Shown here: positions 1 to 64,000 of the stretch, piece by piece
How positions within the stretch are numbered: position 1 is the stretch's first letter
How the letters are laid out: each line of letters starts with the position of its first letter
Assembly (NCBI GenBank): GCA_046563655.1
Contig: CM102286.1
Coordinates: forward strand, 6,386,001 to 6,450,000
Length of the DNA: 64,000 nt
Origin: Yuukianura sp. NJ FZ-2021
Lineage: Eukaryota
Reading direction: 5' to 3'
The notes under the pieces: model-generated
What the model was told of the DNA's origin: nothing
The model's database searches: none
Seen by the model: the letters and a program-made list of their open reading frames with translations, nothing else
Position numbers and translations under genes: made by a program

Positions 1-486
1 AGTCCACATCACTTGTTCCCCGGGATAGCTTCCACTTGATACCTCAATGTTTGGCATTAATGATATCTGGAAGAAGATATAGTATTTTCACAAAAATGCA
101 TGATTTCTTGTGATTACGATGAATACCTTCTGAATTTCGAATTCCAAACGGTCCATGTGTTCATCAATGTATGATTTCTCATTCACATAAGCTTGCGGTT
201 GAATTCGCTGGGGCTGGCGTTCATTGTGATGGGTGCTATGCGGCTCAGGTGGATATGGCCGATATTGTGACGGCAATGCAGCGGAAGACATGGGGGCGTT
301 AATGTTATTGTTGGTCGTTCCATTAAAAAAATCGAACACATTTACAGGCGGTGGTAACTGATGTGGCATTTCTCCTCGCCTGGTCCCCAATGTCAGCGCT
401 TCAAAATCACTTGTAGAAATCGGCATCGAAGCATTTTCAGAGGAAACGTCCCAGTCAAACTCGGTTTCGTCAATTCCACTATTCAT
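1..486 (-). CDS. Unknown protein, N-terminal part (gene runs off the left edge)
   Basis: ORF from ATG 486 (MNSGIDETEFDWD...EFEIQK). A GT donor at ~127 and a CAG acceptor at 67-69 give an in-frame next exon (ISLMPNIEVSSGSYPGEQVMWT) open to position 1. Upstream spliced-looking segments (~566-786, >858) lack an in-frame ATG and look like 5' UTR. No family recognised. Confidence 0.5.
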
Positions 487-1815
487 TTTAACGGTTTTCT
501 AGAAGAAAAATATGAATTTGGACATGAAGCTTTCTGCATGAGAGATGAGAATAACTTTCCTCACCTCTTCTTCCTGAGATTCGGATGCAAAGCGAATTAA
601 CGACGTCCTTCCACTCTCTCAACCTTGAACTTAATGAGGCTGGATACCGGCCACCGGAGGAACCCGGAACTCGTCGACTCGTTATAGTACCGCAACAATG
701 TCGACGAATGAGTTTGGATTTGGAAGTTGGTGTTGGTGGATGGTGATCTAAATTCGAGAGACTTTGTAATGTTGAAGAAACCAATCTAGAACAAAAAAAA
801 ATAATTACGTTGTTAATGGACGGTTATAATTACCGTTAATTACAATAAACAGCACTTACTTTCAGCTTTTCAGAACAAGTGTAGTTGTTTACAAAGTTAT
901 AAATCACATATTCAAAAATTCAAGCAAGAGATTCTGTACGTGTGTGTAGCGTGTGTTGACTAACCGACCGGGGTATACTTAAAAGGTACTCCACTCTTTC
1001 TGTGCGCACCCCCCGCCCCGTGTAGTACCAGGGCTGAGCAATGAGCATTAATCAGGTTCGATTCATTCAACATATAATTAGGTTAATTATGTAAAATATA
1101 CTCATAGGTATGTCCTGGCGAATAAATGCTGACCTAGGCTAAATTTAACAGTTAGTATTCCTTGTTCCACTACAACTACGCGTCAGTAAATGAGAAAATT
1201 GTATATTAAATATACAATTTGCAGAAAATTAAATAACCATTGATGGTCATATTTGTGGTGTAAGGGTATTGTACAGGTGGACTTTTGTTATACCTCATGT
1301 GTAAATACCTTTACGTGTTTTCTGTATTCTGATCAAGTTTTTGACACGACACACGGGTTTACTGAAAAAGCAGAAAAGACGTAAAGGAAAGGAAAGTTTG
1401 TATAGGTAGTACTGCGCTTCAATATAAGTTAACAATTCAACTGGCTTTGTACACGATTCGTGGTAAGTTGGTAATAATAAGCAATTACCCTGTAGTTTTT
1501 CGTTTTATAAGTTCGCCTAAAACAGTGCGAGTTGCAATCCGCAACTGCCATATTGCTTAACGTAAACAGCTGTTTTACTTCCAGTGTATTTATAGCCGTT
1601 TCCTATTCTGATCAATTTATATCGATCAATTTATCGCAGTTCTCTTTTTTTTTAGTTTTAGGAAGTGGACTAACTTACATCTAACACGAAACCCCGACCC
1701 CAGTCAGTTCGTCAGTTGTTTACTTTCAAGAACCGTGAATTCCTATTCTCAAGTTACAGAACTACATCAACAGAACCTTGTTAAGGTTCACTGCAAATTA
1801 GTTTAATAGAAGTAG

Positions 1816-4112
<2,297 letters not shown>

Positions 4113-4450
4113 ATAAGTTAACACTACCTACTGCAAACTTAAATGAAAACTACGTTATCAAGCACGCAAAATTTAGCGTTCAGTGAGTTTCTATTTATTT
4201 TTAAACTCCAGCGATAATAATGTTTAATTGAAGTCAACAATGCGCTGACGATGATGCTGTTGACTGATTTTGATTGCCTTTTCTTTGTCATTTACACTTT
4301 TTTGGGTATATGCTGGTAAATAATATTGGCCGAATTTTTAATTAATTAGGTACAACATCAAGACAAACCTATTAAATTTAACTATTTTGGTAAATTTCTA
4401 GTTCAAAACTTAACCAACTTGCTACTCATGGACTAATTTTTCTTTGAATT

Positions 4451-7400
4451 TTACATAGGGTAAAACTGCGTGGCTGCAGAAGACTGAAGTTCAATTTGTC
4501 CCATTTTGAATTGCAATCTCTGTACCCATTTGAGAAGCAAAATGTTATACACCGGTCCAATTCTAGCGGGATCCGAAAAGTCAATTCCGCCGGTCGTTTC
4601 TTTGTTAGCTCCAGTCACTTTTCGGGGTGAAGTGTCGTTAAGTTTTAGCCCAGGATCGGGTGGTGGAAAGCTCAGACAGTTCTGTAGTCTAACGTTTATG
4701 TGGCCGGCCAACTGAAATGCAATTTCAAGTTTTTGAAAAGATTTCATTTTTTTTTGTATATCATTGGCATTTTTTCAAAATTTCTTAACTTACGTTGCTA
4801 CTGTGTGAGTGTAGAACGGGACTCCACAATGGCAGCAGTCTGTTGAACAAACTCGAGTTACATTCGAGCAGCGATTCCATCAGCGTTAGAAAGTGCAGGT
4901 TCACCATTTCAGCCAACTGATTGAAAACAAAATTTTCAAATGATTTTTTCTTCAATTTTTAATTTTTTTTAAAGAAAATTGAATAAGCTTTACCACTTTT
5001 GAATGTGAAATAAGTTGGAGGACGGCTGGAGTAATTTTTCCCCAAAAGTCCATCAGAATGTTAGCTGAAGCGTTATGCGGATCTGCACCGGAGGAAGTTG
5101 CTTGCTGAATTAGACTGATTTGTTCCAAGTAAACTGTCCAAACCTATAACGTTTAAAACACTATTTTGAAAATTCGGGCTTTAAAAAACATAAGTTCATA
5201 CTGGCAAATATTTGTTAATTTTAATTTGTATAATTTTTATGAATTTTGTGTACCTGGCAGAGTATGAACGCGTAGAAGAGGGATGACATGTGCAGAACGG
5301 ACGCTTTGGACTGTTCTGCAAATCCAGTTAAGATGACGTGTACATGGTCAGCGACATTACACGACGCTTCCAATGGAATTGGGATGCAGGGTGTCGTCGC
5401 ATTGGTTCCCAGGATTGCAGTATGGGTCAATGCCCCTAGCAGTAGCCATGACAGGACCCGAATGTGCGAAACACAGTCCAGGAATTCCTTAGGGCTGCAA
5501 ATCATTTTTAGCGCGTTAGATTCTTGCGTACGGCAATTTCATACTGCTGTTCCTTAGAATTTTCCGTTGTTTACAATATATAAAATCTTTGCAAAAGCAA
5601 CGGATTCAAACACGTAATGGGTTTTTCAGCATACCCTTGTTGAAGCGATGACAAGGTATTGTATAGCCAAGGAAGATGACGTCCAATCGCGCGATTTTCG
5701 CGGCTATTTCCGCGCGAAATTTCGAGAGCAATGAACTGCGAAATTCCGCCTTTGATTATGCCACCGAGCACATCTTCGTTGAGGCCAAAAGCCGTTCCTT
5801 TGTAGTTACTCTATGAAGAATAGGAGGATAGATGAATACTGGACAGCAGGACTTTTTTCATTTTCATTTTCAAAATCTTTGGTACCTTAATTTTGCTCAG
5901 TGAATGAAAATCTGCCAAGAAGTCAATGGAATCGGTCAAGTGCGAGCGCATACACTCGGCAGCTCCCGTGATTGGTACCGAAGCTGGATCTCCGCCTTGG
6001 TATTTTGGAAAGTCATCTACGTAGACAAATGGAGACAGCGATCCGCCAGCGTCCTAAAAATTTGGTTTTCAAAATGTTTCAAATTTTGTATTCCCTTTCA
6101 TGCACTGTAGTTAGCGATGTACCTGGAGCACAAAAATTAGAAGTAACAACAAATTGTTGTCTGGAATGTCAGTTTTGAATTTCATGGCTTGCGCCAACTC
6201 GTACACAGCGATTCGACTCAGTAGCTGTTTCTCTCTTTCCTGAAAAATAACAGTAATTTTTAATTCGAAACCAAGATGCTATTGACTAAATTTTAGAACT
6301 CACCCTGGTGAATCCTTTGTGACACAAGTAGCAAACCTCCACGACGGAGTTGTACCTCAAATCGTAATTCTGAAGCGCAAAACTCAAAATTTTTGGAAAC
6401 GGATCTAGGATACTCTGTTAAAAAAACAAGAGCGTTTTAAAACATTATATCCAAGATGAATTTGAATCTGTTGGTTACTTTGAATGCGAAAATTCCAGGT
6501 AGCTTCAGGAGGCAGACCATTGTGCGCATGAGTCCATCGACACTGCCCATTCCAGGAAGAAGTGGAACAATTTTGCGAAAAAATATTTCACACTGTGGAA
6601 TTACGGCGCTCCATGTTGGTGATGCAGCTTCCAGTGGCAAACACTCCAAGTAAGTTGCGACATTTTCAATTAAAGGAACCAACGTTTCTATCACAAGCGT
6701 CTTCTTCGCATTCAGATTCTGTAACAAAATATCAACTTTTACTACTAACTTAACTTTACGTGAAAATTCTTTCAGAAGTATATGACTTGTTTTGGACGTA
6801 CGTCAAAAAGAAGCTGAAGCGGTGCCACCGGATTGAGTTCATTGAAATCCGCCAGGGCGTAAGCAATTGCTTTAAAAACTTCGACCTTGACGCGTTCTAA
6901 AAGAAGTGAAAACGAGTTTAAAATTGTTCAAAATTTTTCAAAAAGAAAATCTTTCAAACGTAAGTTCATGTTTTAGTTTATGGGTGAATTTAAAACCTGG
7001 AAACTTTGTCTGAAACAGTTGTGAAAATATTCCGTAAGGAGCCAGTTGATGAAGAACGCAGCGCAGAAATTGATGTGCGACGCTGGAAACTCCTCCAGGC
7101 AGGTAAAGATTGCTCTCAGCTTGCCACGGAAACAATGGTTTCACGGCAATCCTTAGCAGTGAATAATTTCAAAAGAGGTATTACTTTATTCAATTAATTA
7201 GATTAATTATAAACAGTTGATACCTGGATACTGCTTTTAAAATTTCAGGCATGAGAGGAGCTGCCAAACTGGGTTCCTTGTTTATAAAGGTTTCAATGGC
7301 GACAATACACAGTCCGAGCTCTTCGTTGTTAAAGGATTCCAGAATGGCTCCGCAGTCTCCGCAACGATCTTGGACACAGTCGTCTCCAATACGGTAGCTA

Positions 7401-10400
7401 CTTTGCTTCAATCCACACAAATGGTTCCGACTCCCTAGTCCCGGATGATCAACGCCTCTAAAATTGTGACCAAACGATCCAAATTTTCAATCTCATTTTT
7501 TCAACCTATGTAAAGCTTACGAAAATCCAACACTTTTGGAACCGTCGCCTCCACCATCGCGCTTGGTTCCATCAGAAGCCTTTCCTACTCCTGGCACATC
7601 AGCATCGATTACATGTGACTGCTTGACTAATTTCTTCGGCGAAGTTCGGATGCTCTAAAACCAAATTTAAGAGATCAAACGGCCACTGGCCATGTTGAAA
7701 TATGCACTGCATGATGGTAGTTGTAGGTGACGAATATTGAATTTGTAGTACTAAATCGTAAGTTAAAAAATATTTCACTTACCTCCGATTTTCCTAAGCG
7801 TTTTGTTTCATCTAACAAAGGAAAATAACATGTTGTGATTATGAGGTGAGCTTGTAGTTAACTAGATGAAAATTTGGAATTTCCTTTTCTTTCACCTCTT
7901 TTAGAATCCGGATCGGTGCCTAGCGACAGAAGTCGCTCCGCTGGTGGTGGCTCCAAATATGGCACAACGCCACAAGAATTTGATCTCTCCATTGTTCCAC
8001 CGTCGTCAATTCGAACAGTGGGACCTTAACAAGGAAATCCAAAAAAAAAAAAAAAATAGCAAAGTGAAGAAGTTTGGAAAAAAAAAATAATTTTTTAAAA
8101 GTATTTTTTATTAAATGGAAATACCGATAGTAATCATGTCCATCCTGGACATAGGAGACTCTGGTGATTCATAAGGATTATTCAAAGATGAACCTCTGGA
8201 CAACGATTTCACTGTTGGGGAATGCGGAGGTGGCACAACGGATGTAGCCAGTGGCAGCAGACGCTCAATCGGAGGAGCAGGAATCTTCGCAATTTGAAAT
8301 GCAGCTTGAACGCTGAGGTGCCAAGGGAATTCCCCTGCAATACTTTTGGAACCACTTTTGCTTGTGCTGCTGCTAGCGGCAGATGAAGATGATTTGGAGT
8401 CGTCCCCTCCTCCGCCCCCACCAAGAAACCAAAGTCCACCGCTTTTAGGCTTTACTTCTTGTGTAGTGGCGACAGTTAGACCGTGCCCACTACTGCCCTC
8501 AACAACTTTCGGAGTTTCACCGTGGACGACAACACGGTGAAAGGGTTGCACTTCTTCGACGCGTCCGAATTCTTCATGTCTGGACTTGGCCTGAGCCTGT
8601 ACTGAAACCACTTCTGGCTTTTCCATGAAAACTAAATCTCGAAATGAAGCCTGAAATGGACAAGGTATGTTTCGAAATAAATTTTTCTAAAATATTTTGA
8701 ATTTCAAAAAAAATCTGAAACTTTGTTACAGTTTCTGCTCCGGAGTCTACTGATTTTGGCGACTCCGGAATTGCAGCCAACTCTGGTTCCATATCAGCCG
8801 AATCCATTGATGACCTGCAACGCACGTAACAAGGTTTGCTTATTGGAGCTAAATGCTTCACCTCAATTAAATTTTGAAAATTAAATCTTGCATGAGTTCC
8901 ATAGTTTCCATCATAGCTGGTGTTTTCCTTTGTCGCGCAGAAGCAATACTGCTGGAGCTTTTCCGTGGCTCTTTTGCTGTTCCAAGTTGGGAAATCATTG
9001 GCATCATTTCTTGATCCGGATCAAAATCGCCCATGTTTAGTGTTAGTTGGCTCATGTCTAAAAACAAAAACTTCAAAAATTAAAAAAGTTGTGAAAATTG
9101 ATGGAAATCTTTAGTGTATGCTTACCGCGTGACCTTGAAGGTTCGTCCAAAACCAAAGTGGCTGGAAGCGGTCGACAACGGTGGTCCTGTCCGTTGAGTG
9201 TGTTCAGAACAATTCTTATGATACACTGGACTTGCGTAGACAATGGCGCAGTTCCATACTCATACTACCAAAAACTATTTTCTCAGCCATAATTTTTTTT
9301 TGAGTTGGTGAATTTTTTCATTTTTGAAACTAAGGTTTACCTTGTACAGCATGACGATGACCCCATTGAGCCAATATCGGCGGACGTAGGTTTCCAGACA
9401 CCAAAGAGAGTAGAAAGGGTGTGGTCGGTTACCAGCGGCTTTGTTAGGTGCTGGGGCGTACTGCAGAATTGTCAGCGACAAAGGAATGACGGAAGCGCCA
9501 ATTTTGAAATTTTGATCGACAACTTGTGGTAAATTTGCCAAAAACGAATTGAATACTGGAGAAGATCTAAGTTTCGATGGTGTAATGAAGTAGGTCTTGT
9601 CCACAGTGTTGTAGCCCATTAGCATTGCCAAGTGTCTCAGAACCGCTGTCTGTGTCTTTGCTAAAACTTTGTTCTCGCTTGGGATTGGCTGAAATAAATG
9701 AATTCACAAAATCTCAAAAAATTTCGATTTGGGGTTTTGATTTCTAATTTTTTTTTTCCAAAAACCGAGTCAAATTGAATGCAAATTTTTGACTCAACCC
9801 CGCGATTGTATCTTGACAGGAACTGCATAAAAAGAAAAACGAGAAGATGGACAGTATCTTTATCCGATTCTTCCAGTTCGATTATCCTGGGATAAAAGCT
9901 GACGAGATGAGAATCTTCGCCACTTAACAATCCATGAATATGACAATCTAAAGATGTGAAAATTTTACATAGCTAACTCATTAGAACTTTATTAAAATTT
10001 AGAATTTTACCCAACGCATGTCTGGATCCTTTTCTTCTGAGAAGAGGAGCTGAACCTTGTCTGTTATAAAGTTTATCCCGTTCAACTGAGAATTTCAATT
10101 TTAATTTATCAAAACTTGTAAATTGTTACAAATTAAAAAAAAAAACTTTTCTTGAATTTTTATAGCTACTTTGACGAGCCTGGTACAGCGGAGTTGACAT
10201 TGTGCGTTTGAATTGCCATTTATTTCCCAAGCTGGAGTAGAGCGTCTTATGACTGGTGGGTTGTCCAGATTCCGATTTGACTAAACACTCGTAGACTCGC
10301 AGAAGTTTTTTGGAAAAGTATTCAGAACTTCCCTCGAGATGTTTCAAATCTACAAAAGTAAAAAATCAATGTGTTGGAAATTTTTAAAATTCAAAAATAT

Positions 10401-13400
10401 TAGTTTTTTATGCTATAGTTTAAAGCTTTTGCTGTCACCTTTAAGAAAAGTTACTTCCCCGTTTCTTTCCATTGTAATTTGGGCTTCAAGGTAAAGTGTA
10501 TCGAAGCAATTGAGGAAGAAATCCCAGCGTAAGATTTTCCTATCGCTGACGGAATTTAAGAGGAGATAGAGCGATTGCAGAATCAGTGGACGATCGATCG
10601 ACACTGTGTCAAACTGTGTCTCTAAGCAGTACATCAAGCTCTGGAAAACGAAATTTCTGAAAAGTTGTGGGCTTGTTTATTTGCAATTTTTGCTATTTTT
10701 GAAATGTCCGAGTTTTTTAAATTTACCTGAACTGCTGAGTCATGGATTGTCCCCAAGTACAGTGCTGTTCTTTGGGCTACAGCGACATGCGGATCGTCCA
10801 AAGAAGCAATTGTGTAGCAATATGCTGACGCCATTGCAGATTGTAGTGCTTGACTGTTTCGAATAGGGTGAGTGTCCATAAAACGCGAAATTGTAATAAC
10901 TCTTTCCACTGAAATTAACGCAATTTCAACATTGTCAACTTTTAACATCTTTAATTTTTTTTTTCAAAAGACTACAAAAGAATATTTTTCTCACCTGCTG
11001 TAAACCTTGACCTCCAATCAGGATTGTGAAATTCTTCTTCAATTCGTTTCCAAAACACTTCTGCACCAATCGGAAGTGTTATGCAGTGCAGGAGAATTGG
11101 AACAGCGTTTTCGCAAATTTGACTGTACTCGGCGTCCATCAACTCCCATAAACTGTAGCAAAGAAAAAAAAAATTCTTTTTGGAGACCAAAATTTTGTGA
11201 AAAGTTGTTCTCTCAAAGTAAAAATAAAGGTCGTTTTCTTCATAATGTGAACTTACTTTTTAATAAGCAGATGCTCCTGACACCAAATCAAAAATCCACG
11301 GTGATCTTTGGAAGCTTTCAGCATCACTTCTCCATGCGTGAACAAAATTTTCAGACATTTTAGCAAATGGTACAGCACTTCCGAATCTTCTTCATCAGGA
11401 ATTTTCTACAAAATTTTGAAAAACAAAAATTATGACGCCCATACAAGACACCTATCTAAAGAAAAGTTTACAAAATTTCTATAGAAGAAGAATTCTTTTT
11501 TAAATGACCTTCAGCAGCTGATAAGTAAACTGGAGCGATGGTGGAAGTTCTTCGATGGAGAACTTGAATTTGCCCACACTCGTGAGCCAGAAATCTTTGC
11601 CAGAGTCTTCAGGTTTACTACTGCTGCTAGTGTCGCCCTCCTCAACCAAAGTGGCTGAAGCGACATGAGCGGTAGCACTGGCTGGAATTTGAAATTTCAA
11701 AAAAACAAACAAACAAATTAAAAAAAATTTAAACTGCTTAGAATAAATCCCAATTTTTACCTGTATCTGACTCTGTAATGGTGATGGCTCGTGCCACAGC
11801 TTTCATGATTTTCTCAGATGGCATTATTGGAGCCAAATCCAAGTCTGACACAGTTTCCACAGTTGCGGTTAATATCTACAAAAATATTATTTCTTCAAAA
11901 TGCTTAAGAAATGTCATTCTTTCAAAATGCTAAGTATCAAATCTTAAAAAGTTAGTTTTTCAAAATTGTAAACCTGTGGCATGTTGACAATAACTCCCTC
12001 AAGGCTCATCGTTTCTTTTGGAGACACCGAAGACTTCGTTTCAGCTTTTGGATCAACTTTCTTTTCCACTTCCAGAAACGACTTTCCTCCGAACTCTCCG
12101 TCTGGACTTGTAACAATCTACAAACCAAAGTTAATGACAATTTTCAGCAAAATAGCAAAATTTTGTACTTCGTGTCAGGATTTACGTCTGGAGGAATTGC
12201 AGGTTCTTGTGGAGCCAACTTTTGAACAATCTCCAGCGCCAACTGATACCACAAAACGCACATTTCACAAAACTGGCATTCCGTTTCCTTGTGACAAGTG
12301 TGTTTCCCTGGCCATGGCATGGCCACCATGTTGTGCAGAAGTGTCATGGCATCTTTTGCTACCAGCGTCTGAAGTCCACGGTGTTGCTCAATTTCTTGTA
12401 GCTCCAACTGTTTTAAAATTATGCGTCAGTTAAAGGATCGTTAACCTAACTGCATTGAAAAATCTGAGCTTTAGTTCAGGCATAATGTTAAGCTAGAATA
12501 TGATAATTAAACTCATATAGCACAAAGTACTAACCTGTTTTAGTGTTATGTCCAGCATGAAGATAAACGAAGAAAGCATCAACTCGCTGTCTGTTTGTTG
12601 TTCCGTTTGCATTGCTACGCTTTCCTCGTCGTCCGACAAAGAAGACGGATTTCTCGAATCATCTTGGCAAATTGCCGCTGGAAAACAAAAATTGACTTTA
12701 GAATAATTTGCTACACAAAGTAATATGTTTTAAGTTAATTTTATATATCCCAAATTTTATAAATTTCTTACATATCACTTCCTTGGTACTGTCAGCAGAT
12801 ACGCTTCCGCGCTTACTAGACTTTTCAGGCGGTTTGTTTTGGCGAATTCCTTCACGGAAAATGGAGAAAATGAAGTACAGTGGAATGACAATTTCCAACT
12901 TGGACAAAACTTGGAGCCAACGCAGCGCTTGCTCTTTGACCTTATGTGAAGTGTTGTGAAATCGAACGGCGATGAACTGGTACATTTGTCTCGCTTCGAA
13001 TCCAAGTGGATTCATTTCCGGATCCATCACCTTGCTGTTTTTTTTAAATCAAGAGATGCCAACATCAACAAAGAATTTTGGAAAAATTTTAAATTTTGTG
13101 CAATGCAAACCTCAAAATGATTTTGAGATCGTGGATTTCCTCTTCCGGAACTTCTGAAGCTACAGCCTCCATCCAGTTTGGCATAATTTGACTCCAAATT
13201 TCTGCAGTGATGACTTCGTATGGAACCAAACAGAAGATTCGGTTAAATCCTTCGCGCAAATGAAAAGTTCTTGAGGAGATTACATCCCTAGAGTAAAAAA
13301 CAACAGATGTTATATTTCAGAATTTTTTTTGCAAAAGCTTACATTTTTTTCTGAAAAGTTCAAAATCTCAAACTCACCAATGACCTCCGACCCTTGCAAA

Positions 13401-16014
13401 TTCTGGAGGATGTGGCAGAAGACAGGAAACAAAAGTTTCGAAATTGTTTTTAATTACTCGACGGAGCCACGGACACACATGATCCGTTTTCAATCTCTCA
13501 AGCGAATTGGCACTCGGATCTAAAATTACACGAATTCTTATTACAACAAAATTCTCAAGAAAATTCAAAAACTCAAGAACAAGAGTTTTTTTTTTGAATT
13601 CTTGCCATCTCCCAGGTACGCAGTTGTGTTGAACCACTGGAAGAGTACTGAAAGCAGTCTCCCAAGCACATCCTTAGGTATGTTGTCTTCCGGATTGAAA
13701 AATCCAACCAATAGCCAAATTCCATAGCGACCCATCAAGCGCCTTTCGTCTACTGGAATTGGATCAGCAAATTCACCGTCAGTGAATAAGCGCAGACGCG
13801 TTTGCTGATCAAGCGTCTCCTTCACGCCGCCACGAGTAGTCAGCGGTTCAGCTTCCAGAAGCAAGCTAAACATACCAAACTTTGAGTTTTTGAAAAACGT
13901 TTTTGAAACTCCAAACGTTGAGTTCGGAAGCTGAAAATACCTGACGATAGCTTCTACTTCATAGTTGAGAAGTGTGTTGTCCACTTTGAGTGGATTTTGG
14001 AGACATTGGTGAAATACGTGATCTCCACCACGTCGATTGTTGTGTCGGATGGAGTGACACTGGGCGCAGTATCGAATGGGCCGTGTGCCGTTATAACTAG
14101 CACATTCCGCTGAGAAGCAAATTGTCAGCGCTGCCTTATTTTCTGATCGGCAGTTCTAATATTTTGAAATTTGGAAACATTAGTTTTTAAAATTTCGAAA
14201 ATTCTGTACCCTGGAAGCTTGCAATTAACAATAACCATAGACCTTGTTTTCGCATGTGATGGCTACTTGTTGAATTGGTTGCAGAACGTCGTAGAGATGT
14301 TCTGATGCATCGGGTTGGTCATGCTGAAGCCGCGTCGAGCATTCTTGGCACAAGAACAGCGGAGGTGGATTTTCCTAATCAAAGTAATTTAATCAATGGG
14401 AAAGTGAGAATTAGAAATAAAAAATTCTTCAAAATTTTGAAAGACTACCGGAGATAGAGCTACTCCAACAGAATGGTCCAAACATATTTTGACAGCATCT
14501 GCGCAACCTCCAGCATTATTGATGCTGCACATTTCGCTTTTGCAGCTTGGTGTCTTCCATCCTAAAAATTTGTGGGCGGCAAATCGATTGAAATTTGACC
14601 ACAACAGACTTTAAAAACCAAGCATAACTGTCGAAATGAAACAAAATCAAAATTAAAATAAAATTTGAAAAACTGCAAAGAAAAAAAAATCTATACAAAA
14701 ATTCAGTATCTTTTTACCGTTGAACTTGAACGTAATGCTTCTTCTGTCATAAAGCGTTGGATTCAAGTGTGGCCAGTAGTACACAAGGAGGTTGATGGCT
14801 ACGTTTCTGGCTTCAACAGTTCCATAAGCGATGACACAGAATACGTCCTTGACCGCATCACGCTTCAAACTCATCACGCACTCCATCAACTGACTATGAA
14901 ATTCTAAAAAAAAGTAGCCATAGAATAGAATAAAAAAAAGCATTTTTTTTTGCATTCAAATTGTAGAAAAGTCATAATTTTTGTTATTTCATAAAAATCA
15001 TAAAACTGAACCTGAGCTCGTGGTGTACTGAAGCACCATCATAAGTACTGCCGACACAGATTGGGCTGCATAGTTGTTCTTATCAGTCATTTCGTGACAG
15101 TTATCTGCAAATATAAAATCACAACTTTTTCAATTTTTAACTAATTTTTGAAATTTTGAGTAAGATTGTGATGAATTTGTGTTTTACAAAGTGTGAATGG
15201 AAGCAAGTAGTGGCACAGAAGATCGATAATTTCCTGATGGAGCGAAGATGGAAAAGTTCCGAGTGAAGCAGCCACGATATACGGAAGTGTAGAGATGGAA
15301 TCATGATCCAGAAATGGAAGTAGGCATCCAATCGTTTGTAAAATGGATTGACCAAAAGCTAACATAGCGACAAAGATTCCACTTGTTAAGGTCAAAGGTC
15401 ATAATCTTTTGCAGGATTTTTGTCATACCTTGCACTCCAAATTGGATCATGGGAACGACATCGATGAGTTGGATGACGACACTGAAGAGTTCCTTGTAGT
15501 CGAGACTGGGAAATAGTTGTAGTCTAGCTGCATCTTCGGCCTTGGATTTTAGCATTTCCAACGGAAAGTGTGGCACGTCCTTCAGAACCACTAAAACCAG
15601 TTAATCTACATTTTAATCCACAACAACACGAAAACGCACACACCAAACCTAACCAAAACATTAACTTATTTAGGCAATTTGCAGTTGAGCTCTTACGTTA
15701 TAGTGAATTGCTAACTATAATTTTATAACTAATTAACTAAAAGTTAGTTAATATTTGTTCCGTTACTGAGGAGTGTTTGCGAAAAGTGTTTGAGAGTATT
15801 GGCAATATCCAGCCCAGTTGGAAGCGGCATCACTCCATTTGTTAGCCGGACTTGGAAGTCTTGCAGGTTCCGGATTTTGGCCGTAACTTCAAATGTTAAA
15901 ACAAATAGTTAATTGTTTTTCAAAACTAAATTTAACTAGTCAAAACCAGAATAAATATTTTTGACAAGTCTGTTTTAATTAATTTTGCTTACAAGCGGCA
16001 GCTCGAGTTCCCAT
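4451..16014 (-). CDS. unc-79: Protein unc-79 homolog (NALCN channelosome subunit), many short exons
   Basis: ATG 16014 gives MGTRAAAFTAKIRNL...DIANTLKHFSQTLL, matching the UNC79 N-terminus as I recall it. Conserved blocks: CVAHIRxLSWLLLGAL-like (CVSHIRVLSWLLLGAL), SVLHMSSLFYAFILCQ, LLFxYWPHLNP-like (LLVYYWPHLNP), SSAATQFYPM* at 4451. Exons join in frame where checked. Confidence 0.93.
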
Positions 16015-17472
16015 TCTGAAGGTGTTTGCTGTTTCCAGCATTCGGCATAGGGATTTATCTGTCGACTCCACTTTTACAAAACAATTATATCAAATCCTGT
16101 TTACATTTTGAACAACTTTTTGAATTTTCAATGTTATGACTCACAATATACTTGACACTTTACATAATTTCAAAATTCGGACTTAAGACTCCTTAACAAA
16201 ACAAAAATCGAATCACATTTCGACAGAAGTGAAAGTGCAGTCGGTAATGGTCAAATTCATTGGGATGTTACCGTGCTCCTGTTTTCTGAACAACTGACTT
16301 TCACTTCGTCGCAAAACTCGTTTCTAGAGTCTGCGTGCATTCCCTGCATTGTCGTTGATCTTTTTTTTTCTGTACAGATTAGTTCGCCTTGCGTACTTTC
16401 ATAATTAGACCTTCACATCGGCTTTTTCATCATAACTTCACACAAAACAGAAGTCGAAATTTCAATTTTAAAATTAAAAATGTATTGAACTAAACTAAAA
16501 TGGGATCTAACCATCTGGAAGCTTTTAAACATTTAAGTACAAAGTGGATTGATCTGAAATTCAACAAATGCATGCATAACTTTTTGTTTGTTTGTAGAAT
16601 TTGACAATTATATAGAAAAGTGTCGGCTTTCTTGTCAATTGAAAAGCTTGATCATGCTATGGGAGTTCCACTAAAATATTGACATTACAAAGAAGAATAT
16701 GGAATACTGAAGGTTATTTATTCCGTGAGCACTCCACGTACTAAAATAGTCATTAGATAAACGCCGCGTGTCAGTTTTAAACGTGTTTCATGTTGCTTTT
16801 GTTCAAAGAACTCAGGCTAAATGGGATTTAGTTGGATTTAAAACGTAGCTCTACAAAAGCTTCTAAACCCACAATGTAATAATTCCATTTTGTGGTTTAA
16901 CATAGTTACGCCAGTTTACCACCTAACCTAATCAATCACAGTTACCAAAGTTCTGTTCTGCTTTTGTGAAGAAACATGATAAAAATTTAGTGTGCGGCTG
17001 AAGCATTTTGCTTTTTACCGAAGTTGGACTTGATGTTGCATGAGGTTTTTCCAAGACTTGTTGCTGCAACGTAGGTGTGGAATCCCAAAGTACCAATTGT
17101 TTACCTGGACCAATTCAGTGTCACACGGCAGTTCAAGAGCAGGGAAGGCAAGGTTTCCTAACATTCAATATATCGTTATCAATTGTCAATTGTCAATTTA
17201 TGTGTCAACATAGGAAAGCTTGTGTGCAGGTAGAAACTGATTAGAAGTTTAGGAGTGATGCACAGTATGAACATAACCTACAGACGACGCTTGAAGTTAG
17301 GAGAGGCTTGTCCAAAATTGAATTGCTCCGAAAGTTAAAAATTTAGAGTTGCACTTGAATTGTTTTTGTGGTATCATTAGTTGATTCAAATACGCAGTTG
17401 ATGCAGTTGTGATTTGGAAAAATATTTTGAAATTGGCAACTTCATCATGGAGAACTTTTGTAACTTTGTAGG

Positions 17473-20134
17473 ATGTGGACTATCAAAGTGAGTCCAAACA
17501 TTGGTCACAACATGAAGTACATCACGATAGAACCGGCCATGTTTCTCCAAATGGCTGGAGACACACTCAACTACGTCATTTACCAGAACTTATTTATAGA
17601 AAAGGTGAGCAAACAATCCTACTTCAATCTTCAATTTGCCGAAATTTTCAACTTTTAAGAAAAAAATTCAGAATTTTGGAATGTTATTTCCCATTTTGCT
17701 TTAGATTTGTCTAACGGAGCTTCACTATACCAAAGAAATATGCAAAGCCTACTCCGAAATGAGCAAAATGGAACACGATGATCCTAGGCAGGAGATGCTG
17801 AAGCCCATTGTAAATGAGATACAGGTTAGTTTTCAAACAAAGTTGTTTTTTTAGAATTCTGATTTTGAGTTTTGGAATTTCGAAAAAGTTATTTGAGCAC
17901 ATTTTTTTGTTGTTTGACTTTCTTCAGCAAGCGTCGTCGAACTTTGTGCTGTATAATTCCCTGGTAGAGAATTCCTTTCCCGTCTTCCTCGTCCTGTTTC
18001 TCGGTGTCTGGAGTGATGCAAAACGCCGCAGAAAACCGCCACTTCTGCTTTCTCTTCTGGGGAAACTACTGAAAGCTTGTGGCCTATTTCTCAATGCTTG
18101 GTTCATGGAATGGCCCACCATCTACCTACTACTCATGGCTGCTCTACCGCACAGTCTTGGTGGAGCCAATGCCGTATTTCACATGGCTGCTTTCAGGTAA
18201 TCTCAAATTGTCGTAAACGTTCCAACAAGTGGCCGAGAAATACAGACATATCCGTCAAATCATGTCTGAAACATTAAGAAAACTATTGTAGACGAAGTGA
18301 TTCCTAGGATTTCTGCAGATTTTCCAATATTAGCGCTGATTTTCAATTTTCTATGTGTCCAAAGCGGAGTTTTGTCTAAAATTGGTATAAATGAAAAAAA
18401 AATGGCGGGGTTTTTGTTTCGAATTTAAAAAAATTTTTGTTGTTATTTTAGTTATATTGCCGACACAAGCACACCGAGAAACCGAACTTGGCGACTGGGA
18501 TTGGCCGAAGCATTTTGGCAACTAGGCACGCCGACTGGTTTAGTACTAGGAGCATTCTTGTACCGGAAGGGCGGCTACCTATGGGTGTTTGGAACCAGCG
18601 TATGTTTTCATCTCATTGGGGTACTGTACACATCATTCCTTCTTCAGGAAGTACCGAAACCTAGAAAGTCTCAGTATATGGTTGGGAAACATGGTTGTTA
18701 CGGTACTTGGGAGAATTCGTTTGACGCCGGTGCAACAACGAAGCGAATTCGCTATTACAGTGAAAACGACAAAGAACCGTCAGTGTTCAGTACTGATCCA
18801 GGTTCGCCCAATAACAATTCAAACAACGACGTTCAGTCACTCCTACTGCCAAATCCACAATTCAAAGCTCCAACTGCTGCGCCAGCACAAGACAGTGACC
18901 TTGCGGAAACTGAGGTCATCAGCGTTAAGGAATTTGTCATTGGAGCAGTTCGGTCCATCTTTAAGAAACGCCCGAATCATACTCGCAAGTGCCTCCTTGC
19001 TCTTGGCTTCATCATGTTGTTGGTGGGTCTTGGTCATCACGGTAAGGTTTTGCAATTTTCAGGTTTTCAAATTCTCGTTTTTTTTTAAACAAAATTTGCA
19101 AAGTTTTGGTATCGAGAACTTTGAAACACCTAAAAAACTGATTCTTTACATTCATGATCTGTCATTTTTCTTTCGTTTAAAAAAAATTCAGGAGAGCAGG
19201 GCCTGCGATATTTGTTTGCTCGAAACAAGTTCCAATGGCGCGAGCAGCAGTTTACTACTTGGGTGATCTTTGAATCCCTAATGGTTGTCGTTGGAATTAC
19301 AATTCTGATGCCAATTGTTAGCAGAGTACTAAAACTTTCGGATCCATGCGCAGGCGCCTTCGCGGGCATTTCTAGATTTGTGTCCAGAGGAGTCTACGCC
19401 CTTGCCAATACTCCGGAGGTTCTATACCTTGGTAAATAATATGAACTTGTTAAACTCTTAATTTTTCAGTGTTCAGTTAATTTTAGTTTCAGATTGCTAA
19501 TTTTAACCGAATTTGTCAACACTTTATTTGCCATTGAGTCGATTTGTATGACGCACTTAACTTTCTGCGTATTACGAAACATAGGTACGATTGCTGAAAT
19601 ACCTGGGATTTTGTCTGGGTTATCAGCGAGGTCGCTAGCCTCAAAGTGTGTACTTCGAGATGAGAGAGGTAACAAAATTGTTACAAAACTTTTCGAAAAC
19701 TGAAATGAAATTTTGATTTTCAATACTATTTTGAACTTTTTTATTTAAACAGGAAGAGTCTTTGCATTTTTGGGTTGCATTGAGGCATTAGTGCCACTTG
19801 TTGCCGTCCCACTTTACTCCCTCGTTTACTCCTACACACTCGACACTGCTCCATCTGCAATTTACTTTCTTTCTTGTGCAATCTACTTTACGATATTTGT
19901 TATGTTTGTGTAAGTGAATTGAATACTTTTTGATATTTTTAAAAACCATTTTGGACAAGATTTTGCAAAACTCAAGTTTTTGTGTTTGTTTTTAGAATAC
20001 TGTTTGTTGCAATGAAAATGAAAATTGTGCAGTTCACTGGAACGGACATGTCGTCCCTCATGGACCCGCCTGTTGGATTGACCATTCCCGGTACAAATAT
20101 TCCCTACTGCTACCGAAGAACTAGTTTATCCTAA
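17473..20134 (+). CDS. MFS transporter, SLC46/proton-coupled folate transporter-like
   Basis: ITIEPAMFL...QNLFIEK+IC N-terminus, FLGVWSDAKRRRKPPLLLSLLG (MFS motif A region), SYIADTS...RTWRLG, RSLASKCV..DERGRVFAFLGCIEAL. About 12 hydrophobic segments; stop TAA 20132-20134. Confidence 0.85.
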
Positions 20135-21145
20135 TCTTGTATTCGCTGTTTTTCATAACTTTATCATCGAAATAAAATTTATGTACGTATTAATATCGAT
20201 GATATAATGAATTGTTTACATTCACTATCGGTTTTTACGCTCACTTGCGCCGTTCCTTTGAGAGAAATGTTTTCACTTTAGTTATTTTGAAAATATTATC
20301 GATTTGATTCATTATTCATACTTTGTTGCGTAGCAGCTGAAATAGTCAAAATATTTTGATCAAAAAGTGAAAAGGTAAAAAGGTAAAAAAAAATCGAAAA
20401 TGCTAACCATACAAAGAGTAGATTTGGTTTGGTTAGCCTAAGTTACCTTATCTTTGGTTGACCTTTCATTGACCTTTCTACTTTTTGACTAAATTGTTTT
20501 TTGAACATGGAGCCGTTTTATTCTTCATTTCAGTTGTATGGAAATTCATATTCAGTGCAAAGGTCAATGTCAGATTCAAAAATGCTGAAGAGTTGGATTT
20601 TCATGTAGATAAAGGCGTGATGACGCGAAATAAGGCGGTTAGTTTGAATTCAAATTATGGCGGGAAGAGTAGATGTAAACAAGACACCCGATTCAAGCAA
20701 GCACCAAGACACAAGACAAGACGAGAAAAGCCGAAAAGCGAAATCATTGGCATGTTTTTTTCAGTCATTTGTTTGATTTTGATTCTTTGAATTCGCACAA
20801 CGATTAACCCGTCCCCAGTGCTAAATACCCGTGGGGCACTAAAAGCTGACGGTTACAATTTTAATCCACTTCCACTTCCACAGTGACACAGTGACTCGGA
20901 ACTCCAACCTAACTTTGGAAAATTTTTAGGTAAGTCACCACTCACCAGTCACTAGTCATTCAATTCGCTGTTTTTGTGTGAATTATTGCCTTTCCATTTA
21001 GACATTTCATTCGATCAAGTCTGTATCAGCTGTCAACGCTCAACCGGAACATTCTCTCACTGATTGATGATGGACCAATGAGAGTTTGCTGGACGACGCA
21101 TGATCGATAGAAGCGCTGAAGAGGTTGAGTAGAGGAACAACCATT

Positions 21146-24100
21146 ATGGACGGAATCCCATGCTATCCAGTTGCGTTGTCGGTAGGGTTACGATGTCCGA
21201 AATGCAAATTTTGAAACCGGCGGATAGTAATCTAATAGATCTTGATGAATTTTTTTTTTGGAAGGTGTTCACTCCATACGGAGTACAGATGAAAAAGCAC
21301 TCTCCGTGGTTTCCACAAGAATGGTGTAATGAATGGCCGCATCAAGCAAGTGCTTTGACTCTGGGAGAATCCAGTGTCATCAAGTACGGAGTGAGTTATC
21401 CTCTTCGAACTGGACTCAACGCACCAGATGAACCAACCGATTACGTAGAATCAGTGACTTTCCTGCCTTTTGACGACCCACTGGAGATTGGAAATAAAAT
21501 TGTGGAAGAAGTGTTCGTGAGTCGTGGAGTTTGTGTTATTTCTCATGGACCGCTTGGAGGGCCATCATTTTTAAAAGGAGTATACCGACCCTTGCTATCG
21601 TACGACACTGGGGTAGGAATATGTGAAGTCGTCAAAGCAAAGTTTCCCAACAAGAATTTCGGGCTAGATCTTTCCGGCGAGAAGTGTAGTAATGGTAAGG
21701 GCTTATATATTCAGTGTCTTAATAAATGCATAATGCCGCGTAATTAATCTTCAAACATTCACTTTCTCTTTTCAGTTCCGGAATCATACATTTGTCTGGC
21801 CGAGAAAGGAGGAATTTCCATTTATGCAGAAAATAACGCCGAAACTCACGTTTCTCATGTACCTGAATTTCATATTGGAAAAATCATGCCCTGCAAGTTT
21901 GGATTACTTCTCATTCCGTCAAAGGCAAAGGATCCTTCCCACACGAAGAGTATGTTCATCCTCTCGCATCCAATTAAACAAGTCAGCAAAGTTTGGATAA
22001 GGCACCGCCCTCATGCTGGTAAGTTCGCCTCCATGTGCAAATCATGACGTTTTAAGTTTGTATACTGATTAGAAATCAGTATACAAACTTAGGTAGTCAC
22101 TCGGAGTAATCACTGATTACTCGTACTCCAAGTATGTTTTGAGCTTACTGCCAGATACTTGTTTGTCTTTTAGATTACTGCGAATATGACGGAACGGAAG
22201 AGCGTCTGAGATGGTGCGAAGAAGATATTTGCATATTTTGGACTGCAAAGAACGACAAAATCATTATTCGTCGTCTCACAGCATTGGAAAAATCGGTAAC
22301 GTTTATAGAATAGTTAACCTAATAGAATACAACCTTAAATCGCTACACTATTGTTTTTACCTGAGTTAATTATTACCTTCCTTCTTAGGAAATCCTTCAA
22401 CTCTCAACGTTGAACGCCACAATGTATCAATCGAATAGCCCGGATTTGTCCAACAAACCATTTCATCTCAGTGCTAACTTTCAGGCCAGCCCTCCGTCGT
22501 CTAAACAGCCATTCACAAGATCTGCAGCCATGAAAGCTAATCGGTAAGTACTAGTAAGTTAGTAAGTAGATATGCAGTAAATGAGTTTATCTGTTCGTCT
22601 TAAGGACGAACTTTGCTGAATTTCAGGATTTAACTCTTTTTTTATTTTGAATTTTAGAGATACTGGATCGTTTACGTTCTGGCCTACTTTTGACTTTGGA
22701 ACCAGTGGTTCCTCGAGCACCAGTATCGGCGTAGGGTTTTATCCGCCGCATGTCTGCATCTACGATGATCCTGAAATCTACTTGAAGCCACTATTTCAAA
22801 TTGATTTACCAAAAACATCTTGGAAACAACCAAGAAAGTTCAAAGTGATAAGTGACATTCCTCTGAAAATCTCGTTATGGTTTCTGATCAAGAATACTCT
22901 CTTCTCTTATGGAATCCAAGTGGACGCTGGAGTGAAATTGGGAAACTACAACATTAAAAACATCGAAGACTTTGCTGTGCCCTGTGGATCCACCAAGTTG
23001 CCTGTGGTGATTCTGCTGGATTGTCATCGCAAACTGTCTCTCGGGTGGTTGGATGCTAATTACAGCCTAGTCTGTAAAAGCTCCTTGGAAATATTCAATT
23101 TGCTTCCTCCTGGAATAGACGTTACTACTTTTGGCATTGAGGAGATGATGTTTGGCGATACAATTATTTTCAACATGACATCCACGGATGCAACAAAATC
23201 TAATAATGGCCTAAGTACTTGCAAGGAGTATGTGAAAGTGCAGCTAAAAAACTACAGAAATAATTGTGTAGTGAGAAGCTTCATTGAGTCTTTGGAGATA
23301 GATTCAGAATTTGAAAGTGCCCTTGTGACCAAGTTGATTGCTCGACTGACCTGTCGTAACGCTGACTCGGACACCACCGATATAAAAGGAAGATTCGATA
23401 GCGTTGCAAAAGAATGGGAAGAATTCTTCAGCTCGATTTGCAGCGTCATTTCATCCGAGCCACTTAGCAAACAAGTTCAAGTCGGAAAGAAATTTGTCAA
23501 AGCAATTGCAGAATTCAGAGAGGTAGGTTTTTAATTTTAACCGTAACAACATGAGCGTTGCCCTTTAACCAAATTTTTTATTTTGTTTCCAGATTTCCAG
23601 CTTGTCCGGTTTCTTCACAGTCCACATGCGAAAATTAGATACTGTTCTGCTCCAACTCACAAGTTTTTTGCAAGCTAACTTTCCTCGGGTATGATATAAG
23701 CGAAGTAGCAGCGTACTTTGTACAATTGGGAGGACACATTGATTATACTAAAAAAAAATACTGAAATAACGGGACTTTTTTCATTTTAGGAGAATCCGAA
23801 ACAAGAAGTTCTTCCTTTACTACCGACGTTTGGATTTTTGTTACTCCAAGAGAATCCATCGTCGTTTCAAGAATTCGAACTTTTACCGGAAGTGTTGCAA
23901 ATCCTTTTGAACAAGCCAGACTCAATGGAGAACATCGAAAAATTAGTTCACATCGGCCGAAGTGAAAAGTTTATTCCAATAGTGCAGTTGCTTATAGCTG
24001 ACGTCTGCCATCGGAACAGTGGATCAATGGATTTCGGAGCTCCGCTGAACGTTTTGACTGCGACTGGGAGAACGGATTATTTGAGTGGAAGGGACACATC

Positions 24101-27100
24101 ATCTTTAGTGAAATCGCTAAGAGATTATTGGCTGGAAGAAACTGAAGAGACTGTTGCCAATTCCACTGATGAGTTAAATGAAGATCTAGCTTGGATGACT
24201 CCATTGCTGACGCTGGTAACGTTAAACGAACGTGTATTTTTAGAACATTATCGACATCGATGTGAGATTGACTGCTTTGATTAATTTTGTGTTTGCTTTT
24301 TCAGCGAATATTTTCCAAAGATCGACGCTTAGAAGAAATATGTAGAATGCTAGACTCCAGCTCCCCGTTGATTGTCGAGGCTGAGCAGAAAGCTGAGATG
24401 TCTGATCATGAATACGTTGAGGAACAAGAGAAGCATCTTCTGCAATTAGTTCAAGTCATATCGGCAGCACCGGTTGGCAGGACGGCACTAACACTTCGGA
24501 CAGACGACTCACCGTATACGAGTTTAACAAGTTTCATCTTTATCCCACAGTAAGTCTAGCAGTTGACTTAAAACCATGGGATTCCAATGGCATATTAAGA
24601 TCTAATTCATTGATTCACTTTTTATAGAATTATCTTTGCGGGAAAATGCAAAGGCAAGGGAACATCAATTGAATTGAACGAAACCGATCTACCAGCATCT
24701 TATACTCATTGGCCACAGTTTCATAACGCAGTAGCTGCTGCAATGTCTATTCGATTTACCCAACCTCCTGCAGACGCCTGGTGAGTTCATACTGGAATAC
24801 TTAACGTAACTTTTTCGATCTATTCAAAGTTTCTAAAACTCAAAATTGTCTATGTTTGTAGGTTTGCTTTCAACAAAACGAAAGTTACTGAAGGTCCTGA
24901 ACAAGCAGGAATGGTTTTGGGGTTTGGCCTCAATGGAATTCTGACAGCAATGCCACCTACTCTAAGGCATGAGTACCTCTCAAAAGAGAACTCGTTTACG
25001 ACAATGGCTATGCTTCTGGGATTAGCTGCGAATTTAGCGGGTAAGTATTGTAGACGACAGTTAATTGAAAATAAGTTAAGAGATTTTAAACAAGTTTTTT
25101 TAACCATGACGTAGGAACCGGCGACATTTCCACTTGGAAGCTGATTAGTCTTCATATTGGAGCAATGCTACCAGCATGTACTACGGAGTTAGACATTCCT
25201 CGTCTCGCAACACTAATTGCTCCAGCCTCGCTCGGACTTCTGTTCCTCGGGACACAGAATTCCTATGTGGCTAAAGTATTACTGGGAGAAATGTCTAAAA
25301 AGTTTACACCCCTAAGTTGTTTTGGCTCCAGTTCAAACAACAATTCTACTTCTGTGGCAAATCCACACGAAAATACAGGAACTACGACAGACCGTGAGGC
25401 TCACTCACTCTGCGCTGGTTTGGGTCTCGGATTTGTCAATCTTGCCAAAGGAAGAGAAAGGACGAGTGGTTTTGCGGATGACGATTTTGATGGAATCTTA
25501 AGGCGGTTTGTCGTCGGTGGTCCGAAACCAGTGATACAGCACGGAGGTATTCAATTAACACGATAATTAGTTAGATTAATCACCTCAAAATAAGGAGTTA
25601 TAATCACAGTAAATTGCTTTAGATGAAGGAGACGAGCGGAACAATCCAGCGGAACAAACTTTGCCATCAATGTGGGAGGAATATCGCTGTTGCCATATTG
25701 AAGAAGGAGATAATGTAAATGTGGACGTCACAACACCGTCAGCTATTATCGCTGTAGCCTTAACATATCTGCGAAGTAAGTTGCTGTTGCAACCCGTTAT
25801 AACTTGTAACCTAGTTGCGATAATTGCTTTAACTATACTTCTGGTTTATCATTGTAGCTGGAAACGAGGCAGTACTGAATTGGCTGGCTCCTCCAGGGAC
25901 ATTGCATTTGCTGGACGGAGTCCGGCCTGATTTGCTCACACTTCGATCTCTTGCGTCCATTTTGGTTTTTGATGCTATAGTGAAACCTGAAGTTTGGTGG
26001 TTGGAATTCAAGCTTTTACCGAAAACATTACAGGATAATGCGTTACAAATTCCAAAGGAATTTACTCGTCTCAATCACGAAAGTATAAAGTAGGTTAATC
26101 TCAGCTTAACTTTCTAACAGAGTTTCCATAAATGAACAATAATGTCATGATTTTTTTTTGGCTTTAGTCAATGCTGGGCTTCAATTGTTTGCGGATATTG
26201 CCTTGGACTTGGAATTCGCTTTGCAGGGACATCCGACAACACCGTGCAAACATCCATTCGTCACTACATTGATCTCTTCCTGAAGTTATCCTCTAAAGAA
26301 TCGAAGCTCTCAGAATTTTTTCCAAAGAATTTCTTGGAATCCTGCATTTGCAATCTCGTCTTGGCTTCTGCCCTAGTTTTGGCCGGAACTGGCAAACTTT
26401 GTGTTCTCAGACTCTGTCGATACTTGCAACGGAAAGTATCCTTGACACCAGCAACAGCATCCAGTACATCATATGGACTGGAAATGTGCATCTCAATGGC
26501 CACTGGAATTCTGTTCCTTGGTGGAGGGCGGTATTCCTTATCGAATGATGACAAAAGTATTGCGATGCTTCTGGCTGCTGTATTTCCGAAATGGCCGATA
26601 AATGCCAACGATAACAGGTAATTTAATAAATTAACTTTAATTAATTAAATTAAGCTATTTTGAAAATTTTGTTTTCCCAGGTACCACATGCAGGCGCTCC
26701 GCTATTTATATATTTTGGCAGCACAACCTCGACTCATCCTGCCCAAGCCAATGCCATTGGGAACTCCGCTAGTATTTGAGATTGATTTTGTCGATGGAGG
26801 GGTCCAGACAGTTCCAGCTCCAGTCCTACTTCCCCCATTTTATCTCATCAAAAAGGCAAGATTTATTTGAAAAGTTTTACAAAGGTTACGAACAAAGTAA
26901 TAAAATGCCTGTTTTTTGCAGATTCGAATGGAGCACGATGAGTATTTTCCGGTAGAATTTCAACTTCCTAGAGATTTGCCGTATTTGAACAAGATTGTGG
27001 AGAACCGCGGCATTTTGAACTTAACAAAAAAGCCAATAGCTTCTGCCAATTATGGATTCGTTCGTGAAATGAGTTGGCGACAAGACACAGTAAGTCCGAG

Positions 27101-27601
27101 ACAATAGTATTTAACTTTGCATATATTTTCTTTTCGTCAGTATTACGTACGATATTATCATAACAATATTTACAAACGTTTTATATTAACAGAATTTCAA
27201 TTCACTATTTGAAATTGACGCATTCACACCAGCAAAAGAAGCTAAGAAAATTAGAGAACTCAATCTAGTTCATCAACTAGCGGAATGGAGTGGAATGAAG
27301 GAAATCGTGTCTCCAGTACTCAACTTGCTAAACGTAAGGAACTCGTTTAATATAAAGAAATATTCGAATTAAATTCGAAATCTTTGTAACTATGAAAACT
27401 TAACAAAAATAACAGGCAGATCCAGCAAATGAAACGGTGGTTTGGCAAATCCGTATTCTACAATGGTGGACAGAAGTGAGCTGTACCAAGAAAATCTCTA
27501 CATGCTTTCCAGCCGACCTCCTGATGCTGCTGAGAACACGAGAAGGTCACTTAATCGACATAACAAAGCCTACCTCTAAACCTCTTCCGAATTACATCTA
27601 G
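21146..27601 (+). CDS. ANAPC1: Anaphase-promoting complex subunit 1 (divergent)
   Basis: FSKDRRLEEICRMLDSS, EMSDHEYVEEQEKHL, WPQFHNAVAAA, EQAGMVLGFGLNG, REAHSLCAGLGLGFVNLAKG, IEEGDNVNVDVTTPS, LGIRFAGT, DNRYHMQALRYLYILA (PC repeats). Last exon 27416-27601 contains VWQIRIL and ends TAG 27599-27601. Start at ATG 21146 is inferred from splicing to VFTPYG. Confidence 0.9.
22053..22122. repeat. Two adjacent perfect hairpins in an APC1 intron
   Basis: TAAGTTTGTATACTGATT-aga-AATCAGTATACAAACTTA (18-bp stem, 22053-22091) and GAGTAATCA-c-TGATTACTC (22104-22122). Confidence 0.9.
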
Positions 27602-27602
27602 T

Positions 27603-28124
27603 TCAGTAGTATTTAATAAATTGAAGACTGCGACTGCGTCCTGTCTTCAAGCTCGATTTTCTTGCAGCAGCGGCCCGGTAACTAAGATCGAAATCATCTG
27701 CAATACGACGCAACTCCTGTCCAATGCGTTCTGGAGAATCAAGTGCTGAGCAGGACACCGTTGCACGGCGTGGTCGTGGTGTATTGGTTCCAGGAATGTC
27801 AACAGCATCTGACCGTGGAATGTCTCTGTCTGCCGACGGTGGCAAAGAGGCAATGAGATCCGGAAGTTCACGTCGTCGACAGTTTCGGCATAAGATTTCT
27901 GCAACAAACAAGAAATTGGATTGTTTACAGTTTAAATCCTCTACCAAACGCCAATCCTCCAAAACCGCAACAATTTTTCGTAGGTAAGTATTTCTAGTTA
28001 ATCTACGATTTAAATTACCTTGTAAGAATGGCGAAGAAGAAAGCAAGGACGGAGATGCATCTGGAGGACTCCAGCCAATCCACGGTGGTGGCGCAGAAAT
28101 AATATTTACTGGTGACGACCTCAT
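27603..28124 (-). CDS. Putative BH3-only pro-apoptotic protein (BAD/BIM-like), ~133 aa if the 120-nt intron 27899-28018 is spliced
   Basis: ATG 28124 with an in-frame upstream stop. CAAG|GTAATT donor and TTGTTGCAG acceptor are in compatible phase. Disordered Pro/Ser-rich chain with SPERIGQELRRIADDFDLSY (BH3 pattern h-x-x-x-L-R-x-h-[AG]-D-x-F); no BH1/BH2 or TM segment. Confidence 0.7.
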   Translation of the reverse strand: MRSSPVNIISAPPPWIGWSPPDASPSLLSSSPFLQGNLNRRLTRNTYLRKIVAVLEDWRLVEDLNCKQSNFLFVAEILCRNCRRRELPDLIASLPPSADRDIPRSDAVDIPGTNTPRPRRATVSCSALDSPERIGQELRRIADDFDLSYRAAAARKSSLKTGRSRSLQFIKYY

Positions 28125-29959
28125 TTTCACATTGGCGCACAAGACGCACGTTGTTTAGCAATTCGTATCTCCGGCTTAATTTTCGAGCGTAAAATGGCTG
28201 CTGTAAAATAAACAACACCAAAAGTTAAACTTCACAATTTCAATTTCAATGGTGGAACGAGAACGACCACTTTTTAATATGTGACTGATGAGTGCTAAAT
28301 TGACACTGAATTCAATTAGGAGGTATGTAAGGTAGTTATATCGATCCTGAGAAAAATTAAGACAATGTTATCGAAATGACCTGGTCATGTCGACGCAAGG
28401 TCGTCTGCCCAGTGTCCGGAGGAAGGACCTGCACTAACCTCCCTTGACCTTGACTTGTTTTCGTTTTCTCAAAGCAGTCAGGAAAAGATCAAAAACCTCA
28501 TCGTCATGATAAGCAAGCATAGACAGGACATAAGGATAGGAAGAATGACTAAAAGCATTGGTTTGAAAGTTTTTAAAAATTGTTCAAAAATTAAACGCCA
28601 TCTTTTTTTCTAAACAGCGCGCCATTTTCCTTTACTTTTGTAACTCTATTTTTCCCGCGGCGATTGTAACGTGACCTACCCTTCAACTGCAGTTTGTTGC
28701 GTTCGACGTTGCGTAGTTTACTTCTGGCGGGAGATGGGTGGGTGGGTTTACTATTGCGTCATTCTCCAGCCAATCGGAAACAAGAAAGTACTTGCTCGCT
28801 TGTGTCCAAATCATTCAAATGCTTCTCGTTCCTTGACCTTTCCATTCTCGTCCACACTGAATCAAAATTACGTCATTTTTCAAGATCAATCACCTTTAAC
28901 TTTAACTACGTTGTTTACGCACTATTTAGTATCATCATCTCATCATGTCGAATGCCCTGTACCTAACTAAACTTCCAATTCCATCTCAAGTTTAATTACA
29001 AAAGGTTAACGTTCCTTTATCTTTCAGACGACGATTCTGTCTTTAAGTAATTCGAGATGCTAGAATTACGTTACCAAGTACTGCCTAGGACCTGGTATTG
29101 CTTTAAAAACAAGCATCTGAAGCTAACGTCGTCATCGATGTCGTTTTTTGACCTAAAAAGTTGGGATTTGTTATTGAAAAAGCTGCCTCGGGCGTTCGAC
29201 CAGCACCAGCTGCTACAAACGTACAAAGTACTACAAAAAAAACTTCAACCTGGTGATAGCGTTGTGTTGTTAAAAACCCTGAACCCCTCTCTTGTTATAA
29301 AAAGTGTCCTTGAGCACAGATTCAATAGGTACTTCCCTACTTTTTGTTCACAAAAAAGGGACCTCGGTCATGCACCCCCTTAACCTAACAAATCAGGGTG
29401 ATTTTGTGGACAATAAGCTTACCTTTACGTAGAAGAAGAGCAGTGAAGGGCCCCCAAATCCCGGTTTGTGGACAACAATAAACACGTTACAAAAGACTTC
29501 CTGTTTCTGACTGATCGACACCTTACACTTTGTTTGTGGTTTTTGTGTTTGAACAAGTGCGAATGGAAGTGACGAAGAAGGGAGATAAGTCCACTTCGGA
29601 AGACGCTTGGAAAGAAACTGACGACGAAAAGGAAGATGCGATGACCACCCTCTTCCCCCACTTACTCACGTGATAACCGAAAATCGTAGTAAAGTCATAT
29701 GTTCCACCACATTTGGGTTGTAAAAGATTTTTTTCTTGAGATGTTCAGCGACCTTACTTTACAAAACAGAACAATGGTATAACTGTGTTATTTAGGTGGT
29801 GTGATCCTGTGTTCCGTCCAGAACGGCGTATCGGGTGTCCGATTATCCGCTATTCAAGTGTGCGTCATAACAAAAACAACCTTCACCTTCTCCCTCCAAA
29901 ACAGTTAATGCGGACATTGACCTCTCTGCGAGGCGCCAACAAGTCTCAACTTGTCACTG

Positions 29960-30590
29960 TCTGTCTCGCTCTCTCTGTCACATTACATTTGATACTCCGC
30001 CCACTTTTATTCCACCTCTTCTCTGGAAGGAACGGGGGACAACGCAACACAACCACAGGGGGATAACGGGATGCGTCGTCACTTCGTCCAAGATTTTGAA
30101 TTTTCCCGCCGTCTCTGCCTGTAACCTTGTAATGATGTCTTGATATCCTCATAACTCCCTCTTCCTACACGACAACTCAAACTCCCCCTCCCTCATGATG
30201 CCAAGAGAACAAAGGAGCCAGACTGGGGAACGTCGTCATGTCGTTTCCAGGATTTTGAAGTTTCCCGCTGTATCTGCTGTACCCTGTACCATACGAAGTG
30301 CAGCTTCTCTCCTCTCCCTACGCCCATTCTAGACTCCGCCTGCTTCCACAGGGAAGCGTAGTAAGGGAATCTCATGCGGCTGCGGGGAAACGTCGTTATG
30401 TCGTTGCCAGGATTTTGAATTTTCCCGCCTTATCTGCCAGTACCAAATCATGTACCGCATCACTCTTCTTTGTATGTTCACTCTAAACTCCGTCTCCCTC
30501 CGAATGGAAAAGTAACAAGAGAGTCATTTGGGGAAATGTCGCGTCGTCCGTCGTGTCGTTTCCTGGAACGTGAATTTTCCCGGTGCTGCT
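29960..30590. repeat. Diverged ~158-bp tandem repeat (about 4 copies) carrying E2F-like TTTCCCGC next to TTTGAA
   Basis: Core cgtcgt...ccaggattttgaa(t/g)tttcccgc recurs with TTTCCCG at ~30102, 30261, 30421 and 30576; the fourth copy is the most degenerate. Confidence 0.85.
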
Positions 30591-30686
30591 GCTTTTAATT
30601 AATAATAATTAATAATTAATTAATAATTTTATTCATAGATTCAATTTCTGCCACTTTTCAAGAAGGTGAGATTTCTATGTGGATTT

Positions 30687-30700
30687 ATTACTATGGTTAC
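30687..30700 (-). promoter_or_regulatory. Candidate RFX X-box upstream of the dynein CDS
   Basis: Reverse complement GTAACCATAGTAAT is a 13/14 match to GTNRCCNNRGYAAC. It lies in a 5' intron of an axonemal dynein gene. Confidence 0.5.
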
Positions 30701-30937
30701 CGTAATGTGCTACTAATTGTTATTCCTACTGTAGGATGTTAACGTTGTTATGAATATATCGTTTCCTTAGATTCGATTTCAGCAGATGACAACAATGCCT
30801 GTGCTGCGACACAACATTTATTGTTCATCCTACTGCTAGTACTGATCGGACGCCAAGCTTCGTGTTTTGGACTTGTACAGCAGTAATCGATTACTTTGTG
30901 CTTGGAAGACACATTTTTTGGAGCTTACAAATCAGCC

Positions 30938-33900
30938 ATGGAAGAGCAAGGTCAAGGAGACTCTGTACCTGCAAGTCGAACACGTCTGTCAAGCGGTGGT
31001 TCTGCGATTTTAGTTGCATCGAAGCTACTGCCTTCACATGTCGCATCAAATGAATCCATTACAGAGAAACTTGTTTGTAAGAATATACGAATTTGAAAAT
31101 AATTTTTAAAATGAAAGTAATGGCGGGATTCTATCAATTTCATTGTTCGCAGCCCTTGATGTGTCGCAACACAAAAAATCGATGCTTCTTCGTCCTCCAC
31201 GACTGATCCCTGGATATCCGAAATGCGTTGACCCCACTGTCGGGTATCCGGAATGTCTTCCTCCTGGGGAAATTGTGCGCAGAGCAATTGCTCCAGAGCA
31301 ACTGTGGGGTATTCCAGTCAACAAGCCTTTGACCAAGGAGCAGTTGATTGACCTCATGAAACAAATGGAAAACTATCCAACAAATGACTATCTCTACTTA
31401 TCTCACGTTTACCCGTTGAAAACGTTGGAGTTCAATCCTTACCTGTTCAAGTTGGTTATTATTCAATTTTCTGATTTTCCTAGTTTCGTAAAGTAATTCT
31501 TTGTTGCTTTTTTGTTTTTGAAAACTAGAATCGTTCAGTACAAGGATATTGATCCAAACAATCATTTTACGCTTAGCAAGTCTGGATTGATGCGTTTTCA
31601 AAAAGGAATGGCTGAATTTACCGACATGGTGAAATTTACCAAACAGCTTTACATTTACGACCGTCTTCGGCAGGTTATTCTAAAATACGTTCGTGATTGT
31701 CAAATCTTAACTTCAAATTTGAATAATTTTCGGTTTGTTTTTAGGTTCCATTCCTGATGTTGTATCCGATGTACAAATCTTTTCGAATTTGGAGAGCCAA
31801 TATTTGTCAAAGCCGAATGAAGAAAAATCGAAAGCTGTTGGAAGAATCCTTGTTCACAACAAAACGTCCTTTACGTGGACTTTTGACACTTCTTTTTAGA
31901 ATGATTGAAAAAGTAGCAATGACTCATTTTGATTTTTCTATTTTGAAGAATCAAGGAATTATTTGAATTTTTTATCTTTCAGATTTCTGAGATGGGATTT
32001 CTCTCTTTTGTGACCACTTCAACCTACGACGTGAAGGATTTCGTAACAAGCCAGGAAAATCGTTTAGAAATTATTCTCAAACGTTTCGAAGCTTTTGAAA
32101 AAATGGTGGTGGAACTTACTGAGAACGCCTGCCGAACTTACTTGGTTGATTGTGGCTTTTCCGCCGATCATTATGAGGGGGAGGTCAAATTCTATCTGAA
32201 AAGCTTAACAAGTAAAACGATTCCTGCTTTCTTTATTTCCAGAATTGAGTTTTCAAAATAATTAACAGTTTGGATTGACTTGCAGTTCCAGTTGAGGACC
32301 TGAACGACGAAGTTTCAAATTTTATGGACTACCCCGGTCAATGGCTTCCGTATTCATTGCAGGCCAAAAAGAGGCGAATTTGTGGAAGACTTTCGAAGTA
32401 ATGTTTTTAGTTTTCAGATACTTGTGACTGTGACGTTAATTGGTTTTCATTGGATTGATTTCACTGTAAGTTTTGTTACTTTTAGTTTTATTCACCTTGT
32501 TGACTACTACGTTCAAGCTGCGTACCATCGAGTGCTAAAACGTTCCGTTTTACAACTAATGGTGGAATTTCATGCGCGTACAAAATTGATTCCCGGTGAC
32601 CTTGGAGGGCAGCTAGCATATTTCCATACATATTCAGTTCTTCGCAAGAAAAATGAGGCTTTGGTAATAATATGTTCGTTTGAATTTAAGTTTAAAGTGT
32701 TGGTTTTAATGCCAGGTTTATTTCTGAATTTAGCATGGAAAAATTGCGTCGACTGACACTACTGCAATTGGTCCGATTTTTGAACTTGGATGCTCGTACA
32801 ACGTAGACGGCATTACATTCAATCCACCACAAAACAAGTTTCTCAAGCACATACAGACTATTTTCAATATTTGGAAGAACGTAGTTTGTGGATATAAAAA
32901 TTTGCTTCCGGATGAAACGTTCAATCCATATACACAGTAATTTCAAAGTTCACCGCTTTTGTTTGAAAACCTGTTTCTTGATTTATTTGAAGCTGACATT
33001 CAAAATTTCATTTCCAGACCAATTGTGAACGGTTACATGGAAGCGAAAACTTGTGGTGATGGACCTAACGTTGAATTGCATTACAATACGGATCCAGATT
33101 TGTTCGAAGTTGAAGACACAATTGAAGCGATCATCAACCACGCTTTCCATGCTTGCAAACAATACGTGGATTCTTTTGACTCTATCAGACAGTTTTGTTT
33201 GGAAAACGATACTAGCGACTTCGAAAAGACGATTTCAGAAATTGAAAGTAAGGATACATTTGTTTTAAATTTTAGAATTACAAACGCTAAGTTTCAATTG
33301 GTGAATATTCTTTTTACACAGATGTTAATGAACTCATGAAGCTAATGGACAAGTATCACAAGCAACTGAAGCAAGTGGAAGAAATGGAAAAAGAAAAAGT
33401 AATCGGAATTTTCCTAGTCAACAATGAAATTTTTCGGGAAAATGTCACTCCATCGGTCATGCGTGTTATCGATGTTCTCCACGATCATATTCCGAAGTTA
33501 GCGGCGTTATTCAAAATCCTTTCGTATTAACTTTATGATTAACGAAAGTTAAAAACGAAACGCAATTTCAGGGTCGGGAGGAAGCTTCTGTGGGCTTTGA
33601 CGCTTCGGATTGAGGAGGCGGAAGCCAAAATCGCAAAATACCCAGAAACGGCGGAAGAGTATGCCGAATACTTGTTATTTCTAGACGATATTCAAAAACA
33701 GGTTAGTCTAAACGATAACATCTTAACCATCGTAAGGACCTTGAAAAATAATCCCAAATAATCCCGCGCTTTGCAGATGGATGACATTGAACGTGAACTT
33801 GATGACTGCGGTGAACTGGCAGATATGATTGAAACTTACAAAATGGAGACCACCGAAGACGAAACACAAGGATATGCCGTAAGCTGAATTTAAGAAAAAT

Positions 33901-35968
33901 TCTTTACCGTAAAACTTCTGAATGATGACGGTCTTAAAAAGCGCCAGGGTTCCCTTTTAAACGCCGAGATTAAGAGTTGAGATTTTTAATAAACGCCCGG
34001 GCATTTATCAGAAGTTTTGCGGTAGGCCTAATTGCTTAAGCAAATGATTAAAATGCTGATGTTTAGAATCTAGTGCCTCTTCTGAACAAACTTCGGGGCG
34101 ACATTGAAGATCATCTGGAGAATCGCGAAAAAGTTATTACCGAATTGCTGGAGCAGTTCGAAATTTTCCGCGCCAAAGTGTTTTCTGACCTTGAAGAAAT
34201 TCGCACACTTATACACGTATGAAAAACTGTGAAACAAAGTACTTTCGATTTAGTAAAAATTCAATTCAAAAATAATTTAACTTATTGTTTTCATTTCCAG
34301 GCTCCTAATGTTCTCGACGCTAAATCGGACACACCTTCTATGAAACTGACAATGCAAGACTGCAAAGACTTGCTGGAAAGTTATGTCGAACGAGCGGCCA
34401 AGTTTAACAATTACCAAAAGCAATTGGAGGTTCTCTAAAAAAATATCTTACGGATATTTAAGATTTAATTCTTGATTTGATTTGATTTTGATTTTTATTA
34501 TTTTTCTTTATTTTATTATATTTCTTACTCTGTTATTATTATAATTATTATTATTATTTTTTTTTGAAGTTGGAAGTTACAGACTACAGCGCTTTGGACG
34601 AACTAAACGTCGAAGTGAAACTGCGACATCAATTGTGGGAGTCGATGTTTAATTGGGATGTACAAAAAGAAGCTTGGGACAATTCTTCTTTTGCGATACT
34701 GGACCACGCAGAGATGACAAACGAAGTGAACAAGTACATTGAGAGCATCCGCCAACTCGAGGAAGGCTTGCCACCAAATGATGTCGTGCCAATTCTGAGA
34801 ACCAAAGTTGAATACATGAAGACACAAGTAATTGAGCAAAATGCAAAATATTCCAAAATCAAGAATAGGAGCAAATCGCCTGAATTTTGTTTGTTTCCAG
34901 ATTTCTTTGGTCTCACTTCTTCATAATCCACATCTGAAAGATCGCCATTTTGCCGTACTGGAGGAGAGGATGAATTTCAAGGTAACCGGTGATGAGCCAA
35001 CGCTCAAGAGCCTGAATGAAGCTGGACTTGAAAGTTTCACTGACTTCATCAAAGAAATTTCGGACCAAGCAACATCAGAGTACAATCTGGGAGTTGATTT
35101 GAGCGAATTACAAGATTCTTGGAAAAATACTGAATTTGGCATTATCGCTTACAAGGTAATTTCTAAAAACTTTTTACGAAAATTAAGAAAACCCTACTCA
35201 CGTTTGTTTTTGTTTTCAAGAACCAACGAGGCATATTTATTCTCGGAGGAATTGAGGAAATTAAAGCCAAACTGCAAGACACGTACATGCGAATGGAGTC
35301 GATTGCTAATTCTCCCTTCGTTGAACCAATTCATGAGCAGTTGGAAGAATGGGTTGCTCTGATGGATTTGTTTTCAAAGACCTTGGTAAAGATCTTATGG
35401 AAAACATTTGAACTTTCTACAAATCAGCAAATTATGAGAACTTACATCATCTTTAACTTGCTTTTTTTTTTCAGACTGACTGGCTTATATGCCAGCAGCG
35501 ATGGATTCAACTGGAAGGTATCTTTTCAGCTCCTGAGATTCAGCGCCAGTTTCCGGTTGAAGATAATTTGTTTGCTCAAGTGGACAAACGTTGGGTAGAG
35601 CTTATGCGACGAACTAACAAGGTCAGCACCACCGGAAGAACAAATCATTTTCTTTGTTGTCCTCATCTTCAATAATTATTATTATTCCTATACTTTAATG
35701 TTGTTATCAATAGATGCCGGTTGCAATCCGAGCTGCAATGACTCCAGGGTTGCTGGACCAGATTAAGTTGAACATTGAAACCATGGACGAAATCACAAGC
35801 AGTCTCGAAGAACAAGGTTTTACTCTGGCCAATTTAGAGTGTCAATCTGGGTCGGAGGGTGAGTGCAATATAAAACTGCTTGAATTGGTGGAAGAAGAGG
35901 AAGATGAGGAGGAAGAAGCAGAAGCAGAAGTCAGCAAAAAGCCACTCAAAAAGAGTATCCCAAAATAA
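30938..35968 (+). CDS. Axonemal dynein heavy chain, DNAH6-like; tail plus partial linker only, truncated before the AAA+ ring
   Basis: DNAH6-type N-terminal tail (FNPYLFKIV...FTLSKSG...KSFRIWRANI...LEESLF) and DHC_N2 motifs (NPHLKDRHF, ISDQATSEYNL, ILGGIEEI, SPFVEPI, CQQRWIQLEGIFSAPEIQRQFP..FAQVDKRW). The last exon diverges into an acidic/basic tail and stops at 35968. No Walker A motif. Confidence 0.8.
33907..34022. mobile_element. Small MITE (Tc1/mariner/pogo type) in a dynein intron
   Basis: Terminal inverted repeats CCGTAAAACTTCTGA... / ...TCAGAAGTTTTGCGG (1 mismatch in 15, extendable to ~25 bp imperfect), flanked by TA on both sides; internal AAA(A/G)CGCC subrepeats. Confidence 0.75.
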
Positions 35969-36562
35969 TATACACGAAAATATAAGAAAACACAAATAAT
36001 ATTATATTTCATAACAAAAATATAAAAACAAGAAGCACAAGACGCCATTTGTTTATACACAAATTCAAAAAAAACTGCCAGCCTGCCTTCAATCCATTGC
36101 ATATCCGACGCCGTCACGTGTGAAATATAGTTTTCGGGCTAAAAAGAAATTGGCGGGAAACGAGCACGAGTTTTTCAACACATTTGCTTGTCAACACAAC
36201 AATTCGCAGTTCGAACGTTCATAGCGAAAAGCGTAGTAAGTTTCCAGTGTTTTAGTATTCAGTTGACTATTTCACTGATTAATTAAGTTACAATTATTAC
36301 GGTATCTGAAACCCTAGCTAAATCAAATCAATCTCGGGTAAATCCGCTAAACGATCGACTTCGACATCCTTCGGTCTACTTGGAATTTGGAAATCACACC
36401 GCTAATCCGTTCTGGTCGACTATCCCTATCCTGGCGAGTATGTTAATCTGCTCTTTGTAATTTAAAACTGATTGAATATAAAATTGTGGTATTTTTAGGT
36501 GAATTCCAGGTGACAGCATAACAACGAGCGAGCACTGCTTAATTTTAACAACCAATCCAGTC

Positions 36563-38815
36563 ATGCCTGCATTCAGACCTGGTGGAATGAGCGATTCGGA
36601 TAACTCTGATGATGATGACTTCTACATTAATTATCCTAAGCCTTCTAAAAACAACGGCCACTTTGCATCAGCAGGAGCCCAACCATCTAAGGACGACATT
36701 GCAAAAATAGAGCAAGCTGCAGAGGTAAACATACACTTTACTTAACTGATTTCATCAAGAAGAAGGTTAAGGAAGGTATATTAGCTTTTGGTTGATGCAA
36801 CTAACTTTGTACTAACTTTGAATACATGACTTTTATTAGCGAAGACATCTGTATGTGAAAGCACTCAACGAAATTCTTTCTTGTTCTGATACATTCGACT
36901 CGGTGGAGGAAGCGTTGAACGGTAGCATTAGAATAAATAATCGTTCAATTTTGTTTCATTTATTACGAAAATTAATTGAGATTCATTTCACTTCTGAAGG
37001 GGGGGTCGCCATTAATGAGGTGAAAGACGGTGGATGGACGTTTTTGCATTATGCCTGTAGGGAGGGTAAACCGAAGACAATTGCGTACTTGTTGGGAAAA
37101 GGGGCCGACGTTAATCACATCTCTGAAAGTAATTAGAAAAAAATATATCTAATGTAGTATGCAATAATGGAATCCATGAAAGATATTTACAACGGCGTTT
37201 GTTTTTAATCTTGCAGATGATGGACTTCCACCGTTCATAGCTCTCTGTTCTTCCGAAAAGCGAAGTAATACTGCTCTCATGAAAGAATGCCTAGAACTGC
37301 TCGTTTCAAATGGTGCCCGTCTGACTTCGTCCTTGTCTGACCGTAATGGTTGCTCTCCATTATTATATGCTGCCCGGGACAATCTTCCAGAATTTGTTGA
37401 CCTCTTTCTTCAGTTTGGGGTCGACATCAACCATCAAGACATTGAGGGAAACACCGTAAGTCTTTCTTCCTTTGCGTTGTGAAGAGTGTTGCGATTGTTT
37501 AATACGAATTTTGTCGCTTTTTAAAAATACTAAACAGAAGTTAACAATTTCAGGCCCTTCATATTGCTGCTGAACGTGGGAACGGGAAAATAATCTGTAA
37601 ACTGTTGCAAAACGGTGCTCAAGTTGACTTACAAAATGAGAATGGACAGACTGCCTATGATTGCGCCACAGAATATAAATTCTTTCAGGTAAGCACATGA
37701 AAGTAAGCAGTTAGTAACAAGTATTCCTTCCACTACATTTGGCGGGTACTTCTCATTCGTTGCTTTCAGTCTTCTTTTAAATATCGTCATGTTAAGTTAC
37801 CTTCGTCTTAAATAAACCTGCCGTCGTCTTGTTACTTCTAGATCGCTGAAATCTTGTATCGAGTACAAACAACTAAATGGATTCCTGGCGGTGATCCAGC
37901 ATTAGTTCAACAGTTGAGAGATTCTGATTCACTGACGAAAGAATCGCCTAAAGAACAGTAAGAAAAATACAGTCTAAAAGTTAATATTCAATTAGCAATC
38001 AAACACCAAGTCATGTTTTTGTCAAGGTTACTTCGTCCACAGAGAGAAATCATTGACATGACCTTAGAAAGCATTGGATTTCGTGACTTAATTCCAATCT
38101 TCAAGAATCACAAAATGGATTTTCTGGGATTTCTTCGTGTCACAGATGAAGATCTTCAGAGTATCGGTATCAATGAGCTTGGCACTCGGCAAAAAATATT
38201 GGATGCTGTTCGGACACTTCATAATGCCGAATGGAATAAGTCTTCCGTAAATTCATTTTTTCTTCAAGGAAATATTACGTAAGGTCCTGCCGAATTCTTT
38301 GAAGCGTTTTCAACACATTTAACTTATGTTCTTGCAAAAATAACTTTCAGGAGTCCAGAAGTGGTTTGTATGTTGGATGACATGAAGAATCACATGGAGT
38401 TTATGTCTCAAACGATGGTGTTCCTGCTTAACAGGCTCAAGGCAGAGCCGAAAGCTTTGATTTCTGGTTCAGACCGAGCTCGACCTCTAGAACTTGCTCG
38501 CTACACAGAAGCCGCCATTTTAGCTGCTGATGGGCTCAAGACTCGGGCGAGGGAGCTTGTACAATTTTTCAAACTGGTGAGTTTTCTTTAACAACTTTGA
38601 ATTTAAAAAAAGTTACAATTTCTTTCTAAAAAAAATCTAACTCTTAGGTTGAGGATCGAGCTGATCTTAAAATTGGTGACTTTGTCGAGAAAAAACCAAA
38701 CCGAAAAACGAAATATTTCATTTCCGCTGCCGCCGTCGTGGTATTTGCTGCCGTCCTTTTGCGACCAACAAAGTATAACTTCTTACGACTCCCCTCGTCA
38801 TTCGTTAATTCCTAA
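36563..38815 (+). CDS. ASZ1: Ankyrin repeat, SAM and basic leucine zipper protein (GASZ; piRNA pathway, mitochondrial outer membrane)
   Basis: Acidic N-terminus (RPGGMSDSDNSDDDD), ankyrin repeats (GWTFLHYAC, GCSPLLYAAR, GNTALHIAAE), SAM domain (LESIGFRDLIPIFKNHKMDFLGFLRVTDEDLQSIGINELGTRQKIL), helical region, C-terminal hydrophobic anchor YFISAAAVVVFAAVLL; TAA 38813-38815. Confidence 0.85.
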
Positions 38816-39443
38816 GGACTGTGTGATCAATTTGAATTTCATATTTTTCTGTCAGTACTTAAGTATTTAAGGTTACTTTGCACTTGGAAGATATAAGTAA
38901 GGTAATACGGAACAATGGACTTTTTTACGTGATAGAGTTTGGACCTTACGAGATATTTCATGTCCTCTGTTTCCAACTTTGATCCGAATAAGAATTAACT
39001 TTTAAAAGATTTTTTGGCATACGTTTTAAGTTAATATTAATTCCAACTCCCCTGTTATCCGAAATTCCGTTTTCCGCACGGCGGCGTCTTTAGTGTGACC
39101 TCGCGATGGAGTAACGTGACGGAAGTCATTCTTCACACAAGACGCATGAATAGGTTTTAATTTGCTATTAAATGCGAAAGTCTATGCAAAACGATTTTTT
39201 CATGTTTTTCTAAACTGACAGGAGTATTTTCGAAAAAACTAAAACGTCTTGTGTACTTTCATCGTCATCTCATTTGTTTTTCATTTCTTCCTGTTGACCA
39301 TATCAGCGAGTGAGATTCATTGGGCACGGCTTAGGGCCTGCCTGGGATTAGTGGAAAAATGTTTTTTTTTTATAAAAAATGTTGGTAAAATATTAATTTT
39401 TACGATTTGGTTTTTAATATAGATAGTAAACGTGTTCAGTATT

Positions 39444-40438
39444 ATGTCCGATAGTAGCATGCGCAAACAAGACGACGATGACGACGTGGATTTCATGTCG
39501 GATGAGTTCTTGAAGGAATGGTAAAGTTTAACAACGCTAATTAGTATACTGATTGTTGAGCGTCATGTAGTTTTTGTAATACCCGTTTATTTTATTTTGT
39601 TTAGCACGAAGCAAGATGTAAGACCCGGATTACTTTTCAAATCCTCCGATAAGAGGCATCATGAACAATTAAAACGACAAAATGAACTCCGGCAGAAGCA
39701 GATAGGACACAAGGAAATGGAAGAAGTAAATCGAAAAGCAGGACTGGACAAAGCGATTGGGGCGGATAATAAAGGATTTCAGATGCTGGAGAAAATGGGA
39801 TTTACACCAGGGACGAGTCTGGGAAAACGATCTGCAAGCGTTCCAACACTGAAAGAGCCCATCCCCATTAAGATTAAGCATGGCCGTGGGTGCTTAGGAC
39901 AACAAACAGTGATGGAGGAGAAGCGACAGAAGAAGGAAGTGCTGGGCGACGTCAACTCATTCCGGGAAAGACTGCAACTGAACTCCGCTGCAACCCAAAC
40001 CAAACTGGACTTGGAACGGGCACGTCGCATATGTCAAACGCTTGACGAAGAATCGGTAAAGGAATACTATTAACATAAATATTGTTTTCGAATGCTAAAC
40101 TGTTGCTCGGTATTAACTCTTAGGGACGAAACGTACCGATTGAACCCTGGTATTGGCCACCACAACCCAAAGTCAACACTTCGGAGGATGAATTCCACGA
40201 TTCTGACGAGGAGCCAGACGATTCCGAAGATCCACCTAACGTAAGTTTTACTTCTGTTTTTAGAATCAACACTCTCCTGGAAAGAAACTAATTGCGCCAT
40301 TTTTAGTCAGAGCAACTTGAAACAGTTGTTGCCTTCTTGAGAACTACTTACTTCTACTGTATTTGGTGTGGAGTCAAATTCGATGACGCAGAGGACGTCG
40401 CTGCATCTTGTCCAGGTCTAACACGAGAGGATCATTAA
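39444..40438 (+). CDS. GPATCH11: G-patch domain-containing protein 11
   Basis: DDVDFMSDEFL N-terminus, G-patch NKGFQMLEKMGFTPGTSLGK...EPIPIKIKHGRGCLG, C-terminal LRTTYFYCIWCGVKFDD...CPGLTREDH*. Confidence 0.9.
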
Positions 40439-40599
40439 CAACACCTTTGATGTATTTAAGCATGCTTGATAAGTTTATTTTCAGTATGATTTTCATAATT
40501 TTATGATTTATAAATGCAGGTTTGAGAATTTAGAAGTTAAGGTGCTCAAGACATTAAATGTTTAGTACAAAATTGGTGAATTTGGGCACTTGATTTGTT

Positions 40600-41745
40600 T
40601 CAAGAGTCCCATTTTTTCCATTCCATTCCATCAGGGGGACTGACTTCGACAGGCTTCTTACCAACTTCTTCCCAGTTGGTGCTCAGGACGGTGCCTCCGG
40701 ATTCTTGCTGTAATCGTAAATAACGTTTCGAGTATACTTTCAAATGCGTCGCAGAAATGGGATGTATATGAGTCTTTTTAGCGACGGCTCCACTTACCAT
40801 TGACTTCATCATAGCTCGTTTAGTATTTTCATCCCCAGATTCAAAAATTTTGGAGAAGAGGTTGTTGACATCGTCGCCCTCGGGTATCTCTTTTTCAATT
40901 TCCTTTTCAACCTTTCCCCAGTCTTTCTTGTTCTTCGAGGAAGTTGGATAGGAGGGTTTAATGTCTATATTCAGGTTTTGCAATGAAGTTAATTAATTAG
41001 TTTTTACTTGTAAATCTTAATGTGAGCTCTTCTGGATATGAATTACCAGTTGACGGTTCCACCTCCTTTGCTTCAACAGAGACCCAAGTACAGGATAAGG
41101 CTTTGCGCAAACGTATTTCAATCTGTCGGGACATTAGAAATCTGTTTTGGTATCAAGCAGATCGCCTTGTGTACTTATTTCAACATTGTTACTTTCAAAA
41201 TTATTACCTTCGTCGACAGGACCTTGTAGGAGCAAGAACTTGGGTTGATTGTGCTAAATAATTGAATAGACTCTGCGTAATCTGTCCCGTCTGCCAACTT
41301 TGCTTCGATGCTCAGCTACGAAATGCCAACATAATGTGAATGAGTAGTGAACGTTTCGTTACTTAGAAATATCATAGTTGTCATACGGTTTCAGCAGTGT
41401 ATTCCACTTTGACTTCTTCCTTCTTTAGGTTCTTTGCGAGAATGTTAACGACGACGTCCGTATCGGTCTGGTAAAAGTCTCGCTTGACTTTCGGAACTTG
41501 AGGTTGGGGAGGACTAGCCGGGAGCTTGCCGTTAGCTTCGCTATCAATGACCTACAAAGTGAATCGTATCAAGGCATCAGTTTTATTATCTGAAAGGCTC
41601 AATTCAGAACTCGAAAGCGTTTATTCTCGACTCTCACCTTGCTTTCACCAGCAACGGGAAGGACAACTGCTTCCTCTTTTGTATCACTTATTTTAACATC
41701 TTTGATGCCATTAGTAACTGCTTCCGAGGTATTTTGTGACTCCAT
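40600..41745 (-). CDS. SUGT1: SGT1 Hsp90 co-chaperone (CS + SGS domains, no TPR)
   Basis: CS domain (KRDFYQTDTDVVVNILAK...LSTKVIILK-like region) and SGS domain YPTSSKNKKDWGK...LFSKIFESGDENTKRAMMKSM/QESGGTVLSTNWEEVG...PPDGMEWKKW. ATG 41745 is preceded by an in-frame stop. Confidence 0.9.
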
Positions 41746-42969
41746 TTTATGCCAAAAGCTTTTGTTCAATTCGATGCGTTAAAGAGATGCTTACTCTCTG
41801 CAATTCAAAAAAAAATGTTATAAAACCAATTAACATTACCTCTCTTACATTAATTTTACCCTCTCAAAATGAAATGATGAGTTTGATTAGATTATTCTGG
41901 AATCTGGAATTTGGATCCACAGTAGTTTGAGTGAGAGCGAGTGAACGAAAACTTGGTTGGGTCTCCTAACAAGATCCACAGTAAGTAACTTAACTTTACA
42001 TCTACTGAGTCCTTACCTTTTAAATGTGCTGACCGCGACTGGTTGTTGACCTCTTCTTCAAAAAAAATACTTCTGCCTTTCGGCCCAAGCGTTGTTATCG
42101 ATTGCGTCTAAGAAATTTCAATTCAAGTTCAAAATTACTACAAAAATGACTAACTTTAACTTTTTGGAGTCGCAGCGGGACGAGTCATAATAATCATAGA
42201 ATTAGCCTTCCACATAACGCTGACCTAATACGTCAATTTTAAGAAAAAACAGAGCACCTAATGGAACCTTAATCTTAATAAAACCAACATTCCGCACATT
42301 TTGTGTAAATACTGTTTACAGTTATTAATGTTTCTGCTGTACAACAAAATTGTTGAAATATTATTATTGTTTTAGTCTTAAGTCAAATATATTTTAATTA
42401 GAGCCCATGAACGTCACAGTTGCAGCACCCATTTTCTCCAGCAGCTGTGAGTAAATTTTTGTGAGACCCCTCTGGGTTGTAATAAGGCTTAACGGACATT
42501 TTCTTAGTCTCATTGTGTATTGTGTATCCCCTTCACACTACACTATGCGGCAATTATTAATGTTGCAATTGTATGTTATGTCTACGTTGAATTGGCTACA
42601 TGAGTTGTCACTCGCAAGTAACAAATAGGCTCCGCATGAGCGTGCATGCGGAATACAGAATCGTGTGGTAACTATTCCTCAGCATCGGAAGCTTGATTTC
42701 GAAGCTTCCCAATTCTGAGGATTAGAGACGTTTTGTAGCCAAACAAAAAATGTAGGCGTGGCTAAACTTGGCAACAATTATGCTCGTTATTCCTTGTCTC
42801 AACGAATTCGGGCGTCGCCTTTGGTCGTACTTATATAGGTAGAAAAAAAATAAAATAAACCAGCTGACTTTGGCTAAACAGAATCTGGAGTTTGTTAGGT
42901 TCCTCTCTCCAGGAATAATTCAACGAACGATTAATTCGAGGTACTGTTTGGCTAAACATTGTTGGAGTG

Positions 42970-44060
42970 ATGTCAGGCAAGGACAAAATCGCCGTGTTTC
43001 CTTCCAGGGGGTAATTGTTTTTAATTCATGTTTCCAAAATAACGTCAAGCACATGCGTTGTCTTCTGAAAAATGGTGGAACCATATGATTTTGATTTTAG
43101 GGCACAGACGTTGATGAAGGGAAGGTTGATGGGAGCACAGAAGGGCCACAGCTTACTGAAGAAGAAGGCAGATGCACTCCAATTCAGATTTAGAGCAATT
43201 CTGAGCAATATTATTAAGGTAGGTTTCTATTCCAGGGTTACAAAACTTGAACGATTTCTTTGTGAAACAGGTATAAATGCTATGGTTTTATTTTAGACGA
43301 AGATGCTGATGGGAGAGGTTATGAAAGAAGCAGCATTTTCACTCGCTGAAGCAAAGTTTGCGTCAGGAGACTTCAATCATCAGATTCTCCAGAATGTATC
43401 AAAGGCACAGACAAAGGTAACGATAATCCACCTAAACCATACTTCCCGTATGTAAATCATGGAGTCCACTGAAATTATGTTTATACAGCTTTGTTTCCGT
43501 TTTAGGTGAAAACAAAGAGGGACAATGTGGCTGGTGTTAGTTTACCAATATTTGAGGCATACACGGAAGGAAGTGATTCCTATGAACTCACAGGACTTGC
43601 TCGAGGTGGACAGCAGCTAGCGAAGCTCAAGAAAAACTACCAGAAAGCAATAACGTTGCTGGTCGAGTTGGCTTCACTTCAAACATCTTTTGTTACGTTG
43701 GATGAAGCCATCAAGCTAACTAATCGTCGAGTTAACGCTATTGAGTATGGTAAGTAGCTTTCTTTCTGGTCATTCGTTTTAGTAAATTTAAGCAGTATTT
43801 CTCAAACTAATTAAATCATTGTTATTATAGTAATCATCCCCCGGATTGAACGAACATTGGCTTACATTATTTCGGAGTTGGATGAACTCGAACGAGAGGA
43901 ATTTTACAGATTGAAAAAAATTCAAGACAAAAAGAAAGCTGCTAGGAAGAAGACGGACCAAGCAAGGGAGGATTCGCGAGCGGCTGGATTAGATATTCCA
44001 GACACTGAACATGCAGCAAGCATACTGGACGAACATCATGATGAGGATCTTCTCTTCTAA
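42970..44060 (+). CDS. ATP6V1D: V-type proton ATPase subunit D
   Basis: [91 protein letters not shown]. Confidence 0.97.
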
Positions 44061-45576
44061 ATTGCCACTGGATGACTTGTGAATAGAGAGTCATTAATAC
44101 CCGGAAATCATATTTCAAGGGAAATCCTTTTTGTCCTAAAAGGTTTTTCTTAAATGTGAACGATCTGTGCTTACATAACCGTGTTAAAAACATTCCAAGT
44201 CAATTATCTTACTTCACGAGCGAACATATTCCTAAAAATGGCGTCGTTGTACTAGGTAGAAAATCATTTATAATAAGAAGAGTAACTCGCCAGGTAATGA
44301 CTCAGTATAATATGCGTATACTTGTACTGTGTACTCATTCATCGTTCTTGTCGTACATTTATTAGTTGAATAAAAGTAGATGAAACAAAATTCGGAATTT
44401 CCAGCTCTAAATTGGTTTCTTTTTTCAAAATGGTATGGTCTTGAGGAGATCTAACCCAACATAGGCCGTTAAAATGATTATTAATACATTACTACCTAAC
44501 TATAATTTAACAGTTTTATTATGCCATTGTAAAACGACGTGGCATACGTCTGCATAACGTAACACCGATGGTGTGAAGTAAGTTACATGGCCCCTCATTG
44601 TACCCCACTTAACAGAACTGTACATTTATGGTATCCCGAGCAGTATTAAATCAAAACGTGTCATTGTAGACGATCCCCCCTCGAGTTAAGGTTGGTTACA
44701 TAACTGACGGCTAAGTGACCACAAGTTACTTCGATCCACTTATGAAATCATCAATCTTATTTGCATTAATATTTTGGTCTTGCTTAGATTAACTTGTAAA
44801 TTGCATTAATCGCATAATTTGGGATTGAAAAGGCGTAAATGCTAAACTAGTGAATTTAACGTAACTAACCACCAAGAATTGCTAACGCACTGCATCGAAC
44901 CCACAATTGTTCGACCTACTAGCGATGTAACTCAAATCGAGTTGAGTACAATTGCGTTGTACCTTCCTTCCTTCAACCTCGCCTATTCACCTCTTAGCGT
45001 TTACCTACGGATGTTAAACCAAAATACATCAACAACGTTGCATAGTTCGTATTCCTACTACATTAATGTACGTCACAGCCGCAGTCCCATCATTTCTTCA
45101 TGGCTAAAACTGAAAATTTAACGGTATTGTTATATCCGAGTATGCTTTATGATGACACGGCTTATCAAGAGTAGGAGGTGATTCACCTTGTCACTCTAGA
45201 CTCATATAGCCTTATACCAGAAGAGGATTTGGACATATAACGTTCGGTATAACCTTATATAACGCATATATAAGGTGCTATAACGCAGCAGCTGCTACAA
45301 AGCGGATTTTCTCTGCGCTCTTGTTCCCTTCTGCTGGAAATTCCTATACATTTATTATCCGTGTCCAAATAAGTTTTACATTACGCATTCACAAGTTATC
45401 CAAGTACTAATTGAAGAAGAAGAACCAAATTGGAAACGATTTATGCTCGAATGCTCTTAATTTGTTTAGCAGCAGGATTTAACCATTGACTGAAGTAACG
45501 AACCGAACTACAGTCCGTCGTTCCACCTTCCATTTGTCCTTCCTTTTCTCCTTCACAAGATCCGTTGTGCTATTCC

Positions 45577-48500
45577 ATGCATCACGGGAATTCAAGGAGG
45601 AGCTCTGCTGGACAATTCTTCGCTGAAGACGATGAAGACTACCAGGGGTCAAGTCACACAACTGGGTCACGGGTTACGACCTTTTCATCGTTCGGTACGA
45701 CGGCCTCCAGACCTGTCCCACGAGGCAGATCAGCTTCTGAATCATTTGGAGAAAATGACTACAAGGAGGAAGTTGAGGTACATCTTATATTTAACTTTCG
45801 GATGAAAGCAATTGAAGGAGTTATGACAAACTAATTAAATGTTTTTTTTTGCTATTCATAAGGTTGCAGAACTTCTGACAAAAGCGGCAGTAACTACCAA
45901 TGACCAATCAAAGTTGGATTACTTGGCCAAAGTCAAAGAAATAATTGTAAACCGACAGCCGGCTCTGTTGGACAATTTCTTAGATGAAATGCTCAATTTT
46001 CAATTGGACAACATACCAAAAGTCCGTAGATACATCTTAGATTTTATTGAAGAAGCTTGGTAATTTTGTATAATCATTCGCAATCACAATTATCCCCAAC
46101 CGAAATGAGAGCGGAAGGTTCCTAATTCGTATTCCATCTCGTTTACAGCAAAACTGATCCGGAAACAATTCCAAAGATTCTCCACAATATGATGATGATG
46201 CTCAGTGATACAGTAGTGTCAGTCCAGAAGAAAGCAATTCAAGTTACTGCAAAAGTTTACAAAATGACGCTTGTGTGGTTATGTAAATCCAAAACAGTTA
46301 CTGATGAAATGGAGAGCGCTTGGATGACAGTCAATGACTTGAAAAGATTCATTATCAAACAAATCGACAGCGACAATGATGGGTTAGGCGGAATTTCTTA
46401 TTGAATTTGCTTCGACGACTTATTATAATACGCAGGAAATTATATCGAGTATTGGTGAATTTATTTATAGGATTCGGACACACACGGTGAAATTTATTGA
46501 AAGTGTTATATTGCTGCAAACCCCAACGGAACCAGATAGCGTCACGGTTCCAAATGGATTTTCTCTGGACAACGTTCCCATTACGCTAAAAGTCGCACGG
46601 CCTAGAAAGCTCGAAGAAGACGCAAGGTCAGCAGATTTATTAGTCGGAGTTGTTTATATAATTTTGTTTTTTATAGTTTAACCATTTCCTCATCATTGAA
46701 TTTACAGGAATCTATTTGATGAATTGCTGAAATTCCACGGTTCCAGACACGCTACAAGTGTAAATCTGATGACTTGCATGGGTTCTATAGTTATCATCGC
46801 GAAACTTAGGCCTCAGTTCATGGGAAGAGTTGTGGTCGCCATTGAGAAGCTGAATGGTAATTATAAATTGTTACTTTGTCCAGACGATTTATGGTATGAA
46901 TTCTCATGTTCTGTTTTTAGCAATTCTTCCACCAACTTTGGAGAGGTCCCAAGTACAGTCGGTGAGAAAGCACATGCGTGCCCAACTTATTGGGCTCCTG
47001 AGACATCCTCGGGCTATCGATTATTATGACAGCATCACTACACTTTTAACTGACCTTGGTGCTACCAACCACGATGTAAGTCTCAGTCTTTAGCAATTCT
47101 ATAGAGATTGCCGATATCAATTTTACCTGTTTGACGCACCTAACATTCTTCGGCGTCATATCGCAGATAATATCTTCTGGGTATTCTGGTCATAATTTTT
47201 TGTTTGATGAATATAGCTCAGTAAAGCTATACCAAATTGGGATGAAATGCGTTCTGAGCGTAGGAAGCGACATCGAGAAATGACTGAGGAGAAGGAAGAA
47301 ATCAACAAAAAGCGGCAAAAACTTTCGGCAGCTGCTGTTGATGAGGAAGCTGCAGATGAGCCGTCAGAGCCAATAGAAGAAGATTACGACGACGATGATG
47401 ATGATGATGATGATGAGTCATCGCCACAAGTACAGGAACCAGCGAAAAAGGTGTCCGATGGTGATGAATATGATGAAATGGAGACACTCCTGTTCAGTAA
47501 ACTAAACCCGGAAATGACGGCAAATCTTGTTATTGCATTTATGGTGAGCCCTTCAACACAAATGACTGAAATGTCTGACCTTTTCCACACCGTCATCTAT
47601 AATTTCCAGGACAAACTTCCGGACAATCTTCCAGCACATTTTATGTCTGCCTATACTCCAGTAGCAATAGCCGGGAAAGATACTCAAGTGCGACATGTTG
47701 CCCGTCTTCTGGCTGCACAAATTGTCGCTTACCAACATGGCCCAGGAGCAGCATTGCAAGGAGTATCTCGAGTAAACTTCTTCAGTTTTAACTGCGTTTT
47801 ACCTGCCAATGAAAGTTAAATTATAATTTGCTGACATTATTGTACTTCAGATGCAACAGAAAGGGGAAGCTCCAATTCCAACTCTTATAACAAGCCAAGC
47901 ACAGATTCCAGTTCCTGTCGCGCCTGTGCCAAAAGCGATTTTGGGAACTGGTGGAAAGAAGAAGGTTCTCAAAGCTCTCAAGTTGAGCGAAATAACGAAG
48001 CCAATGTCCGGTCAAGAGAAACAGAAACAAATGTTAAGTGCTCTAAAGAGAATTCTGGAGTGCGATGAACAGCTAACTGAAATGAAGTGTAAATTGGCAG
48101 CTTCGGTAGCTATTACAGGCTCCATCAACGTTAGAACTTGTAAGGCTTTTCTGTTTTTATTGGAACATAGCGAGATTCAATTTTAATTTGTATTTTTTTA
48201 TTTCAGTTCTTCTGCATTATATTCAGGAGGACGTCCGACATCGTCTTGATCTAGGTATCCATTGGTTGTTTGGCGAATACAGTCTGTCTCAAGGGTACTT
48301 GAGCTCAACGATTGGGAGTGCTTCTGAAGATAGGTAACTGGCTTCAACTACCATGCATTTAGACATCTAACGCCTAATCGGAATAGTTATGAAATCCTGT
48401 AATTGAAGGTATGAGTGGACATTCGTCAATCTGATGATGAGCGTTCTGGACTTTACGACGGAGGGAGAGAAGGCATCGTAAGTTTTCCGTCTTCTAAGAT

Positions 48501-50691
48501 TATGTCATGTTATACCGGTGTTTTACTTTCTCACTCTTCTTGTAGTTTGTCGTGGCGGTTATACATGGAACCTCCACAGATTCCAGACAAAGGTGTGGAA
48601 TTTCTCGAAAGGCTATGCAATATGGAATCGCAGTCCGCCAAAGCTTTGGAACTTTTGAAGGAATTGACGACTAAGCGGCCAAAGAAGTTACATTATCTCA
48701 GTATTTTGCTGGCTTTTTGTTCCCATGCATTTGAACCAGTACGAACTTGACATTTGACAATTTTTAGCAAAAACATGTCCTACACAGTATCATTAGTCAA
48801 GACTTACATAATTTTTTTTTTAGATCCGGACAAACGCTGTCAACTGTACTCTGGATTTGTACAAAACTGGGGAATCTGTAAAGATAATTGAAGATAAAGC
48901 CTTGAATTCTTACCTCTCATCACTGAAGCTCCAAAAACCACCAGAAATCCTGTTTATGGATGGTCTCGGACGTGAGCAAATGGAGCCGGAATGGACAGAG
49001 GAAATGGCACGAGCATCACTTCATCTCTACCTTGCTTTAGTTTCTGTCAAGAATGACTTGATCCATGAGTAATAAGTGAAGATTATATTCGTTACCGATT
49101 TCGGAGACGAAGATGTTGAGTTTACGGTTTGTTTTTGCGTTTCAGGTTGGCAAAAGTTTACGTAGAAACTCCTCCAGACGTGAAGCGTACAATACTGCGT
49201 GTCGTGGAGCAACCAGTTAGACAAATGGGTCCAGATTCAGTGGAGTTAATGAAACTTGTGGACACATTTCCAAAAGGATCAGAAACTCTTATAACCAGAA
49301 TCATTCATATCCTAACTGACAAGAGTGAGTTCATTTCCAAGCATGACATGACCGACTAATAATAGGATTAACAAATACATGATTTTGATTTGGTTGTTGA
49401 TTTAGCTCCTCCCAGTGCAGATCTAGTTGCACGAGTTCGGAATTTGTACAACAAAAGAATCTTTGATGTTCGGTTTCTGATACCGGTTTTGAATGGGTTA
49501 ACAAAACAGGAAATTATAACAGCCTTGCCTAAGCTCATTCAGCTGAATCCAAATGTCGTCAAAGAGGTAGACAGAGTTTCGTTAGATTAATGAAAACAGG
49601 TATGGAGGAGTTTGGTAATACTGTTGTTTTCCTGTTTCAATTTAGGTCTTCAATCGCTTATTGGGAATTCACGTGGATACTGCTAATCCTCAACAGGAAA
49701 GCCCAATCACTCCAGAGGAACTCATGGTCGAACTCCACCGTATGGATATTACGGGTAACAAGTGTGACATCAAAAGTGTGATTCGAGGTAACATCAAAAT
49801 ACATTTGTTCTTAATGGCTGAGCTCTTACAAAACCAATATTTCGTCGTTTCTAGCCACTTCTCTTTGTTTCGCCGAAGTGGATGTCTACACACAAGAAGC
49901 ATTGGCCAAAATCATCAACCAACTTGTAGAAATAAATCCCCTTCCGACATTGTTAATGCGAACTGTCATCCAGACTCTGAACCTCCATCCGAAACTCCTT
50001 GGTTTTGTTATGAATATACTAGCTCGATTGATTAGGAAACAGGTGAGGGGCAACGTTTGATTTTTATTTAAAGTATTCTTGTACTACTGTTTGAGACATG
50101 CATTTCCTAATTTCTCAGGTATGGGCTCAGCCCAAAGTTTGGGAGGGATTTGTGAAATGCTGTCAACGGACGTTGCCAAAGAGTATTCCCGTTCTTCTTA
50201 TGCTTCCAAATGCCCAACTAAAACAAGTTCTGGAAGATGAGAAGGATTTGCGACAGTCCACTGCAAACTACGTTATGGGATTGCCGGATCAACAGGTATT
50301 TGACTCTGTAGTTGGAGATAGGAAGGAACGAAGGAAGCATTCGGCTTGGCAATAATTTTGATATTATTTATTTTATATTTACAGAGAAGCCAAATACCGC
50401 AGTATGTTCAGGATATTGTTCTGAAAATCGGGATTTACCCGAAGACTGAATATTACGATTACGACAATGATGTTACAGAACTGTCTTCCTCCAACCATTC
50501 GTTCACGCCTTATTCAATTAAACGGGAACCTGTAAGTTAATGAACCATGTCAGTCTTAATTTGCAGAAACAGTGAGTCATTTCTTTCTAAATTATTTGTA
50601 TTTTTTTTTGCAGCGTTCACCCGGCAGGAGAGATTCAGATTCTAAATTCAAAACTGAACCATTGGACTACCACAATAACAACGACGATTAA
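45577..50691 (+). CDS. SYMPK: Symplekin (CPSF / histone-cleavage-complex scaffold)
   Basis: [67 protein letters not shown]...[56 protein letters not shown]; stop 50689-50691. Confidence 0.93.
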
Positions 50692-51489
50692 CATTTTGAG
50701 ACGAGCGCTTAAGGCTAAGCCGATCGGGATTCTGGGATCCATAAACATCGTACCTGCACAGTTCACAGAAAGCTTTTTGGTTCAGCTACTCATCGCAGTC
50801 TCTACTAATACTGAACTTTTGAACTTAATATTCTAAACAACTAAGGTAAACGTAATGGATTCATCAGTTTATATTTGTACTACATAGCAGTTTTTTGTAT
50901 TGTTAGTTGATCATCTAAACTCCATATAACCAAACCCAAGATTCAATGGTAGTTATTACAATTTTTTTTTTGAAATAATATCTCTGCATTGTCGTTCATT
51001 TAAGCAGAAACAGATCGAAAATGTGCTGCATAATATCGTCAGTACATGGGTGCAGCCTTTCTTTTATTTCAATCATAATTTCTCTGTGTAATTGGTAAAC
51101 ATATATAATTAAAATGATTTTTTAGGTAACACATCATCCCAGAATATATGTAATCCGTCTGTTGAATTAATTTTTATACGTGATTGCTTTAAGTTACAAA
51201 ATCCTAATTAAATACTCTAATAATAATGTAGCTTCTGCTGTTACAAACCCTTGCCTGGATATTTGCATTTAGTATCACAATTTGTTGTAATTTTGCTTTA
51301 CAGATTAATGTAAATGTATAGGTCCTAAAAATAAAAAAATAGTGTCAAAATTAAATTTTTTTAATAAAAATATTTGGTTCGACGCGTTTAAGTTCTATCA
51401 AGTCATATAGCCGCCAACGCAATAGCCACAATCCGCAAGCCGACAACGTCAAAAGTTGTGTCAAAAATACACGGTTTATAGGTTTACAG

Positions 51490-54400
51490 CAAATTTTTTG
51501 GAAATACTGCATTTTTTTTTAGCTCATTCGCAAAGAATTTACGTTTCTATCATTTCTGTTCCAAAGATACGAAACTTAACATTTTTAAAATTTCAAAAAC
51601 TTTCTGAATTAATTATTTTTTTTAACTTTCAAAAATTCATATCACGGGTACGGAATAACGGAAAGCGATAGATAGCTAACATAAATTTTCAAAATTTTAT
51701 TTTAATTTAAAAAAAACTTTAGAAATTCGTATCTTTGGAACGGAAAGCGATAGAGAGGTAAACTCTTCGCTCCTGAATTCACAAAAATATGCAGTATTTT
51801 AAGAAAATATAAAAAGGTACCCTCAGATTTTGACGAAATTTCGAAAAAATCCATGGACTATATATAGTCCATGGTTTTTTTCAAAATTTGACGAAAAACT
51901 TGATGTTCGATTTTGGAGTTTTCAAAATTTTTAAAAATTAGTCATGTTTTTTGAAAGTTTTTCGCGAAAAGATTAGGTCTCTATCGCGTTCCGTTCTCGA
52001 GATATAAATTTTCAAAATTTCATTTTAATTTTCAAAAACTTTCAAAATTCATAACTCGGGAACGGAAAGCGATAGAAAGGTAAACTCTTCGCCGCTGAAT
52101 TCACAAAAATAAATAGTATTTTTAGAAAATATAAAAAGGTACCCTCAGATTTTGACGAAATTTCGAAAAAATCCATGGACTATAGTCCATGGTTTTTTTC
52201 AAAATTTGACGAAAAACTTGATGTTCGATTTTGGAGTTTTCAAAATTTCTAAAATTTCTTCATCTGTTTTGAAAGTTTTTCGCGAAGAGATTAGGTCTCT
52301 ATCGCTTTCCGTTCTCGAGATATAAATTTTCAAAATTTCATTTTAATTTTCAAAAACTTTCAAAATTCATAACTCGGGAACGGAAAGCGATAGAAAGGTA
52401 AACTCTTCGCCGCTGAATTCACAAAAATAAATAGTATTTTTAGAAAATATAAAAAGGTACCCTCAGATTTTGACGAAATTTCGAAAAAATCCATGGACTA
52501 TAGTCCATGGTTTTTTCAAAATTTGACGAAAAACTTGATGTTCGATTTTGGAGTTTTCAAAATTTCTAAAATTTCTTCATCTGTTTTGAAAGTTTTTCGC
52601 GAAGAGATTAGGTCTCTATCGCTTTCCGTTCTCGAGATATAAATTTTCAAAATTTCATTTTAATTTTCAAAAACTTTCAAAATTCATAACTCGGGAACGG
52701 AAAGCGATAGAAAGGTAAACTCTTCGCCGCTGAATTCACAAAAATAAATAGTATTTTTAGAAAATATAAAAAGGTACCCTCAGATTTTGACGAAATTTCG
52801 AAAAAATCCATGGACTATAGTCCATGGTTTTTTTCAAAATTTGACGAAAAACTTGATGTTCGATTTTGGAGTTTTCAAAATTTCTAAAATTTCTTCATCT
52901 GTTTTGAAAGTTTTTCGCGAAGAGATTAGGTCTCTATCGCTTTCCGTTCTCGAGATATAAATTTTCAAAATTTCAATTTAATTTTCAAAAACTTTCAAAA
53001 TTCATAACTCGGGAACGGAAAGCGATAGAAAGGTAAACTCTTCGCCGCTGAATTCACAAAAATAAATAGTATTTTTAGAAAATATAAAAAGGTACCCTCA
53101 GATTTTGACGAAATTTCGAAAAAATCCATGGACTATAGTCCATGGTTTTTTTCAAAATTTGACGAAAAACTTGATGTTCGATTTTGGAGTTTTCAAAATT
53201 TCTAAAATTTCTTCATCTGTTTTGAAAGTTTTTCGCGAAGAGATTAGGTCTCTATCGCTTTCCGTTCTCGAGATATAAATTTTCAAAATTTCATTTTAAT
53301 TTTCAAAAACTTTCAAAATTCATAACTCGGGAACGGAAAGCGATAGAAAGGTAAACTCTTCGCCGCTGAATTCACAAAAATAAATAGTATTTTTAGAAAA
53401 TATAAAAAGGTACCCTCAGATTTTGACGAAATTTCGAAAAAATCCATGGACTATAGTCCATGGTTTTTTTCAAAATTTGACGAAAAACTTGATGTTCGAT
53501 TTTGGAGTTTTCAAAATTTCTAAAATTTCTTCATCTGTTTTGAAAGTTTTTCGCGAAGAGATTAGGTCTCTATCGCTTTCCGTTCTCGAGATATAAATTT
53601 TCAAAATTTCATTTTAATTTTCAAAAACTTTCAAAATTCATAACTCGGGAACGGAAAGCGATAGAAAGGTAAACTCTTCGCCGCTGAATTCACAAAAATA
53701 AATAGTATTTTTAGAAAATATAAAAAGGTACCCTCAGATTTTGACGAAATTTCGAAAAAAAATCCATGGACTATAGTCCATGGTTTTTTTCAAAATTTGA
53801 CGAAAAACTTGATGTTCGATTTTGGAGTTTTCAAAATTTCTAAAATTTCTTCATCTGTTTTGAAAGTTTTTCGAGAAGAGATTAGGTCTCTATCGCTTTC
53901 CGTTCTCGAGATATAAATTTTCAAAATTTCATTTTAATTTTCAAAAACTTTCAAAATTCATAACTCGGGAACGGAAAGCGATAGAAAGGTAAACTCTTCG
54001 CCGCTGAATTCACAAAAATAAATAGTATTTTTAGAAAATATAAAAAGGTACCCTCAGATTTTGACGAAATTTCGAAAAAATCCATGGACTATAGTCCATG
54101 GTTTTTTTCAAAATTTGACGAAAAACTTGATGTTCGATTTTGGAGTTTTCAAAATTTCTAAAATTTCTTCATCTGTTTTGAAAGTTTTTCGCGAAGAGAT
54201 TAGGTCTCTATCGCTTTCCGTTCTCGAGATATAAATTTTCAAAATTTCATTTTAATTTTCAAAAACTTTCAAAATTCATAACTCGGGAACGGAAAGCGAT
54301 AGAAAGGTAAACTCTTCGCCGCTGAATTCACAAAAATAAATAGTATTTTTAGAAAATATAAAAAGGTACCCTCAGATTTTGACGAAATTTCGAAAAAATC

Positions 54401-57135
54401 CATGGACTATAGTCCATGGTTTTTTTCAAAATTTGACGAAAAACTTGATGTTCGATTTTGGAGTTTTCAAAATTTCTAAAATTTCTTCATCTGTTTTGAA
54501 AGTTTTTCGCGAAGAGATTAGGTCTCTATCGCTTTCCGTTCTCGAGATATAAATTTTCAAAATTTCATTTTAATTTTCAAAAACTTTCAAAATTCATAAC
54601 TCGGGAACGGAAAGCGATAGAAAGGTAAACTCTTCGCCGCTGAATTCACAAAAATAAATAGTATTTTTAGAAAATATAAAAAGGTACCCTCAGATTTTGA
54701 CGAAATTTCGAAAAAATCCATGGACTATAGTCCATGGTTTTTTTCAAAATTTGACGAAAAACTTGATGTTCGATTTTGGAGTTTTCAAAATTTCTAAAAT
54801 TTCTTCATCTGTTTTGAAAGTTTTTCGCGAAGAGATTAGGTCTCTATCGCTTTCCGTTCTCGAGATATAAATTTTCAAAATTTCATTTTAATTTTCAAAA
54901 ACTTTCAAAATTCATAACTCGGGAACGGAAAGCGATAGAAAGGTAAACTCTTCGCCGCTGAATTCACAAAAATAAATAGTATTTTTAGAAAATATAAAAA
55001 GGTACCCTCAGATTTTGACGAAATTTCGAAAAAATCCATGGACTATAGTCCATGGTTTTTTTCAAAATTTGACGAAAAACTTGATGTTCGATTTTGGAGT
55101 TTTCAAAATTTCTAAAATTTCTTCATCTGTTTTGAAAGTTTTTCGCGAAGAGATTAGGTCTCTATCGCTTTCCGTTCTCGAGATATAAATTTTCAAAATT
55201 TCATTTTAATTTTCAAAAACTTTCAAAATTCATAACTCGGGAACGGAAAGCGATAGAAAGGTAAACTCTTCGCTCCTGAACTCACAAAAATAAATAGTAT
55301 TTTTAGAAAATATAAAAAGGTACCCTCAGATTTTGACGAAATTTCGAAAAAATCCATGGACTATAGTCCATGGTTTTTTTCAAAATTTGACGAAAAACTT
55401 GATGTTCGATTTTGGAGTTTTCAAAATTTCTAAAATTTCTTCATCTGTTTTGAAAGTTTTTCGCGAAGAGATTAGGTCTCTATCGCTTTCCGTTCTCGAG
55501 ATATAAATTTTCAAAATTTTAGATAAATTTTCAAAAACTTTCAAAATTCATAACTCGGGAACGGAAAGCGATAGAAAGGTAAACTCTTCGCCGCTGAATT
55601 CACAAAAATAAATAGTATTTTTAGAAAATATAAAAAGGTACCCTCAGATTTTGACGAAATTTCGAAAAAATCCATGGACTATAGTCCATGGTTTTTTTCA
55701 AAATTTGACGAAAAACTTGATGTTCGATTTTGGAGTTTTCAAAATTTCTAAAATTTCTTCATCTGTTTTGAAAGTTTTTCGCGAAGAGATTAGGTCTCTA
55801 TCGCTTTCCGTTCTCGAGATATAAATTTTCAAAATTTTAGATAAATTTTCAAAAACTTTCAAAATTCATAACTCGGGAACGGAAAGCGATAGAAAGGTAA
55901 ACTCTTCGCCGCTGAATTCACAAAAATAAATAGTATTTTTAGAAAATATAAAAAGGTACCCTCAGATTTTGACGAAATTTCGAAAAAATCCATGGACTAT
56001 AGTCCATGGTTTTTTTCAAAATTTGACGAAAAACTTGATGTTCGATTTTGGAGTTTTCAAAATTTCTAAAATTTCTTCATCTGTTTTGAAAGTTTTTCGC
56101 GAAGAGATTAGGTCTCTATCGCTTTCCGTTCTCGAGATATAAATTTTCAAAATTTTAGATAAATTTTCAAAAACTTTCAAAATTCATAACTCGGGAACGG
56201 AAAGCGATAGAAAGGTAAACTCTTCGCCGCTGAATTCACAAAAATAAATAGTATTTTTAGAAAATATAAAAAGGTACCCTCAGATTTTGACGAAATTTCG
56301 AAAAAATCCATGGACTATAGTCCATGGTTTTTTTCAAAATTTGACGAAAAACTTGATGTTCGATTTTGGAGTTTTCAGAATTCCTAAAAATTCTTCATCT
56401 GTTATGGAAGCTTTACGCGAAGAGATTAGGTCTCAATCGCCTTTCGTTCCTGGGACATAAATTTTCAAAAAGTATTCAGTAATTCAAAGGCATTCCGTCA
56501 AATTGTTAAAGTTTGTGCGTTCTTTGAAAAAAATTTTTTTTGTTAGCATAATCGAATAGAGATAATGTAGTGTTGGGGTAGCGGTAGCATAAGTTTGTAC
56601 CAAATTCGGTTAGAATCGCGGAAAGTGGATTTATTTTCTAACATTAAATGTCCAGAACCTTAGATCTCAATAATACGAATCAGAAATGGTATCCATTGCT
56701 GAGCGAGTTCATAAATTGATTTTTATTTCAATCATAATTTCTTCATCTGTTTTGAAAGTTTTTCGCGAAGAGATTAGGTCTCTATCGCTTTCCGTTCTCG
56801 AGATATAAATTTTCAAAATTTCATTTTAATTTTCAAAAACTTTCAAAATTCATAACTCGGGAACGGAAAGCGATAGAAAGGTAAACTCTTCGCCGCTGAA
56901 TTCACAAAAATAAATAGTATTTTTAGAAAATATAAAAAGGTACCCTCAGATTTTGACGAAATTTCGAAAAAATCTATGGACTATAGTCCATGGTTTTTTT
57001 CAAAATTTGACGAAAAACTTGATGTTCGATTTTGGAGTTTTCAAAATTTCTAAAAATTCTTCATGTTTTTTGAAAGTTTTTTGTGAAGAGTTTAGGTCTC
57101 TATCGCCTTGCGTTCCCGGGATATAAATTTTCAAA
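51490..57135. repeat. Tandem satellite of 318-bp internally palindromic units (15 consecutive copies, a 16th after an interruption, degenerate edges)
   Basis: GGTACC anchors at 51816, 52138, 52456, 52773, 53091, 53409, 53727, 54047, 54365, 54683, 55001, 55319, 55637, 55955, 56273 and 56939. Each unit contains the palindrome CCATGGACTATAGTCCATGG. Confidence 0.97.
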
Positions 57136-58036
57136 AAGTGCTCAGTAATTCAAAAGCATTCCGTCAAATTGTTGAATTGCGTTCTTTGACAAAAAAGATG
57201 TTTCTTAGAATAATCGAGTAGAGATAATGTGTGTTGGGGTAGCGGTAGCACAAGGTTGTACCAAATTCGGTTAGAACAGCGGAATGTGGATTTATTTTTT
57301 AAGATTAAATGTCCAAAACCTTAGATCTCAATAATACGCATCAGAAATGGTATCCATTGCTTGAGTGAGTTCATAAATTCATTTTTATTTCAATCATAAT
57401 TTCTCTGCGTGTAGTAGTTCCATATAGTTGATCTAGAATAACTTTTTCTTTAGTAATCACACTCATCAGAGAACATTAGTAATCTTTAAATTGAATTAAT
57501 TTTTTGTATAGATACGTGATTGCCCTTCATATTTAGAAAATCCGAACTTATACTCTAACTTGTGTTGATACGCTGTCGCTTTCTCCATTAATATCACAAT
57601 TCGGTGTAATGTTGCTTTTACAGCTTAATAATATATGCAAAGTTCACTAAACATGAAACTGGGAAAATTAGCTTGAAATAGTAAATTAATTTCAGGTTAA
57701 TTAGTGTATTCTACTATTTTTTGGACAATACATTGCGAAAGTTCTGGCAAACAGAGACACATCCAGGCAACAGATGTCGTATCAATAACGTTTCGAAAGG
57801 CTAAAAGCTGTTAATTTCTGCTGATTCTAAGTCTACAAATAATTGAAACTGAAGAAATTAATTGACGAGGTTTAAGGCGATTTTCGTCTGTGGAGCAGGT
57901 AGGTGACAATTGCTTCATCTTTGTAGATGTAGACTTCCACAGCGCCAAGCTTCCATCGATTTCGCTTGATTCACAAACTTGTCTTCAGTGCGTACGCCTT
58001 CATAAATTCGTACACACACGGTTTCCTCGTCCCCAA

Positions 58037-61000
58037 CTAGCAGTCAGCTTTGCGCTTTTCAGACGGCATCACTCGGGGGTAAAGCTGTAAAGACAAAGTT
58101 TGTTGTTAGTTATTTTGTGTTTCAGTTGAGAATTAAGTTAACATTAAACGGTACACTTAATGAATCGTCACTACTTTACAACGAGACAATTCAATTAGAT
58201 TCTCGCACAGTTCACATTTTAAGCAGAAATACAAGTAGGAAATTGTAAAACTGAAATCCATTTGCTTGAAGCAAAAATTCATGGATGCAAGTAACTAATA
58301 CGTTCAGAGAAAACTTTACTTGTTCGCTGAGTTAAATTATGAAAAGTCTCTGGAGGATATCCAAGACGCTGTTAGGAATTGGAAACTCAATTAGTTTTTT
58401 CCAAGTTAGTTAACTTACCCCCAGGAGGTTCCGAGGAATATAGCCCTGCGAATCGTTGTCACCACTACTGGACCACCACCATTCCCGCTCAACTTCGTCT
58501 CCCTTTCTAAGAACTGTTAGACGTTTACCCGCTTCAAAGCTCAGTTCATCTGGGTTCTGAGCCTCATAGTCAAAAACGGCATAGACCACGCCATTGTTTG
58601 TGATTCCCAACTTCTCCTGAACACCTTCAAAAAAAAAACGTAAATCAATGTTACATTGCAGTTTAAAAAAAAACAACTTAATTTATAATTTGCTCTAGAA
58701 TGGGTATTTCAGACTTTCAAATTGGATTTCAAAGTTGCGATAAATGGAGTCCCCGGACAATGAATGAGTGGATTCTAGTTTGACATACTAGGTAGTAGAT
58801 GGGAATTTAGATGGGAAGTGGGCGGACTGATGGAGAAAACAAAGCGATTTTGCTCTTGTCAAAGTCAAAAGAGAAAGGACGGACCATGAAATGAAAGAAA
58901 GTTTATCTTTTCGATCACAAAATAACCGGAGTTCCATTTGTCACGGATCATAAGAATAGAAACTAATCGTCCATGATATAAGACTATCAACCCAACAAAT
59001 TTAGGCTTCTGAAGAGGCTAGCTACAACGAGTAAGATCTTTTCCAAGGAAAAAGTAAATGGAAAAGCAAGGCTTTCTCCCATCCTCTCCGCTTTTAGAGT
59101 TTCGGAATTAATAAAAATCAAATCGAAGGATTCCGCGGTCCTTGAAATTGCATTCCCTTGAAAAGAATCAAGAAAGAAAAAAAACGAACAAGCTTCAGAA
59201 ATAAAAAGTCAATGCCAAAGGCTAAAAGTTCGTCGTTTTTTGAAAAAAAAAATCAATTCCGTTGGGGTTTTGGAGAGTGTCATTATCTTTCTCGTTTCCT
59301 TGCTTTCTCCATTGTTTCTCAACCCATCAAATCCCTTATTACAAAGGAAGGACTGTGTACAACAGTTCAATTTCCTCCGGATATGAAGCCAACGAAGACA
59401 CCTTTTAACAAGATTTCTTTTTTTTCCCGGTCCAACCCCAGTCTTGTATTTTCATGAAGGAATTCCACACGCTTCACTTACTGTAGAGATACTCAGAACA
59501 AGGCCCGAATCCATCTTCATCTTCCTCGCACTTCTCAGCCGCAGTTTCATGATCACTCAACGTCGTCGCAAAGATACACGCTCCATGTTCCACTAAGAAC
59601 TTTACCATTCCAGTGTTATTACAAGAGGCAGCACAGTGTAATGGAGTCCTTAAAAAAACAGAACGCACAACGCAATGAACATTCTTGATTGGCTGATTCT
59701 TTTAGGTTAATGGAGTAGTATGTAACTTCATCAACTTTCTTCGTTTCCAACAGTTTCTACGTCTCTGCGTCACTTTCTACTTTTAGTTCTCAAGTCTGAA
59801 ACTTTTCATGAATTATTTTTGCTCAATAGAAACCTTCACTAAAAACGCCGACGTTCGACTCTGTCGCCGCGGCACTAAAAAGTAGATGAAGCAACGTAAA
59901 TTGGATCTTCGTGATCGAATCTCTTACCAGCCATCACTATCTTGTGCATTAACATCACAGCCAAATTCCACAAGAAACCGTACAACGTCAGAATGTCCCG
60001 CACATATAGCGTTATGAAGAGCCGTGATGCCTTCATCGTTAGCTGCCGATGGATTGCCAACTTCTTTGGCCGTTTTCATTACTAGCTCGAGTTCACCTTC
60101 CAGTGAAGCGTCCAGTAGCAACGCCAAAGGATCAAAACTCACACGGCGTCCGTTTGGACTTGACTCCTGCGAAAAGTTTAAAATTTGAAGTTAAACAATA
60201 GCAGTAAATTAGGGGCAATTTCAAAGTTTAGTTTAAGTTGTAAGTGTACAATGCTAGAGGCGAATAAATGATCCTATTATGCACGAAGTACTTTTAACAT
60301 AAGGGTTATGCAGCACTGAGAAACGCCCATTCCTGTTTTTCCTTTCACCAAAACTTGGTTAATCTAAATGTAAATAAGACTTTCTCCGGGTACTGAACTA
60401 ATTAACAGTTTTGAAAGAATGATAACAAAGAAGGAAATTAAGTTTACTTGGGCGTGAGAATTTGCAAAAACGCACTTTATTTGCTTTACTTGAAGCAGCT
60501 GAATTCCCTGATTCACCGGAAGCCTGACTCATATTATTAGTTTTTCAGCATTATTATTAGTAGCAAATCTGTAACAATGCAAGCTACTTACTTTGTTTGC
60601 TGACTTCAGATTTCCCTTCCTCAATCGTTTGATGATTCCAGGAATGTGTGGATGCTTGTTGTTGTCGTCAACGTTTCCGTTGTACTCAATCGTCAACTCA
60701 CTCGAAGCCATATTTCCATTCTCCTGATTTCCATTGTCATAGTCAAAGGTTTGTTCAGTTCTGCTCTGATTCTCGGCTTCTATCACAGCATCTAAGACAG
60801 AAAAGAAGAGCTCATACTTTAGTACGCTTGGGAAAATTCAAATAATCTTTTACGCTAAATGTAAAGCTGGGCATAAGAATAGTCCTTGACATCTGGACCA
60901 ACTCCCATGAAACTTCCCATATAAAAAAAATACCTGGAGACTCTCGCTGTTTGGATTTTGAAAGTTCATTTTCAAAAATGAGGCCGGAGTTTCTATGATC

Positions 61001-62969
61001 CAACTGTATGCTCATCACTGAGACTTGGTGCTGCTCAAAATGGCGGTCCTGCTGTTGACCATTACCATTAGACGGGTCGTACAGGATCTTGTCTATTGGC
61101 GAGGGAGTGCTGGCTGTGGCTACGAGTAGTTTCGCCTGTTGATGTAGAGTTGTTGGACTGTCTTGGTAATTGTTATTAGAGCAATTCGTCTTATTGTTTT
61201 CCTGGAGACTGAGTCCAGTAGTTGATGAGACAGTGGTCATGGTGGACGGAAACTGGTGATTCGTATTGTTATTTGGTGAAAGTAGTTTGACGTTGTTGTT
61301 GGAATGAGGCATAGGCTGTCGAAAGTTCTTTTCATTGCTGCCTAGATGGGCGGAAGGTGACGCCGTATTTGGAAAGAGATCAGGGAGCGTGTACTCTTCA
61401 ATTCCAAAGTGGGTGGGTTTTTGGTGGTGGTGGGACTGCTGCGTAAGTGGGGCTGCGTCAACAGTGTCATTGGCCTCACCGTTGCTTCTAGAATCTATCC
61501 CTCCGCTGCCTACTGATGAGGTAAGTGACGTGGATGAAAGCGAGGAAGTGGCTGACGAAGAGTATTGTTCTGGTATTAAATCCGACGGAGGTGGATCACT
61601 TTCCGGAAAGAGAAAGGCAGGCGGCATTTCAATTCTACGGTTCATCGAAACCCGAACCTAAAAAACGACAAAAAAAATTGTAAGTTCCTGCCAAAAAAAA
61701 AAAATATGCGCCCAACTGAGAATTCTGTCTAAAAAAATGTATTCTCAAAAAAACTTTCGAAACAGTGTTTCAGTAAATTAGTAACGCCAATCATTTTAGT
61801 TGGCTTGTCAAACTGGCGGCGGGTTTTCAATTTTCCAAAAAAAAAACCTGTCTCTTATTTATCACTTTATGTAACAAGCCGCAGATGCCACGTTCAGCGC
61901 TGTTTTTATTTCCTTCAAAGTGAAGAAATAAGCACCATAAAGCGAAATTTTGAAGAAAACTTGAGCCCGTCTAATGAGGCTCAAGTCGACCCTCTGCAAG
62001 CAAAGTCGAGTGGTAACGTTGAATTCAACGTGCCTCATTACTGATGCATCGTAGACACTGAAACTTCAGTTCCTACTTTTGTTCCTTTGCGGATAGGCAA
62101 TGTAGATAAAAGTTAAACGTAGAAAGCGCGGGGAAACGTACCGTGTTGCTTTTTGAATTTGCGGTTGGTCCAGTGCCTGACTCTCTATCGGCGTGCCTTC
62201 CAGGAGCAACGGTGGGGCCTGAAGGAAGGAGTGGTGGGACGGATGTGCCAATGGCTTCGTTTCGTTCGAATGATGAGGTGCTCGAAGTCTTGTCGAGGTA
62301 GAGTGGCTTAGGTTTGATGGGCAATTCGGTTCTGTCAGGAATCATTCCCATTCCATCTCCTGTTGACAAACTCCTGTTTTTCAAAAACGAGAAGAAAAGA
62401 GTGAAAGCATGAGATGACTTTTTCTTGTATTTCGGTAGCAAAAACTGTGTTTCTAAAATACGCTATTTCCTTTCATTCAATTTTTTTTGTGAAAGACGTA
62501 TGTATCATTAGTCACATAGTCATATCCAATTCCTTCCAGTCAAAAAAGAGAAAATAATGGGATTTCCGGTAACACGTCGGAGGTGAAAAGTGGTGCCAAA
62601 GTGAAAGCAAGCTTCACTTTTTCCATTTTCCTTTCCACCTGATCTGCCATTACCGGCGCACTTAAAAAAATCTTATTCTGCATAACTAGCCGCGTATAAG
62701 AACATAAAAAACTTATTTTTAAAAACTTCAGAATTTCCTTTTCAAAAACAGTTTTGTTACCTCATCTGGATATATGAGAACGAATCTCCATCTGAGATTT
62801 GTCTCGACGGAGGTGCTGCTTTCGACGGTTTTGGTGGTAAGGCTGGTCTTGGATTCTTTCCATCTGTATTCGAATAATTCTGGTTTCCGACTGCGCCTCC
62901 ATCAGAGCTACTTCCACTAATAGAACCATTACTTTCACCAGAAGAGGTCACGTCCCTTGTGGTCCCGCT
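58037..62969 (-). CDS. ASPP: ASPP (apoptosis-stimulating protein of p53 / PP1 regulator), 3' exons; 5' end lies beyond the window
   Basis: Pro-rich region ([17 protein letters not shown]), PP1-binding RVSF followed by [14 protein letters not shown], ankyrin repeats [16 protein letters not shown] and [15 protein letters not shown]3 ([17 protein letters not shown]...REWWW...GYIPRNLLG), terminal [15 protein letters not shown] at 58037. Confidence 0.93.
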
Positions 62970-64000
62970 CTAAAAAGTTAATGAAGAGAACATTTTCAAA
63001 ACCTCTTTGCATCGATGGACTTTTTGTATTCTGAACTTTAAGTGACTTTTCTCTCTGAGTTCTTCAACAACTTTAGGCGCTGGCGGAACTTTCCACTCAA
63101 AAACTGATTTTGAAAAGCTCAAAGATTTATTAAAGGGAAAAGTGAAAGCGCCTTTGGCTTTTTTCTTTCCTGTCTCCAAAAGTTTATTTCCGTAATTGCG
63201 TCCGGAGATGAGGTTCTTCCAGGTCACATCCCACAGAAACAAGTCCTTCCATTACTCATGTCCAGTCGTCTAATTCCTAGAGAATAGTTCCATGTGTCCT
63301 TGTGTATCCTAAAACCTCAGCATTTTCAGCTCCGTGAGCCGTACAGGGCCGTAACGTGTGTATACCTTGACCCTAAATCTTTGTATTCCAACGTTCAAAA
63401 GCCCTTTCAACTGTAATCCTTCCAGGATTTATCAAATGACCATTTCTCTCTCTGACTTTCTCCAACCCGTCACTAACTTCTACCCGGGTAGTTTAAGGTT
63501 TCTTTGGTAAGAGGTTGAGAATGGAAGCAATTTTGTAGTCAAAAACCGCATTGAGACTATATCAACAACCTTATTCCTTTCTGTGGAACTTTCAATGAAA
63601 GGATTTAGGACTGGAAACGACCTGATGGTCTTTTTATAGCGGTTTTCCAAAGGAACCGTGAAGCACTTCGTGGCACGGTGGTCCCTGAGAGACTGACGAC
63701 AATAAATCGCTGCCTGTCACCAAACGGCTTTAGGGACTGACAAAATCAAGGAGAAAATACAGCCAAGTTTCTAAACGCATTTAAGTATGGGGCTTTCGTT
63801 TGTTTCAAATCCATTGACTTTATAGGCAGCTGTGGACTTGGCTTGTTATTTCTAAACGCCAAAAATAACAAACCAGGACTTCAGGGGTAGGCCACTTCCA
63901 GTGTCCACTTTCAAAGGTCAACATGAACTCGGTAAAGAAAAGGATTTTGAAAGGTGGCGCTTGTCAAAACTGTCTCAAAATATTTTTGAAAAGTCACTTC

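Follow-up and report, generated by a model that had tools for sequence, protein, structure and literature searches.

BH3-only proteins are stress sensors that start mitochondrial apoptosis. A short open reading frame (ORF) pressed against the 3′ end of APC1 in an invertebrate genome raises the question of whether this class, in its canonical BIM/BAD-like form, extends to an arthropod-like animal. For two decades, Drosophila, and perhaps insects as a whole, were held to lack BH3-only proteins (PMC10107002). The ORF was recognized in a first-pass annotation of a 64-kb stretch of DNA, referred to below as the window, from its letters and reading frames. Here, we examined the structure of the locus, its relatives in other species, the selection acting on its product, and the likeness of its BH3 core to those of known proteins.

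A two-exon reading frame convergent with APC1

The first-pass annotation described a small two-exon ORF of about 133 amino acids and gave no strand for it. Such an ORF is present on the minus strand, where it runs from 28124 to 27603; its intron has GT-AG borders, and the joined exons amount to 402 nt and 133 aa. The start ATG (28124-28122) is the first ATG past an upstream in-frame stop. The features of the locus are as follows, with the basis of each in parentheses.

28019..28124, minus strand: exon 1, coding, 106 nt, phase 1 (CAAG followed by GTAAT, a G/GTAAT donor)
27899..28018, minus strand: intron, 120 nt, GT...AG (3′ end TTGCAG)
27603..27898, minus strand: exon 2, coding, with the conserved blocks and the BH3; TGA at 27605-27603 (ORF and alignment of relatives)
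27837..27866, minus strand: LPDLIASLPP block, with an RRR basic run before it (family alignment)
27789..27821, minus strand: IPRSDAVDIPG block, family pattern [IV]PR[ST]xA[IVM]xIP (alignment A2)
27759..27776, minus strand: RPRRAT (R-x-R-x-x-T) basic cluster, upstream of the BH3 (motif listing)
27666..27734, minus strand: sole predicted helix, residues 55-77 of the exon-2 peptide, spanning the BH3 (AlphaFold2 on alignment A2)
27690..27725, minus strand: BH3 core IGQELRRIADDF, with h1 I, small G, h2 L, h3 I, small A, D, acidic D, and h4 F (Pfam, PDB, and invariance)
27627..27638, minus strand: C-terminal RSRS, a candidate basophilic-kinase or 14-3-3 site (alignment A2, with the site reading inferred)
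27413..27601, plus strand: last coding exon of APC1, the convergent neighbor; TAG at 27599-27601 (ANAPC1 match and ORF end)

The peptide encoded by exon 1 has M-x-S-P at its start and LSSSPFLQ at its end, and a pyrimidine-rich tract precedes the terminal AG of the intron. The 120-nt intron is itself in frame and contains no stop, and the unspliced reading of 173 aa is likewise open. A FoxO site, GTAAACAA, lies within the intron (27921-27928); the window holds 8 such sites against 4.3 expected, an excess that is not significant (8 was reached in 5 of 100 shuffles).

The stop codons of the BH3 gene and of APC1 are 1 nt apart, and an AATAAA at 27615-27620 lies antisense to the BH3 gene, inside its last codons. 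The neighbor was identified as APC1 from the match of window positions 26151-26621 to residues 1457-1600 of human ANAPC1 (E = 3e-25). Upstream of the BH3 gene, a plus-strand gene with dynein-heavy-chain domains begins. The window as a whole is part of a compact metazoan genome, with a GC content of about 40%; the genes recognized in it besides the BH3 gene are SRP54, UNC-79, APC1, dynein heavy chain, Sgt1-like, and symplekin.

Relatives, synteny, and selection on the protein

Relatives were sought in protein collections and in metagenome contigs. A word-indexed protein search yielded two homologues among 14 candidates, P0003 (62% identity) and P0004 (61%). When 1,835,955,588 representatives were searched exhaustively with an HMMER profile, five proteins had E ≤ 0.001, three of which were new (P0005, 6.8e-16; P0006, 2.7e-6; P0007, 6.9e-5). 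A word-indexed profile search, in which seven of 5950 candidates matched at E ≤ 1, contributed P0008 (1.3e-5) and P0009 (E = 0.48). In metagenome contigs, three of 194 pattern matches proved to be family loci: L001, which encodes P0003; L002, which encodes P0004; and L003, a more distant relative. The eight BH3-bearing relatives counted below are the window gene, P0003/L001, P0004/L002, P0005, P0006, P0007, P0008, and L003. P0003 to P0007 each form a cluster of one, drawn from environmental or run-derived assemblies. In the collections searched, all seven proteins, P0003 to P0009, lack a name or accession; the expectation that genes of this kind are missed by annotation pipelines agrees with this lack of a named homologue.

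The exon-intron structure recurs in the two closest relatives. The first exons of L001 (368-452) and L002 (994-1090) are homologous to exon 1 of the window gene and match it in ending and phase; they read M-x-S-P ... LSSSP[FY]IQ up to a G/GT donor, and in both loci the second exon follows an AG. The window gene, L001, and L002 share intron position and phase 1, although their introns measure 120, 55, and 142 nt, respectively; since 55 is not a multiple of 3, splicing is needed in L001 to keep the frame. The genomic neighborhood recurs as well. The first-pass annotation had recommended a look at APC1-adjacent loci of other species, and the BH3 gene lies there, tail to tail with the 3′ end of APC1, in L002 and L003, which are both of the loci long enough to show it (2/2); the L001 contig stops 278 nt past the ORF, too short to show APC1.

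Purifying selection, the other comparative check that had been proposed, was evident in the coding sequence. Nei-Gojobori dN/dS was about 0.2 in the comparisons of the window, L001, and L002 (0.187, 0.228, and 0.214), with dS of 1.44 to 1.66 over 116 to 123 aligned codons; to judge by these values, the three are well-separated species under purifying selection. In a six-frame control on the gap-free blocks of exon 2, stops were absent from the sense frame only (0 of 87 codon pairs). On these codon alignments, which were built on the sense-frame protein alignment and so favor that frame somewhat, the sense frame also had the lowest pN/pS (0.33 to 0.42), and the antisense frame that shares its wobble positions had a pN/pS of 0.38 to 0.48 and 5 to 6 stop-bearing pairs.

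These comparisons bear on whether there is a gene at all, as opposed to an ORF that arose by chance beside the 3′ end of APC1 and happens to contain the motif. That the ORF is short and of low complexity, and that a scan of many windows should include one with such a motif, would fit a chance origin, but neither the dN/dS of about 0.2 at saturated synonymous sites nor the conservation of exon-intron structure and phase despite different intron lengths does, and the same holds for a sense frame that alone is stop-free and for synteny across diverged species. A chance origin is already contradicted by the comparative data, and we consider it barely credible. On the strength of the same alignments, the locus is almost certainly a real conserved gene.

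Conservation within the protein centers on the BH3. The string G-Q-E-L-R-x-I-x-D-x-x-D is invariant in 8 of 8 relatives (eight core positions), and the flanks of the BH3 diverge to 31 to 45% identity. Among the four sequences with DNA, the codons for the core Leu, Arg, Glu, Gln, and Gly differ synonymously; the BH3 is thus invariant while its codons vary, which places selection on the peptide and not on the nucleotides. The first-pass annotation had anticipated conservation confined to the BH3. The BH3 is indeed the longest and most invariant block among the relatives, but three or four further short blocks are kept. In the IPRSDAVDIPG block, the P, R, A, I, and P do not vary among the six sequences of alignment A2, and P0008 has a variant of the block. 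The LPDLIASLPP block corresponds to DEPD[VI] in P0007 and P0008, the long relatives, and its family form is a basic run followed by [EL]PD[LVI]. C-terminal of the BH3, at a distance of 15 to 30 residues, the R-x-x-S of RSRS has its R87 and S90 invariant in 6/6 A2 sequences. In the RPRRAT region, the basic (Arg) cluster is conserved, but some relatives lack the phospho-acceptor; the family sequences contain additional RRxS-type sites.

Reaper/Hid-type IAP antagonists start with Ala-x-Pro-x. The N-termini M-R-S-S-P, M-I-S-P, and M-A-S-P, compared by eye, do not fit this start, and a gene of that type was rejected as a candidate.

The BH3 core and its likeness to BIM, BAD, PUMA, and BMF

An amphipathic helix had been placed at about 27687-27731 in the first-pass annotation. 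The 20-aa stretch in question, SPERIGQELRRIADDFDLSY, is present, although it occupies 27678-27737. Its core satisfies all positions of the canonical BH3 signature (h1, small, x, x, h2(L), x, x, h3, small(G/A/S), D, acidic, h4), as this signature is defined in PMC10107002. A loose version of the canonical pattern has a single match in the six-frame translation of the 64-kb window, at the site of the BH3 gene. Simulated 64-kb sequences contained a mean of 0.033 matches to the loose pattern (10 of 300 had a match), and none of the 300 matched a stricter, BIM-like pattern. One BH3 motif is therefore unusual for one window, yet expected somewhere across a scan of many windows, so the evidence is not the motif alone but its conservation in relatives.

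Profile and sequence comparisons led to BH3 segments of the Bcl-2 family. At E ≤ 10, Pfam returned nothing beyond the models for the BIM BH3 (Bclx_interact, PF08945; 24.3 bits, E = 2.8e-5, under its gathering cutoff of 25 bits) and for BAD (Bcl-2_BAD, PF10514; 14.6 bits, E = 0.046, under its cutoff of 28.2 bits); Bim_N (PF06773), BMF (PF15185), and PF00452 had no match. A match of the ORF to an unrelated family had been named beforehand as an outcome that would count against a BH3-only gene, and the sole Pfam matches, both below cutoff, are to BH3-only families. Three relatives scored 20.9, 18.5, and 20.6 bits against Bclx_interact and four gave no match, so that at E ≤ 1 only half of the eight family members match this model (the window gene, P0003, P0004, and P0005). 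Among PDB sequences at E ≤ 10, 12 distinct chains were matched, 11 of which aligned through BH3 segments (BIM, 4; BAD, 3; PUMA, 2; Bcl-xL, 2, aligned at its own BH3 region) and 1 of which was unrelated. The claimed position-by-position alignment to the BH3 of BIM, BAD, and PUMA can thus be seen against PDB peptides, with matches that are each nonsignificant alone (E = 0.17 to 1.3). Protein-language-model neighbors were BAK protein (Fragment) (0.90), BMF (0.88, 0.87, and 0.85), PXT1 (0.88), BIM (0.86), NOXA (0.80), and BIK (0.80); the clusters listed are solely BH3 carriers, all of them chordate, and BMF makes up 3 of the 10.

The absence of other Bcl-2 homology regions had also been claimed. 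Pfam found neither PF00452 nor any other Bcl-2 domain at E ≤ 10, and AlphaFold2 on alignment A2 predicted a single helix, the one spanning the BH3 (mean pLDDT, 59.2; pLDDT of block 61-70, 80; remainder coil). The proline-rich region N-terminal to the BH3 is predicted to form coil instead of an alpha-1/BH4 helix. The C-terminus, ending in GRSRSLQFIKYY, is short, basic, and not hydrophobic, in keeping with the claim that there is no transmembrane (TM) anchor. No hydrophobic tail could be placed in a downstream exon in the relatives, and none of the window ORFs of at least 90 aa matched a Bcl-2 domain.

The same observations weigh against another view of the locus, in which it is the BH3 exon of a multi-domain, Bak/Bok-like gene of the Bcl-2 family whose BH1, BH2, and TM exons lie elsewhere. 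The top language-model neighbor, the BAK fragment cluster, would be in line with such a gene, as would a GTAAG, a possible splice donor, directly after the RSRSxSx block in L001, L002, and L003. Yet the sole candidate third exon in L003 comprises 16 aa and then a stop, the L002 ORF lies only 175 nt from APC1, and the reading frame in the window has no donor ahead of its stop codon, which is 1 nt from that of APC1. Considering also the lack of Bcl-2 domain matches among the window ORFs and the predicted proline-rich coil upstream of the BH3, we judge a multi-domain gene to be very improbable.

Of the known BH3-only proteins, BIM (BCL2L11) is the best Pfam match; its BH3 core is near-identical, and ERIGQELRRIADDFDLSYRA aligns to PDB 1pq1_B. 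The present protein is predicted to be disordered, as BIM is, and its distant relatives carry TQT N-terminal to the BH3. BIM has a C-terminal hydrophobic membrane anchor. The window copy, unlike BIM, has no such anchor, no Bim_N match, and no TQT, and its 24.3 bits fall short of 25. With BAD, the protein shares a weak Pfam match over the BH3, the lack of a membrane anchor, and Arg-rich R-x-x-S and R-x-R-x-x-S/T sites flanking the BH3, candidate counterparts of the phospho-sites by which BAD recruits 14-3-3. It differs from BAD in a score far under the cutoff (14.6 against 28.2 bits), in the conserved RSRS C-terminal of the BH3, and in having no Ser within the BH3 core. The likeness to BMF consists of the three language-model neighbors (0.88, 0.87, and 0.85), the order of TQT followed by BH3 in distant relatives, and the lack of an obvious TM segment, whereas Pfam gave no BMF match at E ≤ 10 and the BH3 is closer to BIM in the PDB comparison. 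The gene therefore resembles the BIM/BAD type of BH3-only gene but, from its sequence, cannot be filed in the Pfam BIM or BAD families.

A link to the vertebrate genes was approached through P0009, a BIM-like protein with TQT, a BIM-type BH3, and a hydrophobic tail. Profile-profile comparison of the family with P0009 gave a probability of 95.5% over 29 columns around the BH3; because the similarity is limited to these 29 columns, homology with vertebrate BIM, BAD, and BMF is not demonstrable. The BH3 may be orthologous to that of vertebrate BIM or BMF, or it may have arisen by convergence, as motifs of this kind can.

The TQT motif itself is found in the three most distant relatives, P0007, P0008, and L003, where R-T-I-[AG]-T-Q-T-P, followed by [FI]-[IV]-F-P-D-P, lies N-terminal to the BH3. 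We take TQT to be the dynein-light-chain (LC8) motif that lies upstream of the BH3 in BIM and BMF. On the minus strand of the window between 26500 and 34500, neither a TQT motif nor a TQT-bearing upstream exon was found. By analogy with BIM and BMF, TQT suggests cytoskeletal tethering in the distant relatives, and the window lineage would have lost the TQT module.

A candidate BH3-only ligand and its invertebrate context

Presence beside APC1, invariance of the BH3, purifying selection, and Pfam matches to BH3 families all support the BH3-only interpretation put forward in the first-pass annotation. The locus is probably a genuine, conserved, and unannotated two-exon gene for a 133-aa BH3-only protein of the BIM/BAD type, and its sequence makes it similarly likely that the product acts as a BH3-only ligand of Bcl-2-family proteins.

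For such a ligand, we infer groove binding, killing activity, and regulation along the following lines. The protein would be disordered except for one amphipathic helix, the BH3. As in the complexes of BIM, BAD, and PUMA, this helix would dock into the groove of a Bcl-2-family protein through its four hydrophobics (I, L, I, and F) and the conserved Asp, and would either neutralize a pro-survival member or activate a Bax/Bak/Bok-like one; the outcome would be mitochondrial, caspase-dependent cell death. By comparison with BIM, the BIM-like core suggests broad and tight binding. The basic cluster, the PR[ST]xAxxIP block, and the R-x-x-S in RSRS would most likely be regulatory handles. The conserved R-x-x-S and RxRxxS/T sites suggest BAD-like regulation by kinases, with phosphorylation and sequestration as one possibility; in the distant relatives, a TQT tether to dynein light chain, as in BIM and BMF, is another.

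The conserved gene may instead encode a disordered protein in which the BH3-like helix is a short linear motif without a role in Bcl-2 apoptosis and the likeness to BIM is convergent; the helix might serve a different partner, autophagy, mitochondrial dynamics, or metabolism. We regard this as reasonable but unlikely, while giving it more weight than the alternatives discussed above. It would accommodate the confinement of the likeness to known BH3-only proteins to about 29 columns, the Pfam scores under cutoff, and the several non-BH3 blocks that are equally conserved. In PMC10107002, moreover, BH3-like motifs are described in proteins with roles unrelated to death, and Bcl-2 proteins are said to contribute little to apoptosis in Drosophila, the arthropod studied best. 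It accounts less readily for a BH3 that satisfies all canonical signature positions and forms the longest invariant block across the eight relatives, for nearest neighbors that are Bcl-2-family BH3 segments by three independent methods, and for the three relatives that add TQT in the BIM/BMF order. These latter points argue for a BH3-only ligand of the Bcl-2 family.

A broader evolutionary proposal is offered tentatively, as an idea that we find possible but would not assume. The locus may be the surviving protostome (probably arthropod) version of an ancestral bilaterian gene of the BIM/BMF type, with a TQT tether, a BH3, and a phospho-switch, at a conserved tail-to-tail position with APC1; the window lineage would have shed TQT and become BAD-like. 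If this were true, the three-part Bcl-2 switch (pro-survival, effector, and BH3-only) would not have been lost at the base of the arthropods, and it would have been lost or replaced only in lineages such as the flies.

Among invertebrate proteins, Drosophila Sayonara (CG14044) is comparable as a proposed arthropod BH3-only protein that standard homology searches did not flag (PMC10107002). The same paper describes Sayonara as a protein of 378 residues with coiled-coil domains and a BH3, LAYNLGVIGDARK, in an inter-helix region, and places the origin of this motif within Diptera. The first-pass annotation had called the Sayonara BH3 noncanonical, a statement at odds with PMC10107002, which presents that BH3 as having the typical signature. 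The present protein differs from Sayonara in being short and disordered and in having a BIM-type BH3.

A 2022 survey that used BIM, BAD, and BMF as seeds reports candidates in deuterostomes and possibly in lophotrochozoans and none in insects, with EGL-1 as the sole BH3-only protein of Ecdysozoa (PMC8998228). Like EGL-1 and CED-13 of Caenorhabditis elegans and the echinoderm, cnidarian, and schistosome candidates (PMC8998228), the present protein is small and disordered with its BH3 on a single exon; unlike them, it belongs to a family to which none of them had a detectable sequence relation in any search run. A 2026 review (PMC13303787) adds nothing on arthropod BH3-only proteins. Among openly accessible papers, we found no canonical arthropod BH3-only protein besides Sayonara and no report of the present gene family, and a search for the string GQELRRI gave 0 papers.

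The locus is probably a new, unannotated BH3-only gene within a class that is already known. A conserved, canonical BIM-type BH3-only gene in a compact, arthropod-like invertebrate genome would provide a handle for testing a vertebrate-style Bcl-2 switch, and the locus illustrates how BH3-only genes escape annotation. The weight of the finding depends on the host animal and would be higher if this is an arthropod and binding is shown. As for the arthropod-like genome named in the first-pass annotation, a comparison with Rfam gave 0 matches, an Atlas search with an APC1 exon led to mixed phyla, and no protein among 2146 candidates matched a 304-aa APC1 exon at E ≤ 1e-10. The sole hint within the window comes from a symplekin exon, and it points weakly to a protostome or arthropod. 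Compared with PDB sequences, this symplekin exon scored 49 and 42 bits with 4imi/3gs3, which we take to be Drosophila symplekin chains, and 28 bits with 3o2q and related chains, presumably human.

Convergent 3′ ends of APC1 and the BH3 gene

The BH3 gene (minus strand, 28124-27603, two exons, 133 aa), which encodes a candidate BH3-only protein, lies tail-to-tail with APC1 on the plus strand, and the two stop codons are separated by 1 nt (27599-27605).

Features at the convergent 3′ ends in the window
27599-27601, plus strand, APC1 stop codon TAG
27605-27603, minus strand, BH3 gene stop codon TGA
27615-27620, APC1 AATAAA, antisense within the final BH3 gene codons (F-I-K)

Given this spacing and the location of the APC1 AATAAA inside BH3 gene codons, the 3′ untranslated regions of both genes must overlap. 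The window protein ends in LQFIKYY, whereas its relatives end in S[FL]S[FL]; overlap with the 3′ end of APC1 may have caused this divergence of the window copy.

Gene structure and intron of the BH3 gene

The intron at 27899-28018 is 120 nt long, in frame, and free of stop codons, so that its retention would yield a protein of 173 aa. A forkhead/FoxO-type site, GTAAACAA, lies within it (27921-27928); such sites are not significantly enriched across the window (8 observed versus 4.3 expected).

In all three related metagenome-contig loci (L001, L002, and the more distant L003), GTAAG directly follows the RSRSxSx block, a conserved Arg/Ser stretch C-terminal to the BH3.

GTAAG candidate splice donors after the RSRSxSx block, each matching the consensus
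L001, 795-800
L002, 1541-1546
L003, 1839-1844

GTAAG is a consensus splice donor and can also be read as codons for V-S or V-R. Splicing to an acceptor near 1911 in L003 would append 16 residues, including RRRLST, before a stop codon (about 1911-1961). These relatives may carry a third exon or an alternative isoform. The window BH3 gene has no GTAAG-type donor after its RSRS block.

Putative motifs in distant relatives

Upstream of the BH3, the longer relatives P0007 and P0008 and locus L003 (about 1225-1275) share R-T-I-[AG]-T-Q-T-P-T-E followed by [FI]-[IV]-F-P-D-P, which resembles a dynein-light-chain (LC8) motif. In L003 this stretch is encoded by a first exon of its own, whose phase-1 end matches that of exon 1 in the window. 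The conserved [EL]PD[LVI] block (window 27837-27866) reads D-E-P-D in P0007 and P0008 (aligned as DEPD[VI]), resembling a caspase-type D-x-x-D cleavage site.

Other features of the window

Within APC1, an open exon of 304 aa (22620-23534) matched no Pfam family and no homologue of 533 to 2,000 aa at an E value of ≤1e-10; unlike this exon, the C-terminal APC1 exon aligns well with human ANAPC1. The 304-aa region appears either to be poorly conserved or to have had its homologue search crowded out. Elsewhere, approximately 8 kb (50000-58000) with 30 to 33% GC, versus about 40% in the rest of the window, and with no ORF of at least 90 aa in any frame, is flanked by a symplekin gene and an SH3-domain exon.
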